A DNA stretch of 50,036 bases from Candidatus Binatia bacterium (GCA_040877705.1 JBBDNJ010000342.1:1-50036), one strand, 5' to 3'. Counted from the first letter of the stretch, positions 1-50,036 are shown. Translations and numbers: made by a program. The notes: generated from the letters alone by a model not told the origin.

Positions 1-50
1 GTACGTATCTCATATTACCAAGCCCCGGTGGAAGATTTTTTCACAGGCTC
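1..50. mobile_element. Possible right end of an IS element (IS5/IS1182-like terminal sequence) abutting a Y1-transposase 3' end
   Basis: TTTTTCACAGGCTC ending at 50 resembles IS terminal inverted repeats, and the 64-bp repeat starts immediately after. Partner end and transposase are not in the window. Confidence 0.3.
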
Positions 51-51
51 T

Positions 52-115
52 GAGGGTTCGGAGAATTGAAAAATCACTTATAAACAGCAAAAAGCCGACT
101 TGACCCCTTTTGCGC
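52..115 (+). repeat. 64-bp direct repeat, copy 1 (3' end of a Y1/RAYT-like transposase gene plus TGACCCC motif)
   Basis: Matches 1676-1739 at 59/64 positions by manual alignment and ends in ...GACTTGACCCCTTTTGCGC. Confidence 0.9.
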
Positions 116-187
116 CCCTAAGATTTATGATGCTCCGCCTGCGGAGCCATAAATGCTATGGTGCTCCAAAACAGGAGGGTTCTATAC

Positions 188-955
188 ATGTCGCAAAGGT
201 TATTATTCGTTAGCTGTGGCGTGCATACTGAAGCAGAAAAAGCGTTGGGCCGAAAAATTGGCGAAGTGATCGAAAAGCACAAAATGATCAGCTTCCTCGC
301 ACCCAAGGTACATCAGCCTGCCGACCTTAACACGCACGTTTTTAAGGAACTTCAACGGTGTGACGGGTTTGTCGCCGTACTTCATAAACGTGGTGAGATC
401 CATTATGAATCCTTCCCGGTAAAACATCGGGCATCCGTCTGGATCCAGCAGGAGATTGGCATCATCTTTTACCGATCTTTTCTTTTAGGACTCGATATTC
501 CAGCTCGGATCTACCAAGACCAAGAAATTCTTCATGAGGGATTGACTACTAACTCGATAATCAATCCAATCCCGTTCGACAATGAGGAAATGCTCTTGGA
601 AGATTTGTCGGAGTGGCTCAAAGGACCTACATTCGATCAGCATCCCGTGTTGACGCGTCGAGACGATTTGTTTCAAAGGCGGATTCAAGATTATGAGGCA
701 AATCAGTGGCTAGTTCTAGAACTCATCGCTGCTCATAGCAGGAACGTTGGTGATGATGTCGATTATAACATTGTGCGTAACGACTTTTTTAAGATCAGCC
801 CAGATCCTGAACGACTTTTTGAGCGTGCATGGGTGCGTCTACGCGAGGACGGGTTGATATTTAGGAGCGATCATACGCCGCTAGTACTTCGCTTACAGCC
901 CCAGTGGTGGGACCTAGTGCATGAGGCACTCCGTAATCGCGCACGGGTACGATGA
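188..955 (+). CDS. TIR/nucleoside 2-deoxyribosyltransferase-like fold protein with helical (possibly winged-helix) C-terminus; putative defence effector
   Basis: N-terminal LFVSCG strand, ELQRCDGFVAVL and SVWIQQEIG motif with Glu at the TIR/NDT catalytic position. ATG 188 follows AGGAGG, so preferred over 158. Confidence 0.6.
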   Translation: MSQRLLFVSCGVHTEAEKALGRKIGEVIEKHKMISFLAPKVHQPADLNTHVFKELQRCDGFVAVLHKRGEIHYESFPVKHRASVWIQQEIGIIFYRSFLLGLDIPARIYQDQEILHEGLTTNSIINPIPFDNEEMLLEDLSEWLKGPTFDQHPVLTRRDDLFQRRIQDYEANQWLVLELIAAHSRNVGDDVDYNIVRNDFFKISPDPERLFERAWVRLREDGLIFRSDHTPLVLRLQPQWWDLVHEALRNRARVR

Positions 956-1035
956 GTTGGACCCCGACGGATAAAGGGGGATTCGTACTTTAAGGCGGTG
1001 GATCGTGCAGACGGTGTAAGAATTAAACATAAACA

Positions 1036-1260
1036 TGGAGTGCGCCCCATTGACTGGAGAGAATCTGAGAATTTGAGAGAAGGTGCGATCGGCTCAACCA
1101 GCGGGTAATATGAGGCCCGCTAGAAGGAGTCGATCGATGGGGAAAGAACGACGAAAGTTTGATACCGGGTTCAAGCAGCAAATTATCCAGGAAGTGGAAA
1201 CAGGGGTGCTGTCGGTCAGCGCTGCCAGCCGCAAGTACCAGATCTCCGGCAGCGTGATCG
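1036..1260 (+). pseudogene. IS3-family remnant: left end plus truncated OrfA HTH transposase
   Basis: ATG 1137 after AAGGAG encodes MGKERRKFDTGFKQQIIQEVETGVLSVSAASRKYQIS (HTH_Tnp_1-like). Similarity stops at ~1260. A TG-starting end-like sequence lies at 1036. Confidence 0.7.
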
Positions 1261-1436
1261 TGTGCGGCCCGGATCGCGTGATCCCGATTTTTGTGCTGCC
1301 GCCGGATAGCGCTGAGACTGAGTACCCGGCCCCCGTTGCTGCACCCTTGGTATGTTAACATCCTCGTCACGGTCGCCTAGCTTACCGCGCATTCGCTCGA
1401 CAACGTTCCTGAAAAGACTCCCGACCCCTTTATCCC

Positions 1437-1727
1437 GCTCAAGAGATCGTGGCGGCAACGGCACGGGAGTATGGTAAGGGGGTCGAGGAGTTAAAGCGGC
1501 GAAGGCGCGGCGGGGAGAACCAGGCGCGGATGGTAGCCATATATCTCGGCCGGCAATTAGGTGGGCACAAGCACGAGGAGATCGGGAAAACGGTGGGACT
1601 ACGCAAACCGTCATCGGTGAGTTCGGCCTATTTACTGATGAAGGAGCGACTAGCCAAAAAGAAGGAGCTTGTCCGGAGGGTTCGGAGAATTGAACTATCA
1701 CTTATAAACAGCAAAAAGCTGGCTTAA
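1437..1727 (+). pseudogene. 3' fragment of an HUH Y1 (RAYT-like) transposase carrying a DnaA C-terminal-like HTH
   Basis: QEIVAATAREYG..EELKRRRR..NQARMVAIYLGRQL....EEIGKTVG....SSVS is a DnaA domain IV-like HTH. No 5' part. Preceded by GACTCCCGACCCCTTTAT and followed by TAACCCC. Confidence 0.7.
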
Positions 1728-1739
1728 CCCCTTTTGCGC
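1676..1739 (+). repeat. 64-bp direct repeat, copy 2
   Basis: 59/64 identical to 52-115 and overlaps the stop codon of the Y1 transposase fragment. Confidence 0.9.
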
Positions 1740-1821
1740 TCCTTTGCCAGGAATCTCAAGCACCGCGCCGCTCTTTCGCGAATGTTCTCGAAACCGATGG
1801 CCAACCCGGCAGGAGCGGCTG

Positions 1822-3146
1822 TTACTTGTATACGTGCTCAAGCGCGACACGATGTACTCCTTCAAGTCCCGCGAACGAGCTACCCGCAACGATGACTTGC
1901 GCGTTCTTCATCTCTTTCTGCGAGAGAAGCCTGACGAAGGGCACAAGGACAAAATTTTCGAGATCCGCGACACTTTCCACGTCAGGTAGCTCCGCTGGCA
2001 TGTCAAGAACGGTAAACCCGGGGTAATTGCACGCAGTTTCTCGTGTAAGCCTCAGAAGTCCGTATTGATAGGCCAAGAGGAAGTACAGAGTCAGGGTACC
2101 GCCAAGCTTCCTGTCCCAGCGCTCACCTCCAATGTTGAAGCTGAACTTTTTTTCGTTCAGCCTAAGGCTCACCTCATCCTGCGACCAAGCCCCCGCCCGT
2201 GCCTCATTCAATCTATTCAGGTAGTCGTTCATGCCGTCGCAGAGTAGGTCCGCCGCCGTCTCGAAGTCCACCGACTCCGCTTGACTCTCTACCTCTTCAT
2301 TGAGCTTCTCCACTCGAGCCTGAAGGCTCTGGATCTCGCTTGCTAGTTGTTCACGACGCTTAAGTGCCTGCCGGATTCGCTCCCACTGCTTTCGGCGCTC
2401 CTCAAGCCGGCCTGCTTGTACATCAAGCTCCGCAAGCTCGGGTGGAAGAATTGCTGCCGCTGGCCGCCGTACCCGGTCCAAATCAGAATTAAGTTCCCCA
2501 ATTCGCTCAGCGGCCTTCCTCGCCTCTCGCGTAAGCTCCCGTCGCCTACCTTCAAGCTCCGCGATAAGTCTCGATGCTTCTTCGCGCTCCGTACGCAGGT
2601 GTCGAATCGCTATCTCCAGCCGCTTCCCTCCGGTTTCCGTGTCCCCCAGATTCCCAGGCAACAGGCGCCGACACAAAAAACACTCTGCACCTTCGTCATT
2701 GGAACCGGTTATTGCTTGGTCACACGCCGGGCAGTGCGTGATGCGTAGCCCGGAGAACACCTTGCCTGAGACCCGTGCCCGCTCTAATCGCTCAAGCTCG
2801 GCTTCCACATCGGATCTGAAGTCAAGGATGTCGCGCAGTCGGGCTTCGGCCGTTGCGAGTTCGTCCGCCGCCTTCTCATGCATCGCCGCTCAAGCGTCAT
2901 CTCTTCCCCTCCCGCGCGTGCCCGCACCTGAATCGAGTCGTACTTAGTAGCCAACTCTTCGGAGAGCGTCTGCTCTGCGGGATCTCGATCACCCAGCATG
3001 AAGTCGAGCATCCGTAGCCACACCGTTTTTCCTGTGTTTGGTTTCCCTACAATGAGATTGAGGCCCGGCTCGAAACTGTGCCGCTCTGTGGTTCCGTCAG
3101 CCGTTACCCGCTCAATGCTCTCTATTATGAAGTTACCGCGTGTCAT
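1822..3146 (-). pseudogene. lmuB: Lamassu/ABC-3C SMC-like ABC ATPase (LmuB-like), split by a frameshift with probable internal deletion near 2883
   Basis: 5' ORF has Walker A (GLNLIVGKPNTGKT). 3' ORF has coiled coils, CPAC/CFLC Zn-hook-like motifs, signature-like KLGG and Walker B (TVLDMP). The frames change at TLERR|MHEKAA. ATG 3146 overlaps the upstream stop (TGATG). Confidence 0.8.
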
Positions 3147-3694
3147 CACTCGATAACCTCACCAAGCGAGCGCTCGCCTACCTCCCTGTGAAATAGCTCA
3201 TACACGAGATTCTTCAACCGAGTTCCACTCTTACCTCCCAGAACTTTCTTGACCTGCTTCATGTGGCCAATGAGCCTTTCAAACGATGAATTCTCAGTGA
3301 ACTCCTCCGCTACCCGCACTCCCTCATCCGTAAGCTCCAGCTGAAAGGAAGCGCCTTTGCGCGAAACGACAAGAAGCCCATGCGCCTCTAAGTATGAGAG
3401 CAGCTGATAATACCGCTCGTCCCAAGGCCCATAGCGATACCGGACCATTCGCGACTCGTCGGTGGCTTCCGGGTTCCCCGCCTTGCCCTCGGCCGCTGCC
3501 GCCACAGCGAAGAACGCGGGATAGCGGACAAAGAAGTCAAGTTTTGCCATCTTGGTGAGTGAATCAATCCGCGCGCCCTTAGTCCCGCAGTGCCGGAAAA
3601 GAAGCAGCAGCCGTGCGGCATGCAACTCCATCACGTCTTCTGCCACTACCGGTCTGGATACCGGCGCATCAGCGAGTTCCCGAAGGCGTTTCAT
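3146..3694 (-). CDS. lmuC: ABC-three-component middle component (LmuC-like)
   Basis: RLLLL..SLTKMAKLDFFVRYP..RYRYGPWD..Y...L.YL...GL is typical of middle components. ATGA overlap with the upstream gene gives start 3694. Confidence 0.7.
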   Translation of the reverse strand: MKRLRELADAPVSRPVVAEDVMELHAARLLLLFRHCGTKGARIDSLTKMAKLDFFVRYPAFFAVAAAAEGKAGNPEATDESRMVRYRYGPWDERYYQLLSYLEAHGLLVVSRKGASFQLELTDEGVRVAEEFTENSSFERLIGHMKQVKKVLGGKSGTRLKNLVYELFHREVGERSLGEVIE

Positions 3695-4833
3695 ACATCC
3701 ACCTTCACGAAGCGATGTTGGCAAACATCGGTGATGTAATACATACAGCCGTGGAAGAAGTCCTTCGAAAGGCGGGCTCCCTCCGGCGCCTCCCTTCGAA
3801 GCTCCTCAAGGGCCTTCAGAGTTCGATGGTGAAATTCTACGCCGGATTCGCTGATCTCGCCGCTGTCGAGACTAGCACGAAGCTGAAGCAGCTCCGCCCG
3901 GACTTTGTCCTCCCACGCCAGGGACACGTCTCTCTCGAGGTAGTTTGGGCGCAACCATCTTGCCAAATAGCTGCGCCGAAGGGACTGTGCTGAAGCTATC
4001 ACGTCTTCAGCGATTCCCGCCGTTTCGAGCTTCTCCTGCAACGCGCGACCTCCCGCTTCAGAACCACCGTATTCGAGTAGCTGCACCTGCTCCGTGAACC
4101 ATGCCGCAAATTCATCTTGACTGAGCTTTCCAGCGCCGCGATCCAGCGATTTGTCTGAGTCTGCAGCTTTCCTTACTTTCAGTAAGAAAAATTCATAGAG
4201 CTGCTCGCGCTGATCTGATACCAAGAACCGCCCCATGTTATCCACAGCATGTCCAAGGCTTTGCAAGTTGCGGTTCTGGAGGGACGTCTCGCTATGCCCG
4301 ACCTCCCAGAGGGTCCGTTCCGCCCACAACGCTGGCCCGTTACCATTGGCTGATTGGACGCTATTCAGCTTGGCCTCAAGCGCCTCGCAGAGCCTCTGCA
4401 TCCTCTCTGAGCCTCGGACGCGGGCCTCAGCGCTACATGGCGCTTCAAGGATTCTGAGTTCTTCCGCAGGCGGCCTCCGGGTCACAACGCGAAACCAGCA
4501 AGGCTCTATGCAGCGATCGTTTGCCAGGAGCTTCTCTAGAACCGAACTCCCAATCTTGTTCCCATCTCGCCTGCAGAGCAGTGCCACCGACCAGAGCTGC
4601 TCGATCTTTTCTCCCTTGACTTGGACGAACTCGACTTCCTGTTCGCCGACCTCTCCCCGGATAAGGGTTACATCGTCAAGCGTCTCGCACCAGACTGCCA
4701 CAAGATTTTTCGAGAGCAACATCTCAAGACAAAACCCTGCGGCAACGTGGTCTTGAAATAGGAAACCCTGTCTCGCCGCCGTGCCGCCGAGTTCGAGCGG
4801 CTCAAGCTCGTGGATTGATTTGCCGAGAATCAT
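3691..4833 (-). CDS. lmuA: Lamassu effector (LmuA-like): Cap4/DUF4297-type PD-(D/E)xK dsDNA nuclease with ABC-3C C-terminal domain
   Basis: GG..ARQGFLFQD..A, ETLDD and EFVQVK motifs. First gene of a translationally coupled three-gene operon ending in an SMC-like ATPase. Confidence 0.8.
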   Translation of the reverse strand: MILGKSIHELEPLELGGTAARQGFLFQDHVAAGFCLEMLLSKNLVAVWCETLDDVTLIRGEVGEQEVEFVQVKGEKIEQLWSVALLCRRDGNKIGSSVLEKLLANDRCIEPCWFRVVTRRPPAEELRILEAPCSAEARVRGSERMQRLCEALEAKLNSVQSANGNGPALWAERTLWEVGHSETSLQNRNLQSLGHAVDNMGRFLVSDQREQLYEFFLLKVRKAADSDKSLDRGAGKLSQDEFAAWFTEQVQLLEYGGSEAGGRALQEKLETAGIAEDVIASAQSLRRSYLARWLRPNYLERDVSLAWEDKVRAELLQLRASLDSGEISESGVEFHHRTLKALEELRREAPEGARLSKDFFHGCMYYITDVCQHRFVKVDV

Positions 4834-5023
4834 CTACAACGCGCGCATATCTCCTCGGTTCACCGGCAGATAACTGGACCTAAATAATACGAGTGCCCCG
4901 TGATCAATATGAATTACTAAGTATACTGCCGAACGTCCGACGCATATTTGGGTTCCCTTAGAAATTGGAAGAGCGAAACGGGTCGAAATATCCCCCAGCT
5001 GGGAACATTTTGTCAAGGATAAT

Positions 5024-5234
5024 CCCGGATTTTTCACCAGAAGAGAAGAATAATGCCGCGCTTCGTGGCATAAAGGTTGTGTCACCAAACAATTACGCGC
5101 AGGGAGAGCGGCCTTATGGAAACACAGTGTACATACGAGAACAGATGGAATTTCAGCAACTGGGGCGTCGTGAAGTGATGGGGAGATTTGACGGGGGCAA
5201 GATCAGCTCGGACGCAGGAGGGGTGTTGCTGCGA
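5024..5234 (+). pseudogene. IS1380-family remnant: left end plus frameshifted transposase N-terminus
   Basis: ATG 5116 METQC/frameshift/IREQMEFQQLGRREVMGRFDGGKISSDAGGVLLR is an IS1380 transposase start. CCCGGATTTTTCA at 5024 resembles the family's ends. Truncated at GGGGTC (5235). Confidence 0.8.
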
Positions 5235-5508
5235 GGGGTCTCAGGGCAGAGGGTCTTGGGGTCGGTCTTTACTTTTGATGTCCCACTCGTAGTGTAGGTT
5301 CAAAAAACTGGCTAATTCCATTGGTTATAAACTGCCTTGACGATTAGTTGATCTCGCGTCCTTTTGCCAGGACTTCTCTCTGCGAATAGCTTCTCTAAAG
5401 TCGGTCGGCCGGCGAATCTTTGTCCTTTCGGTATCTCTCGGATCTGCTGCTTCTCGTGATCGGAATGGATCGGGTCAGGAATGGATCGGGTCGGGTCTTT
5501 ACTTTTGA
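5235..5508. repeat. REP-like GGGTC/GACCC repeats
   Basis: GGTCTTTACTTTTGA at 5264-5278 and 5494-5508. Tandem GGAATGGATCGGGTC at 5462-5476 and 5478-5492. GGGGTC at 5235 and 5258. Confidence 0.85.
5258..5461 (-). pseudogene. Degenerate 3' end of a second Y1 (RAYT-like) transposase
   Basis: Manual minus-strand translation gives HEKQQIREIPKGQRFAGRPTLEKLF..RDQLIVKAVY, then after frameshifts FLNLHY, ending TCAAAAGTAAAGACCGACCCC. Not in the ORF track. Confidence 0.7.
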
Positions 5509-5545
5509 CTATTTAGCAGCGCGCGTAAGTCGAAACCATTCACTC

Positions 5546-6547
5546 TCAATCATCCGGATGAGCAAATGATTTTGGCAGAACCTGGCGCATGATCCGCAGT
5601 AAGTTGCCGCCGAGAATTTTGCCGATCGCTGCTTCAGGATAATTTCGTCGCTTGAGCTCCGCCGCCAGGTTTTCTCTCGCAAGCAAGTTGGCGCCGATGC
5701 CGACGCGCCGGTAAACACGATCATCGCTCCAATCGCGTTTTTTCAATTCCGCCGCATAGGTCGGCACGTACGGTGCGATCCGTTGCGTGTCCTTGTATGA
5801 ACGGTGGAAATCATCCTGGGCAGAGACGCCGATGTGATCGACGCCAACGAGCTTCACGCAGTAGTCGACCCAGTCGACATATTCACTGACGCTGGTGTTG
5901 GCGCGCACATCCTGGCAGATCACGCCGCCTTTCTTCGCCGCGGCGACGATCAGGGGATCGGGCGCGCTGCGCGGCCGGTTGAACAAGGTTCGGCTGGTCG
6001 AGTGGGTAAAAATTACCGGCTGCTCCGACAATTCGAGCGTTTCGAGTGCGGTGCGGTCGCCGGAATGGGAGAGATCGATGAGGATCCCAAGCTGATTCAT
6101 TCGCTTTACCGCTTGACGGCCGAGAGATGTCAGACCGGTGTCGACCTCGCTGGCATGGCCGCAGCCGTAGTAGCTGTTTTCACTGAAGGCCAAGGACAAA
6201 CAGCGCAAGCCCAGATCGAAGAAAGCGTCGAGCAAACGCAAGCTGTCGCTGAGCGCCTTGGGGTTTTGCAGTCCGAATAGCACACCGATTTTGCCGCGAT
6301 GCTCAGGACGATCGAGATCGGCAGCGCTGCGCAGAACGTAAGCATGCCGATGGCCGCGGACGATCGCTTTTACCGTCTCGAAGTTTTCGATGCTCTCAAG
6401 CGTGTCATCCCAAGTAAGATTGCCAGTGCAGCCGACGACCGCAACGCCCTGCTCGCGCAGTTGATCGATAAACGCCGGCGACAAATCCTCCGGCCACGGC
6501 GCGCCGAGACAATTCACGATACCACTGTGGTGTTCGGGTAAACTCAT
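5546..6547 (-). CDS. Membrane/renal dipeptidase family (peptidase M19) amidohydrolase
   Basis: GLTSLGRQAVKRMNQLGILIDLSH, IFTHS, VGVDHIG, KILGGNLLR motifs. Start 6547 after GGAGG. Confidence 0.88.
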   Translation of the reverse strand: MSLPEHHSGIVNCLGAPWPEDLSPAFIDQLREQGVAVVGCTGNLTWDDTLESIENFETVKAIVRGHRHAYVLRSAADLDRPEHRGKIGVLFGLQNPKALSDSLRLLDAFFDLGLRCLSLAFSENSYYGCGHASEVDTGLTSLGRQAVKRMNQLGILIDLSHSGDRTALETLELSEQPVIFTHSTSRTLFNRPRSAPDPLIVAAAKKGGVICQDVRANTSVSEYVDWVDYCVKLVGVDHIGVSAQDDFHRSYKDTQRIAPYVPTYAAELKKRDWSDDRVYRRVGIGANLLARENLAAELKRRNYPEAAIGKILGGNLLRIMRQVLPKSFAHPDD

Positions 6548-6660
6548 GATCGCTTCCTCCCTGCCAACACTCCGATAATGACTTAACCCGTTAGCGAAAT
6601 TCACGCGCGAACAAAACGAGCTCCTGCCGGCACTGCGTTAACCAAACAAGACCAATAGAG

Positions 6661-6864
6661 TTACTCAGATACCTTTCCCGCAGACGGCTCCGCTGCAGAG
6701 TTCTTGTCCAGGCATTCGGAGCACACGCCGGTTTGTTTTTTCCAGAAGCCTTTGAAGAAATGTCTCCGGCAGAGAATTCTTCGGCACTGCTTGCACGCCG
6801 CGCCGCTTAGCTCGCCAAAGGTTCGCTTGCATATGCCGCAGGTTAACGGAGCCACCGAGAGCAT
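6661..6864 (-). CDS. Small Cys-rich zinc-finger-like protein
   Basis: CxxC-x11-CxxC-x4-CxxH-x12-CxxC pattern. Start overlaps the VWA gene stop (TAATG). Confidence 0.65.
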   Translation of the reverse strand: MLSVAPLTCGICKRTFGELSGAACKQCRRILCRRHFFKGFWKKQTGVCSECLDKNSAAEPSAGKVSE

Positions 6865-9800
6865 TATCGCAGCCCTCCCCTTGGCCAGCTCCGCAAAACC
6901 AAATCAGCAAGGAACAGGAACAAGCCCAGACCTGCCAGCGGCCACCAGATTTCTTGCCCGCGGGTGCCTTTTCCCGGAGTCGGGGTATAGAGGCGCGCGA
7001 CGCCATCCTCTATTTTGTCGGGATCGATCATCTCGCCGCCGGTCTCTTCGGCAAGACGGCTGAGGAGCGCCATGTTGGGTTTGAGTTCACGATACTCCTT
7101 CGGATAGGGAGCGATGTATGGAACGGTTGCCACGGGCTGGACTGCTTCTCCGGAACCCCCTTCAGTATAAAGAGTCATCAAATGAATGCCGCGCTGCGCA
7201 GGAATGAACTTCGTCTCGTAGCGTCCCGGCGCTGTTTGTTGAAGAGTTTGCTCCAGCGTGGTCTGATTCGGAGCGGCGATATTGGTCTTGAGTTCAAGAT
7301 GATTGAGAAACGTTCCGTCCTTGGAGAGCAAATCGGCGACGACCCTTACCGCGTCCCCTTCCGGTTGTAACTCCGCGCGCATTCTCGTTTCGAGCAGCTT
7401 GCGCATGGTGTCGCGCGCCAGCTGACTGGCCCATTGGGGAAAGCCTTTCCATGTCACCCATTCTTTTCCCCAAGGACCGCTCAAATCCGAGGTGAAGGCC
7501 ATCACCCGACCGACGCCATAGCGCCACGCTACCAACAAAGGATCTTTGTCCGCCTTCATGAGCAATTCGGCGCGCGCCTTGGGGTAGGTGAGCACATAGC
7601 CGCTCAGCGACGGCAAACTGCTTTGACTAATGCCTTTGAGCGGACCCACCGGCGCGACGATACTCGGCGTGAGCGATTTTTCCACCAGCAAATCGCGCGA
7701 AATGAGCAGAGTTTCCGCGGTAAAAATCTGCGGAATCGTCTGCGGATCCAAGGCCACATAGCCTCTGCCTTTGCCCTCTTTGGCGATGTCGGCCATGAGC
7801 TGAACATCGGCATCATTGCCTACTGAAACCGTCGAGACCGTAATGCCGTCGCGCGCCATGCGTTGCGCCAGTCTTTGAAAATCCGCTTTATCGGTGAGTC
7901 CGTCGGAAAGCACGATGACGTGCTTGATCGCGGCTTGTTTGGCCGCAATCTCACGATGGGCCTCGACCAGGGCTTTATAAAGATCCGTGCCGCCGTCCGA
8001 CTGCAGCGCGGCGAGCTTTTCCGAAATCCATTCTCCTTTACCGACGTGACGAAAGGGAAGAACCCAATCCCACGCGGCGTCGAAGCCAATGATGCCGACC
8101 TGGTCCGCTGGATTCATGATATCGGCCGCCGCGATCGCGGCGGCCTTGGCAAGGTCGAGCTTGGTGCTCCCGTCTTGCCCGGCGCCCATGCTGCCCGACT
8201 TATCGAGAACGAAAAGCAGCGCCACGTGGGGCAAGTCGAGTCTGGCGGGCGGGCGCATGTCCACGGGAAGAATGCGTTCCAGCGGTGTCCGATAGTAGCC
8301 GCCGGCACCGTAGCTCTGCGCGCCGCCGATCACCAACAAACCGCCGCCCAAGTCGCGGACGTATTTTTCAATGTTCTCCATCTTTGCGTGGGAGAGTTGA
8401 AAGGCCGGCACATTATCAAGGATTAGCAGATCGAAGGAGGCAAGCTCGGTGAGACTCATGGCCGATCTTTCCGGCGCAGACTCCACAATAGAGTATCCCT
8501 GAACCTGTAATACCCGGGACAAGAAGCGCTGGCTCTCCCTGTTCCCCGAAAGCAGCAAGACCCTGGGCGGTCCCTTAACTTCAACCACTCCTTGCAGCAA
8601 GTTGTTTTCGGCAAGGGTATCATCGCTCGACTCGACGAGCAGTTCATAGCTATGGTTGCCGCGTTTAATCAAATTGTCGCGGAAACTCAGCTGATTGGCT
8701 CCGGACCGTAATTGCACCTCTTGTTCATGGATCAGGACGCCGCCGCGCAAAAGTTTGATGCGCGCCGGCGCATCGCGAAGGCTTTCGATCTTGACATTGA
8801 TTTCAAAGCCCTCGGCGCTGTCCACTTGCCGAGGCAGGTCAAGAGCGCTGAGGTAGATTTCGTTTTTGCCGCGGGAAAGGCTTACCGGCAGTGCCCAGAC
8901 CTGAGCGCCCTGCGAGCGCAGCAATGGAATAATTCGCGAGATCTCGCCGCGATTCTCATTGCCGTCCGAAATGAGCAGAATCTTTCCCTGGCGCCCCTCG
9001 CCCATTTGCGCCAATGACGCCTGCAGCGCCGCCTGGATGTCGGTCTCTTCACGGTCCAAGCGTGAAGTGGAATCGCCAGCAGGAAACTCCTGGCGCGGCA
9101 GAAACTCCCATTCCGGCACGCGGCCGAATACGACCATGCCCGTGCGCGTGTCCTGATTCCTGACGCGCGCTGCGGTTTCGAGAATCTCGCGCGCCTTTTC
9201 CCGACCTTCCTGTCCGACGCTGCGCGAGAGATCGACGTCGAGCACGACATCCAGAGCATTGCTCGCTTGAAAGATTCTCGGATTGAACAAAGCCAGCGAA
9301 AGCGCGCCCAACGCTCCGGCCCGAATGAGAATCGGGGACAACGGGAAGCCGGTACGAAAAGCCAGGAGCATTTCGGTAGCGAGCAAAACCAACACTGCGA
9401 CCAACAGTATCGGCCACAAGGAGAATCCGGCTTCCAGCTTTTCATTGCCGCTGCTCGCTGTGGTTGCGGCGGCCGTCGCCGCGTTCACGCGCGGGATAAT
9501 TTGCGACTCCGCCTCATCAAAAAGATTGACGGCAAAACGGCCTTCTGTACCGGTGCTTTTGTAGCTATAGAAACCTGCCTCAAAGGTTTCGGCGAAAATC
9601 AAAGGGTTGGCCACAGGCTTCAAGCTTTCTTTCTTGCCCGACGGCGCAGTCACTTCAATGTCGCCGTCCGCGGCCGGCAGACGCAGCGCGATGGGACTCC
9701 CCGAGCGCACGCTGCGTGCCGGAAATTCGAGGCGCTGGGGCTGAAACCATTCGAAGGCGTTATGAAACAAAACAGGAAACGCTACTCTGAGCGGTAGATC

Positions 9801-11189
9801 CGATGCCATGAGATCGAAGCCGATCACCAGTGCTCGGAGCTTGCCCTTTTCTACAGCAACGAGCAGAGGACTTTCTGAGGAACGAGCCAGAATAGCTCCG
9901 TTTCCCGTCAGCGCTAACCGGAGTGATTCTTGCACGTACAAATCGCCGAGACTCAACCCGTCGGTAACCGGGTGCTTGGCCACTGGAGAAACAACTTTCG
10001 GGTTCTTTATAGTGCCCTCGAGGCGCAGAGGGAGATTGGGCGGCAGGGTGTTTATGAAGATAAAATTGCCTTGCGTAAGCGCGGGAACCGGAACGCGGTC
10101 GAAAATCACCGTATCATATTCCAGCGCGGTTGAATGCTGCTCCCACTGCTGTAACGTGCTGACTTGCACGTGGGGAAAGAAGCGAAACAGGTTGGTTAGA
10201 AACGGATTTCCGGGGCCGACATAGAGGAGCCGAACGGGCGGCCCATCGCTGATAACCGAATAAGCGCGGTTGTCGGTGACGAAGTCATCGTCGATTTCTA
10301 AACGGGCGCCCAAAGCGCCCGCCGGAGATCCATCAATCGGATAGATCAGGACCCGGCGACCTTCCGGTTCGACTTCGACGGTCTCTTGGATTAGCGTCTT
10401 TTCCCCCAGCGTCAATGCCAGCGGAACGCGGACCATTTTTGCCATAAAGTTTTTCACGTGCACCATGACCTCGACTTGCGACGGGCGCTCCGGATAGCGG
10501 CGCAATTCGAAGCCGACGATGCCAACGTTATCTTTGCCGCCGTCGACTTTAATAAAACGAAGGTGGGCGGCCGCGGCGCTATAATCTTCGGCTCCGTCAA
10601 AGGCGCCGTCGCTGATCACCACGACGCGGTCCGCGCTACCGCGCTTGAGAAACGCATGGGCAAAAAGAATCGCCTCTTTGACTCGCCCGGGAGCGTCGGT
10701 GGCATTTAAACTTCGCGCCAACTCCCGCAGCCTTCGCTTGTCCGACGTAAAGGGCAGGAGAAGCCGCGGCTCCACGCCGGCGCCGATGACCATCATCTTC
10801 TGATCCGGCGCCAAATGATCGACCGACGAAAGAAATTCGCGCCGCGCTGCTTCGAAGCGATCCCCCGAACTGCCTTTCGCTTTCATGCTGGCGCTCAAAT
10901 CGATGACCATGACCGTGTCGCCGGACATCGCGCCGAAGTGCAACAACGCCGGATCGGCCAGCGCGGCGATCAGAACCGCGGCGGCCACGATTTGCAAAAT
11001 CATCAGGAGGTTCTTCCGCAGCAACCATCCCAGCCGCGTCGCCAGCGGCTGCTCCTTAAGCACACGCTCCCATAGAAACAGCGTGGTGGTGCTTACTTTG
11101 AATCCTTTGGGTTTGAGACTATGGAGAAAAAGAATCAGCGGGACAGCCCCGGCAAGCAGCAGCAGCGCGTGTGGAACACCCCAAAGCAT
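6864..11189 (-). CDS. Large membrane protein: BatA N-terminal domain, multiple VWA domains and a glutamine amidotransferase-like (DUF1355-type) domain
   Basis: BatA-type double TM start. MIDAS motifs DLSASM, DLSRSV, DKSGSM with SDG loops. GGGLLVIGG..SYGAGGY..TPLE.ILPV. C-terminal E.WWPL TM. Confidence 0.9.
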   Translation of the reverse strand: MLWGVPHALLLLAGAVPLILFLHSLKPKGFKVSTTTLFLWERVLKEQPLATRLGWLLRKNLLMILQIVAAAVLIAALADPALLHFGAMSGDTVMVIDLSASMKAKGSSGDRFEAARREFLSSVDHLAPDQKMMVIGAGVEPRLLLPFTSDKRRLRELARSLNATDAPGRVKEAILFAHAFLKRGSADRVVVISDGAFDGAEDYSAAAAHLRFIKVDGGKDNVGIVGFELRRYPERPSQVEVMVHVKNFMAKMVRVPLALTLGEKTLIQETVEVEPEGRRVLIYPIDGSPAGALGARLEIDDDFVTDNRAYSVISDGPPVRLLYVGPGNPFLTNLFRFFPHVQVSTLQQWEQHSTALEYDTVIFDRVPVPALTQGNFIFINTLPPNLPLRLEGTIKNPKVVSPVAKHPVTDGLSLGDLYVQESLRLALTGNGAILARSSESPLLVAVEKGKLRALVIGFDLMASDLPLRVAFPVLFHNAFEWFQPQRLEFPARSVRSGSPIALRLPAADGDIEVTAPSGKKESLKPVANPLIFAETFEAGFYSYKSTGTEGRFAVNLFDEAESQIIPRVNAATAAATTASSGNEKLEAGFSLWPILLVAVLVLLATEMLLAFRTGFPLSPILIRAGALGALSLALFNPRIFQASNALDVVLDVDLSRSVGQEGREKAREILETAARVRNQDTRTGMVVFGRVPEWEFLPRQEFPAGDSTSRLDREETDIQAALQASLAQMGEGRQGKILLISDGNENRGEISRIIPLLRSQGAQVWALPVSLSRGKNEIYLSALDLPRQVDSAEGFEINVKIESLRDAPARIKLLRGGVLIHEQEVQLRSGANQLSFRDNLIKRGNHSYELLVESSDDTLAENNLLQGVVEVKGPPRVLLLSGNRESQRFLSRVLQVQGYSIVESAPERSAMSLTELASFDLLILDNVPAFQLSHAKMENIEKYVRDLGGGLLVIGGAQSYGAGGYYRTPLERILPVDMRPPARLDLPHVALLFVLDKSGSMGAGQDGSTKLDLAKAAAIAAADIMNPADQVGIIGFDAAWDWVLPFRHVGKGEWISEKLAALQSDGGTDLYKALVEAHREIAAKQAAIKHVIVLSDGLTDKADFQRLAQRMARDGITVSTVSVGNDADVQLMADIAKEGKGRGYVALDPQTIPQIFTAETLLISRDLLVEKSLTPSIVAPVGPLKGISQSSLPSLSGYVLTYPKARAELLMKADKDPLLVAWRYGVGRVMAFTSDLSGPWGKEWVTWKGFPQWASQLARDTMRKLLETRMRAELQPEGDAVRVVADLLSKDGTFLNHLELKTNIAAPNQTTLEQTLQQTAPGRYETKFIPAQRGIHLMTLYTEGGSGEAVQPVATVPYIAPYPKEYRELKPNMALLSRLAEETGGEMIDPDKIEDGVARLYTPTPGKGTRGQEIWWPLAGLGLFLFLADLVLRSWPRGGLR

Positions 11190-11195
11190 TTTGTT

Positions 11196-12275
11196 TCAGG
11201 TGACGCTGCTGACTTGACGCAGCGTTTTCAAAACAAACTCATCGAACGGTATTTGCGTCGTCGTGCGCAGATAATCGATTTGGCGGTTCGTGCAAATAGC
11301 CTCGATCTCGCCGAAATAACCTCGCAACTCCTGCTGATAGCGACGGACCAGCTCGGCATCCAGGACCAATCGGCGCTCGCGCCCGCCCTCGACGTCCTGG
11401 AGCGTGATGTCGCCCGACGGTTTCGGGCTGCTCTCTTGCTCGTCGATGATATGAACCACCAACAACTGATTCTTTTTCAGGGCGAGTTCCTCGAGAGCGG
11501 CGCGCCACCCGGCCGGATCGAACAAGTCGCTGACGACGATCACCAAGCCGGGATGAGGAAACAGACGGGAGAAGGAATGAATCGAGGATCTTAAGTCGGT
11601 TTCGCCGCTGCACGAGAGCGGGCCCAGGAAGTTAAACAGACGCAGGATCTGCTTTCGTCCTCTGCCAAGCGTTAGCGGTGTATGCAAAGCGGTCGCAAAC
11701 GCCGCGCCGCCGACACGATCCAAATTCTTCAGGCCGATGTAGCCCAATGCCGCGGCGACTCTTTTGGCATAGTCTATTTTCGCCGGCGACCCTTCCGCCA
11801 TGGAGCGGCTCGTGTCGACCAAAAGGTAGATGTTCATCTCTTCTTCGGCGGTAAACACTTTCACCAGGAGCCGCTCAAGCCGCCGGTAGATATTCCAGTC
11901 GACATAGCGAAGATCATCGCCTTTTTGATACTTGCGGTAGTCGGAAAATTCCAAGCTGAAACCCTTGCGTGACGTCGGGTGCTCGCCTTTAGCCCCCGCC
12001 CAACTGAGCCGCTTGGCAATCAGGCGCAGCCGCTCGATCTTCTTGAAAAATTCGGTATCGAAAAAGGTACCGGGCGGCGCCTTCGGAGTCTCGGGTTGAA
12101 CGGTTTGTTCAAACGATTTCGTTTCCTCCTTGGACGGGCTCGGCAGAAACGGCGCAAGCCGCGACCGCAGGGACCTTTTTTCGCGCGTGACGACGCTGTG
12201 GAAATGCGCTGACGACTTTTTCAATCGATCGTGCAACGCCGATACCCAGCTCGCAGCGCGGTACTCTGAATTCAT
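11196..12275 (-). CDS. DUF58 family protein (MoxR-associated)
   Basis: EFSDYRKYQKGDDLRYVDWN, LLVDTSRSM and VVSDL motifs. ATGA overlap with moxR. Confidence 0.92.
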   Translation of the reverse strand: MNSEYRAASWVSALHDRLKKSSAHFHSVVTREKRSLRSRLAPFLPSPSKEETKSFEQTVQPETPKAPPGTFFDTEFFKKIERLRLIAKRLSWAGAKGEHPTSRKGFSLEFSDYRKYQKGDDLRYVDWNIYRRLERLLVKVFTAEEEMNIYLLVDTSRSMAEGSPAKIDYAKRVAAALGYIGLKNLDRVGGAAFATALHTPLTLGRGRKQILRLFNFLGPLSCSGETDLRSSIHSFSRLFPHPGLVIVVSDLFDPAGWRAALEELALKKNQLLVVHIIDEQESSPKPSGDITLQDVEGGRERRLVLDAELVRRYQQELRGYFGEIEAICTNRQIDYLRTTTQIPFDEFVLKTLRQVSSVT

Positions 12276-13288
12276 AAAATACCCGGCGGAACTTCCGCAA
12301 CCTGCGCGACTATTTCCTCGAGAATTCTCTCGGCGCCGATCCCTTCAGCATCCGCTTCCAAGTTGAGAATCAGGCGGTGGCGCAGACTTGGCAGAAGCAT
12401 GGCGCGGACGTCATCGAAAGAGACATTGGGTCGTCCGGCCAACAGCGCGCGCGCCTTGGCCGCCAGGATCAAGCTTTGCAGCCCTCTCGGGCTAGAGCCG
12501 TACAAAACGAACTTCCGCGCCATAGCGGCGCCGTTGCCTCGCTCTTTTTGCGGCTGGGTATTAAGGACGATCCGCACGGCATAATCTTTTACGACATCGG
12601 CCAACGGGACATCCCTGATCCACTGGCGCATTTGCAGAATCGCCGTCGCATCCAGGACCTCGCGCAGAGCGCCGGGCGACGCCGCAGTCGTGAGATCCGC
12701 TATTCGGCTAAGTTCCGCATGCGACGGATACTCCAACACCAGCTTAAAGAAAAAACGATCCACCTGCGCTTCCGGAAGCGGATAAGTTCCCTCCATCTCG
12801 ATCGGGTTTTGCGTCGCCAGCACCATGAACGGATGTTCCAAGCGATGCAGCTTGCCGCCAACGGTGACGTTTTGCTCCTGCATGGCTTCCAATAACGCGG
12901 ACTGGGTTTTCGGCGTGGCCCGATTGATCTCATCGGCTAGGACAATGTGAGCGAACACAGGGCCGCGCTGAAATTCAAAGACTTTCCTGCCCGAGGGATC
13001 GTCGGTGAGCATGTTGGTTCCGGTAATGTCCGCCGGCATGAGATCGGGCGTGAACTGGATGCGCGAGAAACTCAGGCTTAAAATCTCGCCGAGACTGCGC
13101 ACCATCAGCGTCTTGCCCAAAGCCGGCACGCCCTCGAGCAAACAGTGGCCGCCGCAAACCAACGCGATGAAGATCTGTTCGATCGACTCCTCATGGCCGA
13201 CGATGACCCGCGCCATCTCGGCCTTTAAGTCATCGAAAGAGCGGCGCGCGCGCTGCATTCGTTGTTCGATGTCGGCGATGGATTCCAT
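12272..13288 (-). CDS. moxR: MoxR family AAA+ ATPase
   Basis: LLEGVPALGKT, RIQFTPDLMPADITG, LADEINRATPKTQSALLEAMQE, ATQNPIEMEGTYPLPEAQ.DRF. Confidence 0.96.
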   Translation of the reverse strand: MESIADIEQRMQRARRSFDDLKAEMARVIVGHEESIEQIFIALVCGGHCLLEGVPALGKTLMVRSLGEILSLSFSRIQFTPDLMPADITGTNMLTDDPSGRKVFEFQRGPVFAHIVLADEINRATPKTQSALLEAMQEQNVTVGGKLHRLEHPFMVLATQNPIEMEGTYPLPEAQVDRFFFKLVLEYPSHAELSRIADLTTAASPGALREVLDATAILQMRQWIRDVPLADVVKDYAVRIVLNTQPQKERGNGAAMARKFVLYGSSPRGLQSLILAAKARALLAGRPNVSFDDVRAMLLPSLRHRLILNLEADAEGIGAERILEEIVAQVAEVPPGIL

Positions 13289-13398
13289 GACGTCACTCCC
13301 TCAGTGCCAGACTAGAGTAGTTGGGTTTTCGATCCATCACTCCGCCGCTCCGATACTCCAACCTCCCGGCTGCCCGCACTGGCCGATTGCTCCTCTTT

Positions 13399-14820
13399 TC
13401 ACTCATTGTTCCCTAATGACAAAAAGTAGTTCCTGATCGTTTCCTTCAATGCTTCCGGAACCTGCTCGGAGTTGAGTTCTTGTTCCGCCTGTCGCCGGTA
13501 AGTAGCGATGACTTCGTCTTGCGAGACCTCATTCTTCCCACTCGAAGGTTTTACTTTCAACACCGCGCCGCTGCTGTTGCCCTCGCCGAGCAAGCCTTTA
13601 AGATGCGTCGCCGCCCCCGCGGGAAATTGCGGCGTAGATTGGAGCGGCGTTGCTTTTTTCATTCCTGGCTCGCTGCCCGGCAAGTTACTGGCGCTATTTG
13701 CCTTTTCACCGTCGCCCGGTAAATCCTCCTCGCCGCGTCCGGCGACCCGCGCGTTGCTCTCAGCCTTCTCACCCGGCGCCTGCTTCGCCAGCTGCTCGAG
13801 AAATTGTTGCGCGTCCAGCAAAGTACGCCGGTCCAGTTCGCCGGTAACCTGCTTGTCCATTGCGCCGAGAACGGATTTCAATTCGCTTTGGCTAAGCGAA
13901 CGGTTTCCCGAACCCTGCTGATCGAATTGCCGCTGGAGCTGCGGTAACGTTGCCAGCCGGTCAAGCCACTGTTGTCCCAACTCGCGCTCCCCCTTGACGC
14001 CATCGGGAAATTTCAGCAGCTCTTGCGCCGCTTCGAGTTCGGCCTTCAGATCCTTGAGGATCTGGCGGCTCTCCGCCGTTGCGAACGAGGGCTCTTTGCC
14101 GGCGGATTTTCCGATGGCTTCAACCTTGCTCGTCATGCGGGTCAATTCGTCTTTAAATTGTTCATCGGCGGTTTTTGCCTCGATGCCCTGCTGCGCCACC
14201 TTCTCCAGTTCTCGCCCCATTTGCAGGCTTTCACGCAGTCCTTCGCCGCCGGCCTTTTCTTGAAGCAGGCGGGAAAATTCTCGTACCTTATAGGCCAGGG
14301 TCTGCTGTGCCGGTGGCTGAACATCCCGGCCAAACCGGAGATCGATATCAAACCAGAGAAGGCCAATCCAAACGAGCAAAAGCGCAGGCGCGGCATAGTG
14401 TTGCCAGTGCCAGCGCCGGCGGAACAGACCTTTGGGATCGAGCGTCTTGAGGCGGTCTGCCGCCTCGCGAAGGACCAGGAGCGCAGTCGCTTCGGTCGCA
14501 TTGCGTTCCGACAATTCCCATGCGGTTACCGCGCGCTCGTCCAGGCGCAGCGCCTTATCCACGCCTACCATCGCCCGCGTTGAATCTTCGCGGCGCCAAC
14601 GCCGCCCGAGAAACAGGAACGGCGCAAACAGGAAAAAAAACGGCGCCGGTATGAACCAACGGAGATCGCTTGCCGGTAGAAGTGAGTAAAACGGCAGCAA
14701 CACCAACGCCGCTACGAGTGAATAACAAATGAGCGTCACGAGGATCTGCTCACGCCGTTTGCGTTGTTCCCAGCTCAACAGCTCGGCAAATTTCCTTTCG
14801 AGGATTTCCGGCGCATTCAC
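13399..14820 (-). CDS. Membrane-anchored coiled-coil protein of the MoxR/VWA cluster
   Basis: GTG 14820 overlaps the upstream stop (GTGA). Three TM segments, coiled coil and the typical C-terminal VP...KETIRNYF. Confidence 0.8.
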   Translation of the reverse strand: MNAPEILERKFAELLSWEQRKRREQILVTLICYSLVAALVLLPFYSLLPASDLRWFIPAPFFFLFAPFLFLGRRWRREDSTRAMVGVDKALRLDERAVTAWELSERNATEATALLVLREAADRLKTLDPKGLFRRRWHWQHYAAPALLLVWIGLLWFDIDLRFGRDVQPPAQQTLAYKVREFSRLLQEKAGGEGLRESLQMGRELEKVAQQGIEAKTADEQFKDELTRMTSKVEAIGKSAGKEPSFATAESRQILKDLKAELEAAQELLKFPDGVKGERELGQQWLDRLATLPQLQRQFDQQGSGNRSLSQSELKSVLGAMDKQVTGELDRRTLLDAQQFLEQLAKQAPGEKAESNARVAGRGEEDLPGDGEKANSASNLPGSEPGMKKATPLQSTPQFPAGAATHLKGLLGEGNSSGAVLKVKPSSGKNEVSQDEVIATYRRQAEQELNSEQVPEALKETIRNYFLSLGNNE

Positions 14821-15563
14821 GTCGTCAATTCCCTCCTCAGCGCCCAGCGGTGGGCGATCAGAGCCATGCCGCCGAGCAGCAGGTGACCGGTCAAATGGAC
14901 GGCGGTGGCGGACCATTTCGACCCGGCGATGGTCAGCGGCGCCAACTCCTGTCGAGCCAGAATAGCCAGCACAAACGCCAACGGGTTCAGCGGTAAATAG
15001 AGGAGCAAGGATAATATGATTAAAGTGAAAAAAAAGCAGCGAATAAACACTTGCCGGCTCTCGGCGCGCCGCTCCCATTGAACCAATGCAAACAAGCCCC
15101 AAACGCCGTAGCCCAATGCATAGAAGAGTAAAAGCAAAAACGTGATGGCTACAGTGAATATTGGAGTGCGCGCGATGGCCGCGGCCCAGATCAAAAACGG
15201 GGCGCAAAGGAGCACGGAAAGCCCGACGTGTAACGAGAGGAACGACAGTTGAGCGCGGCCGATCGCGGCGATCGACTGGCCACGGTCGCGCGTCCAGCTT
15301 CTGAGTGACTGAAATTTCCACGAGGCGAACTCCTGATTGGCTACGCGCAAGGCGAAATAAACCGTCAGCAACAACACCGTCACCGCGGTGACCTTGAAGA
15401 GACTCGCCGAACCGCTCCACATCTGCGCATCCAGCGACGGCAAGTAAAGCGAGAGAAATTCAACCGGCGCGATGATCATCAACATATAGAAATAGACCGC
15501 AAAGCCATGTCCTTCGACAAAGAAGATATCGATGCTTTCGCGCAGAACCGGGTTACTCCTCAT
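14817..15563 (-). CDS. ABC-2 permease-like multi-pass membrane protein
   Basis: NPVLRE start, about 6 hydrophobic segments, start and stop overlap both neighbours. Confidence 0.7.
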   Translation of the reverse strand: MRSNPVLRESIDIFFVEGHGFAVYFYMLMIIAPVEFLSLYLPSLDAQMWSGSASLFKVTAVTVLLLTVYFALRVANQEFASWKFQSLRSWTRDRGQSIAAIGRAQLSFLSLHVGLSVLLCAPFLIWAAAIARTPIFTVAITFLLLLFYALGYGVWGLFALVQWERRAESRQVFIRCFFFTLIILSLLLYLPLNPLAFVLAILARQELAPLTIAGSKWSATAVHLTGHLLLGGMALIAHRWALRRELTT

Positions 15564-17593
15564 TCGTCCTCCGCTGTTGTCAGTGGAATGATGGCCCGAA
15601 AGAGCGTGTAGTCGTGCGCGCGTATGCGCGGATCGTCAACGCTGACCCGGCGCTCCGGCTCTTTCACCCAGCCGAAAAACACCGCCGCGCCGGCGTCCCA
15701 ACGCACGGACTCACCGTCGCGCGGAAAAAATGAAGAGTGAAATAAAATGTCACGGGTTTTGTCCTGAAAAGGAACATCCCGCAGATTGAGCGCATCGGCG
15801 CGAATTGACCCGCCGCCGTCGCGCCCCGTTTCGGGCGCGAGCGGAAAAACTTTACTCCAACTTGCACCGCGCGGGATATCGCCCAAAGCATGGCGCCGGC
15901 CGGGTGACACCAACCAACAGTCCACCAAATCTTTGTTGCTTTGGTTGTTGACCTTCATGAGCAGCTTATCGGCTTGCGCTTCAAACTCGGCGCGAAACGG
16001 AAAGCGGTCGATGAAGCGCATGCGAAAGAGCCTATAATCCCACTCGCGCAGCGGCAAGCGATAACGGCTGGAACCGCCGCCGTCTTGCTGCATCACCGTC
16101 TCTTCCGGCCGTTCCTTGGCGGGCATGGAAATGGGAGTCATATCGATCCAGCCCGGCGCCAATTGAAGGCTGTATTGGCGGATTTGAGTCGAGAACATCG
16201 CCACGTTCGACTGGGCCTCAACGTAATCGTCGGCAATACTATCGAGCACGGTGGAAGAAAGAAGCACGCCGTCCGGGATGTTACCGCCGCGGCTGAACAG
16301 GGTATAGCCTCCCAGCCCGGCAACCGCAACGAATGCCGTGAAGCAGATGACGAGCGTGCGCGGCCAAAACCATTTTCTCTGCCACAGCCATGCTAACACC
16401 GCGATGCCGGCGAAATAGCCGAGCATCGCAAGAAACAGAGAGCCGGTCGGAACGTAGGTGGAGATAAATGAAGGGCTAAGGATGATTCGTGCGAAAATAG
16501 CGTCGTCCCAACGAGTTCGCGGCGACAAATCGTCCTCCCCGACCGGGGCCACGAGGTTTCGCACAAGCTGTGGCAAACCTTCCCATTGAGCAAGCGGCGG
16601 CCGCCCGACATCGACCGATAAATAGGTGATCCGCCCTTTTCCCCGGCTAGTTTCGACGAGAATTGGAATTCCCGCCGACTCAAGCAGAATTCTTCCATTC
16701 AAAAGGGTTGAGGCCTGGGCCCAGACGTCGTCGATGGGCACAGCTTTTTCGCCTTGCGTCGCTTGCGGAACGAAGGAGATTCTACGGCTTCCGGTAACCC
16801 GCACGGGCAGGAACCGGCTGATCGCAGGCTCTTGGTAAAGCGCGTGATTGAGGCTGCCGAGAATCACCATTCTACCGCCGGCGCTCAGCCATGTGTCTAA
16901 AGCGAGCAGCTGATAACGGGATAATTCTCGCAGCGATTGGTCGTAAAGAAGCAAATGCGATACCCCGAGCAAGGCTCTGGGATCGGACGGCAATTCGTTC
17001 AAAGCGACTGCGACCAAGCGATTGGGCGATGCCGGTCCGAGCGAGATGGATATAGAGTTGGTTTCGCTCACCAGCAACATCACCGGCACCGGGGAAAAAT
17101 AGCGCCGCAAATCCAGCTCCCGGGAAGCACTCCCAACCGGGCTCGAAAAAGCGATCGTCAACGGCCGGCTGATAAAATCAGGATCGATTGTGAGCTGGAC
17201 GGTTTTCCGGGACTGGGCGGATAGAAAAAGTTCTCTTCGATAGTATAACGGATAAGGAACGCCGCCTTTTGCGGCGCCGCCTTTCCAAACTTGGACTTCC
17301 AGAGATCCTTCGGCGGGGCGGCCGGAGTTACGGAGCTCGATCTCCAGTGGAAAAGGGCGCCCCAGTTGAAAGACGCCATGAAAACCGACGCGCGCTTCGA
17401 TGAGGATTTCAGCGCAGCCCAGGGATGAAAAAAGCACAAGGAAATAGAAAAAAGAAAAAAGACCGGTCACACGCGAGCCGGCCCGACAGCCTTTGATTCG
17501 AAACCCGGGAAGCGCTAAAGCCACACTGCCGTGCCGACTCCGTGGTCGATCACGGAGATAACCTCGAGCCGCCTTTCCAGCTGAAAAGGACAT
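15560..17593 (-). CDS. Exported/membrane protein of the MoxR/VWA cluster (GATase-like central region); true start may be GTG 17470
   Basis: Signal-like stretch LFSFFYFLVLFSSLGCA, WLSAGGRMVILG, GKGRITYL and two internal TM helices. Confidence 0.75.
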   Translation of the reverse strand: MSFSAGKAARGYLRDRPRSRHGSVALALPGFRIKGCRAGSRVTGLFSFFYFLVLFSSLGCAEILIEARVGFHGVFQLGRPFPLEIELRNSGRPAEGSLEVQVWKGGAAKGGVPYPLYYRRELFLSAQSRKTVQLTIDPDFISRPLTIAFSSPVGSASRELDLRRYFSPVPVMLLVSETNSISISLGPASPNRLVAVALNELPSDPRALLGVSHLLLYDQSLRELSRYQLLALDTWLSAGGRMVILGSLNHALYQEPAISRFLPVRVTGSRRISFVPQATQGEKAVPIDDVWAQASTLLNGRILLESAGIPILVETSRGKGRITYLSVDVGRPPLAQWEGLPQLVRNLVAPVGEDDLSPRTRWDDAIFARIILSPSFISTYVPTGSLFLAMLGYFAGIAVLAWLWQRKWFWPRTLVICFTAFVAVAGLGGYTLFSRGGNIPDGVLLSSTVLDSIADDYVEAQSNVAMFSTQIRQYSLQLAPGWIDMTPISMPAKERPEETVMQQDGGGSSRYRLPLREWDYRLFRMRFIDRFPFRAEFEAQADKLLMKVNNQSNKDLVDCWLVSPGRRHALGDIPRGASWSKVFPLAPETGRDGGGSIRADALNLRDVPFQDKTRDILFHSSFFPRDGESVRWDAGAAVFFGWVKEPERRVSVDDPRIRAHDYTLFRAIIPLTTAEDE

Positions 17594-17633
17594 GATCCCT
17601 TTCCAGAAAGGCCCGCGCCACTACAGGAGAGAT

Positions 17634-18119
17634 CTAATCGATGTACTCGATACTCAAGATCTCGAATGAACGCACGCCCGTGGGGGTGCGGACCTGAACT
17701 TCGTCTCCCTCGCACTTGCCGATTAAAGCACGAGCAACGGGAGAGCTAATAGAAATTTGTCCGTTCTTCGGCTCCGCCTCATGATCACCGACGATTTTGT
17801 ATATCACTTTGTCGCCGGTATCACCATCGGCCAGAGCAACCGTCGCGCCAAATACGACTTTATCGCCGGACAATGTTGTAATATCGATAACCTGGGCGCG
17901 CGCCAGACGGTCTTCGATCTCGCGAATTTGGATATCGAGCAGGGATTGGCGATCCTTCGCCGCGTGAAATTCGGCGTTTTCAGAAAGGTCGCCATGCTCC
18001 CTCGCCTCTTCGATTTCATGAACATTCTTCGGACGCTCGACGCTTTTCAAGCGTTTCAACTCGTCCATCAAAAATTGATAACCCCGATTGGTCATGGGAA
18101 CGCGCTCGTCTGTTGCCAT
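17634..18119 (-). CDS. greA: Transcription elongation factor GreA
   Basis: PMT..GY..L..EL..LK..ERP, AREHGDLSENAEF, ISISSPVARALIGK. Start 18119 after GAGGA. Confidence 0.97.
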   Translation of the reverse strand: MATDERVPMTNRGYQFLMDELKRLKSVERPKNVHEIEEAREHGDLSENAEFHAAKDRQSLLDIQIREIEDRLARAQVIDITTLSGDKVVFGATVALADGDTGDKVIYKIVGDHEAEPKNGQISISSPVARALIGKCEGDEVQVRTPTGVRSFEILSIEYID

Positions 18120-18132
18120 ATCCTCGACTCCT

Positions 18133-18170
18133 AAACAAAATAAAACCTCTCGGGAATAAATCCTGAGAGG
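18133..18170 (-). terminator. Intrinsic terminator/attenuator in the greA 5' leader
   Basis: Minus strand CCTCTCAGGA-TTTAT-TCCCGAGAGG followed by TTTTATTTTGTTT, just upstream of the greA RBS. Confidence 0.7.
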
Positions 18171-18225
18171 CTCTGGGTTGGCCGCTCGCCTCACTTTTAC
18201 TATTTCGTGAAGCTCACTAAAAATC

Positions 18226-18253
18226 ACTTTATCATCCTCGACAGTTAATTCAA
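18226..18253 (-). promoter_or_regulatory. Candidate sigma70 promoter for greA
   Basis: TTGAAT-16nt-TAAAGT with an extended -10 TG. Confidence 0.4.
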
Positions 18254-18336
18254 CTCCAACACGATCCAAAACGAGACGGTCTAGAAGGTCAGTCCCGCGC
18301 CCAGTGTAACCGATCAAGCAGCGGTTAAGCCGGATT

Positions 18337-19314
18337 TTAGGCCCTTTTTATCGGACCAAAAACGTGGCAAGCCACGCCGTGGCTTTCTGAACTAAAATCC
18401 AACGGCGGTTCGGTTTGATCGCAAATCGCCTCACGGTAGGAGCAGCGCGGGTGGAAACTACAACCCGACGGTGGATTGACCGGGCTGGGCACATCGCCTT
18501 CAAGCAACACACGTTCCTTTTTTCGGTTCATGTTGGCAACGGGCACCGATGAAAGCAATGCTCGAGTGTAGGGATGCCTCGCGTCCCGGTAAATGGTGTC
18601 GCTTTTGGCGGTCTCCACGATCTTGCCGAGATACATGATAGCCACGCGGTGGCTGATATGCTCCACGACACGCAGATCGTGGGAGATAAACAGATAGGTC
18701 AAATGCATTTTCTCTTGCAGCTCCTGCAAGAGATTGATGATCTGAGCTTGGATGGAGACATCGAGCGAAGATACCGGCTCATCGCAGACGATGAAGCTGG
18801 GACTGACGCCCAACGCCCGGGCAATGCCGATCCGCTGGCGCTGTCCGCCGCTAAACTCGTGCGGATAACGGTCGTAATGATCGTCGCGCAAACCCACTTG
18901 ATGGAGCAGTTCCATGACACGATCGCGTTTGGCCCTGCCCTTGGCGAGTTTGTGAATCTCAATGCCTTCGCCGACGATATCGCCCACCCGCATACGCGGG
19001 TTGAGTGAGGCATAGGGGTCTTGAAAAATAATCTGCATCTGCCGCCGCATGTCGCGCAATTCGCGCTGTGACATCGTCAGCAGGTTCTTGCCCTGGAAGA
19101 AAACCTCGCCGTCAGTGGGCTCAATAAGCCGCAAGATTGCCCGGCCCAAGGTCGATTTGCCGCAACCGGACTCTCCCACAAGACCCAACGTCTCGCCTTC
19201 CTCGACGCTAAGATCGACGCCATCGACGGCTTTCACGACGGCCTTACTACGGGAAAAAAGGGCTTCACCGACCGGGAAGTGCTTTTTTAAATTGCGAATT
19301 TCTAGAAGGCTCAT
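18337..19314 (-). CDS. oppF: Oligopeptide/dipeptide ABC transporter ATP-binding protein
   Basis: [36 protein letters not shown]-terminal oligo_HPY Cys motif. Confidence 0.95.
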
Positions 19315-19455
19315 CTGTCAACCCTGTGAGCATGCATTGCCGACTATATGAGGCAAAAGCTTACTCTTATCGATTTTCCTTTGGCAATTTTAGATCCGCG
19401 CATTTCTTCCGCTTCTCCACGCCACAGCCCGCAATCGCCTTCTTTGTCGCCCTTT

Positions 19456-20442
19456 CTAGCTTTGTCTCAATTCCGTGTGCGGAAAATGACAAGCAACCGT
19501 ATGTCCCGGCTCTTTTTCGACCAGCCGCGGTTCATTTTGGGCGCAGAGGTCAGCCGCCCTGGGGCAGCGATCCCTGAACCGGCAGCCGCTGGGCAATTGG
19601 AGCGGATTTGGTACAACCCCGGGGATCGCGTCCAGCCGCTTCTTCTTGCTACCGCCGGTCCCGGGCAGTGAATTTAATAATCCAACCGTGTACGGATGAA
19701 AAGGGTGAGTGAAAATCGCTTGAGCACTGGCCCGCTCGACGATTTTACCGCCATACATAATCGCCACTTCGTCGGCTTGCTCCGCCACCACGCCTAAATC
19801 GTGGGTGATCAGCAACAGCGCCATGCCGATCTTTTGTTGCAACTCTTTCATCAATTCTAAAATCTGCGCCTGAATCGTCACGTCCAATGCCGTGGTCGGC
19901 TCGTCCGCGATCAACAGGTTTGGATTGCAAGACAGCGCCATGGCAATCATGACCCTTTGGCGCATACCCCCACTCAATTGATGGGGATAAGAATCGACCC
20001 GCGACTTCGGATCGGCGATCTTGACCAGTCGCAGCATTTCGACGGTTTTTTCGCGGGTTTCTCTTTTGCCAAGTCCCTGGTGCAGGTGGATCGCCTCGCC
20101 GATCTGATTGCCGACGGTGAAGACCGGATTGAGCGACGTCATCGGCTCTTGGAAAATCATCGAGATTTCGTTGCCGCGTATTTTGCGCATCTCTTCGTTC
20201 TTGAGCTTAAGCAGATCCCGGCCGCGGTAGAGAATTTCGCCGCCGACGATCTTTCCCGGTGGCGACGCAATCAGCCGCATGATCGAAAGCGACGTGACAC
20301 TCTTGCCACAGCCCGACTCTCCGACCAAACCCAGGGTCTTGCCTTCGCCGATCTCGAAGCTCACGCCATCGATGGCGCGGACTTCTCCCTCGGGAGTAAA
20401 AAAGGAGGTTTGTAAATCTCTAACTTGGATCAGCTCGCCCAT
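19456..20442 (-). CDS. oppD: Oligopeptide/dipeptide ABC transporter ATP-binding protein
   Basis: [39 protein letters not shown]. Confidence 0.95.
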
Positions 20443-20590
20443 GGATGCCTTGGCCGCTCTCTACTGTGCCCACGCAATAGCTTGATCAAACCGGAAAACA
20501 AATGATTAAGTCGCACTATCATAACATCTAGGCCGAATAGCGCGAGGCGTTGGCGCAGGAAATTTGTTCCAGCGCAAAGAAAATTAGCGG

Positions 20591-20620
20591 ATATTACTTG
20601 CCGGTTCAAGTTATTGTCAA
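20591..20620 (-). promoter_or_regulatory. Candidate sigma70 promoter upstream of oppD
   Basis: TTGACA-18nt-TAATAT on the minus strand. Confidence 0.5.
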
Positions 20621-20725
20621 GGTTGAGGTGGACGAACCGGCAGAAAAATACCGCAAGGCACTGCACGGCGCACAGCCGAAAAATGAGCGAGATAGAGCGC
20701 CGCATCACCGCCCGCGCACTTTTAC

Positions 20726-21214
20726 TTAACGAACTTGCTCCTTGGGAAAGTTCGCCGTAGCGACCACGCCGCCGCCGACCACTAAGGGATGGCCATAGAT
20801 GAAATCCGAATCATCGCGCCCTTGCTTGGCCATTTGCGCTCCGACGTATTTGGTTACCAGATACGGGCCTTTGAGACTCACGGCAATCACTTTATCGAAC
20901 TCCTCTTCGGTGCTCGCAAAAATATCGGCGTGATCCGTAAGCGCCGCATTGTTAACGAGAATATCGATGCCGCCGAAGCGGTCGACAACCTTTTGCACCA
21001 TCTCCTGCACATTGCCCGAGTGGGCAACATCGCACAGCACGAGCACCGCGTCGTGTCCGGCCTGCTCGATCTCATCCACCACCGCCCGGCCGCGCCCTTC
21101 ATGCATTTCGACGACGGCAATTTTCGCTCCCTCGGCGGCGCAAAGTTTAGCGATCGCCTTGCCGATATTTCTTCCCGCGCCGGTAATTACCGCCACTTGA
21201 TCTTTCAGCTTCAT
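20726..21214 (-). pseudogene. SDR oxidoreductase with internal deletion of the catalytic region
   Basis: Own RBS (AAGGAG) and MKLKDQVAVITGAGRNIG, IDILVNNA. Jumps from MAKQGR directly to the C-terminal DDSDFIYG..LVV.GG, with no Ser/YxxxK segment. Confidence 0.85.
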
Positions 21215-21278
21215 TACTTTCTCCTTCTCAATACTCACAGATTTATAATGATCGGCTCGCTTTTTGACTGGCTCTTCC

Positions 21279-21319
21279 GAAACGTCTTGAACGATTTGAA
21301 CGTGTGGAACGGCTTGAAC
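21279..21319. repeat. 9-bp-period (T)TGAAC tandem repeat
   Basis: GAAACGTCT TGAACGATT TGAACGTGT GGAACGGCT TGAAC. Same family as 41319-41397. Confidence 0.8.
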
Positions 21320-21333
21320 ATTCATCGCGTCCT

Positions 21334-21877
21334 TTAAATCTTGAATTCCTCCGGTCGCGGTCATTATGTCAAATACATTGAGGGTGCAGGCGAGCATCGC
21401 GTAATAGCCGATCGTGGCGGTGAGCTCGACCATTCCCCGCTCTCCCAACCGGCCGTAAAGCGCCTGAAAAGTCGTTTCACTGACGCGGTGCGAACGCACC
21501 ATCTCGCGCACAAAGCTGATGATCTGCGCGTCTTCGAAGGAAAAATGCTCGGCATCTCTGCGCTGGTGAACCGCGCGAATGGTTGCCAGCGGAATGCCGG
21601 CCTTCTGAGCGTGATTGATGTGCGCGGCCCATTCGTGCTTGCATTCGAGCTCGCGAGCCGATGCCAGCGCGGCAAGTTCTATGACTTTGTCATCCAAACT
21701 CGATTCGAAGCGCACATAACTGCCCAGATGCGCAGTTCGCTCGGCAAGCTCGGGACTGTGCAGCAGCGCCAAAAATGGCCCGCCGACCACACCGCGGCTT
21801 TGCGCAATGGAGTCGTAAATAGGTTGGTGTTCCGGCGCTAGATCTTCCTTCTTATCGATAGTAGCGATTCGAGCCAT
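21334..21877 (-). CDS. Carboxymuconolactone decarboxylase/AhpD-like family protein; 3' frameshift reads through into the SDR
   Basis: GPFLALLHSPELA, ELAALASARE..EWAAH, VELTATIGYYAMLA. An alternative frame gives a natural end PEEFKI* (TAA 21336-21334). Confidence 0.85.
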
Positions 21878-21943
21878 GATTTCTCCTTACTTTCTTTGAG
21901 TTTTTCGCCTCGAGCTTGCGACGGAATAACAGAGAGAGCGCAA

Positions 21944-23011
21944 TTAGCGCAAGCCCCGCAGCCGGGGATCGAGAACCTCGCGCAACCCTTCGCCGACCAG
22001 ATAATAGGCCAGGACGGTAATAAAGATCGCTGCGCCGGGAAAGACGGCCAACCACCACGCAAAAGTCGCGCTGCTGGCTTCGTGCAAAATGGAACCCCAG
22101 GTCACCAGTTCGGCGGGCACGCCGATGCCCAAAAAGCTTAGACTGGATTCGACGAGAATGGCGCCGGCAATGCCGAGCACCACCGAGACGATCACCGGCG
22201 CCAGGGCATTAGGCAGAATGTGTTTGAACATGACCTTACGGTCGGAGACGCCGAGGGCGATAGCCGACGTGACGTAATCTAAGTTGCGTATTTTGAGAAA
22301 CTCATTGCGGGTAAAGCGCGCGATGCCGACCCAACTGGTGGCGCCGATGATCATCATGGTCAGGTAAATGCTCGGCGGCAGGAGCGCCGCAACCGTGATC
22401 AGAAGAAAAAACGTCGGGATCGCCAGCATGATTTCAAACAGGCGCGAGACCACCAGATCGACCCATGAGCCGAAGTAGCCGGCAATGGCGCCCATCGTGA
22501 TACCGATCATCGCGGCAATTCCGACGGCGACAAATCCGATCGACAGCGACACCCGGGAACCGTGAATCATTCCCGCAAGGACGTCGCGGCCCAGCCGGTC
22601 CGTGCCAAGCCAGTGCTTCGGCGAAGGATTTTCAAACGGCGCGGTCAAGTCGATGTCGGTGGGCAAATAAGGGATGGGTGGAAAGACCGCCGTGGCGCCT
22701 TCGAGCGTTTTAAAATCTACGTTAAGCAATTCAGGGGGCCATTGGGCAAGTCCCATTTTCACCAGGTAGCTGCGGAAAATCGGCAAGAAGGTTCTGTCTT
22801 GGTAAGAGAGATAGTACGGTTTGTCGTTGGCCAGAAAATCGGCGAACAAAGCGATCAGAAAAAGACCGCAGACGACATAAAAACTGCAACGAGCAACCGG
22901 GTTGCGCTTGAATCGTTTCCAAACGCCGGACCAGAGGCCACCGCCGCCGCCACCGGACACGATTGCGAAATCCGATGCTCGACGTTCCGTGCTGGACTGG
23001 GTAGGACTCAT
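21944..23011 (-). CDS. oppC: Oligopeptide ABC transporter permease
   Basis: HWLGTDRLGRD, HILPNALAP, ESSLSFLG, GEGLREVLDPR. ATG 23011 overlaps the oppB stop. Confidence 0.95.
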   Translation of the reverse strand: MSPTQSSTERRASDFAIVSGGGGGGLWSGVWKRFKRNPVARCSFYVVCGLFLIALFADFLANDKPYYLSYQDRTFLPIFRSYLVKMGLAQWPPELLNVDFKTLEGATAVFPPIPYLPTDIDLTAPFENPSPKHWLGTDRLGRDVLAGMIHGSRVSLSIGFVAVGIAAMIGITMGAIAGYFGSWVDLVVSRLFEIMLAIPTFFLLITVAALLPPSIYLTMMIIGATSWVGIARFTRNEFLKIRNLDYVTSAIALGVSDRKVMFKHILPNALAPVIVSVVLGIAGAILVESSLSFLGIGVPAELVTWGSILHEASSATFAWWLAVFPGAAIFITVLAYYLVGEGLREVLDPRLRGLR

Positions 23012-24039
23012 TATTCTCGGCGACCGAATGCGATCCGCGGATCGACCACTGACAACAGCAGATCTGAAATGAGAATACCGATAAGCGTCAGCACGGCGCT
23101 GACGGTAAATAGCGCCATGATCGTGGGGTAGTCCCGCGCCAGCACGGACTGGTAACCGAGTTGGCCCAGGCCCGGAATCGAGAAGATCGTCTCGATGATC
23201 ACGCTGCCGCCGACCAGTCCTGGAAGGATTGCCGCCAAGATCGTTACCAGGGGGATCAATGAGTTGCGCAGCGCGTGCTTTAAAACGACCACCGATTCGG
23301 CCAAGCCCTTGGCCCGTGCGACCCTCACGTAATCTTGCCCCAGCACCTCCAACATGCTGGCGCGCATGTAACGCGACAATCCCGCAAATCCATCGTAGGA
23401 CATTAACACTACGGGCAAAAATAGATGCCAGGCTTGATCCTTTATTTTTCTCCAGAGAGACCACTCTTGCGAATAATCGATGGATTCAAGGCCGCCCGGA
23501 GGGAACAGGTAGAGAAAATCTCCGCCGCAAATAAAGACAATCGCCATGGTTGCCGCCCACACCAAAGGCACGGCAAAAAGAACAAACGCGCCCAGAGTCA
23601 GCGCCTGATCGCTGAAGGAATTCGGATGGGTGGCGGAATAAATTCCCAGCGGTATCGCCACCAGATAGACAAGAAAAATAGCAAGAACATTGAGCTTGAT
23701 CGTCACCGGCAGCCTTTCCAGGATCTTGCCCCAAACCTGCTGATTATCTTTAAAGGATTCGCCGAAGTTCAGGGTCAATAAGTTTTTCACCCAAATGCCG
23801 TACTGGATATGCAGCGGCCGATCAAGACCATACTGCGCGCGCCACTGGGCCAGCGCTTCATCGACGGCGACCCTCTTATCGATAGATATTCCGGCGCCGC
23901 CCGCCGCGCCCAAGCCGCCGGCTGCGCGCAACTCCGCCGGATCACCGGGGGCCAGCCGCATGATAAAAAAGCCGATGAGAGTGACCCCGATAAAGGTCGG
24001 AATCATCAAAAGCAGCCGTTGCAGCGCGTAGGATGCCAT
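23011..24039 (-). CDS. oppB: Oligopeptide ABC transporter permease
   Basis: RLLLMIPT, APGDP, DYVRVARAKGL, KHALRNSLIP, VDPRI. Start ATG 24039. Confidence 0.95.
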   Translation of the reverse strand: MASYALQRLLLMIPTFIGVTLIGFFIMRLAPGDPAELRAAGGLGAAGGAGISIDKRVAVDEALAQWRAQYGLDRPLHIQYGIWVKNLLTLNFGESFKDNQQVWGKILERLPVTIKLNVLAIFLVYLVAIPLGIYSATHPNSFSDQALTLGAFVLFAVPLVWAATMAIVFICGGDFLYLFPPGGLESIDYSQEWSLWRKIKDQAWHLFLPVVLMSYDGFAGLSRYMRASMLEVLGQDYVRVARAKGLAESVVVLKHALRNSLIPLVTILAAILPGLVGGSVIIETIFSIPGLGQLGYQSVLARDYPTIMALFTVSAVLTLIGILISDLLLSVVDPRIAFGRRE

Positions 24040-24049
24040 CGCAATTTTG

Positions 24050-25828
24050 CTAGTTGGCCGCCAGTTCCTGACCGTACCTTTGCGCCGGGCGGGGGACCCA
24101 CCATTCGATGGGATGAAGTCCAACGGGCAGGATCTCAACCCCGTGAATGCGCCGTTGCACCGCCACCACGGATTTGCCGACAAACAGAAACGTGTAGGGT
24201 TGTTCGTCGGCGAGGATCTGCTGAAACTCGCGATAGAGTTCAATGCGCTTTTGCGCATCGAACTCGTGGCGGTACTGCTCGAGGATCTCGTCGACCCGGG
24301 CATTCTTATAGCCGATGTGATTCGAACCGTTGTTAGCCGATTGTGACGAGTGCCACACCTGATAGGCATCGGGCTCGTTGACCGACATCGCCCATCCCAG
24401 TATAACGGCATCGAACTTTCTCATTTTCACTTCACCCAGAAAAATCGTCCAGTCCAACTCGCGAACGCTTGCGTCAATGCCGTATTGCTTGAGCTCGTCC
24501 TGCAACGTAAGGGCCACGCTCTTGCGCGTGGTATTGCCCGAATTGATTTTGATCTCAAACCGAAACGGAACCTTCTGCCCGTCGATGATTTTGTCGAGCA
24601 CGCCATCGCCGTCGCTATCGCGCCAGCCCGCCTCGCTTAAAAGCTCCATGCCTTTCAGGGGATCAAAAGCATAGCTCGGCAGGGTCTTGTCGTATTCCGG
24701 GCGAAAAAAATAGATCGGGCCTTCAACCACCTCGCCCAAGCCAAACAAGATGGTTTTAACCATTTGCTTTCGATTGGTGAAATGGGTCATTGCTTTGCGC
24801 ACCTGCTTGTCGCGGAAAATCGGATGATTATTGTTCCAACCGATATAGCTATAATTCGGCGCGAAATATTCGTATTTGCGAAACTGGCTTTTAAATCTGT
24901 CGCTGTGAGTTCCGCGCACATGCTGGATTGGCGTCAGTCCCATATAATCGAGGCTGCCGCTCTTGAGCCTGACTAGGGCGGCGTCGGGATTGTTGATGAT
25001 GCGATATTTGTAGCGGTCCAAGTACGGCTGATCCACTCCGGCCTTACCGTTGCCCCAATAATTACGATCGCGTGCCAATTCAATCTCACGACCGGTTTTC
25101 CAGCCTTCGAACTTATAGGGCCCGCTGCCCATCGGATTGCGGCTGAAGTTCTTGTTAAAGGCGTCAGCAAACTTTTGCACACCCGGCGGCAGCTGGTCGG
25201 CAGGCTTGCGCAGGTCGGCAATGGTGACGTCTTTTAAGAAGTTTTCAGGATCATAATAGTGACGCGGCAAAACGTCGATGAAGCCCAAGACACTTTCATT
25301 GAGGAAGTACGGCTCCTTGATCCTGAACTGGATGGTGTATTCATCGAGCAGCCGGGCATCGACGACGGAATCGAAATAAACCCGCAAAAAAGGCGCGTTC
25401 ACCAAGGGGTTTTTGATCGCCTTGACGGAGAATAGCACATCTTCGCCGGTGAGCGGCCGTCCGTCCTGAAAGTGGACATCCCGGCGGATCGTGAACGTAT
25501 AGCTCAGCTTATCCTCGGCAATCGCCGGCCGCGCGGTGGCGAGCAACGGTTTCAATTCAAGGCTGCGCGGATCGCGCGTAAGCAGACTTTGGAAAATATT
25601 CTGGAGGATTGTGCTGGCGGAAGCGTCATTGCTGGTCAGCGGATTAAGCTGTTCAGGATCGCTCAGGCTATGGATGATCAGCCAATCACCCGTCGTCGGT
25701 GTGCCCGCATTCTTCTCAGTAATCGCCGGCTGGGAAGCGTCGCCGGTGACTTCGGTCTTATCACCGCACCCAAACAACAGGAAGAAAACTAAAAGAGACC
25801 GCCAACCTCTGGTTAAAAACATCGTCAA
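24050..25828 (-). CDS. oppA: Peptide ABC transporter substrate-binding lipoprotein (family 5)
   Basis: Lipobox LLFGC, LNPL, FQDGRPLTGEDVLFS, PMGSGPYKF, VRKAM. Confidence 0.93.
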   Translation of the reverse strand: MTMFLTRGWRSLLVFFLLFGCGDKTEVTGDASQPAITEKNAGTPTTGDWLIIHSLSDPEQLNPLTSNDASASTILQNIFQSLLTRDPRSLELKPLLATARPAIAEDKLSYTFTIRRDVHFQDGRPLTGEDVLFSVKAIKNPLVNAPFLRVYFDSVVDARLLDEYTIQFRIKEPYFLNESVLGFIDVLPRHYYDPENFLKDVTIADLRKPADQLPPGVQKFADAFNKNFSRNPMGSGPYKFEGWKTGREIELARDRNYWGNGKAGVDQPYLDRYKYRIINNPDAALVRLKSGSLDYMGLTPIQHVRGTHSDRFKSQFRKYEYFAPNYSYIGWNNNHPIFRDKQVRKAMTHFTNRKQMVKTILFGLGEVVEGPIYFFRPEYDKTLPSYAFDPLKGMELLSEAGWRDSDGDGVLDKIIDGQKVPFRFEIKINSGNTTRKSVALTLQDELKQYGIDASVRELDWTIFLGEVKMRKFDAVILGWAMSVNEPDAYQVWHSSQSANNGSNHIGYKNARVDEILEQYRHEFDAQKRIELYREFQQILADEQPYTFLFVGKSVVAVQRRIHGVEILPVGLHPIEWWVPRPAQRYGQELAAN

Positions 25829-26646
25829 CCACCCAACGCTTCCAGGCGCAGTTCCTGAGCATGGGCCGGTTTCTGCTGAGAAAAGAGCTCCGGCGAAAGA
25901 GACGCGTTTAACTCGGGTTCCTGGTAGCGGATTTCCAGCTTCTTATCCTGCAGCGGGGCTTCAACCTGGATCCTGGATGGGAACAAACCGGACGGGGTCT
26001 GAATATAATCGCTAAACTCGGCGCGCAGCTCGACCGCGCCCGCGGCATTGAACCGTTCCCACTGGGTCGGCACCGGCATTTGTAACTCGAACGTCACCAC
26101 GTCTCGCTTGCGGTCATTTGCCGAGAATACCAGAGCGTTGCCCTCCTGCCGCCAGCGGGCACTCGTATCGACGGCCGGCAACCCCATCAGCAATGCGGTA
26201 ATCTCGTCAAGCTCGAGGGGTATTTGCGTATAACGCAGCATATTTTCCTTGGTTCGCTGCCCGCGCACGAAAACTCCTTCACGCGGGTGATAACCGATGA
26301 TCTCTTGGTCATCGACCGTGACAATCAAAACGGCGCCGAGAAAGGTAAGGGTCTCCAGCCGCAGACGATCCGGTCGTTGAACCAGAACGGCTTCTTGGAC
26401 ATTGCCTTTGCCGTCGGGCCCGGCGTAGTCGACACGCGCCAATGATCGCAACGAGCGAAACTGCTCACGCCGCTGCGCCATCGACTTGATCAGTTCCCCC
26501 GCCTCCCAAGAGCTTGCGCGTAGCTGTGGCTCTCTGGGCGGTTTAACCGTGGCGCAGCCAACCATCATCGTGCAAAGCGCGCCAAGAAACAAAGCGGCTG
26601 GATTTGGGTAGCAGGCGGAGATTGCGCGCTGAAGCGATACCCTCAA
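25825..26646 (-). CDS. Lipoprotein with LolA/LolB-like beta fold (DUF4292-like)
   Basis: Lipobox MVGC, QRPDRLRLE, C-terminal FPSRIQV..EIRY..PELN..LSPELF. Confidence 0.65.
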   Translation of the reverse strand: MRVSLQRAISACYPNPAALFLGALCTMMVGCATVKPPREPQLRASSWEAGELIKSMAQRREQFRSLRSLARVDYAGPDGKGNVQEAVLVQRPDRLRLETLTFLGAVLIVTVDDQEIIGYHPREGVFVRGQRTKENMLRYTQIPLELDEITALLMGLPAVDTSARWRQEGNALVFSANDRKRDVVTFELQMPVPTQWERFNAAGAVELRAEFSDYIQTPSGLFPSRIQVEAPLQDKKLEIRYQEPELNASLSPELFSQQKPAHAQELRLEALGG

Positions 26647-28412
26647 ATCTTCTTCTCCAGGCGCTGGATCTTTTCACGGATTCGTTTGATCTGGTCGTCT
26701 TCCTTGGACTTCTTAACCGCATCTCGATAGCGCGCCACGGCGCGTTCGGATCTGCCAACTTTTTCGTACGCGTCGCCGAGATGCTCGATAATCGTCGGAT
26801 CGTCCACGGTGATTTCCACCGCGCGCTCCAAATATTCAACCGCTTTGGGATAGTCACCTTTTTGAAAATACACCCAGCCGAGACTGTCGATATAGAAACC
26901 ATCGTTGGGCACGATCGTTAAAGCGCGCAGGATCAAATCTTCCGCTTGGTCGAGTTGCACGCCCATCTCGGCCCAGGTGTAGCCCAGGTAATTAAGCGCC
27001 GCGGCGTTTTTCGGATTAATCTCAATCGCCTTTTTCATATGAGCGATGCTTTTGTCTTTGTTCTTGGCCTCATCGTGAAGGGCGCCCAGTTGGAAATAGG
27101 CTTGGTCGCTTCCGGGATCCAAAACGACGAACCGCTCCATCGCCTCGATCGCCTTGGGAAAATTTTTGGCTTTGCGATACAGCGATGACAGAAAGGCAAA
27201 CACTTCCTTGCGATCATTTTTCTTGCTCAGCACGGCCTGCACCGAGTCGATGGCTTTTTGTAATTGGTCGGCGCGCTCGTAAAGATAGGCCATCTGCAAA
27301 CGGGTATCGAGATAAAATTCGCTCTTCTCCGGTATCCTGGAAAATTCGGCCAAAGCTTTGACATCGGATCTTAGCTCGACGTAGGTGGCGCCCAGATAGT
27401 AACGCGCCCGATCATTCTCCGGGTCACCGGCTAAAACCAGATTGAACTCCGTGGCGGCACGTTCGAAATCGCCCTTCTCATAGAAAATAAGTCCAATTTT
27501 TATCCGTGTCTCACGCGGATCGGCCTCTGTGCTTTTTAGTTTTTCAAATTGGTCAAGCGCGTCGTCAAGCTTGTTTTGACCCACGAAAAGTTCACCCAAC
27601 CGTTTTCGCGCCCAAACATTCTGCGAGTTGATCTGCAGCAACCTTTGGTAGGTCTGAATCGCTTCTTCGGTTTTGCCCTGCAGCTCATAGACCAAGGCCA
27701 GATCCATGAGCACCGCCTCGGACTTGGGATTTAACTCCAGCGCCTTGCGGTAACTCTGCTCGGCTGCCAGATAGAGCTTGCTTTTCGCGCGCACACGCCC
27801 GAGGTAGTAATGGCCCAAGACGGAGTCATCGTCGATTTTCAGGAGATCTTCCAACATCCGGGTTGCCCGGGCGTAGTCCTCGACTTGTAAGTAAAGCACG
27901 CCCAAGTACAGCAGCGCCTCCTGGTTCTTCGGTTCGAGTTTGAAAACCTCGTTGTACGCTGCGATACTTTTCGGATTTTCACCTAACGACGAATAAAGGC
28001 CGGCCAGCAGTAAATGGTTTTCGACGCTTTTGGGTTCCATTCGGGTCGCCGCTTGTGCTTCGACCAGGGCTCTTTTCAGATCACCTTTTCTAACGTAGAG
28101 GGTAGCCAAACGAAAGCGCAGGAACCCGTCGTCCGGATTGGCTTCCGAGGCGCTTTCAAATTCTCTAAGAGCTTCGTCGAATTGGCCTTCGCCCAAGAGA
28201 AGGTTGCCCTTCATAAAGTGCGCAAGTCCTTTGGAATCAGCCGGGACTTCGACTTTGTGCTGATGCTGGAAAGGACCTTCAGGAACCCAGGACAGGCCGT
28301 CAGGGGGCGCTTTCAGATCTGGCACGGCGGAGGCGCAACCCGAGAAAATCAAAAGACAAATGGCCCTCCAAAAGAACCGTGTACCCATTAGCCCAAGGGT
28401 TAACATACTCAC
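26643..28412 (-). CDS. Tetratricopeptide-repeat lipoprotein
   Basis: Lipobox FSGC, many TPRs, ALNYLGYTWAE, YIDSLGWVYF, IEHLGD. Start may be 28388. Confidence 0.92.
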   Translation of the reverse strand: MSMLTLGLMGTRFFWRAICLLIFSGCASAVPDLKAPPDGLSWVPEGPFQHQHKVEVPADSKGLAHFMKGNLLLGEGQFDEALREFESASEANPDDGFLRFRLATLYVRKGDLKRALVEAQAATRMEPKSVENHLLLAGLYSSLGENPKSIAAYNEVFKLEPKNQEALLYLGVLYLQVEDYARATRMLEDLLKIDDDSVLGHYYLGRVRAKSKLYLAAEQSYRKALELNPKSEAVLMDLALVYELQGKTEEAIQTYQRLLQINSQNVWARKRLGELFVGQNKLDDALDQFEKLKSTEADPRETRIKIGLIFYEKGDFERAATEFNLVLAGDPENDRARYYLGATYVELRSDVKALAEFSRIPEKSEFYLDTRLQMAYLYERADQLQKAIDSVQAVLSKKNDRKEVFAFLSSLYRKAKNFPKAIEAMERFVVLDPGSDQAYFQLGALHDEAKNKDKSIAHMKKAIEINPKNAAALNYLGYTWAEMGVQLDQAEDLILRALTIVPNDGFYIDSLGWVYFQKGDYPKAVEYLERAVEITVDDPTIIEHLGDAYEKVGRSERAVARYRDAVKKSKEDDQIKRIREKIQRLEKKI

Positions 28413-28520
28413 CTGTGAGGGTCAATGAACCGTGCCTTACTAACCTTCATTGATCGTGACATGTATGCTAATTCTCTTCCCAATGAGGCAGATCGCCGAT
28501 CAGTCGATCTGATCAAGTGT

Positions 28521-30536
28521 ATGACAAGAATATCCCCAGACCACGCTGAGAAAGAAATTCTTGATCTGCGGCAGCAGCTCGACAAACACAATTATCGCTA
28601 CCATGTTTTGGATGACCCATTGATCAGCGATGCGGAGTACGATCGGCTGTTTGGGCGCTTGAACGAGCTCGAACGGGCACATCCCGAATTCGCGTCGGCC
28701 GATTCACCGACGCAAAAAGTCGGCGCCGCCCCTTTAGCCAGGTTCAAGACCGTCCAACACTCGCTGCCCATGTTATCGCTCAGCAATGCCAACGAGCAAA
28801 AAGAATTGGCAGAGTTCGAGGAAAGAATACAACGTTTTTTAAAGCACACCGAACCCATCGAATATTCGGTGGAACCCAAAATCGATGGCGTGGCGGTTGA
28901 GCTCGTATACATTGACGGTCGCTTCACTGTCGGCTCGACCCGCGGCGACGGTATCAAAGGCGAGGACATTACGCTCAACCTCAAAACGATTCGGTCCATT
29001 CCGCTGCAACTTCGCTCTGGAGCGCGCGAGCTGCCGCAGCGGCTAGAAGTCCGCGGTGAGGTTTTTCTTTCACGTGAGGCATTCCAACGGATGAATCGCG
29101 AACGCGAGGAAGAGGGACAATCGGTTTTCGCCAACCCGCGCAATGCCGCCGCCGGGTCGTTGAAACAGTTGGATTCTGCGATCACGGCAAAACGACCCTT
29201 GGATATTTTTTGCCACGGCGCAGGAACTGTCGTAGGAGCGAGCTTGAGGAGCCATGCTGAATTCCGCGACGCGATCAGGGACTGGGGCTTAAAGCCCGTG
29301 CCTCTGGCGCGCCAGTGCCGCGGCATCGAGGAAATTCTCAGCTACCGCGACGAGATGGAGATCCGGCGCGACGAACTTCCTTACGAGATCGACGGGCTGG
29401 TGATCAAGATCAACGATAACGAACTGCAACGCCGGCTCGGCGAAATCGCCCGCTCGCCGCGCTGGGCTATCGCCTATAAGTTCAAAGCGCGCCAGGCCAC
29501 AACGCGCATTCTCGACATTCAACCCCAGGTCGGTCGCACCGGCACTTTGACCCCGGTCGCCACTCTCGAAGCGGTCCGTATCGGCGGCGTCGTCGTCAAA
29601 AGCGCGTCCTTGCATAACATGGATGAAATCGCCCGCAAGGATATTCGCATCGGCGACACGGTGATCGTCGAACGGGCAGGCGATGTCATCCCCTATGTCG
29701 TCAAAGTTCAGGAGGAGAAAAGAACCGGCGCAGAGAAACATTTTCACATGCCGGATCGCTGCCCGGTCTGCGGCACGGCGGTTTACCGGGAAGAAGGCGA
29801 GGCAGCGTACCGCTGCGCCGGCATGTCCTGTCCGGCAAGGCTCAAAGAGAGCGTCAAATTTTTCGGTTCACGAAACGCCATGGACATCGAAGGGTTGGGC
29901 GACAAGCTCGTCGATCAACTCGTCGAACGGGGATGGGTCAAGAACCTCGCCGATCTCTACGGCCTCACACAGGATCAACTAGCAAGTCTGGAACGAATGG
30001 CCAAGAAATCGGCACAAAACCTGCTCGATGCTTTGCAGCGCAGCAAGGATTCAACCCTGCCTCGCTTTTTGACCGCTCTGGGGATGCGGCACGTCGGCGA
30101 GGCGACCGCTAAGCTCTTAACCGAGCATTTCGGCGACTTGAAAACGATCATGGTGGCCACAGAGGAAAAGCTGATCGAGGTCCGGGAGATCGGTCCCGAG
30201 GTCGCCAAAAGTATCGCACGCTTCTTTGGCCAGGATGAAAACCGACGTGTAATCTCAAAGCTTCTACAAGCAGGAATTCGCTTTAGAAGCGAGGCAAAAA
30301 AGGCGGGTGTTCTCGCCGGAGAGACCTTCGTTCTTACCGGCGGGCTCGACACCCTGTCGAGGGTTGAAGCACAGCGTCGGATCGAAGCGTTGGGAGGACG
30401 GGTGAGCGGCGCTGTGAGCCGCAATACCGGCTATCTCGTTGCCGGCTCGGATCCGGGATCGAAACTGAAGAAGGCAAGGGAGCTGGGGATCCGGATCCTG
30501 GATGAGCAAGAATTATTAAAACTGCTGGCGACTTGA
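28521..30536 (+). CDS. ligA: NAD-dependent DNA ligase
   Basis: EPKIDG active site, [25 protein letters not shown] Zn finger, BRCT tail. Start uncertain between 28425 and 28521. Confidence 0.98.
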
Positions 30537-30845
30537 TCAGTAACGATCTCGCGGTGGCCTGCCGCCTCCGCCACTGCCGGATCGAAACTCTCGGGGGGCC
30601 TGTGGACGGGCCTCGCTGACCACGACGTTTCGACCTTCGAAATCGGTTCCGTTCAAAGCATTGATCGCGCGCTCGGCTTCGGCATCGGAACTCATCTCGA
30701 TAAAACCGAAACCTTTGGAGCGGCCGGTGAATTTATCGGTGACGATCCGGGCGCTGACCACCGAGCCGTGCTGCCCGAAATGCTGCTGCAGTCTTTCTTC
30801 CGTGACAGAGTACGGAAGATTACCCACATATAATTTCGCTCCCAT
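30537..30845 (-). CDS. RRM (RNP-1) RNA-binding protein with Gly/Arg tail
   Basis: KLYVGNL, RSKGFGFIEM, RBS AAGGAGG. Confidence 0.96.
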   Translation of the reverse strand: MGAKLYVGNLPYSVTEERLQQHFGQHGSVVSARIVTDKFTGRSKGFGFIEMSSDAEAERAINALNGTDFEGRNVVVSEARPQAPREFRSGSGGGGRPPRDRY

Positions 30846-30977
30846 TCGGCCCTCCTTGTTGGATCAACGAATGCTCACATGGCGATCGAGTAGCCAAGGG
30901 CAGCGCCTGATCGGTCTCGCTAGCGACCGTTCTTTTGCCTTGGGCTCTTGGTGACCCTGACGATGCGAACGGGCGCA

Positions 30978-31007
30978 AGCCTATCGAAAGTGCGGGGCTC
31001 TTGTCAA
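30978..31007 (-). promoter_or_regulatory. Candidate sigma70 promoter for the RRM gene
   Basis: TTGACA-18nt-TAGGCT. Confidence 0.5.
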
Positions 31008-31080
31008 ATATTTAAAGCGATCATGAACCGAGGTCCGGCGCTTGCGGCATGACGATCGCTGCGTTAGATAATCGACAGCC

Positions 31081-31371
31081 ATGGAAACCGTGCCCGTCAA
31101 TGCTCGCGTCCACTTAATCATCAGCGGCAGAGTACAAGGAGTCTATTTTCGCGCGTCGACGGTTCAGCAGGCCCGGCAGTTGCACGTAACCGGATGGGTG
31201 ATGAATTGCGGCGATGGTTCGGTCGAGATCGTCGCCGAAGGACCGACAGAAAAGCTTGACGAGCTCATCGCCTGGTGTCGCCGGGGACCGCCAGGAGCGC
31301 GGGTGATGAATGTGGCGGTCATCTGGGCAGATGCCGAAAACGATTTTCATAGTTTCAGTATCAAGCGGTGA
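31081..31371 (+). CDS. acyP: Acylphosphatase
   Basis: ISGRVQGVYFR, GWVMN..DGSVEIVAEG, GPPGARV. Confidence 0.96.
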   Translation: METVPVNARVHLIISGRVQGVYFRASTVQQARQLHVTGWVMNCGDGSVEIVAEGPTEKLDELIAWCRRGPPGARVMNVAVIWADAENDFHSFSIKR

Positions 31372-31424
31372 TCACGTCGAGGCGGAAGAACTTAGCATAG
31401 CAGATTGCTGAGTGGAAAGATGAC

Positions 31425-31461
31425 GACTGGTGAAAGGCATGGCTATCGCCTCTCACCAGTC
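31425..31461. terminator. Strong stem-loop between convergent acyP and the small peptide gene
   Basis: GACTGGTGAAAGGC-9nt-GCCTCTCACCAGTC, a 14-bp stem with one mismatch (G-U wobble on the minus strand). No long U tract. Confidence 0.55.
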
Positions 31462-31489
31462 AAGAACCTTCATTCGATAAGGTTTCGAA

Positions 31490-31636
31490 CTAATCGCTAT
31501 CAGGCTTCTCCGGCTTGGGCTCCGGCTTGGGCTCCGGCTCCTCCTGCGCGTAACTCATAGGCACCGCCAAATTAATGATCGAGCCGATCACGTTCAGGCC
31601 AAACACGATTGCTAACGCAAGCGCTAATTTCTGCAT
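31490..31636 (-). CDS. 48-aa secreted small protein (signal peptide plus 18-aa Pro/Glu/Lys-rich mature peptide)
   Basis: MQKLALALAIVFGLNVIGSIINLAVPMSYA|QEEPEPKPEPKPEKPDSD*. RBS AGGAGGT and sigma54 promoter upstream. Below the ORF-track cutoff. Confidence 0.85.
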   Translation of the reverse strand: MQKLALALAIVFGLNVIGSIINLAVPMSYAQEEPEPKPEPKPEKPDSD

Positions 31637-31688
31637 GTTTTCCACCTCCTTTCCAGCTGATGTTTTAATGGTTGTTCTGCGAGGATGC

Positions 31689-31703
31689 GCAAACGACGTG
31701 CCA
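31689..31703 (-). promoter_or_regulatory. Sigma54 (-24/-12) promoter
   Basis: TGGCACGTCGTTTGC matches TGGCACG-N4-TTGC, about 50 nt upstream of the peptide start codon. Confidence 0.88.
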
Positions 31704-31765
31704 GTGGTTCTGTAGGTAGATCAGCACGCAGGATAAAACTTTTTCGGTGTCACTGTTATTTTTAT

Positions 31766-31884
31766 TGTTGCAAGACGAAACACGCGAAGGATTGTGCGCT
31801 GTGGCGACAAGATCTAAGCATTCAGCTCTTATGATGATTCTATCTTGTGTTGTAAAAGCCTACATGCCGCGGTAAATTGCAACG
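31766..31884. promoter_or_regulatory. Candidate enhancer (bEBP) binding sites
   Basis: 17-bp TGTTGCAAGACGAAACA (31766-31782), TGTTGTAAAAGCCTACA (31848-31864) and reverse CGTTGCAATTTACCGCG (31868-31884), a TGT-N11-ACA type motif. Confidence 0.5.
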
Positions 31885-32003
31885 GCTTCGGACGGCGCTC
31901 ATCTCATGTTCACCTTCGAGGTAATCTTATTTGTTGGCCTTTTGCGGTCGTCCCACCAACACAGAACCGGTATGCTACTTGCTGATGCCTAGACGGCACA
32001 GTT

Positions 32004-33542
32004 ATGAAGCTAGGAACGAAACTCATTTTCGCCCTCGTGGTGACGGTGATACTCACTATGATCATTCACGGTCACTTGAGCATCCAACAAGACCAAGAAA
32101 ACGCAATGAGGGAAATCCGTGTTGGGATGAGGGGCTTTACTCGCGCTATCCAGAATTCCCTGAGGCACTTCTACGCCGATCGCCAGGATCTAAATTCGGC
32201 TCAGAACTTTCTCGATGCCATCGCTCCCAGAGGTAATATTCACGGCGTCATTGTTTATGATCTGAACGGTAAACTCGTCGCTCGCTCGGCTTCATTGACT
32301 TATCCCGACGACTTTCCGGCGCTTGACCCGACACCGATTTTCAAGCTCGATCCAGCGCCCACCCTCCGCTACGGCGAGGGCACAGAGGGTTATATTCGTG
32401 ATGACAAGACTCTGATTTATTATCGCATCGAGCCCATCTTCGACTCGCAGGGCAAAAACGTGGGAGCATTCGTCCTCGCGCGCCATGGAGCCGGGCTGAG
32501 GTTAAGCATGGAGGAAAGACGCGACCGGATCCTTGCGACGGCCTCGGCGCTCATGGCGCTTCTTTCCTTTTTGATATTTATAACGGTACGGCGCAACATC
32601 ACCCGCCCGATTAAACAACTGATCGAACGCATTCGGGAGATCGGCAAGGGGCGATGGGATCAGCGCATTGAAACAAACGGCCGCGACGAGATTGCCTCAC
32701 TCGCTGGAGAATTTAATCTCATGTGCGAGAAGCTGCAGGAGAGTCACGTCCGGCTGATGAAGGAGCAACAAGCGAAGCTTACGTTGGAACAAGACTTGCG
32801 CCATTCTGAGCGCTTGGCCTCGGTCGGACGGCTGGCCGCCGGAATAGCGCACGAGATCGGCACGCCTCTAAACATCATAGGAGGCCGGGCTGAATACCTG
32901 CTGCGTCGGCCAAGAAGCCCGGAAGAGTTCAAAGACAACCTGGGTGTCATCCGATCCCAAAGCGACCGCATTACCGCTATCGTTAGACAATTGCTCGAGT
33001 TCTCGCGGCGCCGGCAGCCCGTTTATCGGGCGGTCGACCTGTCCGCGCTGATCATGAATGTGAAGCGTCTGTTGGCGCCTCAGATTGAGGAGAAGTCAAT
33101 TCGGGTCGAGATGGATTCCCCCGATTCGCTACCGAGGCTTCAAGCCGATCCCGATTTGCTCCAACAGGTTTTTTTCAATCTCTTCTCCAACGCGTTTCAC
33201 GCCTTAACTCCTGGTGGCTCGATAAAAATTCACCTCGAGCCCATTCGCGACCGTCGTCGAGGCGCCCGCGAAAACGTCGAACCGCGATGGCTGCGCATCT
33301 GCTTCGAAGACAATGGTGCCGGGATTGCCGCGGACCATCTTGGCCGCATATTCGACCCCTTTTTCACCACTAAAGATGTCGGTGAAGGCAGCGGCTTAGG
33401 TCTATCCGTAGCTTATGGCATCATCGAGGACCATGGCGGTGAAATTCGGGTGGAAAGCGAGCCGGCCAAGTTTACTCGGTTTATCATCGAACTGCCGACG
33501 ACCCATCTGCAAGTGAATAGTGATGAGGAAAAAGTAGCGTGA
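32004..33542 (+). CDS. HAMP-domain sensor histidine kinase with extracytoplasmic sensor domain
   Basis: Two TM helices, HAMP, H-box AGIAHEIGTPL, N/G boxes EDNGAGI, FDPFFTTK, GSGLGL. Confidence 0.96.
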   Translation: MKLGTKLIFALVVTVILTMIIHGHLSIQQDQENAMREIRVGMRGFTRAIQNSLRHFYADRQDLNSAQNFLDAIAPRGNIHGVIVYDLNGKLVARSASLTYPDDFPALDPTPIFKLDPAPTLRYGEGTEGYIRDDKTLIYYRIEPIFDSQGKNVGAFVLARHGAGLRLSMEERRDRILATASALMALLSFLIFITVRRNITRPIKQLIERIREIGKGRWDQRIETNGRDEIASLAGEFNLMCEKLQESHVRLMKEQQAKLTLEQDLRHSERLASVGRLAAGIAHEIGTPLNIIGGRAEYLLRRPRSPEEFKDNLGVIRSQSDRITAIVRQLLEFSRRRQPVYRAVDLSALIMNVKRLLAPQIEEKSIRVEMDSPDSLPRLQADPDLLQQVFFNLFSNAFHALTPGGSIKIHLEPIRDRRRGARENVEPRWLRICFEDNGAGIAADHLGRIFDPFFTTKDVGEGSGLGLSVAYGIIEDHGGEIRVESEPAKFTRFIIELPTTHLQVNSDEEKVA

Positions 33543-34930
33543 AGGATTCAGCGCGCAGGGACCCCGTTGCCGGGAAAGCTCGCATTCTCGTCGTCGAAGA
33601 TGATCGGGAGATGTCCCGATTTTTGACCCAGCTTCTGAGCGAAGAAGGTTATGAGGTCGAAGTCGTGAACGACGGACCATCGGCCCTGGAAGCCTATCAA
33701 GGGGGATCTTTTGACCTGATTATCAGCGATCTCATGATGCCCCGAATGAAGGGGACCGAGCTGGTCCGCCGGCTCAAGGCTACCCACCCGGATGCGCTGG
33801 TGCTGCTGATTACCGCTTTTGGGACGATAGAAAGCGCCGTGGAGGCGATTCACGCCGGAGCGTTTCACTATCTCACCAAGCCGTTTCGGACCGATGAGTT
33901 GTTGATTCACGTTCAGCGATCCCTCGAACAGCATCAGCTTAAACAGGAACTCGTAAAGCTGCGCGAGGAGATGCGCAACCGCTATCAGTTTCAGAACATC
34001 GTCGGCCGCAGCGAAAACATGAAGAAGATTTTCGACACCGTTGCCCACATCAGCGATCTTCCCGCCAATGTACTTATCCTGGGCGAAAGCGGCACCGGCA
34101 AGGAAATGATCGCGCGCGCGATCCATCGCCATAGCGCGCGGGCGGAAGGCCCGTTTGTGCCGCTGAACTGCGCGGCCATTCCGGAAACACTGCTTGAAAG
34201 CGAGCTTTTCGGTTACTTGCGCGGCGCCTTCACGGATGCGCGCAAAGACCGGCTTGGACTGTTCCAGGAAGCCAGCGGCGGCATTCTTTTTCTTGATGAA
34301 ATTAGTGAGATTCCTCTCAATCTGCAGGCCAAGCTGTTGCGCGTCATCGAAGACAAGGAAGTGAGGCCCTTGGGAGCGAATCAATCAGAAAGAGTCGACA
34401 CACGGGTGGTGTCGGCGTGCAACCGCGATCTGGAACATTTAGTCGAGGAAGGCCGTTTCCGGCAGGACCTCTACTATCGTCTTAACGTCATCCGCGTCGA
34501 ATTGCCGTCGCTGCGCGAAAGACCGGAAGATATCCCGCTTCTGTCCGAGCACTTCTTGCGAAAATTCGCGCCCCAAACCAAACGAAAGCTGGACGGGATC
34601 GATCAGGATGCGATGGCCGCTCTCATGAGCTATCGATGGCCGGGCAATGTCCGGGAATTGGAGCACACGATAGAGCGAGCCGTGTTGCTCGGCAAAGAAT
34701 CAACCATTGGGTTAAACGATCTGCCGCCTCAGCTTGCGACAGCCGGCGAAAACACCTTGCCGCTCGTGGCAGCGGTTGGGCGCGCATATACCTTACGGGA
34801 TCTTGAAAGAGAATATATCCTGCGGGTGATCGAAAACACCCATGGGAATAAAACTGAAGCCGCCAAGATTCTCGGCGTCGACCGGACGACCCTTTACCGT
34901 AAGCTGGACGAGTATAAAGTCAAAGCTTAG
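33539..34930 (+). CDS. Sigma54-dependent NtrC/AtoC/ZraR-family response regulator
   Basis: REC domain (SDLMMP), GESGTGKE, GAFTDA, WPGNVRELE, Fis-type HTH. Confidence 0.97.
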   Translation: MKDSARRDPVAGKARILVVEDDREMSRFLTQLLSEEGYEVEVVNDGPSALEAYQGGSFDLIISDLMMPRMKGTELVRRLKATHPDALVLLITAFGTIESAVEAIHAGAFHYLTKPFRTDELLIHVQRSLEQHQLKQELVKLREEMRNRYQFQNIVGRSENMKKIFDTVAHISDLPANVLILGESGTGKEMIARAIHRHSARAEGPFVPLNCAAIPETLLESELFGYLRGAFTDARKDRLGLFQEASGGILFLDEISEIPLNLQAKLLRVIEDKEVRPLGANQSERVDTRVVSACNRDLEHLVEEGRFRQDLYYRLNVIRVELPSLRERPEDIPLLSEHFLRKFAPQTKRKLDGIDQDAMAALMSYRWPGNVRELEHTIERAVLLGKESTIGLNDLPPQLATAGENTLPLVAAVGRAYTLRDLEREYILRVIENTHGNKTEAAKILGVDRTTLYRKLDEYKVKA

Positions 34931-35774
34931 TTTTCTCGCTTTGCTGGAGAGCCAGGCGATAGATCTCTTTTTTGGAGTAGCCGTACTTCTCGCCCAACAC
35001 TTCAGCCATTTCTTTTATCCGCATCCCGTCGCGTTGGAGCTTGCCGATCTCGTCGCGCAGCGCGACCTCGGAAATGGCATTTTCATCGGACGATCCTTCA
35101 AGGATGAGAGTGACTTCCCCACGGATATTTCGCTCGGCGATTTGACCAATCACCTCGCTAATCCGGGCTCGGAGAAATTCCTCGTGAATTTTTGTCACTT
35201 CGCGCGCCAAGGCCATCCGGCGGTTGCCAAGAATGTTATAAATGTCGTCGAGGGATTCTTTCAGCCGATGCGGCGCTTCGTAAACGACGATGCTGCGACG
35301 CTCATTGCGAAGCTTTTGCAGCTTGGACCTTCGCTCTTGTTTCTTGGCTGGTAGAAATCCTCCGAAGACGAATTCATCGGTAGGGAGTCCGCTGGCGCTG
35401 AGAACAGCGGTTACAGCACAAGGTCCCGGCACGGGAACCACGTGAATTCCCGCGCGCGTCGCCTCCACGACTAGACGATAACCTGGGTCGGCTATCGCCG
35501 GCGTCCCCGCATCCGACACCAGCGCGATACTTTCGCCGCTTTCGAGCCTGGCGACCAGTGGTTTTGCCTTGGTTCTCTCGTTGTGCTCGTGGTAGCTCGT
35601 CAGAGCCGTGCCAATCTCGAAATGATCTAGCAGAACTTGCGTGTGACGGGTGTCTTCGGCGGCAATGAGATCGACGTCTTTCAAAACCCGAATCGCCCGC
35701 AGTGTCATGTCTTCGAGATTACCGATCGGCGTGGCAACGATGTAGAGTATGCCGGGCAACGAACGGTCATTCAT
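34920..35774 (-). CDS. rsmI: 16S rRNA C1402 2'-O-methyltransferase
   Basis: LYIVATPIGNLEDMTLRA, AAEDTRHT, VSDAGTP.IADPG, YEAPHR, REVTKIHEE. Confidence 0.97.
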   Translation of the reverse strand: MNDRSLPGILYIVATPIGNLEDMTLRAIRVLKDVDLIAAEDTRHTQVLLDHFEIGTALTSYHEHNERTKAKPLVARLESGESIALVSDAGTPAIADPGYRLVVEATRAGIHVVPVPGPCAVTAVLSASGLPTDEFVFGGFLPAKKQERRSKLQKLRNERRSIVVYEAPHRLKESLDDIYNILGNRRMALAREVTKIHEEFLRARISEVIGQIAERNIRGEVTLILEGSSDENAISEVALRDEIGKLQRDGMRIKEMAEVLGEKYGYSKKEIYRLALQQSEKTKL

Positions 35775-35885
35775 GGCTTAAACAAGTAACACAGGGGCGA
35801 ACTTACTTGCAATTTCATGCGCCTTCGCTAAGGTGGAGAAATTACGTGGTTTTCATCGTAAAATTGATTGGACGGAGCGATTCAA

Positions 35886-36113
35886 ATGACGAGAGAAAGC
35901 GTGCTTATTTTTGGCCAGGATCTTTGACCCTATACCTCGGGAGCCCGTGAGGATTTCTCCCGTCGCAGAATTTCCTTCGAATATATCAATGTGCTTGAAG
36001 ATGAAGACGGCCTCGCGCGCATGCTGAAATATTCCAACGGCCGCCGCCAAATACCCGTCATCGTCGATGCCGGCAAAGTGACCATCGGTTTCGGCGGCAG
36101 CTGAGAAGTCTAA
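35886..36113 (+). CDS. Glutaredoxin-like selenoprotein (UXX-star type) with two in-frame UGA/Sec codons, 75 aa
   Basis: MTRESVLIFGQDL-U-PYTSGAREDF..EYINV..RMLKYSNGRRQIPVIVDAGKVTIGFGGS-U-EV*. TGA at 35925 and 36102, each followed by a hairpin. Confidence 0.88.
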
Positions 36114-36159
36114 GGGCCGGCGGCGCCGGCTTCAAGTAAACTGCAAGTAACGACGAGCA

Positions 36160-37239
36160 TTGAGCATGAACGTTGACGCGCAACTCATGGCCGATAAAAT
36201 TCGCGCTATCTTCGGCGCGAATACGGTGATTTCCTCTCTTACCGCTCTGGCCGGCGATGCCTCCAGTCGGCGCTATCATCGCGCCCGCATAGAAACGCCC
36301 GGCGCGCCGAAGTCGGTCATCATTATGGAGCTACCCGCCGGCAGCTCTCTGCCCTTATCCAGCGACGAGCTCGCCGTTTTCAAGGAAGTCCCTCAAGAAC
36401 TGCCTTTTCTCAACATGCACCGATTCCTGAGCAGGATCGGCGTTCGGGTCCCGAAGCTCTATGGTGACTGGGAGAGCCAGGGCATTCTCCTATTGGAGGA
36501 CCTGGGCGACACCGCCTTGTGGGACCGCGTGCAAGGCCTCGCGCAATCTGAAGTCGTCGGGTGGTATGAAAAAGCCATCGATGAACTTCTGGTTCTGCAA
36601 ATCCGCGGCACCCAGGCGCGCGACCAAGCCTGTATTGCCTTTCAGCAGCGCTTTGACTTGCGTCTTTATATGTGGGAGTTCGATCATTTTCTGGAATACG
36701 GATTGGAGGCGCGCCCGGACACGCGCATCGCAAAATCTGCGATCGAAGAGCTGAGAAGAATCTTTTTGGACATCGCACGACGCCTCGACCAATATCCCGC
36801 CTGTCTGAATCACCGGGATTATCACAGCTGGAACTTGATGATTCATGACAACACCGTGGCCGTCATCGACTTTCAAGATGCCCTGCTGGCGCCGCCGCAG
36901 TATGATCTCGCTTCGCTATTAAACGATCGAATTACCGACAGCGTCATCGAACCGCACCTGGAAGAGCGTCTTATCCGCTATTATTTGCGTCAACGAGCCG
37001 ACAGTGAGAAGCGCACGATCGATAAGGATGAGTTTTTCGAGATCTATTTGCTCTCGGCGATACAAAGAGACTTGAAGGTGGTCGGCAGGTTTTATTATCT
37101 CGACGTCGTCAAGGGCAAACCGGGCTATAAGAAATTCATCCCGCCGACGGTCCATCGCTTGAAAAGAAATATCGCGCGAGTACCGCAACTCGAACCTGTC
37201 ATTCCGATTCTCGCGGAGCATTATGAGGAAATGCGATGA
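36160..37239 (+). CDS. amgK: Anomeric MurNAc/GlcNAc kinase (APH-fold phosphotransferase)
   Basis: LAGDASSRRYHR, LLEDLGD, HRDYHSWNLM, IDFQDA, and coupled to a MurU-like gene. Confidence 0.85.
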   Translation: MSMNVDAQLMADKIRAIFGANTVISSLTALAGDASSRRYHRARIETPGAPKSVIIMELPAGSSLPLSSDELAVFKEVPQELPFLNMHRFLSRIGVRVPKLYGDWESQGILLLEDLGDTALWDRVQGLAQSEVVGWYEKAIDELLVLQIRGTQARDQACIAFQQRFDLRLYMWEFDHFLEYGLEARPDTRIAKSAIEELRRIFLDIARRLDQYPACLNHRDYHSWNLMIHDNTVAVIDFQDALLAPPQYDLASLLNDRITDSVIEPHLEERLIRYYLRQRADSEKRTIDKDEFFEIYLLSAIQRDLKVVGRFYYLDVVKGKPGYKKFIPPTVHRLKRNIARVPQLEPVIPILAEHYEEMR

Positions 37240-38003
37240 AGGGCATGGTGCTGGCCGCCGGGCAAGGAACACGCCTTCGCCCGATGACCGATAACCGTCC
37301 CAAAGCCCTGGTCACGGTGGCGGGCCGGCCGATGATCGAATACGCGCTGCTGCTGCTGCGACACCATGGCATCGTCGAGATCGTCATCAATCTGCATCAT
37401 TGGGGAGAGCAGATTGAGAAGCGGCTCGGCGACGGCAAACAACTCGGCTTAAAAATCAGCTACTCGATAGAACCTGAACTGTTGGATACCGGCGGCGGGC
37501 TGTTGAAGGCTAAGCCATTTTTCCGGGACGAAACCTTCATCGTCGTCAACACCGATGTCATGATCGATTTACAACTGGATCAGTTGTTAAAATTTCACAA
37601 AGAGAAGCAGGCCGCGGCAACGTTGGTTCTCCGGCCCGATGAACACGCCGATCAGTACGGCTCGATGGACACTGACGTAGAAGGACGGATCTGCCGTTTC
37701 CTCGATACCAGGATACCGGTGAAACACCCCGGCCCGACTCGAAAGTTAATGTTCACCGGAGTACAAGTTCTCGAGCCGAAAGTCTTCGACTATATGGAGT
37801 CAGGATCGACTCCTCACAAATTCAGCACCACCAGGCAAATCTATCCACGGATGCTCGCCGACCAGCAACCCTTGTACGGCTTCTGTTTTGAAGGATTTTG
37901 GCAGGACCTTGGAACGGTCGAGCGGATCAGACAAGCGGAGGACAGCCTAGCCCAAGGGAGGGCTAGCCTCCACTATCTCCAAAATCCCGGTCAACTTACA
38001 TGA
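37236..38003 (+). CDS. murU: MurNAc-alpha-1-phosphate uridylyltransferase-like nucleotidyltransferase
   Basis: MVLAAGQGTRLRPMT..RPKAL, E.ELLDTGGG, WQDLGT. ATGA overlap with amgK. Confidence 0.82.
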   Translation: MKGMVLAAGQGTRLRPMTDNRPKALVTVAGRPMIEYALLLLRHHGIVEIVINLHHWGEQIEKRLGDGKQLGLKISYSIEPELLDTGGGLLKAKPFFRDETFIVVNTDVMIDLQLDQLLKFHKEKQAAATLVLRPDEHADQYGSMDTDVEGRICRFLDTRIPVKHPGPTRKLMFTGVQVLEPKVFDYMESGSTPHKFSTTRQIYPRMLADQQPLYGFCFEGFWQDLGTVERIRQAEDSLAQGRASLHYLQNPGQLT

Positions 38004-38053
38004 TCGATAAACTGCGTCGATTGCGCCAGCAGATCCGCCAGCGCGCACCCTAT

Positions 38054-38794
38054 CTAGAGAAAGTTTTCTACCAGATGGCTCGAGACGTAAAATATGACAA
38101 ACCCGAGCACTACGAGGAGCGTGATCCAACGCGATTTACCCGCTTCGGAGAGAGGCACCAAAAGAGTCGCGCCGACATAGATGAAACTTCCCGCTGCCAA
38201 TGCCAGGAGCACATCCGCAAAATACGGGTCGAGTTGCCGAATCCAAAACGGCAGCACGATTCCGATCAGGGTGACAAGCCCCAAGCTTCCGCCGGCCGCC
38301 ATCGCCGCCCAGCGGCTCCATCCGGACCCGCGCATGATCGCAGCGATGACAAACCCGGCCGGAATTTCATGGAGCAACACCGCGAGAAAGATCAATATGC
38401 CCAGCTCCGGATTGGCGATCATGCCTGCGCCGATCGCCAGCCCATCGACCAAGTCGTGAACGATGAAGGCGATAAGAGACGCAAGTCCGGTCGCCACGGG
38501 GACCAGTACGTGGTGAGCGTCATCCGGCAAACTGTGCAGGTGGACGTTGGTAAACTGTTCGATCAGGAATACCAACAGGTAGCCCACCGCCACGAATCCA
38601 GGCATCGCCGGCCCTCGCGTCAAACTTTCCGGCACCATTTCGAGCAGCGCGGCTGCCAGAACAAACCCCCCGCTTAGACCAAGCGCCGCAGCGGTAAATC
38701 GGCGCGACGGCTCGCGCTGGAGCACTGCAAGAGCACTGCCGAGTATATTGGCGAGCGCGGTCAACAATCCAAGGCCGAGAGCGAAGCTAAGCAT
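38054..38794 (-). CDS. ZIP family divalent metal transporter
   Basis: VHDLVDGLAIG, LLHEIPAG, His-containing loop, AAGSFIYVGA. Confidence 0.92.
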   Translation of the reverse strand: MLSFALGLGLLTALANILGSALAVLQREPSRRFTAAALGLSGGFVLAAALLEMVPESLTRGPAMPGFVAVGYLLVFLIEQFTNVHLHSLPDDAHHVLVPVATGLASLIAFIVHDLVDGLAIGAGMIANPELGILIFLAVLLHEIPAGFVIAAIMRGSGWSRWAAMAAGGSLGLVTLIGIVLPFWIRQLDPYFADVLLALAAGSFIYVGATLLVPLSEAGKSRWITLLVVLGFVIFYVSSHLVENFL

Positions 38795-38923
38795 ATCCGT
38801 CTCTTGTGACAAACTTGATGTTGGGATGCAAACTGATCGCAAGGAAATGAGGTGGTGGGAATAAGGGCGTATGGGAGTTTCGGGTTTTGTTATTCGAGCA
38901 CTCGAGGCTTCTGGCCTAGTTGC

Positions 38924-39667
38924 CTACAAGTCGTACTTTCTTGTTATAAGATTATAACGAACTTTCACCGTCTCGCCTAAAACTCGCAGATAATCCAATA
39001 ATCCGAAATGGCTTCGATCATCATTAATCCAATTAGCGGGAATGATACCGATGCGGTACTTGAGTGCGCGGGCCAGAACCAAAACCTCGATATCGAAACC
39101 CCAACCGTCAATGGTCGTGCGAGAAAATATCTGTTCCGCCGCATCGGCGCGAAAAGCCTTGAAGCCACACTGGGTATCCCACAGGCCGGGCACCGCCAGC
39201 AGCTGAACAATCGCGTTCCCTCCACGTCCCATGAGCCGTTTGTAATAAGCTTGTGAAACAGCTTGCACAGCCTTTGCTACATCTTTTGGATTGCGCGACG
39301 CGATGACGAGGTCGCAACCTTTTTCGAAAACAAGCTTCATCTGGTCGAAGTGAACGATGTCCGTAGAATTATCCGCGTCCGAGAAGAGGCGGATAAGACC
39401 CAATGCGTTGAGCATCCCCTCTCTTACGGCATAGCCTTTACCTCGATTCACGCCATGATCGATAATTCTCAGGTTTGCGATCGTGCCACGGAGTTCAAAC
39501 AAAACATCCCGCGTATTATCCGAAGGACCGTCCAAAACAACGAGAATTTCATAGGTAAAGGCTCTACCGGCGAAGTATTCGTGAAGTCGCTTCAATGTCG
39601 ACGGCAGCCTCTCTGCTTCGTTATAGGCGGGGACTATAACCGAGAGATCGATTTGCGCCTGCGACAT
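38924..39667 (-). CDS. GT2 polyprenyl/dolichyl-phosphate glucosyltransferase-like protein
   Basis: SVIVPAYNE, NRGKGYAVREG, FSDADNS, DTQCGFKAF, GWGFDIE. Confidence 0.92.
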   Translation of the reverse strand: MSQAQIDLSVIVPAYNEAERLPSTLKRLHEYFAGRAFTYEILVVLDGPSDNTRDVLFELRGTIANLRIIDHGVNRGKGYAVREGMLNALGLIRLFSDADNSTDIVHFDQMKLVFEKGCDLVIASRNPKDVAKAVQAVSQAYYKRLMGRGGNAIVQLLAVPGLWDTQCGFKAFRADAAEQIFSRTTIDGWGFDIEVLVLARALKYRIGIIPANWINDDRSHFGLLDYLRVLGETVKVRYNLITRKYDL

Positions 39668-39865
39668 TGGAATCTATAGCCGGAACTTGATAGGGGTATG
39701 AATAATTTGAGTCATTCTAATCCAACCTGGGTAAGTGTTACAATTGGAAACTGATCGATACACCGCTCAGGAGTAGCGAGTTACTGTTGCTTTCGTTAGG
39801 TGTCGCAATGGTTTTCTTGGCCGTCGAAGATTATTGCTTTTCATCGAAGAATTGTCAGGAAGCAA

Positions 39866-41308
39866 ATGCCCTATAGCAGTCTGCAAGATTTCGTCGAGAT
39901 TTTAGAACGCGAAGGCGAACTCAGGCGTATTCGCTATCCGGTCAAAGCCGAACTGGAGATCGCCGAGATCGCCGATCGCGTCATGAAAAGCGGCGGGCCG
40001 GCGTTGTTATTTGAGAGTGTCGTCGGCAAACAGATCCCGGTTCTAATTAATGCCTTCGGCTCGACCAAGCGCATGGCGCTGGCATTGGGGGTCGCCGATA
40101 TCGAGGAAATTGCCGGCCAAGTGCAGAAACTGGTGCAAACCAAGCCGCCGAAATCGTTCAAAGACAAGCTGCATCTGCTTTCAGAATTGATAAAACTTGC
40201 CGGTATCCCGCCCAGGATCGTCAAGAGCGGGGAATGCCAGCGGATCATCCATCGGGAGCCTGACCTGAGTATCCTCCCGGTTCTCACCTGTTGGCCTGGC
40301 GATGCCGGTCAGTTCATCACTTTGCCGATGGTTTTCTCGAAAGATCCGCGCAACGGAACTCGAAACGTCGGTCTCTATCGCATGCAAATTTTCGACTCTC
40401 GAACCACCGGCATGCACTGGCATCTGCACAAAGTCGGCGCGCGCCACTACCAGCGTCACAAAGAGCAGAGCGGGCGCATGGAGCTGGCGGTCTGCTTGGG
40501 CGGCGATCCGGCATTGATTTACGCCGCTACGGCGCCCCTGCCGGACCAGATAGACGAGATACTCTTCAGCGGTTTTTTACGAAAGAAAGGAGTGCCGCTG
40601 GTCAAAGGCGTCACGGTGGACGTGGAGGTTCCAGCTAATTCGGACGTCGTCATTGAAGGCTACGTCGACCCTGCCGAACCCTTGCGGCGCGAAGGTCCAT
40701 TCGGCGATCATACCGGTTTCTATTCGCTGGCCGACGATTATCCGGTATTCCATGTCACCTGTATCACGCATAAACAAAATCCCATTTATCCCACGACCAT
40801 CGTCGGCCGGCCGCCGATGGAAGACGCGTATATCGGTAAAGCGACGGAGAGGATCTTCTTGCCGCTGCTGCGCCTCACTTTTCCCGAGATCGTCGACATG
40901 AACTTGCCGGTCCACGGCGTTTTTCACAACCTTGCCGTCATTTCGATTCAAAAGAACTATCCGGCCCATGCGCGCAAGATCATGCACGCTCTGTGGGGCA
41001 TGGGCCAGATGATGTTCACCAAGATTTTGATTATCGTCGACCATGACGTGAACGTGCACGATCTCTCCGCAGTCACCTGGGTTGTCGGAAATCATATTGA
41101 CCCGCAGCGCGATACGGTCTTGGTCGAAGGGCCGGTGGACGTTTTGGATCATGCCGCCCCGATGCTGGGCTATGGCTCCAAGATTGGCATCGACGCCACC
41201 CGCAAGTGGCGTAGTGAAGGATTTGATCGGGAATGGCCCGACGCCATCGTCATGGACGAAAAAACAAAAACCCATATCGATTCGATCTGGCAGAAGTTAG
41301 GCCTATAG
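39866..41308 (+). CDS. ubiD: UbiD-family decarboxylase, menaquinone (futalosine pathway) type
   Basis: GGPALLFE, RNVGLYRMQ, EGPFGDHTGFY, GPVDVLDHA, KIGIDATRK. Start ATG 39866. Confidence 0.93.
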   Translation: MPYSSLQDFVEILEREGELRRIRYPVKAELEIAEIADRVMKSGGPALLFESVVGKQIPVLINAFGSTKRMALALGVADIEEIAGQVQKLVQTKPPKSFKDKLHLLSELIKLAGIPPRIVKSGECQRIIHREPDLSILPVLTCWPGDAGQFITLPMVFSKDPRNGTRNVGLYRMQIFDSRTTGMHWHLHKVGARHYQRHKEQSGRMELAVCLGGDPALIYAATAPLPDQIDEILFSGFLRKKGVPLVKGVTVDVEVPANSDVVIEGYVDPAEPLRREGPFGDHTGFYSLADDYPVFHVTCITHKQNPIYPTTIVGRPPMEDAYIGKATERIFLPLLRLTFPEIVDMNLPVHGVFHNLAVISIQKNYPAHARKIMHALWGMGQMMFTKILIIVDHDVNVHDLSAVTWVVGNHIDPQRDTVLVEGPVDVLDHAAPMLGYGSKIGIDATRKWRSEGFDREWPDAIVMDEKTKTHIDSIWQKLGL

Positions 41309-41318
41309 CTCAATCGCG

Positions 41319-41397
41319 GTTCAAACCGTTCAAGTCGTTCAAATTGTTCAATCACCGAAACGGGTTGAACGGCTTGAAGGGATTACCCGAATTGAAT
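41319..41397. repeat. 9-bp-period GTTCAA tandem/inverted repeat
   Basis: GTTCAAACC GTTCAAGTC GTTCAAATT GTTCAATCA followed by inverted TTGAAC/TTGAAG/TTGAAT copies. Confidence 0.85.
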
Positions 41398-41422
41398 CGG
41401 CCACGCAAACGCACAAAGACTC

Positions 41423-42343
41423 ATGCAACAACTGGTATCGACAAAGATGGGGCTATTCGCGAAGATTAGAAATTACGCCAGCCTGGTTCGTTTTTCCCAT
41501 ACGATCTTTGCATTGCCCTTTGCTTTTGCGTCAATAACTCTGGCGTGGCCGAAGCATCCTGTAACGTGGCGTGAACTGCTCTGGATTGTGGTCGCCATGA
41601 TCGGCGCGCGCACTGCGGCGATGGGATTTAATCGCCTGTCTGACCGGAAATTCGATGCTCTGAACCCGCGCACCGAAGGATGGGAACTGCCTAAAGGCAC
41701 GGTCAAGGTCTGGGAAGCGGGGCTGCTGACGGCCGCAGCAGCGCTGATCTTTGTCTTGGCCGCGTATCAACTGAATTGGTTTTGTTTTGTTTTATCGCCC
41801 GTCGCTCTAGCCGTCATCTTCTTCTACTCGCTGACGAAACGATTCACCTGGGCCTCGCACCTATTTCTCGGACTTGCTCTTTCGCTTGCCCCGATCGGGG
41901 CTTGGCTAGCTGTGGCCGGTTTGCCGATCGACTTGAGGGAGCTGTTCGTTCCTTTATATCTCGGCTTGGCGGTGGTTTTTTGGCTCGCTGGGTTCGATAT
42001 TATCTACTCGCTTCAGGATCGTGAGTTCGACCACGCGCAAGGATTGCACTCTATCCCGGTTCGTTTCGGCGTTGCCGGCGCGTTGCACCTCTCAAGCATT
42101 TTTCATCTGTGCACGATAGCCTTTCTTGCAGGGGTGGGGCTTACTGCCCAACTCGGAGTCATCTACTGGATCGGCTGCATCGCGGTCGCCGCCGTTTTGC
42201 TATGGGAGCATTGCATCGTGCGGCCCAACGATCTATCGCGCATCAATCGCGCTTTCTTTGATTTGAATGCTTACGTCAGCATCGGCTACTTTTTAGTCAC
42301 GCTGGCCGACGTTGCAGTCACCTACGGCACCGGGATTGGATGA
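41423..42343 (+). CDS. ubiA: UbiA-like polyprenyltransferase (MqnP type)
   Basis: FSHTIFALPFA, ARTAAMGFNRL.DRKFDALNPRT, YSLTKRFT, FDIIYSLQD. Confidence 0.92.
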   Translation: MQQLVSTKMGLFAKIRNYASLVRFSHTIFALPFAFASITLAWPKHPVTWRELLWIVVAMIGARTAAMGFNRLSDRKFDALNPRTEGWELPKGTVKVWEAGLLTAAAALIFVLAAYQLNWFCFVLSPVALAVIFFYSLTKRFTWASHLFLGLALSLAPIGAWLAVAGLPIDLRELFVPLYLGLAVVFWLAGFDIIYSLQDREFDHAQGLHSIPVRFGVAGALHLSSIFHLCTIAFLAGVGLTAQLGVIYWIGCIAVAAVLLWEHCIVRPNDLSRINRAFFDLNAYVSIGYFLVTLADVAVTYGTGIG

Positions 42344-43134
42344 CGGGCATCACACTCATTACCACTCTAGCCGCTCTCGGGGTGATCGGCGGTTTTTTCT
42401 CCGGCTTACTGGGCTTCGGCGGCGGCGTGCTGATGTTCCCTCTCTTGTACTACGTTCCACCGTTATTCAGTCTTCCGAAGCTTGACGCGAAAATCGTAGC
42501 GGCGATCGTGATTAGCCAGGTCTTTTTCTCAACCATCATCGGCGGGATGGCACACTTGCGCCGCAGGCGCGTGCACGGGCGGATTACTTTAGTAGCGGGA
42601 ATCACCTCGGCGACCGGCTCGCTTGCCGGAGGGATAGTATCGGGATGGACTTCCGAGCATGTTTTGTTGGTCCTTTTCGGCATCATTAGCGCCATCGTAT
42701 TGTTGATGATGTTCTTGCCGGCACCCAACAAGGAGCAAGAGGAAGTTTCGGTGGAAAAGGTAACTGTACCCCTTTTACCGCTGTCGGTTTGCTCCCTCGC
42801 CACCGGCATCGTGATCGGTTTTCTAGGTGCGGGAAATTTCGTCTTCGTCCCGTTACTGATCTACGTCTTAAAAGTGCCGACACGAATCGCCATCGGCAGC
42901 AGCTTGTTTATCGCCATGATGAATACTTTTAGCGGCTTTTTAGGAAAGCTTATCACCGGACAGATTCCTCTAATGCTGGCCACCAGCGTCGTCGTCGGTG
43001 CTGCCGCCGGCGCTCTTGTCGGAGAGAAGATCCACCGCCAGGTCTCCGCACAAACTCTCCGGCAGATCTATGCCGTCATGGTCTGGCTTATCGCCATCAG
43101 GGTATGGATCACTATAGTTGGATTCAATGACTAG
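42340..43134 (+). CDS. TauE/SafE (TSUP) family transporter
   Basis: GFFSGLLGFGGG, second repeat GFLGAG, AIGSSL. Confidence 0.9.
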   Translation: MTGITLITTLAALGVIGGFFSGLLGFGGGVLMFPLLYYVPPLFSLPKLDAKIVAAIVISQVFFSTIIGGMAHLRRRRVHGRITLVAGITSATGSLAGGIVSGWTSEHVLLVLFGIISAIVLLMMFLPAPNKEQEEVSVEKVTVPLLPLSVCSLATGIVIGFLGAGNFVFVPLLIYVLKVPTRIAIGSSLFIAMMNTFSGFLGKLITGQIPLMLATSVVVGAAAGALVGEKIHRQVSAQTLRQIYAVMVWLIAIRVWITIVGFND

Positions 43135-43273
43135 ACCGCATTGCTCTGCTTTCTGATTGGCCGAATCAGCGTGGAATGCGCCTAATTCAAGCGGCTGCGA
43201 TTCGGGGTTAAGCTTCTCCAGATACCCCGGATCAGATCGGCAGGCCCATGCCACCCAGCGAGTCGGACAAGAG

Positions 43274-45334
43274 CTACTCTGTTGACCGAATCGGCTCGAG
43301 CTTTTTACGTGACTTCAAAATCCGCAGGGCCTCCTGGTAATGTTTCACTGCCTCCGTTCTGTTTCCCTGCTCTGCAAGCGCGTGACCTAGACTTTCATGG
43401 GCTTGAGCAAATTCTTGCTGAAGGCTGATGGCTCGCCGGAAATATTCAATGGCTTGATCGAGATGGCCCTGAACCGCCAGCAGCCTGCCGAGGGAATTGT
43501 AGGACGGTGCAAAGTCCGGATTCACCCTTAAGCTCTCTTTGAGGCTGTCGCTTGCCTGATCGAGTCGGCCCAACTTAGCTAAAATAACTCCTAAATTAAA
43601 ATGAATCTCGGCGCCGGACAGGCCAAGATCCAAGGCCTTCCTATACTGTTGAACAGCGCTTTCCAGCTTTCCTTGACGAGCAAATAAGTTTGCCAAACTA
43701 TTGTAGGCCTCGGCATGAGCTGAATTGATTCTAATAGCCTCCGCGAGGTGATAGCCTGCTTTGTTAAAATCACCTTGGTGGACCAGAAGGTTGCCTAGAT
43801 TGAAATGGGCCGTCCCATACTCCGGCCGTAGCGCCAAAGCCTGCTGGTAATTGTCCGACGCGCTTGTCAATTTCCCTTGCTTGCTGAACGCATTAGCGAG
43901 ATTATTATAGCCCGCTGCTGAGGGTGCGGGCTTGCCAATGACCGGCCAATGGACGACCGCGGCGGTCACCGATAATACGGCCAGGGCGGCGGCGACACGA
44001 GCCATAAGCTTGGCTCGAGAGAGGGTAAATCCCTCGATGACGCCCGCTCCAGCCAGAAGCGCCAGCAAAGGAACCAACGAAACACGGTAGCGCGCAAAGA
44101 CATAAAAAAAAGTTACGCTGAGCGCCAGACTTATGATAAGTCCATAGAGTAACCAAAGCCTGCGTCTTTGCCTCCAGGTGAGAAAACAACCCATGGCCGC
44201 CAAAGGGGCCAGAACGCCAAAATGACTGGCGACCCCCATTGCCTGCAGAAGGGGAGACCAGTGCTGGTACAAATAGAAATCGTCCGCATCTTCCAGCTCA
44301 CGGACGTTCCACACCATCAGCCATTTCTTGGCGGTCAGCCTGAGCCATTCAAAGGGATGATCCCGAATATAATCCCTGGCGCGCATCAACCAATAACGGG
44401 AAACCTCTCCAGGCGAAAGATTCTTGCCAAGTGCCTGCTGCGCCAGTTCTGTGGCGTCTTGTCTCTCGAATTTCGCATCACCATGGCCCGGTCGCAAAGG
44501 CGCATAGACTCCGGTAGCGTCAAGATTGTTACCGATAAAAAAATTAGGCCCCAGCTGTGAAGTGGTCAATGTAAATTCACCACCGACGTGTAGATTACGC
44601 AGCCCCACGGGTAGGAGAATCAGGACCAAGCCGGCCAGAAAAGCGGCCGTCCAATGCAGCCGCGATTGAAGCGGGTATTCGACAAAATAAAGCCAAGTCC
44701 ATACGGCGACAACCAATACCCAGATAAGCGCATTCTCGCGGCATAGCCCTAAAAGACCCAGCACAGTTCCGGCACCCAGCCAATGGCTCCAATGAGGTTT
44801 TTGCTGTGCCCTGCTGAGCAGGAACAAAAACGAGCTGATCAAGAAGAGATCGAGAATAGTTTTCTGAATGAGAGCTTCGAAAAAGATCGCCGGCGCGTAA
44901 AGCGCCAGAATAAGACCGGCGGCAACCCCTGCTGTCCGCGAGAAGAATGTTCTTCCGGTCCAATACAGAAGGACGCAAGAGGCGGCGCCCAAAATCATTT
45001 GAACGACACGAACGAACCAAAGATCGCGACCGAAAAAAAACTGCAGGAGACCTAGGAAGTAGGGATAAAGCGGAGCTTGGTAGAAAACCTCCCGGCCGAT
45101 CCAATCGCCCGTTGCGATTCGTTGAGCCCACTCGTCGTAACTGTGGCCGTCCGAGACGAGATGATAGAAAAGAGGGATAGCTTCAATCTGCGACAGATAC
45201 AAAAGACGAACGGCAACAGCGAGGATAAAGATAGCAAGTGAGATAACAACATCGATCCGTATCGCGGCGTTTGGGGTCGCGCTGTTTGAAGCCGGACGGT
45301 GTTTTTTCTTATCGTCGGTTTTCGGTTTAGACAT
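43274..45334 (-). CDS. GT-C (ArnT/PMT_2-like) glycosyltransferase fused to C-terminal TPRs
   Basis: D..YDEWA, YQAPLYPYFL, many TM helices, NFFIGNN, ARYR, about 6 TPRs. Confidence 0.88.
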   Translation of the reverse strand: MSKPKTDDKKKHRPASNSATPNAAIRIDVVISLAIFILAVAVRLLYLSQIEAIPLFYHLVSDGHSYDEWAQRIATGDWIGREVFYQAPLYPYFLGLLQFFFGRDLWFVRVVQMILGAASCVLLYWTGRTFFSRTAGVAAGLILALYAPAIFFEALIQKTILDLFLISSFLFLLSRAQQKPHWSHWLGAGTVLGLLGLCRENALIWVLVVAVWTWLYFVEYPLQSRLHWTAAFLAGLVLILLPVGLRNLHVGGEFTLTTSQLGPNFFIGNNLDATGVYAPLRPGHGDAKFERQDATELAQQALGKNLSPGEVSRYWLMRARDYIRDHPFEWLRLTAKKWLMVWNVRELEDADDFYLYQHWSPLLQAMGVASHFGVLAPLAAMGCFLTWRQRRRLWLLYGLIISLALSVTFFYVFARYRVSLVPLLALLAGAGVIEGFTLSRAKLMARVAAALAVLSVTAAVVHWPVIGKPAPSAAGYNNLANAFSKQGKLTSASDNYQQALALRPEYGTAHFNLGNLLVHQGDFNKAGYHLAEAIRINSAHAEAYNSLANLFARQGKLESAVQQYRKALDLGLSGAEIHFNLGVILAKLGRLDQASDSLKESLRVNPDFAPSYNSLGRLLAVQGHLDQAIEYFRRAISLQQEFAQAHESLGHALAEQGNRTEAVKHYQEALRILKSRKKLEPIRSTE

Positions 45335-45407
45335 GGGGCGCATTCGGCACAAATATCAACGGGGTCCAAAACTCATCAGTTGTCGAGGCAAACCCGGCAT
45401 GGCGAGC

Positions 45408-46757
45408 TCAAGCTGCCGTCTCAGATTCCCCCATGAGCTTTTTGTAGCGTCGCGCGATGCCTATGACAAAAAACAGCGATGCTAGAGCAAACCCGACGTT
45501 GACGGCAGCGAAGGCGTCGGTATCGAGAGCGAATTTTACGCCGATGAAAACAAACAGGGCGGACAATACGTCTCCGATGCGGACGAAAAATGTATCGATG
45601 GCGGCTTTCGCCTTGTATTTCGCTTCCCTGCTTGTCGGCAGAAACAGAGCCTGGCGACAGGTATTCTGCAGTGAATAGTCAATGCTATTCTCGACGATTT
45701 TGGCCGACGTGATGTAGCTCAGAACCGGCATAAAGGTCATCAGAGAGTAACCTCCCAGAGCGACGCCCGGCAGGAAAAAAAGAGCGGCGGACACCCCGAC
45801 GTACTTGATGATGCGCGAGACCAGAAACAACTGCACGGCGGCGGAAATCAAATTCACCCAAAAAAAGAAAGTCGCATAGAATTCCCCAATAAAAGTTTCC
45901 GCGATTTTTTTTCTTTCTTCATTCGCCAGATCGCTTGTCGGACCAGTAACGCCAACCTGAGGCGCTTCGTTCGAAGCCATCTGCTGTGCTTCTATTGTGA
46001 CTGTTTTGCCGAGGATAAACTCGCCCGTAGTATTGACCAGATTTAGAGCGATCATAAGCAAGGCGATCAAGAGAAGATAGCGCTGCCCCACAACCAACTC
46101 GAACCCTCCCTCTTTTCCTAGGGGCACTTCGGCCTCTTCCTCCTTGGCAGATGCTTTAGCCGGGCGTTGCTCGCGCGTATTGACGATGTTGGCGATCAGA
46201 ATATAAATACCGAGAAGAGCCGCAGCCACCAACATGAGTGCGTACGCGCCCAGCGGCTGAAACAACCAACCCGCAATCTTCGGTCCCAGGATCGCTCCCA
46301 GTGAACCGCCAAAAGCGACGATCGCGAAGAGACGCCTGCCTTGCTCCGGGGTATAGATGTCGTTGGCAAAAGACCAGAATTGCGCCACAACGAGAAGATT
46401 GAAAATACCTACCCAGAGAAAAAAAGCCACCCCGAGCGGCACGTGGAATTGTGCCATAACGTAGAAGGCAATAAGGTTGGAGATAAAAAAGAGAACGACC
46501 CAAGTGATCAGTTTGATTCGATTGACTTTGCTCGCCAGTAAACCATAGGCCGGCACGACCAAAACCAGGAGAAGCGCTTGTCCGGCGGCCGCGTAGCTTT
46601 TGATTTCCGCTCCCCCACCGGTAAGAATGAGAGGCTCTCGCACTGTCTTGATAATCAAATAGGAGGTAAGAAGAATAAACAAATTGAGCATCAGGAGAAT
46701 CGCGGTCCATCCCTCTCCTTTACGCACCTCCGCGAACAGCCTAAGTAATCGCTCCAA
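45408..46757 (-). CDS. Npt1/Npt2 (NTT/TLC ATP/ADP translocase) family nucleotide transporter
   Basis: YLIIKTVREPL, QFWSFANDIY..EQGRRLF, DYSLQNT.RQALFLPT..EAKYKAKAAIDTFFVR.GD. TTG start after AGGAG. Confidence 0.9.
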   Translation of the reverse strand: MERLLRLFAEVRKGEGWTAILLMLNLFILLTSYLIIKTVREPLILTGGGAEIKSYAAAGQALLLVLVVPAYGLLASKVNRIKLITWVVLFFISNLIAFYVMAQFHVPLGVAFFLWVGIFNLLVVAQFWSFANDIYTPEQGRRLFAIVAFGGSLGAILGPKIAGWLFQPLGAYALMLVAAALLGIYILIANIVNTREQRPAKASAKEEEAEVPLGKEGGFELVVGQRYLLLIALLMIALNLVNTTGEFILGKTVTIEAQQMASNEAPQVGVTGPTSDLANEERKKIAETFIGEFYATFFFWVNLISAAVQLFLVSRIIKYVGVSAALFFLPGVALGGYSLMTFMPVLSYITSAKIVENSIDYSLQNTCRQALFLPTSREAKYKAKAAIDTFFVRIGDVLSALFVFIGVKFALDTDAFAAVNVGFALASLFFVIGIARRYKKLMGESETAA

Positions 46758-46934
46758 AAGGTTTTCTCTCCTATCGATGTGGGATTGCGACCGGGTTTAG
46801 CAAATAATGCCTAGAGCGCATGGACTGGGTAGGCCGACAAACATTTTCGAGATTTGCGTTAACGCGCGCGCAGCTTCGAGCCATTCCGTTTTCCTGTTTT
46901 TCCGGTTTTGTAATTAAGGGTTTTAGCCATGCCC

Positions 46935-47942
46935 CTAGCCAGGAGATCCGTAAATTCCCTTAGCGGCATCCCCTTTAACTGCTCGATAGACAGCTTCCGA
47001 GATCCCCCCTGTTTCTCCTCGTTTTCCCTTTTCATATGCATCCTCCAGAGCCTGACTGACTTTGGCCCTCAAACCCTCGGGCGTGTATTTATGCGTGACT
47101 TCCCTGATAAAGTTCAGGTCCGCAACAACAGCCTTCCCGCGCCCGCGACTATTGTCAATGACGCTGATCGCAACCTTTGGATCGCCTTTATACTTGTCAG
47201 CGGTTTGTAGGACGACTTTCGGCGCGTTGATATGAGTATGGAGAAACACGTCGAGCGGAACGGCTCTTCCCATCCTGTCGCTCTGTGACAGCGCCCCGTT
47301 GACGAAAGCCTCTAGCGGATCTCGGTAAACATACACGATGCTTACGGCCTTAGACGCGTCCAGCGCTTGGGCAATTTTTTCTAACGATGACTGCGAGCTC
47401 GATAAGGTCGAGTCGTAAATGATCTGTGCGAACCGGACGACATTGGCAACTCCAGGCACGGCTTTGATCGCCGTTGTTTTACCCGCCGCGGTGCCTCCGG
47501 CAGTGAAAACGACCAGGTCGAGATTATTGGGTCCCGCCGGCTTTGTGAGTTCCCTTCTATAGATCTCTTTTACCAGAGCGCTGGCCGGCTCGTGCACGGC
47601 ATTACTCCAACTTGCCCGGGCTGCTTGCGTTTGCGAATCAGTCGCACCGATTCCGCCGGGAGCATAATCCGTGGATAGTTCTCTGGCATTGTCGGTGTTG
47701 ATCTCGTTGCCGAACTCTTCCTGATAGCGAGCTATGACTCGATCGGTATTTTGCTCTAAATCTTTGGCGAACCGAGCTTCAATTTCCCGCTCTTCCGGAG
47801 AGAGATTCTTGCCCCTTTCAATCCTTAGCCTTCCGGGATAAAAGCCTTGTTCTCCTGCTGACGGATTAAATGAACAAGACCAGGAGCCGACTACCGCGAA
47901 CCAGACCACCAACAGGAAATGCGCGCTGCGGACCTTGGTCAT
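46935..47942 (-). CDS. Zeta-toxin-like P-loop kinase with N-terminal lipoprotein-type signal
   Basis: Hydrophobic signal ending in SWSC, NTDNAREL, VHEPAS, Walker A AGGTAAGKTT, IYDSTLS, VYVYRDP, GRAVP. Start 47942 after GGAGG. Confidence 0.78.
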   Translation of the reverse strand: MTKVRSAHFLLVVWFAVVGSWSCSFNPSAGEQGFYPGRLRIERGKNLSPEEREIEARFAKDLEQNTDRVIARYQEEFGNEINTDNARELSTDYAPGGIGATDSQTQAARASWSNAVHEPASALVKEIYRRELTKPAGPNNLDLVVFTAGGTAAGKTTAIKAVPGVANVVRFAQIIYDSTLSSSQSSLEKIAQALDASKAVSIVYVYRDPLEAFVNGALSQSDRMGRAVPLDVFLHTHINAPKVVLQTADKYKGDPKVAISVIDNSRGRGKAVVADLNFIREVTHKYTPEGLRAKVSQALEDAYEKGKRGETGGISEAVYRAVKGDAAKGIYGSPG

Positions 47943-48192
47943 GATTCCCTCCTGCTGAGTCAACCGAGATAAAGCCCCATCATAAAGAAGCTCCAGCCCT
48001 TGCGGCGGCTTCCGTACTGATAAATAACGTGAACGTATCGCAGGCTGTGTGTTTATTAGGCAGTTTGAGGCGAAGCCGGAAACGCTTCACATAGGCTGTG
48101 GGCACGACGGTTAGAAAGAAAAGATTCGCTGGTTTGCGATCGCCGTCACGATCTTGCGGCTCTTGGATCATGCGGGAAGCACCGTTGACGAT

Positions 48193-48792
48193 TCAGTACT
48201 GGTCTCTGTAGATTTGGTTCCTTTCAAGGTACTGATGAAACTCCTCATCGTCTATCGAGGCCAGGGTGGCCTCCACCGATCTGATCAAACCATCTTTAGT
48301 TCCAGCTTCAAGTCCCTTTTGGGCGGCAACCACAGCGCGGCGTACAGCGATTTTGACCTTTCCACCACGATCCCAAACCTCATGTCCTTTGTAACCCTCT
48401 TGGTTCGCTTTACTGAGCAGGGTTAAACCACCCTGGATGGACTGAAGCCCTCTGTCGTTTTCTCCTAGGCGTAGCTGTGTGAGTCCTAGAGTGAGCCAGG
48501 CGATTTCATCTTTTTGGTTCACGACGAGCGCCCGTTGTAGAATGAGCTTAGCATCGTTATATCTTTCCCGGCGATAGTAGGCTCTACCCAAAAGCGTCAG
48601 GCTATCCTTGTAGGTAGGATCTTCACGCGCTACGGCTTCGAGATTGACGATCGCCTTGTCCATATTGGCTCCCCGCTGCTTTATGATCTCCTCTTTACCA
48701 GCGTTATACTTCCCGCCCGTGCCGACAAAAAACTCCGGCCGCGAGCAACCCAAGACGACCAACAAACTCAGCGTAAGGTACCATAACTTCAT
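48193..48792 (-). CDS. TPR lipoprotein
   Basis: Lipobox VLGC, TLLGRAYY and AWLTLGL TPR motifs. Confidence 0.85.
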   Translation of the reverse strand: MKLWYLTLSLLVVLGCSRPEFFVGTGGKYNAGKEEIIKQRGANMDKAIVNLEAVAREDPTYKDSLTLLGRAYYRRERYNDAKLILQRALVVNQKDEIAWLTLGLTQLRLGENDRGLQSIQGGLTLLSKANQEGYKGHEVWDRGGKVKIAVRRAVVAAQKGLEAGTKDGLIRSVEATLASIDDEEFHQYLERNQIYRDQY

Positions 48793-48906
48793 GAAAAATC
48801 TCCGTTCCTTTTAGTACACCAACAGCACCTGATTCTCAAGCGCGCCGGGCTTAACTGCGCGCCGCAAACAGGCGAACTGTCTTACCGAACGTCAAGTCAT
48901 CGTCAT

Positions 48907-48924
48907 TGACATTATTAGATGTCA
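48907..48924. promoter_or_regulatory. Palindromic operator-like site between divergent TPR genes
   Basis: TGACAT-TATTAG-ATGTCA, overlapping TTGACA, with nearby GTCA repeats. Confidence 0.5.
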
Positions 48925-48953
48925 TGACTAGGCTTTTGCAGGAGGAATCTCGT

Positions 48954-49601
48954 ATGAAAAATAAAGCTGTGTTGCAACTTACTTTCTTTTCCCTTTTTTG
49001 CGGCGTCGTGCTTTTGGGTTGCACCTCAATCCGAGTTGCAGGCGATGTCCAAAAGGGACGCATGCAGCTAATGCATGGCGATCCCAAAGTCGCCCTGATC
49101 CATTTCCAAAGCGCTGCTCAACTGCAGCCCGACTACTTACTTAATTTCACTCTTCTGAATCAAGGCATCTGGACCTACGTGGGACGCGCCTACTATGCCA
49201 CCGAACGCCTCCCTGAAGCTCGCCAGGCGCTCGAAAAAGCGCGTTCCCGCTATGATGAGGATCACCTGGCAAGAATTTATCTTGGCCTGGTGCTTCGGCG
49301 TGACGGTGATTCAAACCAGGGCTTAAAGGAGCTGGAGGCCGGTTTGAGAGGCCTGAATGGTTGGTTTGAATACGTTCACCACAATGTGCGCGAAGGTCAC
49401 TTCTGGGATCCCGGCCGGGCGATCAGAGGAGAGATCGATAGAGGCCTGCAACTGATTGCAAGCGGTAATGCAGACTGGGAAGGCTTAACCAAAAGCGCCG
49501 AATGGATCGGGCATAAAACCGAGATGGAAATCGATCTGGTAGCGCGAGACATGTATAGAGACGAGACCGAGAGCGACGACGATGGCTGCGCAGATTGTTG
49601 A
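48954..49601 (+). CDS. TPR lipoprotein (paralogue of the divergent neighbour)
   Basis: RBS AGGAGG, lipobox LLGC, TYVGRAYY, ARIYLGL, acidic CxxC tail. Confidence 0.85.
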   Translation: MKNKAVLQLTFFSLFCGVVLLGCTSIRVAGDVQKGRMQLMHGDPKVALIHFQSAAQLQPDYLLNFTLLNQGIWTYVGRAYYATERLPEARQALEKARSRYDEDHLARIYLGLVLRRDGDSNQGLKELEAGLRGLNGWFEYVHHNVREGHFWDPGRAIRGEIDRGLQLIASGNADWEGLTKSAEWIGHKTEMEIDLVARDMYRDETESDDDGCADC

Positions 49602-49628
49602 GCGGCGGTTCGCTCCGGATCGCTGGAT

Positions 49629-49661
49629 AAAAAAAGGGGCGCCTTCAGGGCGCCCCTTTTT
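49629..49661. terminator. Bidirectional rho-independent terminator
   Basis: AAAAAAAGGGGCGCC-TTCAG-GGCGCCCCTTTTT between convergent genes. Confidence 0.93.
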
Positions 49662-49679
49662 AGCTCTATCAAACTCTTG

Positions 49680-50036
49680 CTACCAGTTATATGCGACCGT
49701 TGCGTTCACGGTGTGCCAGTCGCAGTCTTTGCCGGGATTGGTCGCGTTTGACCGGTTGCTGGTGCAGCCGGTGGCGCGCTGAACTCCCACTGGCGTGTTT
49801 GACGAATCCCACCAGTTCCACTGCAAGCCAACTCTGAGGCCCGCCGCCACGGTATACCAGAGGTTGGTCTCCCGCTGCAGCACGTGAATTTTATTAAAAG
49901 ATCCGGCGCCTGGCGCGCAGTCTGCGCCGTCGCCGCAATCCTGCTCGTAGCGGCTAAAGGCAAAGCCCAACAACACCGATCCCGGGGTCGTCGCCGAACC
50001 TGTAAACGCTCCCTTCGGGCTAAACAGGTAAAGCTC
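49680..50036 (-). CDS. C-terminal part of an outer-membrane porin-like beta-barrel protein (partial)
   Basis: Frame is open to the window edge. Amphipathic strands, Cys-pair loops and terminal NATVAYNW beta-signal. Confidence 0.75.
   Translation of the reverse strand, partial: ELYLFSPKGAFTGSATTPGSVLLGFAFSRYEQDCGDGADCAPGAGSFNKIHVLQRETNLWYTVAAGLRVGLQWNWWDSSNTPVGVQRATGCTSNRSNATNPGKDCDWHTVNATVAYNW

Follow-up and report, generated by a model that had tools for sequence, protein, structure and literature searches.

MgrB, CpxP, ZraP and DbfQ are small exported proteins that adjust the activity of sensor kinases; such proteins have been described in a few model bacteria and, to our knowledge, are almost never annotated outside them. 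In Escherichia coli and Salmonella, the ZraP/ZraSR (HydHG) system is reported to have a sigma-54-dependent periplasmic accessory gene that lies divergent from the genes of an NtrC-family regulator and a membrane kinase, with ZraP as the main local target which feeds back on ZraSR (PMC10848872). CpxP stands next to ZraP among the small exported or membrane proteins regulating their own kinase (PMC10848872), and other reports provide further precedents. MgrB, a protein of ~47 amino acids in the PhoQ-PhoP regulon, inhibits its own kinase (PMC8404706); DbfQ of Vibrio cholerae, a small periplasmic protein with a signal peptide encoded beside the two-component system DbfRS, binds directly to the kinase's sensory domain (PMC12714742); and in PilA/PilS-PilR a small exported protein, expressed from an NtrC-family-activated sigma-54 promoter, brings about autoregulation by interacting with its kinase (PMC6058289).

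The locus analysed here lies in a window (the whole stretch of DNA under analysis) of 50,036 nucleotides from Candidatus Binatia, an uncultured soil lineage. It offers a clean case, validated by comparison, in which all the sigma-54 output that can be detected for a two-component system comes down to one gene of 40-50 codons, and in which the same regulatory slot is occupied by two unrelated micro-protein families among the relatives.

The micro-ORF, its putative promoter and its predicted transcript

The micro-ORF ('A-type'; 31490..31636, minus strand) consists of 48 codons and a stop, runs from an ATG at 31636 to a TAG at 31492-31490 and encodes the 48-amino-acid product MQKLALALAIVFGLNVIGSIINLAVPMSYAQEEPEPKPEPKPEKPDSD. 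A ribosome-binding site, AGGAGGT (31644..31650, minus strand), is situated 7 nt before the ATG, and each of the listed homologous micro-ORFs has a GGAGG-type site in front of it. A 51-amino-acid form starting from a GTG at 31645, given by an ORF listing, was set aside in favour of the ATG, which suits the ribosome-binding site and agrees with the MKK start of the homologues.

Residues 1-30 (31547..31636, minus strand) make up a Sec signal peptide as predicted by a purely rule-based reading, with the basic n-region MQK, a hydrophobic, uncharged stretch, a Pro at -5 and the small residues of S-Y-A at -3 to -1 (P-M-S-Y-A|Q), as expected of cleavage by SPase I. The uncharged stretch is long (~18-23 residues) and holds conserved polar residues, and the residues at -3 and -1 follow the -3/-1 rule in 70/70 analysable family members (SxA 50, VxA 10, GxA 4, AxA 3, TxA 2, IxA 1). 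We infer that the product is exported and cleaved, which would leave a mature peptide of 18 amino acids, QEEPEPKPEPKPEKPDSD (residues 31-48; 31493..31546, minus strand), acidic, rich in proline, devoid of cysteine and starting with Gln. Its first residue is Q in 65/70 analysable members, the core PKPEKP is invariant, and P42, K44 and P45 vary little or not at all (alignment A3); across the family the predicted mature part is of low complexity and measures 13-32 residues. No Pfam or NCBIfam family matched the product. A CpxP/Spy/ZraP fold was rejected given the missing family match and a mature part too short for such a fold, and membership of the MgrB family given the missing Pfam match and the lack of cysteine.

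Upstream of the micro-ORF lies the putative sigma-54 promoter TGGCACGTCGTTTGC (31689..31703, minus strand; -24 GG, -12 GC), an exact match of the TGGCAC-N5-TTGC type and the only exact one in the window, where tolerating one mismatch raises the count to 6, with 3.45 expected. Across the genome there are 30 exact occurrences of the pattern, compared with 14 of its reversed control, so the box by itself does not exceed chance and its conservation is what counts. The box is found 55-120 nt before the first micro-ORF in 33 listed loci (260 nt in L016) and is also present in L055 and L066. The genome encodes rpoN (C358, 212 bits).

Folding identified a 16-pair hairpin after the micro-ORF (31424..31462, minus strand), a likely terminator with a fold of -34.9 kcal/mol (z = -5.1; 0/200 shuffles as good), and a crude script found a hairpin with a T-rich tail in 20/32 loci of relatives. 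The predicted transcript, ending in this strong hairpin, is short (~270 nt). The gene beyond it is a convergent acylphosphatase gene, which the hairpin may serve too. The 48-codon ORF, AGGAGGT, sigma-54 promoter, signal peptide ending in SYA, 18-residue mature part and 3' hairpin that a sequence-only reading of this DNA had listed are thus all present in the sequence.

The kinase/regulator pair and the divergent intergenic region

The same reading had placed the micro-ORF head-to-head with a HAMP kinase carrying an extracytoplasmic sensor and an NtrC-type activator, which domain search and an AlphaFold2 model confirmed. The sensor histidine kinase (32004..33542, plus strand) is composed of TM1, a periplasmic PDC/sCache-like domain of ~150 amino acids, TM2, HAMP, HisKA and HATPase_c. 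In the model (mean pLDDT 83) the sensor region folds as an alpha/beta domain between two long terminal helices, and Foldseek matches it best to the extracellular domain of WalK and to the sensor domains of DcuS and CitA, the WalK entries being 9a5d (E 2.4e-07, TM 0.70), then 5is1 and 4ywz, at an identity of 12-14%. Pfam matches to Cache and CHASE4 are below cut-off; as modelled, the sensor has the architecture of a PDC / single-Cache domain, with a PAS-like alpha/beta fold after a long N-terminal helix and between two transmembrane helices.

The start of the NtrC-family response regulator (33539..34930, plus strand) overlaps the kinase stop, and its receiver, AAA+ sigma-54 activator and Fis-type HTH domains are matched by Response_reg (PF00072, 8.5e-30), Sigma54_activat (PF00158, 2.9e-70) and HTH_8 (PF02954, 7.6e-16). 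The GAFTGA motif contacting sigma-54 is regarded as near-invariant, and it is found in 12 other activators of this genome, which encodes at least 14 sigma-54 activators. Here the contact loop reads GAFTDA, retaining F and T. Among the orthologues it is GAFTDA in 38 and GTFTDA in 8 (46/52 loci reaching the region, duplicates included), and this loop, in every orthologue seen, represents a natural variant of GAFTGA.

Between the divergent genes, three enhancer-like repeats occur at positions that are conserved relative to the promoter. The proximal half-site GCGTGTTTCGTCTTGCAAC (31767..31785; 14.8 bits) lies ~82 nt upstream of the -24 element, and many relatives have a site at a similar distance (~72-103 nt). 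A distal conserved element of 34 bp, TTGCAATTTACCGCGGCATGTAGGCTTTTACAAC (31849..31882), holds two overlapping half-sites ~164-180 nt upstream of the -24 element and is a candidate binding site of the regulator common to both divergent genes. It scores >30 bits in 29/35 loci, a circular figure, since these very loci had served to train the matrix; the genome-wide scan, which alone is independent, puts the top-scoring half-site of the genome (23.3 bits) within this element. The genome has 99 sigma-54-like boxes, among which that of the micro-ORF alone has two sites upstream, and the kinase/micro-ORF gap is the only intergenic cluster of sites in the 5.46-Mb genome, the other cluster being inside an rpoB-like gene.

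Facing the kinase there may be a second, weak sigma-54-like box, CGGTATGCTACTTGCT (31968..31983, plus strand), which begins 36 nt before the kinase start codon. A similar box stands 30-42 nt before the kinase ATG in 19/35 loci, for instance TGGCAC-N5-TTGCT in L006 and CGGCAC-N5-TTGCA in L005. The analogy with the zraP/zraSR layout, drawn from the sequence earlier, is apt and perhaps extends to this second box.

Conservation among relatives and the proposed role of the micro-protein

It had been proposed to search upstream of homologous kinase/regulator pairs for a signal-peptide ORF with a -24/-12 box, the idea being abandoned if ORF and promoter were not conserved there. Both are conserved beside every pair examined: a sigma-54 box and an exported micro-ORF divergent from the kinase are present in 35/35 distinct orthologous loci, and in 15/15 loci of relatives with enough upstream DNA. 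The A-type micro-ORF is kept in 26/35 distinct loci. Differences by codon position number 3947/2536/6864 over the whole A-type ORF, third positions carrying most, and 735/748/2252 in the mature part; judged by these comparisons, the micro-ORF is a real gene under selection and its mature part is under strong purifying selection. The peptide profile, with strong E-values and a single copy per genome, matches 16/41 genomes, all of them within the 17 kinase-positive ones, and 0/24 kinase-negative genomes; in the 17th kinase-positive genome the contig ends 72 nt before the kinase, and in relatives the profile matches only beside the kinase. By its distribution the micro-ORF is strictly coupled to the kinase/regulator pair, beside whose orthologues the predicted sigma-54 promoter and enhancer-like sites are conserved as well.

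In 11/35 loci the same promoter is followed by a micro-ORF for a mini-lipoprotein ('B-type'), 9 without the A-type peptide and 2 with both. Its lipobox is LAGC, LTGC or LGGC in 9/9 aligned ORFs, with G21, C22 and P23 invariant, and no B-type micro-ORF was found in the genome of the Candidatus Binatia window. Homology between the two types is not demonstrable (hhalign probability 21%, signal peptides only), and on the tree the micro-protein type must have changed at least 5 times. Two unrelated families behind the same promoter in different lineages, with at least 5 switches, argue against the tail being a ligand that fits its receptor with high sequence specificity.

Control of the peptide gene by the adjacent regulator, as claimed at the outset, is well supported by the conserved promoter, the enhancer-like repeats and the strict co-occurrence; activation by this particular regulator would follow from adjacency and co-occurrence, any of the genome's sigma-54 activators being able in principle to drive the promoter. 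We propose that the membrane kinase senses a periplasmic cue via its PDC-type domain and phosphorylates the regulator, which would bind the repeated GT(G/T)G-N6-8-TTGCAAC sites and activate the sigma-54 promoter of the monocistronic 48-codon gene. The product would be exported by Sec and cut after SYA, so delivering to the periplasm a peptide of 18 residues, acidic and rich in proline, whose N-terminus would probably be a pyroglutamate. No other sigma-54 output of the system can be recognised. The micro-protein would most likely be an envelope accessory partner of its own kinase, following the logic of ZraP/ZraSR, CpxP/CpxAR, MgrB/PhoQ and DbfQ/DbfS. We consider the chances about even that the locus is such a self-contained sigma-54 circuit, with an exported micro-protein as output that acts at the envelope and reports to its own kinase; the step in which the peptide acts on the kinase, for which the sequence-only reading had suggested a ligand or feedback modulator, is, taken alone, more tentative and falls somewhat short of even.

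A loop with its own modulator as sole output lacks obvious physiological use, which favours an effector role for the peptide. In that case the micro-protein would be the true output and would act elsewhere than on its kinase, be it on another sensor kinase, on a transporter or on some structure of the envelope, and the kinase would respond to an independent cue. SafA, MzrA and PmrD are such connectors acting on another sensor kinase. The SafA periplasmic peptide is mentioned in one source (PMC8404706). No other target of the regulator was detected genome-wide, so the micro-ORF should carry the physiological response; strong purifying selection on the mature part fits such a role, as does the fact that the same promoter precedes two different micro-proteins. 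The EP/KP tail resembles a TonB spacer, the TonB model matching the Pro-rich tail of the expanded form in L048 weakly (E 0.049, below cut-off), a compositional likeness only. However, the strict physical and phyletic coupling to the kinase is equally expected of a feedback partner and no candidate target was identified, so that we regard an effector or connector as possible, if rather unlikely.

It is doubtful, and in our estimate unlikely, that the kinase surveys what becomes of its own exported products, with the A-type peptide and the B-type lipoprotein as interchangeable, disposable reporter substrates. The PDC sensor would then read the processing, localisation or turnover of a Sec/SPase I peptide and of a Lol-pathway mini-lipoprotein; if true, a sigma-54 two-component system and genes of 40-50 codons would form an export or envelope-integrity monitor.

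Quite unlikely is an uncleaved N-terminal transmembrane helix that contacts the membrane helices of the kinase, with the Pro-rich tail in the periplasm. The 18-23-residue uncharged stretch with conserved polar positions G13, N15, S19 and N/D22 (A3) would suit such an anchor, the alternative B-type product is lipid-anchored in the membrane, and for MgrB the transmembrane region is reported to be required for PhoQ binding (PMC8404706). Against it, the small residues at -3 and -1 in all analysable members, the Pro in the c-region of most, the Gln at +1 and an Asp or Lys within the would-be helix of relatives (e.g. IIDLATP, TITKLSYA) are typical of cleaved signal peptides.

The sequence-only reading had suggested a quorum-sensing-like or export-monitoring loop in a diderm. 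In the quorum-sensing-like form, the peptide would exit the cell after processing and be detected by the kinase of neighbouring cells, as autoinduction. Gram-positive peptide pheromone cassettes likewise place a peptide gene beside those for a kinase and a regulator, the conserved N-terminal Gln and invariant PKPEKP core would fit a signal, and control by the adjacent regulator is plausible. This diffusible version has nevertheless become less likely because a lipoprotein cannot diffuse, and in 9/35 loci the promoter drives only the membrane-bound lipoprotein. Moreover, the adjacent genes (ligA, an RRM protein, acylphosphatase and rsmI) include none for an exporter, a peptidase or other processing enzyme, or an outer-membrane channel, and a peptide of ~2 kDa exceeds the usual porin limit. 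With no dedicated exporter or processing enzyme encoded alongside, assignment to the peptide-pheromone quorum-sensing cassettes was rejected, and we judge a diffusible signal very improbable.

Finally, sigma-54-dependent regulatory RNAs beside their own activators are known (Qrr1 beside luxO, GlmY beside glrK) and the short transcript with its strong terminal hairpin would suit one, but a mainly RNA-level function with an incidental or secondary ORF has hardly any likelihood given the third-position bias and amino-acid conservation, the conserved strong ribosome-binding site, homologues that vary in length while retaining signal peptide and C-terminal motif, the lack of an Rfam match for the transcript and a 5' leader whose nucleotide sequence is not conserved between clades.

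Should the peptide act on its own kinase, as in the circuit proposed above, its mature part of 13-32 residues would place it with the smallest partners of this kind. The locus also illustrates that -24/-12 boxes can lead to micro-ORFs next to orphan two-component systems.

Comparison with known systems

The likeness to ZraPSR lies in the divergent sigma-54 promoter of an accessory gene and in the candidate activator sites in the shared intergenic region. Orthology to ZraS/ZraR was rejected: the regulator scores 410 bits against the ZraR model (cut-off 760) and the kinase 195 bits against the ZraS model (cut-off 479), far under the equivalog cut-offs, and the latter match covers the kinase core only, leaving the sensor domain unmatched. 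Whereas ZraP is a folded zinc-binding chaperone of ~140 amino acids, the partner here is a predicted unstructured 18-residue peptide (a mini-lipoprotein in relatives) without Pfam family, and the regulator loop is GAFTDA.

With MgrB the micro-protein shares its size class and an N-terminal Lys-Lys followed by a hydrophobic segment, and no sequence relation was found in Pfam or NCBIfam. MgrB stays uncleaved in the membrane and has conserved cysteines on its periplasmic side, and PhoP is an OmpR-type, sigma-70 regulator, whereas here a cleavage site is predicted, cysteines are absent and control is of the sigma-54 type. DbfQ is likewise a small signal-peptide-bearing protein encoded beside a two-component system; here the predicted mature product is a low-complexity 13-32-mer and sigma-54-driven. 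PilA, a type IV pilin, carries a prepilin leader, and PilS lacks a periplasmic domain and spans the membrane with six segments, in contrast to the Sec- or lipoprotein-type signal and PDC sensor of this locus. WalK, whose extracellular domain is the best structural match of the sensor at only 12-14% identity, is controlled by the membrane-anchored accessory proteins YycH/YycI, and 9a5d is titled as a WalK-YycH model; WalR is not known as a sigma-54 activator, and both YycH and YycI are large.

That the circuit had not been described, as suspected from the sequence, agrees with the lack of a Pfam or NCBIfam family and with literature searches, which found no paper on such a circuit. The locus appears to be a miniature, apparently undescribed version of known envelope feedback circuits, new in the unrelated mini-lipoprotein that takes the same regulatory slot in relatives and in the GAFTDA/GTFTDA contact loop.

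Conservation and coding character of the micro-ORF

On the minus strand of the window, sequence reading places a sigma-54 box TGGCACGTCGTTTGC at 31703-31689 and a ribosome-binding site AGGAGGT at 31650-31644, followed by a 48-codon micro-ORF that runs from an ATG at 31636 to a TAG stop at 31492-31490 and by a 16-bp hairpin at 31462-31424 (fold of -34.9 kcal/mol, z = -5.1). All these elements, together with a signal-like N-terminus, had been listed by the sequence-only reading and are present in the sequence, as is the head-to-head HAMP kinase (32004-33542, plus strand; domain matches to HAMP, HisKA and HATPase_c) with its NtrC-type activator (33539-34930, plus strand; Response_reg, Sigma54_activat and HTH_8). 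Inspection of 31300-32000 gave a leader of 52 nt 3' of the box, and the predicted product is MQKLALALAIVFGLNVIGSIINLAVPMSYA followed by QEEPEPKPEPKPEKPDSD, the predicted cleavage point lying between the two. Of 32 loci checked with a crude script, 20 show a T-rich-tailed hairpin 3' of the micro-ORF; the script overlooked the window's own hairpin, owing to its tail. An index of sequencing runs listed no RNA set for 31300-33300, which has no bearing on expression. Neighbouring genes encode an RNA-binding protein of the RRM type whose tail is rich in Gly/Arg (30537-30845, minus strand) and an acylphosphatase convergent with the micro-ORF (31081-31371, plus strand); an acylphosphatase-like frame was also read by eye 3' of the micro-ORF in some relatives' loci.

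A full-length kinase orthologue was found in 17 of 41 genomes (the window's own and 40 relatives), all of one family (58-100% identity, E <= 6e-183), and in the remaining 24 genomes the match was limited to the kinase core. Two of the 17 kinase loci were left out of the upstream check owing to contig borders, and all 15 relatives' loci with enough upstream DNA carry a 40-49-codon ORF of like design behind a sigma-54 box. Searching all GTDB species genomes with the sensor-domain alignment yielded 35 loci, mostly from MAGs labelled Candidatus Binatia or 'Deltaproteobacteria', with a few bins under other phylum labels. Besides Binatia, the labels Chloroflexota (locus L041), Deltaproteobacteria/Myxococcota (L040, L042 and L064) and Thermodesulfobacteriota (L062) occur among kinase-family loci; such variety probably reflects differences in labelling or binning and not a wide distribution. 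Removing 12 duplicates from the union set left 35 distinct loci whose upstream DNA exceeds 300 nt. Every one (35/35) has a sigma-54 box and, behind it, a predicted exported micro-ORF, so that the refuting condition named by the sequence-only reading, an ORF and promoter not conserved beside orthologous systems, does not hold.

In a 24-sequence codon alignment, pairwise differences at codon positions 1, 2 and 3 numbered 3947, 2536 and 6864, and for the predicted mature part 735, 748 and 2252, a pattern which argues that the micro-ORF is translated and under selection. A word-index protein search gave merely two relatives, and a full HMMER search was used instead, in which the peptide profile matched 58 representatives at E <= 1e-3 among 1.84 billion. 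Most of the 55 sequences examined have the signal-plus-Pro-rich-tail design, a few being apparently read-through or frameshifted; the other three matches are proteins of 613-1610 aa that align over short stretches alone. The micro-protein had no Pfam or NCBIfam family match, and the best feature score in the ESM Atlas (0.75) was uninformative.

When the peptide profile was searched in six frames, 16 of the 41 genomes matched, all within the 17 kinase-positive ones, and none of the 24 kinase-negative genomes did. In the one kinase-positive genome lacking a match (G002), the contig breaks off 72 nt ahead of the kinase. Each matching genome holds one strong copy, which adjoins the kinase wherever the assembly permits; in genome G001 peptide and truncated kinase lie on separate contigs. 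A distant full-length kinase paralogue in the related genome G017 (contig C203, 33% identity) has neither a consensus sigma-54 box nor an exported micro-ORF upstream. The unpublished genome G018 (locus L002) is included in the stored alignments A1-A3 and in the kinase, upstream-ORF and peptide-profile tallies of the 41-genome set, and the 400 nt immediately 5' of the kinase in L002 are identical to those in the public locus L039. A further unpublished genome, G012, was counted solely as an orthologue-less genome in the kinase and peptide-profile tallies. No claim depends on G018 or G012 alone.

Two micro-proteins behind one promoter

Among 77 distinct sequences of the Pro-rich peptide family (A-type), 70 were analysable, five being dropped as long, read-through or frameshifted and two for want of a recognisable site. 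Residues -3/-1 read SxA in 50, VxA in 10, GxA in 4, AxA in 3, TxA in 2 and IxA in 1, and residue +1 is Gln in 65 of the 70. The mature part measures 13-32 aa (median 17) with a net charge of -6 to +1 (median -3); P42, K44 and P45 of the core PKPEKP vary little or not at all, and the last residue is D/E in most sequences. From these features we infer Sec export and SPase I cleavage, probably with formation of an N-terminal pyroglutamate. At L048 (1527-1781, minus strand) the Pro-rich peptide is expanded to 85 aa, with additional PEQK/PEKS-like repeats ahead of its conserved end, PEPKPEKPDAE.

In 11 of 35 loci (L040, L048, L050, L052, L053, L055, L064, L066, L067, L069 and L070) a mini-lipoprotein of 39-46 aa (B-type) lies behind the same promoter, often in the strictly conserved form TGGCATCGCAATTGC; ten copies are complete and that of L055 is truncated at a contig border. 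The B-type sequence contains ...LALAGC followed by PE(V/M)AQQ and a Gly/Ser-rich tail, with LAGC as lipobox. The B-type stands alone in nine loci and both types occur in L048 (A then B) and L066 (B then A); the window genome holds the A-type only. Comparison of the two profiles gave a probability of 21% over the signal peptides only, so that homology is not demonstrable. On the kinase tree (34 rows, the fragment L073 having been removed; root not established) the states A, B and both need at least five changes, which hints at a pair in the ancestor and differential loss later on. In L016 and L071 the 260-nt stretch between sigma-54 box and micro-ORF holds an apparent decayed lipoprotein ORF (...RRICSASL, then a stop), which would fit loss of the B-type in that lineage.

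The promoter, its upstream sites and the regulator

The box TGGCACGTCGTTTGC is the sole exact sigma-54 match in the window; as the exact pattern occurs 30 times genome-wide versus 14 times for a reversed control, a single box is weak evidence alone. A 34-bp element (31882-31849 in the window, consensus TTGCAATTTACATCGGCGTGTGGCTTTTTGCAAC) is located approximately 160-200 nt 5' of the -24 element. Its score exceeds 30 bits in 29 of the 35 loci, with a matrix trained on those very loci; three of the six loci missing it show it by eye with a 1-nt indel. Further copies of its right half, GT(G/T)G-N6-8-TTGCAAC, occur at a distance of about 20 nt and, closer to the promoter, about 72-103 nt upstream of it. 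The window has three half-site copies, one of them at 31785-31767, and in some relatives the site is a clear palindrome GTTGCA-N3-TACAAC. By eye the distal element can also be read as a sigma-70 promoter on the kinase strand (TTGTAA-N17-TAAATT), but no sigma-70-like sites were found in 31000-32300; because of this, and since the half-site recurs elsewhere, we treat the element as an activator site and not as a promoter.

Genome-wide site scans, which are independent of the matrix training set, single out this promoter: among 99 sigma-54-like boxes it alone has two sites 40-260 nt upstream, and one other box, C221:1402, has a single marginal site. The only second cluster of sites, on contig C322, lies inside an rpoB-like gene and was taken as chance. 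The regulator therefore appears, on these scans, to have one sigma-54 target (genome 96% complete; score threshold arbitrary). The C221 box, TGGCATGGCCTTTGCG, has its marginal half-site copy 91 nt upstream and is directly followed by an ORF (895-1402, minus strand) of 167 aa that includes a signal-like segment (...ANALFAQG). An ORF of at most 90 aa follows 27 of the 99 boxes, many probably by chance; boxes C117:4758, C135:4560 and C139:23563 precede small ORFs with ribosome-binding sites, which encode a 36-aa hydrophobic peptide, a 65-aa Flp-pilin-like and a 74-aa lipoprotein-like product.

Facing the kinase, a sigma-54-like box occurs 30-42 nt before its ATG in 19 of 35 loci (TGGCAC-N5-TTGCT in L006, CGGCAC-N5-TTGCA in L005), the candidate in the window being CGGTATGCTACTTGCT at 31968-31983 on the plus strand. 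If this box is real, both divergent units would be sigma-54-dependent with a common enhancer, as is the case for zraP/zraSR. No obvious Shine-Dalgarno sequence precedes the kinase start codon, and only about 20 nt separate it from the end of the candidate box (31968-32003), so the kinase mRNA leader may be very short. The genome contains rpoN. In the sigma-54 contact loop of the regulator (34200-34240, residues ~221-240), every orthologue reaching that region (46 of 52 loci, L001-L017 and L039-L073, duplicates included) reads GAFTDA (38) or GTFTDA (8); among the other activators of the window genome, the canonical GAFTGA occurs in 12 and GAFTNA in one.

Proposed circuit, alternatives and known systems

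The reading with most support is a private sigma-54 circuit, in which the kinase would signal to the regulator, the regulator would drive the micro-protein, and the micro-protein would act in the envelope. In the AlphaFold2 model (kinase residues 1-205, pLDDT 83) an alpha/beta domain stands between a long helix at the N-terminus and another helix at the C-terminal end, and the best PDB matches are the WalK, DcuS and CitA extracellular domains; the modelled sensor is therefore a predicted PDC/single-Cache domain between two membrane helices. Pfam matches to Cache and CHASE4 were below cut-off. Complex prediction of sensor residues 24-180 (alignment A2) with peptide residues 19-48 (alignment A3) scored 0.00 in two control-less runs and carries no weight either way.

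By analogy we favour feedback of the micro-protein on its own kinase, for which ZraP and CpxP (PMC10848872), MgrB (PMC8404706), DbfQ (PMC12714742) and PilA/PilS (PMC6058289) offer analogues. An effector or connector role away from the kinase is a less favoured alternative, in line with the apparent single-target regulon and with two unrelated micro-proteins behind one promoter. The quorum-sensing-like loop of the sequence-only reading, i.e. a diffusible signal, is unlikely in view of the lipid anchor of the B-type and since no exporter gene lies nearby. A non-coding RNA is likewise unlikely, as the codon positions bear a coding signature and Rfam has no match within 31000-32200. A RiPP or cofactor precursor is ruled out by the predicted Sec signal and the absence of nearby maturation genes, and an arrest-peptide or export-monitor leader of a downstream gene by the hairpin and convergent gene that come next.

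Searches of the published literature, on Binatia sigma-54 and more widely, found no description of such a peptide, which, with the missing Pfam and NCBIfam matches, is consistent with the earlier impression that the system had not been described. In its main text, a paper on the Desulfovibrio sigma-54 regulome uses none of the terms lipoprotein, signal peptide and small protein (PMC4641369). The private sigma-54 circuit proposed here shares its layout with zraP/zraSR, a likeness already recognised from the sequence along with the much smaller partner; unlike in that system, the products of the window locus are new, far smaller and without family assignment.
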